Source of the DNA: a virus
Lineage: Duplodnaviria; Heunggongvirae; Uroviricota; Caudoviricetes
IMG/VR virus record: IMGVR_UViG_2563366802_000015
Reading direction: 5' to 3' (one strand)
Length of the DNA stretch: 10,148 bases
Under the pieces are notes generated by a model. The model saw only the letters and a program-made list of their open reading frames with translations. It had not been told where the DNA came from and ran no database searches. Shown here piece after piece: positions 1 through 10,148 of this stretch. Position numbers and translations under genes: made by a program. Positions within the stretch are counted from its first letter, which is position 1. Each line of letters begins with the position of its first letter.

Positions 1-1011
1 TTATAACGTCACTCCGCCTTTTAGAGGATTCAGTGCGACGGCATTTTGCAGGTAGTCAGGCGCAAGGTGCGCATAGGCCATCGTCTGCTGAATGCTCGCA
101 TGTCCCAGAATCTGTTGCAGTGCGATTATATTGCCCCCATTCATCATGAAATGGCTTGCGAATGTATGCCGCAGGATGTGGGTTGCCTGATTGGGTGGTA
201 TATCTGGCTTCACTCTGCGTAAAATCCCGCAAAACTTCTCATAATCAACTTTGAATAATTTAGCGCTGGCCTCCTCTTTAACTTTTTTCTCCAGTTCCTC
301 AGAAATCGGCACGGTTCGCTTTTTACCGTTTTTGGTTTTCAGGAAGGTAACCCTGCAATTTGTAATCTGTGCTGGTTTTAGCGTGGCAACTTCCGTCCAT
401 CTTCCTCCAGTGCTCAGACATAAAAGTGCGACAAGTAAGTCATCACCATCCAAAACATTTAACAGTTTTTCGATTTCTGCTTTTTCCAGGAACGTCATTT
501 CAGGGTTGGCCTCCGCCAGTGGCGGCAGTCCGTGAATTGGGTGTTGCCCGGAAAATTCATCCAATTGAATTAATTTTGTGAACATGCCGGATAATCGGTA
601 CATGTCACGGTTTATCGTTGCGGCACTGATACCATCACGTAGTCGCATGGAACGATAATCCATCAAAGCTCTTTTGCTCATCCGGCTCACTGGTATATCA
701 CCTATGCCGCTGATGGTTTTGAGCAGATGATTAAACTCTTTTGTTCCATGCTCGTGGTTTTGCCCGTGATATTTCCACCAGATGTCCAGCAACTCACTCA
801 AAGTTCTGCGATCTGCTCGCTGACCTGCCCATTCTTTCTGGCTGGCGTAGGCGATTGTGTATCGCTCAAATGCTACAGCCTCAGCTTTTCTTTCAAATTT
901 CCTGCGGATGCGTTTTCCGTCGCGACCGCGAGGTCTAATGTCCACTTCATAGCGTCCATCATCGAGCTTCTTAATTGACATAAGAAAGCCCTCTGACGCT
1001 GTATTCACCAT
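1..1011 (-). CDS. int: Phage tyrosine integrase (P2 Int-like site-specific recombinase)
   Basis: 336-aa minus-strand ORF ending TAA at 1-3. The C-terminus has the tyrosine-recombinase catalytic signature (HILRHTFASHF ... LGHASIQQTMAYAHLAPDY, i.e. the R..H..R..Y box). The N-terminus (KKLDDGRYEVDIRPRGRDGKRIRRKF) matches P2-family integrases as I recall them. Length agrees with P2 Int (about 337 aa). An internal in-frame ATG at 981 is preceded by a GAGGG Shine-Dalgarno and is an alternative start. Confidence 0.9.
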   Translation of the reverse strand: MVNTASEGFLMSIKKLDDGRYEVDIRPRGRDGKRIRRKFERKAEAVAFERYTIAYASQKEWAGQRADRRTLSELLDIWWKYHGQNHEHGTKEFNHLLKTISGIGDIPVSRMSKRALMDYRSMRLRDGISAATINRDMYRLSGMFTKLIQLDEFSGQHPIHGLPPLAEANPEMTFLEKAEIEKLLNVLDGDDLLVALLCLSTGGRWTEVATLKPAQITNCRVTFLKTKNGKKRTVPISEELEKKVKEEASAKLFKVDYEKFCGILRRVKPDIPPNQATHILRHTFASHFMMNGGNIIALQQILGHASIQQTMAYAHLAPDYLQNAVALNPLKGGVTL

Positions 1012-1050
1012 CTTGGTAACAAATAGTGAAAATGTAATGTTTATAGAGTG

Positions 1051-1344
1051 TTAACCAGTCTGTTTTTCGGAGTGGTCTGATTCTGTTGGTTTTTGCCCAA
1101 TGTGTGCGAGAGCCGGCGCGATCTGACCAGCTTGTGGTGACGTATCACCAGTCATTAACCAGAGCGTATATTTTTTAAATAAAGGCGTATTTGTGACTCG
1201 CATAACGATGCTGAGACCAGGGTCTTTATGCCCACTTTCGTAATTTTTGACTGTTCCTAGAGCTATCCCGCTAATTTCGCTGAATTTCGCCTGTGTTAAG
1301 CCTTCTGCTTTCCTAATCGCTTTCAGTTTTTCGAATGTCTGCAT
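1051..1344 (-). CDS. C: P2 C-type immunity repressor (small HTH repressor)
   Basis: 97-aa minus-strand ORF immediately upstream of int and divergent from cox. It has an HTH-like N-terminus (LTQAKFSEISGIALGTVKNYESG) and a C-terminal tail (KYTLWLMTG...GQIAPALAHIGQ) closely resembling phage P2 C repressor (99 aa) as recalled. Position and size fit the P2 lysogeny module. Confidence 0.85.
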   Translation of the reverse strand: MQTFEKLKAIRKAEGLTQAKFSEISGIALGTVKNYESGHKDPGLSIVMRVTNTPLFKKYTLWLMTGDTSPQAGQIAPALAHIGQKPTESDHSEKQTG

Positions 1345-1373
1345 TTGACAGTAACCTATTGGTGACTTATATT
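1345..1373 (+). promoter_or_regulatory. Candidate rightward early promoter (Pe-like): -35 TTGACA, 17-bp spacer, -10 TATATT
   Basis: TTGACA at 1345-1350 and TATATT at 1368-1373 with exactly 17 bp between them, oriented toward cox (ATG 1497). The -35 abuts the start codon of the divergent repressor gene, as expected for a face-to-face P2-type switch. Confidence 0.45.
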
Positions 1374-1400
1374 CCCGTCAAAAGGTTGTGTATTGGTGAC
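1357..1400. promoter_or_regulatory. Perfect 10-bp direct repeat TATTGGTGAC (1357-1366 and 1391-1400) flanking the candidate -10; candidate repressor operator half-sites
   Basis: Two identical 10-mers 34 bp apart, one in the promoter spacer and one just downstream of the -10. P2-type C repressors are known to bind direct repeats flanking the -10 of Pe. Assigning these as the operator is inference. Confidence 0.35.
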
Positions 1401-1416
1401 CTTTTGAGTGTGTTAG

Positions 1417-1457
1417 CCAGTCCCTAGAAAGGACAGGGGCGACCTAGAAGGGACTGG
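1417..1457. repeat. Composite symmetric element: 8-bp inverted repeat CCAGTCCC/GGGACTGG enclosing imperfect direct repeats CCTAGAAAGGA / CCTAGAAGGGA
   Basis: 1417-1424 is the reverse complement of 1450-1457. Inside it, 1423-1433 and 1443-1453 are near-identical direct repeats. It lies in the cox 5' leader and could be a Cox, IHF or repressor site, or part of the leftward promoter region. Confidence 0.3.
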
Positions 1458-1496
1458 ATCTAATAAGGGTAACACGAAAGCAAAAAGGGCTAATCA

Positions 1497-1769
1497 ATGG
1501 AAGTCAATGACTATGTGATTCAGTACCCGATTGATGCGGTACATACGGTTAAGTTTGCAGAGTTACTTGGTAAGCCAGAAACGGCTGTAGTCAAGATGGT
1601 AAAAGAGAATAAATTGCCAGTTATTGAGCTTCGTGATCCAAGTAAGCCGAACGCCCGTGTCGGTGAGAAGTGGGTTTTCATTCCAGAGTTTAATCGCGCT
1701 GTACGAGAGGCGTTTTATAACCGACCAGTTGAACAGCGTGATGCATGGCTTTTGTGGATGGGGTTGTGA
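1497..1769 (+). CDS. cox: Cox-like excisionase / transcriptional switch protein
   Basis: 90-aa ORF, first gene rightward of the switch region, ATG preceded by AAAGGG at suitable spacing. Size and sequence pattern (KLPVIELRDPS...GEKWVFIPEFN...RDAWLLWMGL) resemble P2 Cox (91 aa) as recalled. Confidence 0.8.
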   Translation: MEVNDYVIQYPIDAVHTVKFAELLGKPETAVVKMVKENKLPVIELRDPSKPNARVGEKWVFIPEFNRAVREAFYNRPVEQRDAWLLWMGL

Positions 1770-1771
1770 TT

Positions 1772-1942
1772 ATGAGTGAACCGCGTTGTATTGCTCAGTT
1801 ACTGCGTAACGAAAGCCCCAGGGCGATTGACTTCACCATCACCCACGGTAAGGGGCGTAAGGGAATCATTATCCGCACCAAAAAACAGAGTCCGTTAAAA
1901 AAGGCTCTGACCTTTCTGAAAAGCCGGAGGGTATGGAAATGA
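1772..1942 (+). CDS. Small basic hypothetical protein (positional equivalent of P2 orf78)
   Basis: ATG at 1772 directly after the cox stop (1767-1769), ending at 1942 and overlapping the start of B. An alternative in-frame ATG at 1745 lies inside cox. There is no recognisable domain, and the real start is uncertain. Confidence 0.35.
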   Translation: MSEPRCIAQLLRNESPRAIDFTITHGKGRKGIIIRTKKQSPLKKALTFLKSRRVWK

Positions 1943-2439
1943 CAGTGATGACGCTCAATCTCGTTGAAAAACAGCCAGCAGCTATGCGCCGGATAATTGG
2001 TAAGCATCTGGCCGTCCCTCGCTGGCAGGAGACATGCGATTATTATAATCAGATGATGGAACGCGAACGGCTAACGGTTTGCTTCCATGCGCAGTTAAAA
2101 CAGCGTCACGCAACGATGCGTTTTGAAGAAATGAACGACGTCGAACGTGAACGGCTGGTTTGTGCAATTGATGAATTGCGTGGGGCATTCTCAAAACGCC
2201 GTCAGGTTGGCGCAAGTGAGTATGCATATATTAGTTTTTTAACAGTCAGTCAGCGTCGTACTTTATTTATGCATGCCGGATTGACTGAAAAAGAATTCAA
2301 CCAGCCATACTGGCGAATTAATGAAGAATTATGTTACTGGCGTGATGCTTTATTCCGTGCATTACGTGAATTATTCAGCCTGTTTGAGTATGCACCGACA
2401 ATTCTGACGTCGGTAAAACCAGAGCAATATCTGCATTAA
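1939..2439 (+). CDS. B: P2 B-like replication protein (helicase-loader/lagging-strand factor)
   Basis: ORF in the conserved position between cox and the small ORFs upstream of A. Starting at ATG 1939 gives 166 aa, matching P2 B, with GGAGG at 1926-1930 eight nt upstream. The ORF track's 1933 start would have only 2 nt of spacing. Confidence 0.75.
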   Translation: MTVMTLNLVEKQPAAMRRIIGKHLAVPRWQETCDYYNQMMERERLTVCFHAQLKQRHATMRFEEMNDVERERLVCAIDELRGAFSKRRQVGASEYAYISFLTVSQRRTLFMHAGLTEKEFNQPYWRINEELCYWRDALFRALRELFSLFEYAPTILTSVKPEQYLH

Positions 2440-2502
2440 GTAATTAACCAGAGTTTTTAACGCACTTAATCGTGCGGGGCTTCTTTTTGCCTGGAGAAAG
2501 TC

Positions 2503-2727
2503 ATGCATACAGTTTCTGAAAATCAGTGCGGTAAATACGCATTACTGCTGCAACAGGCCAGAACCGAAGCACAGGCCGACGCAGCGACGCGCTTTTCTTC
2601 TCATCTTGACGCCATGATTCGCCACATCACAAAGGCGGAGTTATCCCGCGTGGAGATAGTCGAGCTGCTCAGTCAGGAGTCGGAAAAATTTCACAATATC
2701 GGATTGTCTCGCGGGGAGGTGCTTTGA
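2503..2727 (+). CDS. Hypothetical early-operon protein (P2 orf80-like position)
   Basis: 74-aa ORF with ATG preceded by GGAGA. Its stop overlaps the next start (TGATG), indicating translational coupling. No recognisable motif. Confidence 0.6.
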
Positions 2728-3029
2728 TGTCCTGTTCTCGTTCAGTTGTATTACTGAATAACGCCTTAAAAATCGCCGTTATGAAAAATGGCGATTTATC
2801 TCTTATTCAACTTGGTCTTGATAAAGAAAAACGCGAAATAACTGAGTCTGTTATCGCGATTTATCAGAACGAATTAAATCTCCTGTCTGATGTGGTCAAT
2901 TTACTTGTTAAACGCGCTGTATTTCACAAGAAAATCTCCTCCGTGGATGAACTGACAAAATTAACAACAGAAATTGCCAGCTATTGCGCTGATGAATTTA
3001 AAAAACTTAACGACAAAAGGAGCTGGTAA
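2727..3029 (+). CDS. Hypothetical early-operon protein (P2 orf81-like position)
   Basis: ATG at 2727 overlaps the upstream TGA by 1 nt. The ORF ends TAA at 3027-3029, overlapping the next ATG. The ORF track's 2724 start is a TTG one codon upstream. Confidence 0.6.
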   Translation: MSCSRSVVLLNNALKIAVMKNGDLSLIQLGLDKEKREITESVIAIYQNELNLLSDVVNLLVKRAVFHKKISSVDELTKLTTEIASYCADEFKKLNDKRSW

Positions 3030-3253
3030 TGCCGGACAACGTAGATTTTATTCAGGAACAACAGGCTGAATTACTGGAGCGTCAGATTAACGCGGCAAGG
3101 GTAAAACATTGCGGTGCTTCTGCGCTGGTTTGCGAAGAGTGTGACGCGCCAATACCTGCTGCCCGTCGTGCGGCTTATCCGTCAGCCACGCGTTGTGTTT
3201 CCTGTCAGTCAGTCTTTGAAGCAAAAAACAAACATTACCGGAGAACGGCATGA
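3029..3253 (+). CDS. TraR/DksA-family C4-type zinc-finger protein (P2 orf82-like)
   Basis: 74-aa ORF with a four-cysteine motif CEEC-x17-CVSC near the C-terminus, typical of the TraR/DksA zinc-finger family. AAAGGAG Shine-Dalgarno upstream; start overlaps the previous stop (TAATG). Confidence 0.7.
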   Translation: MPDNVDFIQEQQAELLERQINAARVKHCGASALVCEECDAPIPAARRAAYPSATRCVSCQSVFEAKNKHYRRTA

Positions 3254-3525
3254 GTATTCGTATTGAAATTGGCGAACGTTATGTCGTTACCAGTGACAGC
3301 TTTCAGTTTATTCTCCACGAGAAAAAGAGAGCGGAAAGCGGTAAAAACGCCGGTCAGGAATGGCTGGCGGTGGTTGGTTATTACCCGAAATTAAGCCAGC
3401 TCGTTTCCGGCCTGATGCATCACGATATTCTGACCGGAAGCGCAAAATCTTTTGCTGATTTAAACGCGCAGGTTGAGCAACTCAGCAAGCGTTGTTCAGA
3501 GGCTTTTGGCTCACATGGACGTTAA
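3250..3525 (+). CDS. Hypothetical early-operon protein (P2 orf83-like position)
   Basis: 91-aa ORF with ATGA start/stop overlap with the preceding gene and GGAGA upstream. Its 3' end overlaps the start of gene A. Confidence 0.6.
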   Translation: MSIRIEIGERYVVTSDSFQFILHEKKRAESGKNAGQEWLAVVGYYPKLSQLVSGLMHHDILTGSAKSFADLNAQVEQLSKRCSEAFGSHGR

Positions 3526-5788
3526 AGCCTCCGGGCGTTTTGTCCCTCCGTCAGCATTTGCCGCAGGCACCGGTAAGACGTTTACCGGTGCTTATGCATG
3601 GAACGCGCCACGCGAGGCCGTCGGGCGCGAAAGACCCCTTACACGTGACGAGATGCGTCAGGTGCAAGGTGTTTTATCCACGATTAACCGCCTGCCTTAC
3701 TTTTTGCGTTCGCTGTTTACTTCACGCTATGACTACATCCGGCGCAATAAAAGCCCGGTGCACGGGTTTTATTTCCTCACATCCACTTTTCAGCGTCGTT
3801 TATGGCCGCGCATTGAGCGCGTGAATCAGCGCCATGAAATGAACACCGACGCGTCGTTGCTGTTTCTGGCAGAGCGTGACCACTATGCGCGCCTGCCTGG
3901 AATGAATGACAAGGAGCTGAAAAAGTTTGCCGCCCGTATCTCATCGCAGCTTTTCATGATGTATGAGGAACTCTGCGATGCATGGGTTGATGCGCATGGT
4001 GAAAAAGAATCGCTGTTTACGGATGAGGCGCAGGCTCACCTGTATGGTCATGTTGCTGGCGCTGCACGTGCTTTCAATATTTCCCCGCTCTACTGGAAAA
4101 AATACAGTAAAGGACAGATGACCACGAGGCAGGCATATTCTGCCATTGCCCGTCTGTTTAACGATGAGTGGTGGATTAGTCAGCTTAAAGGCCAGCGTAT
4201 GCGCTGGCATGAGGCGTTACTGATTGCTGTCGGGGAGGTCAATAAAGACCGTTCTCCTTATGCCAGTAAACATGCCATTCGTGATGTGCGTGCGCGCCGC
4301 CAGGCAAATCTGGAATTTCTTAAATCGTGTGACCTTGAAAACAGGGAAACCGGCGAGCGCATCGACCTTATCAGTAAGGTGATGGGCAGTATTTCTAATC
4401 CAGAAATTCGCCGGATGGAGCTGATGAACACCATTGCCGGTATTGAGCGTTACGCCGCCGCAGAGGGTGATTTGGGGATGTTTATCACGCTGACCGCGCC
4501 GTCAAAGTATCACCCGACACGTCAGGTCGGAAAAGGCGAAAGTAAAACCGTTCAGCTTAATCACGGCTGGAACGATGAGGCATTTAATCCAAAGGATGCG
4601 CAGCGTTATCTCTGCCGTATCTGGAGCCTGATGCGCACGGCATTCAAGGATAATGATTTACAGGTCTACGGTTTGCGTGTCGTCGAGCCACACCACGACG
4701 GAACGCCGCACTGGCATATGATGCTTTTTTGTAATCCGCGCCAGCGTAACCAGATTATCGAAATCATGCGTCGCTATGCGCTCAAAGAGGATGGCGACGA
4801 AAGAGGAGCCGCGCGAAACCGTTTTCAGGAAAAACACCTTAACCGGGGCGGTGCTGCGGGGTATATCGCGAAATACATCTCAAAAAATATCGACGGCTAT
4901 GCACTGGATGGGCAGCTCGATAACGATACCGGCAGACCGCTGAAAGATACTGCCGCGGCTGTTACCGCATGGGCGTCAACGTGGCGCATTCCGCAATTTA
5001 AAACGGTTGGCCTGCCGACAATGGGGGCTTACCGTGAACTACGCAAATTGCCTCGCGGCGTCAGCATTGCTGATGAGTTTGACGAGCGCGTCGAGGCTGC
5101 ACGCGCCGCCGCAGACAGTGGTGATTTTGCGCTGTATATCAGCGCGCAGGGTGGGGCAAATGTCCCGCGCGATTGCCAGACTGTCAGGGTTGCCCGTAGC
5201 CCGTCGGATGACGTTAACGAGTACGAGGAAGAAGTCGAGAGAGTGGTCGGCATTTACGCGCCGCATCTCGGCGCGCGTCATATTCATATCACCAGAACGA
5301 CGGACTGGCGCATTGTTCCGAAAGTGCCGGTCGTTGAGCCTTTGACTTTAAAAAGCGGCATCGCCGCGCCTCGGAGTCCTGTCAATAACTGTGGAAAACT
5401 CACCGGTGGTGATACTTCGTTACCGGCTCCCACACCTTCTGAGCACGCCGCAGCAGTGCTTAATCTGGTTGATGACAGTGTTATCGAATGGAGTGACCCG
5501 GAGGTCGTGAGGGCGCTCAGAGGTGCATTAAAACACGGTCGGAGAACGCCAAATCGTCAGCAAAGAAACGGAAGCTCGTTAAAACCACATGAAATTGCAC
5601 CATCGGCCAGACTGGCCCGGTCGGAACGAATGCAAATTACCCGTATCCGCGTTGACCTTGCTCAGAACGGTATCAGGCCGCAGCGATGGGAGCTTGAGGC
5701 GCTGGCGCGTGGCGCGACCGTAAATTATGATGGGAAAACGTTTTCATATCCGATTTCTGATGGTTGGGCGGGATTTGAAACAAACTAA
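3515..5788 (+). CDS. A: Rolling-circle replication initiator endonuclease, phage P2 gpA family
   Basis: Long ORF of 757 aa from ATG 3515 (the track's 3473 is an upstream TTG). It has an HUH motif (PHWHMMLF, nt 4709-4723) and paired catalytic tyrosines in YIAKY (Tyr codons 4862-4864 and 4874-4876), as in the P2 A / phiX174 A superfamily. Size and position after orf80-83 match P2 gene A (about 761 aa). Confidence 0.92.
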   Translation: MDVKASGRFVPPSAFAAGTGKTFTGAYAWNAPREAVGRERPLTRDEMRQVQGVLSTINRLPYFLRSLFTSRYDYIRRNKSPVHGFYFLTSTFQRRLWPRIERVNQRHEMNTDASLLFLAERDHYARLPGMNDKELKKFAARISSQLFMMYEELCDAWVDAHGEKESLFTDEAQAHLYGHVAGAARAFNISPLYWKKYSKGQMTTRQAYSAIARLFNDEWWISQLKGQRMRWHEALLIAVGEVNKDRSPYASKHAIRDVRARRQANLEFLKSCDLENRETGERIDLISKVMGSISNPEIRRMELMNTIAGIERYAAAEGDLGMFITLTAPSKYHPTRQVGKGESKTVQLNHGWNDEAFNPKDAQRYLCRIWSLMRTAFKDNDLQVYGLRVVEPHHDGTPHWHMMLFCNPRQRNQIIEIMRRYALKEDGDERGAARNRFQEKHLNRGGAAGYIAKYISKNIDGYALDGQLDNDTGRPLKDTAAAVTAWASTWRIPQFKTVGLPTMGAYRELRKLPRGVSIADEFDERVEAARAAADSGDFALYISAQGGANVPRDCQTVRVARSPSDDVNEYEEEVERVVGIYAPHLGARHIHITRTTDWRIVPKVPVVEPLTLKSGIAAPRSPVNNCGKLTGGDTSLPAPTPSEHAAAVLNLVDDSVIEWSDPEVVRALRGALKHGRRTPNRQQRNGSSLKPHEIAPSARLARSERMQITRIRVDLAQNGIRPQRWELEALARGATVNYDGKTFSYPISDGWAGFETN

Positions 5789-5802
5789 CAATAATGATTG
5801 AC

Positions 5803-5833
5803 ATGCTTGATTTTGTATTCACAAATCAAGCAT
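5803..5833. repeat. Perfect 11-bp inverted repeat ATGCTTGATTT / AAATCAAGCAT with 9-bp spacer, at the backbone-cargo boundary
   Basis: 5803-5813 is the exact reverse complement of 5823-5833. It sits just 3' of the gene A stop and upstream of the methyltransferase gene, overlapping a TTGACA hexamer (5798-5803). No U-tract follows, so it is not a classic intrinsic terminator. Confidence 0.4.
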
Positions 5834-5863
5834 CAAGTAAACATCGATGATGAGAAAGAACAA

Positions 5864-5872
5864 TGCTACAAT
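5864..5872 (+). promoter_or_regulatory. Candidate extended -10 promoter element (TGcTACAAT) for the methyltransferase gene
   Basis: TGnTACAAT at 5864-5872, about 28 nt upstream of the proposed TTG start (5900) and 16 nt upstream of the AGGAGG Shine-Dalgarno. The -35 region is weak, so this is only a candidate. Confidence 0.3.
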
Positions 5873-5899
5873 CCCCACAGCATTAGAAGGAGGTTTATC

Positions 5900-6949
5900 T
5901 TGATTAAGGTTGTTGATTTATTCTGTGGCGCGGGTGGCTTGACTCACGGTCTTCAGAAGTCGGGGCTTAATGTAGTTGCAGGTTATGATATAGATGCAGC
6001 CTGTCGATTTGCCTATGAGACAAATAATAAATCACTCTTTGTCCAGAAAAGTGTTACAGACATTGAGGACGGCGAATTAGTTAAATATTTCGAAGGAGCG
6101 AAGGTTCGAGTTTTGGCTGGTTGTGCCCCATGCCAACCTTTTTCAAGCTATACCAATAGTGCTAAATTAGGGGTAGTACGTTCAAAAGATAAAAGATGGT
6201 CTTTGCTTTATAGCTTTGCTAAGCAAATTAAATTTGCAAAGCCAGATATTATTACAATGGAAAACGTTCCCCGAGTGGTGAATCATAAGGTTTTTAAGGA
6301 CTTCATTAAGTCTCTTAAAAATGATGGCTATTTTGTTTGGTATGGGGTGGTGTTTTGTCCAGACTATGGAATGGCACAAAGTCGTTCAAGATTAGTGTTA
6401 TTGGCATCAAAATATGGAGAAATAGAAATAATTCCACCAACTCATGAGAAGAATGATTATAAAACGGTGCGAGATATAATCGGTAATCTTCCTGAAATTA
6501 GTGCCGGTGCTGTTCACGCTGGAGATAAACTACATCGCTCTGCATCATTATCTGATATTAATATAAAAAGAATAATGGCATCAAAACCTGGTGGAACATG
6601 GCGTGATTGGCCAGAAGAGCTAAGAGCAAAATGTCATACAAAAGAAAGTGGTTCTACATATACTGCTGTATATGGGAGAATGTGTTGGGATAAACTTGGA
6701 CCGACAATTACAACTCAATGTATTGGATATGGGAATGGACGCTTTGGGCACCCTGTCCAAAATAGAGCATTAAGTTTAAGAGAGGCTGCGCTATTACAGT
6801 CATTCCCAGAAAAGTATGAGTTTTGGCCTGATGATGTAAAAATTGAAATGAGAACAGTTGCGCGTTTAATAGGTAATGCTGTTCCTGTTAGGCTTGGTGA
6901 GGTCGTAGGTGAAACTATTTTAAAACATTTGTCAGAAATGAATATTTAA
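5900..6949 (+). CDS. DNA (cytosine-5)-methyltransferase (Dcm-like C5-MTase, probable modification subunit)
   Basis: Canonical C5-MTase motifs in order: motif I DLFCGAGG (5921-5938), motif IV PCQ (6128-6136), motif VI ENV (6260-6268), motif VIII QSRSR, then a variable region and motif X GNAVPV near the C-terminus. Proposed start is TTG at 5900, 6 nt after a perfect AGGAGG (5888-5893). The ORF track's 5798 start is an upstream in-frame TTG that would add 34 non-conserved residues. Confidence 0.9.
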   Translation: MIKVVDLFCGAGGLTHGLQKSGLNVVAGYDIDAACRFAYETNNKSLFVQKSVTDIEDGELVKYFEGAKVRVLAGCAPCQPFSSYTNSAKLGVVRSKDKRWSLLYSFAKQIKFAKPDIITMENVPRVVNHKVFKDFIKSLKNDGYFVWYGVVFCPDYGMAQSRSRLVLLASKYGEIEIIPPTHEKNDYKTVRDIIGNLPEISAGAVHAGDKLHRSASLSDINIKRIMASKPGGTWRDWPEELRAKCHTKESGSTYTAVYGRMCWDKLGPTITTQCIGYGNGRFGHPVQNRALSLREAALLQSFPEKYEFWPDDVKIEMRTVARLIGNAVPVRLGEVVGETILKHLSEMNI

Positions 6950-6961
6950 AACTTATGTCAT

Positions 6962-6985
6962 CCCCCCTGTCAAAAAACAGGGGGG
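6962..6985. terminator. Bidirectional intrinsic terminator hairpin between convergent genes
   Basis: Perfect 9-bp GC-rich stem (CCCCCCTGT 6962-6970 pairing with ACAGGGGGG 6977-6985) with a 6-nt loop, flanked by A/T-rich sequence on both sides. It lies between the MTase stop (6947-6949) and the minus-strand gene stop (6991-6993). Confidence 0.6.
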
Positions 6986-6990
6986 TATAA

Positions 6991-8195
6991 TTAGATTCCC
7001 TCAACTATTTTCATAATTCTAGCTGCATCATTCTTTTTGTCTTGATATTCAGCATAGGCTTGTTTTGATTGCACGATTAGGTCATTATATGTCAATATTT
7101 TTCCATTGATAGAAAGTAATTGCATATTTATAAAGTGTTGGTTCTCTTGTAAATATCCAGAGCCAACCAGGAATATTACTTCTATATGCGGTATATTTCC
7201 ACCTGGGCAATTTTTAGGGTTATTGGAGAACCATTGTGTCGTTGCCTGTACATATTTATTACCTTGTGCGACTAGGTTCATTATATCTGGGTGCACTTTA
7301 GGTCGTTTCATCTCAATAATTACATGCTTGCCAGAAACGGTTTTGAAAGCGATATCAATACGAGCACCGCTAGCAGCATCAGGGTTTATCTGTTTTAGTT
7401 CCTTGGTCAATGTTTGCTCCATAACAGATGTGCCTGTGACTCTTTCCCATGAAGGATCCAATAACCATAAATGATCATATAAATACATTTGTACAGCTCT
7501 TTCAAGCTGATTTTCATCAGTTATTTTTTGGAATTTTTCAATTACTTTAAGGCGTTGCGAAGTAATTTCATAAAACATGCTTGCTTCAATGTCATTGACA
7601 GATGCAAATACATCTTTAAAATTTTCTGATTGAAGGTTGCTTATTTTATCTAATGCATCAAGGTTGTCTTGAATTCTAAGTCTTTCAAAGGCTAATACCG
7701 TATTTTTTAATACGGTTTTTCTTGCTGCTTTTTGTTCTTCCTCATTACCAGAAAAACGGAATGTGTTTACTCGTCCAATTAACTTTTCGGCACTTTCTCT
7801 CTCATGTTTTTTGAGAGAATTCAGCCATTCACTTACTATTGGAGTATTGCTTTTAACTTCATTTACTCCTTTTTCGCGTCTCCATTTATCCCAATCTTTA
7901 TCGATTAGTTGTAGCGTTCTTTCCAGAAAACCTTTAAGTACAGGGTATCTTGGATCATTCTGTTGTAGTTTTTGACGAGAAGATGTTGCCATATCAGGCT
8001 TTTCGTTATCATCTAGAAAATCGGCGACTATTTCACCGACCAGATAATTGGTGAATACTTTAGCACTTCCAAATTCTAATAATATGTCCTCCTCAAAAAC
8101 ACGTCCGTGAGAGATTACAGTAATGCTGTTGTTAGATATTTCAGGGTCTTTCTTTAACTGTGATGGCTTAACTACACTGCCAATGTACCCACTAA
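6991..8195 (-). pseudogene. C-terminal fragment of IS5-disrupted GHKL-ATPase/nuclease gene (carries the PD-(D/E)xK-like motif)
   Basis: The minus-strand ORF 6991-8265 starts inside IS5; its native part begins at the IS5 boundary (8195). It contains a restriction-endonuclease-like core, GARIDIAF-x11-VIIEMKRPK (Asp codon 7354-7356, Glu 7312-7314, Lys 7306-7308). Its frame is continuous with the upstream fragment once IS5 plus one target duplication is removed. Confidence 0.75.
8192..8195. repeat. IS5 target-site duplication, left copy (CTAA)
   Basis: CTAA immediately outside the left IS5 terminus and identical to 9391-9394. IS5 is known to make 4-bp duplications at YTAR targets. Confidence 0.8.
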
Positions 8196-8211
8196 GGAAG
8201 GTGCGAACAAG
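8196..8211. repeat. IS5 terminal inverted repeat (transposase-proximal end)
   Basis: GGAAGGTGCGAACAAG matches the IS5 terminus as recalled and is a 15/16 inverted match to 9375-9390. Confidence 0.85.
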
Positions 8212-8218
8212 TCCCTGA

Positions 8219-9244
<1,026 letters not shown>

Positions 9245-9374
9245 AAACTGGGGATAACGCCTTAAATGGCGAAGAAACGGTCTAAATAGGCTGATTCAAG
9301 GCATTTACGGGAGAAAAAATCGGCTCAAACATGAAGAAATGAAATGACTGAGTCAGCCGAGAAGAATTTCCCCG

Positions 9375-9390
9375 CTTATTCGCACCTTCC
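9375..9390. repeat. IS5 terminal inverted repeat (distal end)
   Basis: CTTATTCGCACCTTCC, whose reverse complement GGAAGGTGCGAATAAG matches 8196-8211 with one mismatch. Confidence 0.85.
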
Positions 9391-9394
9391 CTAA
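9391..9394. repeat. IS5 target-site duplication, right copy (CTAA)
   Basis: CTAA immediately outside the right IS5 terminus, identical to 8192-8195. Confidence 0.8.
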
Positions 9395-10148
9395 CTTTTA
9401 CATCTTTTCCTTCAAAGGTAATAGTATTTGGTAATATGTTTTTTTGTGTGATGTTTGTGCAGGATTTTATCCTTTCAGGGTCGGATTCGCCAAATTCCCA
9501 AATGAACTCGAGATCTGAAAGGAAATCTCTATCTGCCGGTGTAATATCGGTCCCATTAATTTTAACTGTAAAGTTATGGTTGGGGCCAATAATGCTAAAT
9601 CGACGAGCTATTCGCTTTCTGAGGTAAGTTTGAGTCCTATCAATGGCTTTTTTTAGTTCAAATAATTTAATTGTAGTGCCGTAAGCAAGATTTTCGGGTA
9701 TTTCAAGGGAGTCAGCAATATAGTTTTTTGATTCTTTGATACTTTGCTGTAAATCTTTGACATCTACCTCAAAGGCCTGAGGCTGTTCCCCCTTTTTGTA
9801 CGAATAAACTTGGATTTTATTGGCAAGTGAAAACATGGCAAGCTTACCAATACCTTTTCTGCCCATAACTTGACGTTTTAGATGATCGCTTTTGGCTCTT
9901 CCATGTTCCCTGCGAGCATAACCGACTTTTAGGAACTTATTAATAATGTCATCTTTAGACATGCCATGACCATCATCTTTAATGATGACCTCTCCTTTCT
10001 CAACATCAAGTGTAATTTCTACATTTTGAGCATCTGCATCCCATGCATTTGATATAATCTCAGTTAGTACCGCGGGAGTATTGGAATAGAGACTCATCCC
10101 TAGGTGATTTAGCACATTCAAATCAATTTTAATTTCGAAATCTGACAT
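9391..10148 (-). pseudogene. N-terminal fragment of IS5-disrupted gene: GHKL-superfamily (MORC/HSP90/MutL-like) ATPase domain
   Basis: Minus-strand ORF starting ATG at 10146-10148. GHKL Bergerat-fold motifs occur in canonical order: N-box EIISNAWDA (about aa 30-38), G1 box DDGHG (aa 58-62), G2 box GRKGIGK (aa 96-102) and GTT (aa 157-159). The annotated ORF runs to 9282, but its last 36 codons (9282-9390) are IS5 sequence, so the native part ends at the IS5 junction. Confidence 0.75.

Follow-up and report, generated by a model that had tools for sequence, protein, structure and literature searches.

A perfect palindrome upstream of a phage-borne methylase gene is probably a junction by-product beside a conserved promoter

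Introduction

The interval between replication gene A and portal gene Q of P2-like phages (gpA-gpQ) is a described hotspot for defence genes (Rousset et al. 2022, PMC9122126; PMC13586616). The cassettes that occupy this slot are of the moron type, that is, foreign cargo of lower G+C content equipped with its own promoter and terminator, and sister phages carry unrelated systems at the very same place, e.g., tin/old in P2, a reverse-transcriptase locus in pro147, and a Dcm methylase together with DUF262 and HEPN genes in P24B2. A restriction-modification (R-M) family that pairs an m5C methylase with a GHKL-ATPase protein of the paraMORC3 type was predicted by Iyer et al. 2008 (PMC2292703). The BbrUII/HgiDII systems combine an endonuclease of the NF050001 family with a C5 methylase (PF00145) in convergent orientation, and M.HgiDII is known to recognise GTCGAC (PMC5867850).

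R-M systems also differ in how they time the expression of the methylase (M) relative to the endonuclease (R). In C-protein systems, a helix-turn-helix (HTH) controller is encoded beside the R gene and the promoters carry a palindromic element, the C-box, conserved at the C/R promoter. In SsoII/EcoRII-type autoregulation, a DNA-binding region of ~70 aa precedes motif I at the N-terminus of the methylase, and in CfrBI the R-M promoter itself is methylation-sensitive (bioRxiv 10.64898/2025.12.04.692298; review PMC3874152). Here, we analyse a 10,148-nt stretch of viral DNA (IMG/VR record IMGVR_UViG_2563366802_000015; hereafter, the window), in which a perfect 11-bp inverted repeat lies between phage gene A and a methylase gene. 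A preliminary description, made from the letters of the window alone, had proposed that this palindrome might be the operator of the methylase gene, or else an RNA hairpin isolating it from upstream transcription.

Results and discussion

A Type II R-M cassette in the gpA-gpQ hotspot

The window represents the early region of a P2-like prophage. The genes for the integrase (1-1011, minus strand) and repressor C (1051-1344, minus strand; the sole HTH-encoding ORF of the window) are followed by cox (1497-1769), B and small early ORFs, and replication gene A (3473-5788; Phage_GPA, E = 2e-122). Two pairs of direct repeats lie in the C-cox intergenic region, where Pe and Pc are located, i.e., TATTGGTGAC at 1357-1366 and 1391-1400 (34 nt apart) and CCTAGAAAGGACAGG-like repeats (CCTAGAAAGGAC twice) at 1423-1437 and 1443-1457 (20 nt apart), and these are likely the putative C and Cox binding repeats of the prophage's immunity type. 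Downstream of gene A, the G+C content falls from ~0.52 in the phage part to 0.34-0.40, and the cargo consists of a C5 cytosine methyltransferase gene and, on the opposite strand, a gene for a GHKL-ATPase protein that is split by an IS5-type transposase gene. The same locus is found in phage PhiR44_1 (PV340563), where an intact 652-aa gene annotated as paraMORC3 is followed by portal gene Q. The window ends before gpQ, which lies downstream of the cassette in PhiR44_1 as well as in the related loci L101 and L103. That is, the Dcm methylase, the convergent paraMORC3 endonuclease and the terminator hairpin described below sit between gene A and gpQ of a P2-like phage, in the P2 gpA-gpQ hotspot.

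The methylase is a 349-aa protein of the Dcm type (5900-6949, plus strand; PF00145, E = 9e-56; TIGR00675), annotated as 'Dcm protein' in PhiR44_1. It has no N-terminal extension, with the Pfam match beginning at residue 2 and motif I (DLFCGAGG) at residue 6, and therefore does not have the architecture of SsoII/EcoRII-type autoregulators; longer ORF calls of 380-383 aa represent in-frame upstream extensions without conservation. The endonuclease gene is encoded on the minus strand, with its C-terminal part (paraMORC3 / BbrUII-HgiDII family) at 6991-8195 and its N-terminal, GHKL ATPase part at 9391-10148 (HATPase_c_3, E = 6e-26), collinear with positions 7111-8315 and 8312-9069 of PhiR44_1, respectively. 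The window copy shares 98.6-99.9% DNA identity with PhiR44_1 but is split by an IS5 insertion of 1195 bp (8196-9390, plus strand; DDE_Tnp_1 and DUF772) flanked by a CTAA target duplication (8192-8195 and 9391-9394). As read from the sequence, IS5 inactivates the endonuclease gene and leaves the methylase orphaned in the window copy. The IS5-endonuclease junction was found in 0 of 5,426 complete E. coli genomes.

The intact endonuclease of PhiR44_1 scores 751.4 bits against NF050001 (cut-off 550; residues 4-651) and matches REase_II, the Type II REase model of PADLOC, at 2e-91. Because of these two matches, the cargo is classed by sequence as a Type II R-M cassette of the BbrUII/HgiDII family, and it resembles these systems in its NF050001 endonuclease, its PF00145 methylase and the convergence of the two genes; further, P0087, a homologue of the methylase, is labelled HgiDII by its source database. 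There is also a difference from M.HgiDII, in that the window contains 0 copies of GTCGAC and the promoter box discussed below is CATCGATG. Compared to other cassettes of the hotspot, this one is distinguished by carrying a BbrUII/HgiDII-family Type II system and by the knockout of its endonuclease by IS5; the locus would thus be a further self-promoted R-M cassette of the P2 defence hotspot, its endonuclease killed by the insertion. A Vibrio cholerae WASA paper that mentions paraMORC deals with other systems.

The preliminary description had considered the cargo to be an R-M system that lacks a controller protein, and both parts of this view hold. No C-protein-like HTH gene was found in the cassette, either in the window or in the intact PhiR44_1 copy, and the small ORFs of PhiR44_1 that separate the endonuclease gene from gpQ gave zero HTH matches. 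Accordingly, although the need to time M versus R expression is shared with C-protein systems, the locus cannot be counted among them, having neither an HTH controller beside the R gene nor a conserved C-box at a C/R promoter; its palindrome lies upstream of M rather than at an R/C promoter and, as shown below, is not conserved. The space separating the convergent M and R genes holds a hairpin rich in G+C, CCCCCCTGT-caaaaa-ACAGGGGGG (6962-6985), which overlaps a terminator-like site detected by the terminator scan (6980-7001) and is probably a bidirectional terminator that closes the cassette.

The methylase has its own predicted promoter

Upstream of the methylase, all on the plus strand, are found a box CATCGATGA (5842-5850), of which TCGATG (5844-5849) occupies the -35 slot, a 17-nt spacer, an extended -10 element TGcTACAAT (5864-5872; 27 nt before the start codon), and a Shine-Dalgarno sequence AAGGAGG (5887-5893) placed 6 nt upstream of the TTG start at 5900. 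The -10 element conforms to the extended sigma-70 pattern (TGn followed by TAnnnT, suitably placed), and transcription is predicted, from the spacing, to start near 5879. The features named in the preliminary description, i.e., the two arms, the overlapping TTGACA, TGcTACAAT, AAGGAGG and the TTG start, are all present to within 1-2 bases.

Conservation supports the prediction that the methylase has its own sigma-70 promoter and a strong ribosome-binding site, as had been suggested from the single sequence. In an alignment of nine cassette relatives with 67-100% protein identity (alignment A2), the invariant columns of the -35 region are 5840, 5842-5847 and 5849 (CATCGA.G) and those of the -10 element are T5864, G5865, T5867, A5868 and T5872 (TG.TA...T), while flanks and spacer vary; G5889 and G5892 of the Shine-Dalgarno sequence and the start codon are invariant as well. 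The activity of the cassette promoter is presumed from these elements. Since the promoter belongs to the methylase itself, transcription should be possible in the lysogen, while the early promoter Pe is repressed.

In contrast, the TTGACA hexamer (5798-5803, plus strand), which shares one base with the left arm of the palindrome, an overlap pointed out in the preliminary description, cannot serve the methylase promoter as its -35. A distance of 61 nt separates it from the extended -10 downstream, it has no usable -10 of its own at 16-18 nt (ACAAAT matches 3/6 positions and lacks A2), and the promoter scan returned nothing for it.

The palindrome is unusual in the window and missing from relatives

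The left arm, ATGCTTGATTT (5803-5813), and the right arm, AAATCAAGCAT (5823-5833), are complementary at 11/11 positions around a 9-nt loop and form the longest perfect inverted repeat of the window. The second longest, a perfect 10-bp repeat with a 5-nt loop, lies at 3567-3591, near the 5' end of gene A. Of random windows of matching composition, generated with a first-order Markov model, 5% contain a perfect repeat of 11 bp or more whose loop is 20 nt or shorter; hence, the palindrome is unusual, yet not extraordinary for a genome scan. No other copy of the arm half-site was found in the window, in PhiR44_1 or at the opposite boundary of the cassette, and in E. coli genomes the palindrome occurs only at the gene A-methylase locus.

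The exact junction is present in ~42 copies, comprising 30 complete E. coli genomes, 7 IMG/VR contigs, 4 metagenome contigs and PhiR44_1, and the spacer is 100% identical in all of them. Because these copies are all identical, they carry no information on constraint, and purifying selection is neither shown nor excluded by them. We therefore rely on the non-identical cassettes, whose methylases share 89-90% (L101/L102), 83% (L185), 82% (L186) and 80% (L187) identity with that of the window, with further relatives at 75-76% (L103/L104) and 67-68% (L106/L107); these close relatives come from viral contigs and Logan contigs, and among the genome-contig matches listed the identity is 60% or less.

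The palindrome is missing from all non-identical relatives, including L101/L102, L185, L186 and L187, which keep the same methylase-endonuclease pair and the same promoter. Consistent with this result, alignment A2 has no conserved column upstream of 5840, and the equivalent stretches of four other junction variants fold, as DNA, with z-scores of -0.25, +1.1, +0.7 and -1.8, compared to -4.4 (-10.9 kcal/mol) for the window. The best inverted repeats in the regions upstream of 117 non-redundant family members are about as good as expected from shuffled sequences, with a small excess, and the window is the single outlier. Upstream palindromes are thus not recurrent in the methylase family. The preliminary description had named conservation in homologous cargo loci as a check on its operator proposal, and the check turns against it.

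These comparisons bear directly on the proposal that a dimeric host or early phage protein binds the palindrome as an operator or activator site and tunes the methylase promoter. The dyad is perfect, its arm centres are 20 bp (about two helical turns) apart, and its centre, at about -61 from the predicted start, coincides with the classical position of a class I activator; moreover, given that a C protein is lacking, some other factor would be required if regulation exists. However, a site of this kind would have to be dispensed with by every non-identical relative that kept the same promoter, and the palindrome, being upstream of the -35 and overlapping none of the -35, the -10 or the start site, is poorly positioned for repression. 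It also bears no likeness to the C and Cox repeats, occurs just once in the window and once in PhiR44_1, and marks a single locus in E. coli genomes. We consider a protein-binding site quite improbable on this evidence. Specific candidates fared no better: the palindrome is unrelated to the TATTGGTGAC and CCTAGAAAGGAC repeat pairs of the Pe/Pc region and hence is not a C or Cox site, and none of the CRP, IHF, Fur and Ogr (TGT-N12-ACA) consensus sequences fits it when compared by eye.

Folding of the palindrome as RNA

As RNA, the palindrome folds at -13 kcal/mol (z = -4.2), far beyond shuffled sequences, with four further flanking pairs (UUGA/UCAA) extending the stem, and it begins 15 nt after the gene A stop codon. 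The terminator scan found no terminator between gene A and the methylase, which makes read-through from gene A likely. A hairpin on the read-through cox-B-A mRNA made from Pe during lytic growth could then stabilise the 3' end, serve as a site of processing or provide partial insulation, and it would set gene A expression apart from the cassette. Insulation does occur in some relatives, as a true intrinsic terminator precedes the cassette promoter in L103/L104, and only there. On the other hand, the stem is A+U-rich (3/11 pairs are G-C), the sequence that follows, CAAGUAAACAUCG, provides no U-tract, and, taken over its full 111 nt, the spacer does not outdo its shuffles in folding (z = -0.7). 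Further, the cassette can do without such an element, since the corresponding position holds no hairpin and no terminator in L101, L185, L186 and L187. On balance, we regard an RNA function as unlikely. Intrinsic (rho-independent) termination in particular does not apply, given the A+U-rich stem, the missing U-tract and an empty scan at 5798-5840; the combined promoter and terminator scan gave nothing at the palindrome, and an Rfam search with it returned sub-threshold noise only.

Origin of the arms and the junction account

It is our assessment that the palindrome is probably a by-product, specific to one lineage, of the junction formed when the cassette was joined to the end of phage gene A, and that it lies beside an ordinary, conserved moron promoter instead of being a control element of the methylase; this reading is drawn from sequence comparison, and from it we infer that the palindrome lacks a function. 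The stretch of 45 nt that separates the promoter from the stop codon of gene A would be junction debris, in which the left arm would derive from a fossil methylase 5' end and the right arm would have arisen in the window lineage only. Expression of the cassette would depend on its own promoter, i.e., CATCGATGA, the 17-nt spacer, TGcTACAAT, a leader of ~20 nt, AAGGAGG and TTG.

In most P2-like phages, homology with the window stops where gene A ends, and the left arm lies within a segment just beyond that point, ATGATTGACATGCTTGATTTTGTATTC (5794-5820, plus strand), which resembles the first nine codons of the methylase family. It reads ATG ATT GAC ATG CTT GAT TTT GTA TTC, or MIDMLDFVF, and the family starts with MIEAVDLFC. 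Against family starts such as ATGATTGAAGCGGTTGATTTGTTCTGT, 18/27 positions match in the window and 19/27 in pro147; 0.9% and 0%, respectively, of the ATG-started 27-mers of the window score as well. With the genuine dcm start at 5901-5919, 106 nt downstream, the relic shares 74% identity. Phages of the pro147 type, which carry other cargo, including reverse transcriptase, have AATGATTGA(A/C)ATG(G/C)TTGATTTTG right after the gene A stop, a shared segment that spans the left arm and not the right one. That the relic is common to these phages suggests serial replacement of cassettes at this site. Relics reading MIDMLDFVF or MIEMVDFAS were observed in the window (5794-5820), in L002 (3145-3171) and in L175-L183.

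The right arm is specific to the junction lineage of the window and is absent from L101/L102, L186 and L187. In L185, AAATCA-TGAAGTAA (AAATCA-TGAAG) stands where the window has AAATCAAGCATCAAGTAA, and the difference amounts to about AGCAT, the exact complement of ATGCT in the left arm. A short TGATTT/AAATCA complementarity, present in L185 as well, could accordingly have been extended to a perfect 11 bp, for instance by a template-switch 'quasi-palindrome correction' that added AGCAT. Quasi-palindrome template-switch mutations have reportedly been described in E. coli in work by Ripley and Lovett, and the likeness lies in a cluster of changes by which an imperfect inverted repeat becomes perfect. 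We infer such an origin of the right arm purely from this comparison.

Several observations sit less comfortably with the junction account. A perfect 11/11 repeat falls exactly in the 111-nt intergenic spacer, with a chance of 5% per 10-kb window. The core of the left arm, TTGATTTT, is retained in L101/L102 at the same spacing, 18 nt from TCAAGTAAAC; L101/L102 and L185 also show a weaker form, ACAT..TTGATTTT, about as far upstream of the promoter. Finally, AAATCAA...TTGATTT inverted repeats, with the arm order opposite to that of the window, lie upstream of the distant homologues L027 (about -96 to -66 from the methylase start), L077 (about -130 to -80; arms AAATCAAGCC/GGCTTGATTT) and L167 (about -125 to -107). 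Both 7-mers, AAATCAA and TTGATTT, are found in 5 loci versus ~1.4 expected, and these repeats may reflect the A/T-tract composition of the regions.

Alternatively, the palindrome might owe its place to exchange itself, as a cruciform or hairpin at which cassettes recombine. It lies exactly at the end of homology with other P2-like phages, and its left arm is common to pro147-type phages with other cargo. Yet the right boundary of the cassette has no matching repeat, other junction classes lack the palindrome, and the pro147-type phages keep the left arm only. Published analyses of the hotspot credit exchange to recombination in the flanking core genes, and palindromes or inverted repeats go unmentioned in them (PMC9122126, PMC13586616). 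A role as recombination hotspot is, in our view, highly improbable. Under the junction account, which we continue to favour, the palindrome itself carries little weight and should not be treated as an operator; more generally, junction debris can take the form of a perfect dyad at the edge of a cargo region. What deserves following at this locus is instead the TCGA box, conserved at the -35 position of the promoter.

A TCGA box in the -35 slot travels with the methylase gene

The 117 non-redundant upstream regions belong to methylase homologues with 51-100% identity, and 39 of them combine TCGA in the -35 slot with a -10 hexamer downstream, at exactly 17 nt in 37; shuffled controls had 5.3 on average and never more than 13. 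The canonical TTGA occupies the same slot in only 10/117 regions and other tetramers in 1-7. The consensus of the box is (C/A)TCGA(T/G)(G/A)TTT, with the variants CATCGATG, CTCGAG and CTCGATG, and it lies at -50 to -75 from the methylase start. In the window, TCGATG is part of the 8-bp palindrome CATCGATG, and the named Peduovirus P24B2 has CTCGAG, 17 nt and TATACT. Carriers of the box include L016, L017, L022, L052, L062, L081, L086, L103-L107, L110-L112, L114, L126, L130, L136-L151, L167-L169, L184 and others.

The box is not tied to the paraMORC3 partner, being present in 27 representatives without and 9 with paraMORC3. Other partners of the boxed methylase are DUF262/GmrSD_N and HEPN (MAE_28990) genes or an SNF2 helicase, and the loci without paraMORC3 include L136 (5072-6893), L169 (5006-6866), L016 (5057-6846), L126 (5767-7053), L184 (1405-3280) and L081 (5509-8652). 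That is, the box travels with the methylase gene whatever the effector (paraMORC3, DUF262 with HEPN, or SNF2 helicase).

The target-recognition region of the methylases is as conserved as the catalytic core (65% versus 62% mean identity), which argues for the same or a similar specificity across the family. GTCGAC, the M.HgiDII site (PMC5867850), contains TCGA, but the promoter boxes differ from GTCGAC as a whole. With respect to site avoidance, GTCGAC counts are equally low in PhiR44_1 (3) and P2 (2), and the counts of ATCGAT and CTCGAG are uninformative. The box keeps its C where a C-to-T change would better the -35, and this suggests selection beyond promoter strength; if the C of the box were methylated, deamination would also favour the change from C to T.

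Candidate functions of the box are methylation-dependent control, as in CfrBI, and binding of the methylase, and we put these forward as a lead and not as a result. The likeness to CfrBI consists of a short CG-containing palindrome (CATCGATG, core TCGA) in the methylase -35 that is conserved with the methylase gene. The window thus has the architecture that CfrBI-type self-methylation control would be expected to have, although TCGA or CATCGATG is only a candidate target of the methylase, and the genes here are convergent, without the common divergent promoter region of CfrBI. The box, standing precisely where a canonical TTGACA would be expected, could be an autoregulatory switch that works independently of a C protein, a tentative idea that we rate as possible but doubtful. 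By one route, the methylase would methylate the box, and the 5-methyl-C at -34 would present the same C5 methyl group as the consensus T; by the other, the bound methylase would occlude the -35. If true, a burst of methylase synthesis on entering a naive cell would be followed by self-limitation, and a self-methylation or self-binding switch of this kind would explain methylase timing in the widespread R-M and R-M-like modules without a C protein. The nucleation motif of H-NS, tCGATAAATT, was also considered as an explanation of the TCGAT box and was set aside, as the resemblance extends to TCGAT only.

In junction classes other than the window lineage, the region between gene A and the cassette holds additional elements that are absent from the latter. 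A LexA-box-like dyad (TACTGT-N-ACAGT) was observed in L101 (3633-3652), L103 (3276-3295) and L185 (478-497), and a small tum/DinI-like gene (e.g., the DinI-family ORF at 451-933 of L187) also occurs there, an arrangement comparable to that of SOS-inducible prophages of the phage 186 type.

Follow-up and report, generated by a model that had tools for sequence, protein, structure and literature searches.

The restriction enzyme R.HgiDII is an isoschizomer of SalI and recognises the sequence GTCGAC. Its domain layout was described by Orlowski & Bujnicki (2008), who counted R.HgiDII among the Type II restriction endonucleases and found an N-terminal GHKL domain followed by a C-terminal domain that was 'unassigned to any known fold'. 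Proteins termed paraMORC3 were described by Iyer, Abhiman & Aravind (2008; PMC2292703). There they consist of a GHKL domain, an S5 domain and a C-terminal RecB-like domain of the restriction-endonuclease fold with an E-D-ExK signature. They are widespread among proteobacteria and are linked to methyltransferases and restriction-modification contexts. Proteins with HATPase_c_3, a middle domain and DUF4263 were later classed as type 1D Shedu (Gu et al.). Adams et al. (2025) validated such a protein, VcSduA from Vibrio cholerae, and noted that these proteins were 'previously annotated as paraMORC3'. Phage defence was lost in both the ATPase mutant E27A and the nuclease mutant K557A of VcSduA, where K557 is the equivalent of Lys548 in the protein studied here.

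The canonical Shedu protein SduA recognises the ends of DNA and assembles into tetramers. In the E. coli protein EcSduA, the residues E226, Q230, D269, E283, K285 and Q314 line the Mg2+ site, and alanine substitutions of E226, D269, E283 and K285 abolished cleavage and defence. In the Shedu literature, the proteins that combine GHKL and DUF4263 are regarded as single-gene sensors, with speculation on the sensing of misfolded proteins.

Here, we analysed a DNA stretch of 10,148 nucleotides from a tailed phage (IMG/VR record IMGVR_UViG_2563366802_000015), which is called the window in the following. A preliminary description, made from the raw sequence and without tools, had pointed to a PD-(D/E)xK-like catalytic core in the C-terminal fragment of a GHKL protein and proposed this protein as a candidate nuclease effector.

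Reconstruction of the restriction gene

In the window, the restriction gene is not an intact open reading frame, since an IS5 element is located inside codon 252. The gene was reconstructed by removing IS5 (8196-9390) together with one copy of the CTAA duplication, which resulted in an in-frame open reading frame of 652 amino acid residues. Over all 652 residues, this reconstruction shares 100% identity with an intact protein of E. coli that is listed in RefSeq as a BbrUII/HgiDII family restriction enzyme (WP_001279022.1); E. coli CFSAN061771 is one of its carriers. The NCBIfam equivalog NF050001 was matched with 751.4 bits, compared to a cutoff of 550, and residues 4-651 of the reconstruction were aligned to positions 1-658 of the 659 profile positions. 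The PADLOC model for Type II restriction endonucleases matched the reconstruction at 2.3e-91. The positions of the domains and of the other features are listed in Table 1.

Table 1. Features of the restriction-modification locus in the window. Residue numbers refer to the reconstructed restriction protein.
Feature	Position	Strand	Remarks
GHKL (Bergerat-fold) ATPase domain, residues 1-190	9579-10148	-	Pfam HATPase_c_3 2.3e-25; Hsp90/TRAP1 fold matches
Middle domain, N-terminal part, residues 191-252	9395-9578	-	translation, AF2
Middle (S5/Hsp90-middle-like) domain, C-terminal part, residues 252-333	7951-8195	-	AF2, Foldseek; invariant R325
All-helical linker, residues ~334-478 (~145 residues)	7516-7950	-	DSSP of the full-length AF2 model
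Predicted C-terminal PD-(D/E)xK (Shedu/NucS-like) nuclease domain, residues ~479-652	6994-7515	-	stop codon 6991-6993
Nuclease-core segment GARIDIAFKTVSGKHVIIEMKRPK	7297-7368	-	residues 527-550; beta-2 and beta-3
Glu483...Gln487 (E-x3-Q), motif I	7489-7503	-	first helix of the nuclease domain (479-490 in the full-length AF2 model); spacing as in EcSduA E226/Q230
Asp532, PD-(D/E)xK motif II (predicted metal ligand)	7354-7356	-	aligns with EcSduA D269 (HMM alignment to 8ps4_A)
Glu546-Met-Lys548, motif III (ExK)	7306-7314	-	aligns with EcSduA E283 and K285
Gln562-x3-Tyr566 (QxxxY), RecB/NucS-type motif IV	7252-7266	-	helix after beta-3
C5 cytosine DNA methyltransferase, 349 aa, intact	5900-6949	+	TTG start behind AGGAGG; Pfam DNA_methylase PF00145 1.1e-55; RefSeq annotation
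IS5, 1195 bp	8196-9390	+	16-bp terminal inverted repeats GGAAGGTGCGAACAAG / CTTATTCGCACCTTCC; within codon V252 of the restriction gene
CTAA target-site duplication, left copy	8192-8195	.	right copy 9391-9394
IS5 transposase open reading frame	8228-9244	+	IS5-family model, 365 bits; strand opposite to the restriction gene
Chimeric open reading frame, 424 aa	6991-8265	-	ATG within the end of IS5, which contributes the N-terminal ~24 residues; then middle domain, linker, nuclease
Chimeric open reading frame, 288 aa	9282-10148	-	GHKL and part of the middle domain; 37 IS5-derived C-terminal residues

As in R.HgiDII, an N-terminal GHKL ATPase and a separate C-terminal domain are both present (Pfam, AF2). 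The reconstructed protein has in common with the HgiDII/BbrUII family the full-length match to NF050001, this two-part layout and a C5 methyltransferase as a partner, whereas the copy in the window differs by its interruption by IS5. The order of a GHKL, an S5-like and an E-D-ExK domain that PMC2292703 gives for paraMORC3 is matched as well. The assignment to paraMORC3 is based on this architecture and on the annotation that the depositor gave to the corresponding gene of phage PhiR44_1.

The GHKL motifs are all intact and are invariant in the homologues, comprising E30/N34, D58-G60-G62 and G96-R-K-G99-x-G101-K102. In the middle domain, we observed an A-x-S-S-R-Q motif at residues 321-326 (about 7972-7989, minus strand), in which R325 is invariant in 73 diverse members. 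By analogy to the lysine in the QTK loop of GyrB, R325 may be the basic residue with which the S5/transducer domain reaches the ATP site of the GHKL domain.

Predicted fold of the C-terminal domain

The preliminary description had located the catalytic core at 7300-7360, corresponding to residues of about 532-548 downstream of a long helical linker. The position was a few bases off the exact span on the minus strand (Table 1), and the residue numbers agree with the IS5-excised reading frame, where the triad consists of D532, E546 (codon 7312-7314) and K548 (codon 7306-7308). Between the aspartate and the Glu-x-Lys, a spacing of 13 residues had been noted. When counted in the translation of GARIDIAFKTVSGKHVIIEMKRPK, D532 and E546 are 14 positions apart, with 13 residues in between. 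The linker was also recovered, as a helical stretch of the AF2 model at residues of about 334-478.

The full-length AF2 model (pLDDT 78.5), analysed with DSSP, divides into the GHKL domain, a middle domain of mixed alpha/beta structure, this helical stretch and the nuclease domain. When the full-length model was submitted to Foldseek, matches to Hsp90/TRAP1 dominated, brought about by the GHKL and middle domains. Since this search was uninformative on the nuclease, residues 476-652 were modelled separately, with a pLDDT of 83.4 and a pTM of 0.77. In this model, the core is formed by a helix (479-492) and three strands at 509-513, 530-536 and 542-547, where D532 is located on the second strand, E546 on the third and K548 next to its end. 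A helix at 556-576 with Q562 and Y566 follows, then a strand at 589-595 and a further helix, strand and helix. The alpha-beta-beta-beta-alpha-beta core with the aspartate on beta-2 and the ExK on beta-3 is the arrangement that defines the PD-(D/E)xK superfamily (AF2). The top structural matches to the C-terminal model were all PD-(D/E)xK nucleases, and the closest solved fold was the E. coli SduA. Structure prediction, which had been proposed as a check, placed the triad within a restriction-endonuclease-like sheet core (AF2, Foldseek). From the placement in the secondary structure and the fold matches, we infer that the catalytic side chains cluster in space.

The sequence comparisons were less clear. 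A sequence-profile search of the PDB with the C-terminal alignment returned SduA with E=0.28 and a spurious EVH1 match, and nothing else. The SduA match is non-significant alone and was used for residue mapping only. In the alignment, ...GaRlDiayktisGkyiiielkrP... is placed opposite ...NRFIDIALVDANGNLDIIEVKKP... of SduA, so that D532, E546 and K548 correspond to D269, E283 and K285 after correction for a 3-residue offset in the chain numbering. Further active-site equivalents of EcSduA, E483-x3-Q487 and Q562, are present in the corresponding helices.

The Pfam scan of the reconstructed protein detected the GHKL domain only and no nuclease family, SduA_C included, at E<=1; thus, the protein itself lies below the SduA_C threshold. 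Among its relatives, SduA_C (PF14082) was matched by 7/30 at E<=0.1 and by 13/73 at E<=0.01. Two relatives exceeded the gathering score of 27 bits (28.1 and 27.5) and the others reached 25-26 bits. PDDEXK_4 was matched by 10/73 relatives. The NucS model aligned to residues 530-571 only (E=0.052) and, with 12.6 bits, stayed below its equivalog cutoff of 216. The archaeal mismatch endonuclease NucS/EndoMS differs from the protein studied here by an unrelated N-terminal DNA-binding domain and has neither a GHKL ATPase nor a methyltransferase partner; the identity is 15%. Taken together, the sequence models agree weakly with a nuclease fold.

Conservation of the active-site residues

A D...ExK pattern may also arise by chance in a region that is not a nuclease. 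In shuffled versions of the restriction protein, a strict regular expression for D...ExK was present in 5.9% and a loose one in 36%; the bare motif by itself is weak evidence. Also compatible with a chance match is the lack of a direct match between the protein itself and a nuclease family of Pfam. The motif is raised above chance by its conservation among homologues; a lack of conservation had been named in the preliminary description as a ground for refutation. No exception to D532, E546 or K548 occurred in 30 full-length homologues (44-100% identity) or in 73 full-length cluster representatives (32-43% identity).

To extend the analysis, 1.84 billion representatives were searched exhaustively with a profile, which yielded 613 relatives of the C-terminal domain. 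From these, 151 cluster representatives were aligned, which are 28-100% identical to the C-terminal domain studied here, with a median of 34%. The triad was near-invariant in this set (D532, 150/151; E546, 151/151; K548, 150/151). Among the non-gap residues of motif I, E483 was found in 146/146 and Q487 in 138/148, and for motif IV both Q562 and Y566 were found in 150/150. W495, E511 and R530 had at most one exception each in the 151 representatives. E483-x3-Q487 and Q562-x3-Y566 are the motifs I and IV that flank the triad in nucleases of the RecB/NucS/Shedu type. The near-perfect conservation, the placement on beta-2 and beta-3 and the top structural matches, all of which are PD-(D/E)xK nucleases, leave next to no probability for a chance match, and we regard this reading as effectively refuted.

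The C-terminal domain could also be an inert restriction-endonuclease fold that serves for DNA binding or oligomerisation, with the cleavage occurring elsewhere or not at all. Catalytically inactive PD-(D/E)xK domains do occur in other proteins. However, E483, D532, E546, K548, Q562 and Y566 are essentially invariant in the 151 representatives, and both EcSduA and VcSduA depend on the equivalent residues. In addition, no other nuclease domain was detectable in the protein or in the cassette. We therefore consider an inert domain very improbable and favour a catalytic PD-(D/E)xK core. That the GHKL protein is a candidate nuclease effector is supported by conservation, predicted fold and family membership, and it had already been published.

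The methyltransferase partner

An intact gene for a C5 cytosine DNA methyltransferase is adjacent to the restriction gene and convergent with it. Related loci at different distances showed the same arrangement. A convergent C5 methyltransferase of about 350 residues was found beside the relatives in Gallibacterium (50% identity), Alcanivorax (45%) and Shewanella (59%), so that the methyltransferase was adjacent in 4/4 loci examined, across 45-100% identity. Since the same convergent pair is present in distant relatives, the pairing is conserved and not a local accident. We conclude that the restriction gene and the convergent C5 methyltransferase gene are a two-gene restriction-modification cassette. 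The settings of the relatives vary: a P2-like prophage in Gallibacterium, a prophage with a GPA replication gene in Shewanella and a chromosomal location in Alcanivorax.

Within the 41-bp gap between the convergent stop codons, we noticed an 8-bp G/C-rich inverted repeat, CCCCCCTG ... CAGGGGGG, with a loop of 8 nucleotides (6962-6985). The hairpin may function as a bidirectional terminator or as a transcript stabiliser; a clear T-tract was not found on either strand. The G+C content of the cassette (5900-8195 and 9395-10148) is 35-38% versus 49% for the early phage genes (1-5788), which is consistent with a recent acquisition from a donor of lower G+C. The window contains 0 GTCGAC sites, where about 2 were expected, and this difference is not significant.

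The methyltransferase bears on whether the protein is instead a stand-alone type 1D Shedu nuclease and not a restriction enzyme with sequence specificity and methylation sensitivity. Its GHKL domain would then respond to a cue of infection, as in VcSduA, and the methyltransferase would be functionally independent of it. With E. coli SduA as the closest solved fold, with some relatives passing Pfam SduA_C and with the classification of GHKL and DUF4263 proteins as type 1D Shedu by Gu et al., this reading has a basis. VcSduA expressed alone protects E. coli, with no methyltransferase mentioned, and stand-alone paraMORC3 genes are noted by Iyer et al. (PMC2292703). However, the equivalog that is matched at 751 bits is named for the Type II enzymes HgiDII/BbrUII, and R.HgiDII, with the same GHKL and C-terminal layout, is counted among the Type II restriction endonucleases. 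Moreover, Shedu is a single-gene system, whereas in 4/4 loci (45-100% identity) the restriction gene is accompanied by a C5 methyltransferase of equal size in convergent orientation. A stand-alone Shedu nuclease is therefore unlikely, and a restriction enzyme that is paired with its methyltransferase is the preferred reading. Also, the view of a sensor for misfolded proteins does not fit well with a clade that is linked to a methyltransferase and named as Type II.

We considered whether a V. cholerae homologue that is 61% identical to the reconstructed protein is the published VcSduA. Its motif-I glutamate is residue 45 and not 27, and VcSduA is therefore compared here only on the basis of its shared architecture.

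The IS5 insertion and the prophage setting

Many complete E. coli genomes carry the locus without IS5 at 100% identity, and their version is shorter by exactly 1199 bp. The disrupted allele was absent from 5,426 complete E. coli genomes, none of which covered at least 80% of the query, and the junction of IS5 and the gene had no exact match among species-representative genomes. Since the insertion cuts the nuclease domain off from the ATPase, the split restriction gene in the window is a pseudogene and its enzyme almost certainly inactive, and activity is not expected from this locus.

The insertion generates two chimeric reading frames (Table 1). A promoter scan detected no sigma-70-like promoter that is directed from IS5 toward the nuclease fragment, and the sites were no more numerous than in shuffled sequences. 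Shedu nuclease domains that are stripped of their N-terminal regulator are toxic. It is a speculative thought that the 424-residue protein, if expressed, could act as a deregulated nuclease that is tolerated only thanks to the intact methyltransferase.

The region 1-5788 of the window is a P2-like early region and encodes the integrase, the C repressor, Cox, B, orf80-83 (including a TraR/DksA zinc finger) and the replication endonuclease A. In the intact genomes, the cassette is located between the replication gene A and the portal gene Q of a P2-like prophage that is integrated beside cpxP. In P2, this position is occupied by tin and old. In phage PhiR44_1, the cassette is present at 99.9% identity and annotated as 'Dcm protein' and 'ParaMORC3'. 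A P4 satellite setting was ruled out by the RefSeq and phage annotations, where int, C, cox, B, orf80-83 and A are followed by portal and terminase.

Discussion

Our results suggest, with a probability of roughly 0.87, that the segment comprises motifs II and III of the PD-(D/E)xK core of a BbrUII/HgiDII restriction enzyme, which is paired with a C5 methyltransferase and carried as cargo of a P2-like prophage, immediately behind its replication gene A. In such a system, the methyltransferase would mark and protect the sites of the host. Judging by the family name, the target site is probably GTCGAC. The GHKL/middle module would dimerise on ATP, as in other GHKL enzymes, and the binding and hydrolysis of ATP probably clamp the DNA and license the nuclease. 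Such a coupling to ATP is supported by VcSduA, which has the same architecture and needs both E27 of the ATPase and K557 of the nuclease for defence. In the active site, E483, D532 and E546 are predicted to hold Mg2+ and K548 to activate the water, with Q562 and Y566 completing the site. The nuclease would then cut incoming unmethylated DNA.

Our results support the fusion of a nuclease to a GHKL ATPase, which is already known from the prediction in 2008, from the survey of type 1D Shedu and from the mutagenesis of VcSduA. The preliminary description had thus picked out a real catalytic core from the raw sequence. Our analysis makes two small additions. First, the C-terminal fold of the HgiDII family, which was unassigned in 2008, is now explicitly assigned to PD-(D/E)xK on the basis of the predicted model. 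Second, a clade which has been seen as a Shedu sensor-nuclease is named and organised like an orthodox restriction-modification pair. In the source genome, the P2-like prophage has kept the methyltransferase gene intact, whereas its restriction gene is almost certainly dead.

As a tentative proposal, to which we give less than even odds, the type 1D Shedu/paraMORC3 proteins, or at minimum their methyltransferase-linked clade, may be classical Type II enzymes, methylation-sensitive and site-specific, that are gated by an ATP-driven GHKL clamp. If true, this would link Shedu mechanistically to restriction-modification, and self would be told from non-self by methylation and not by DNA ends or by 'misfolded protein sensing'.
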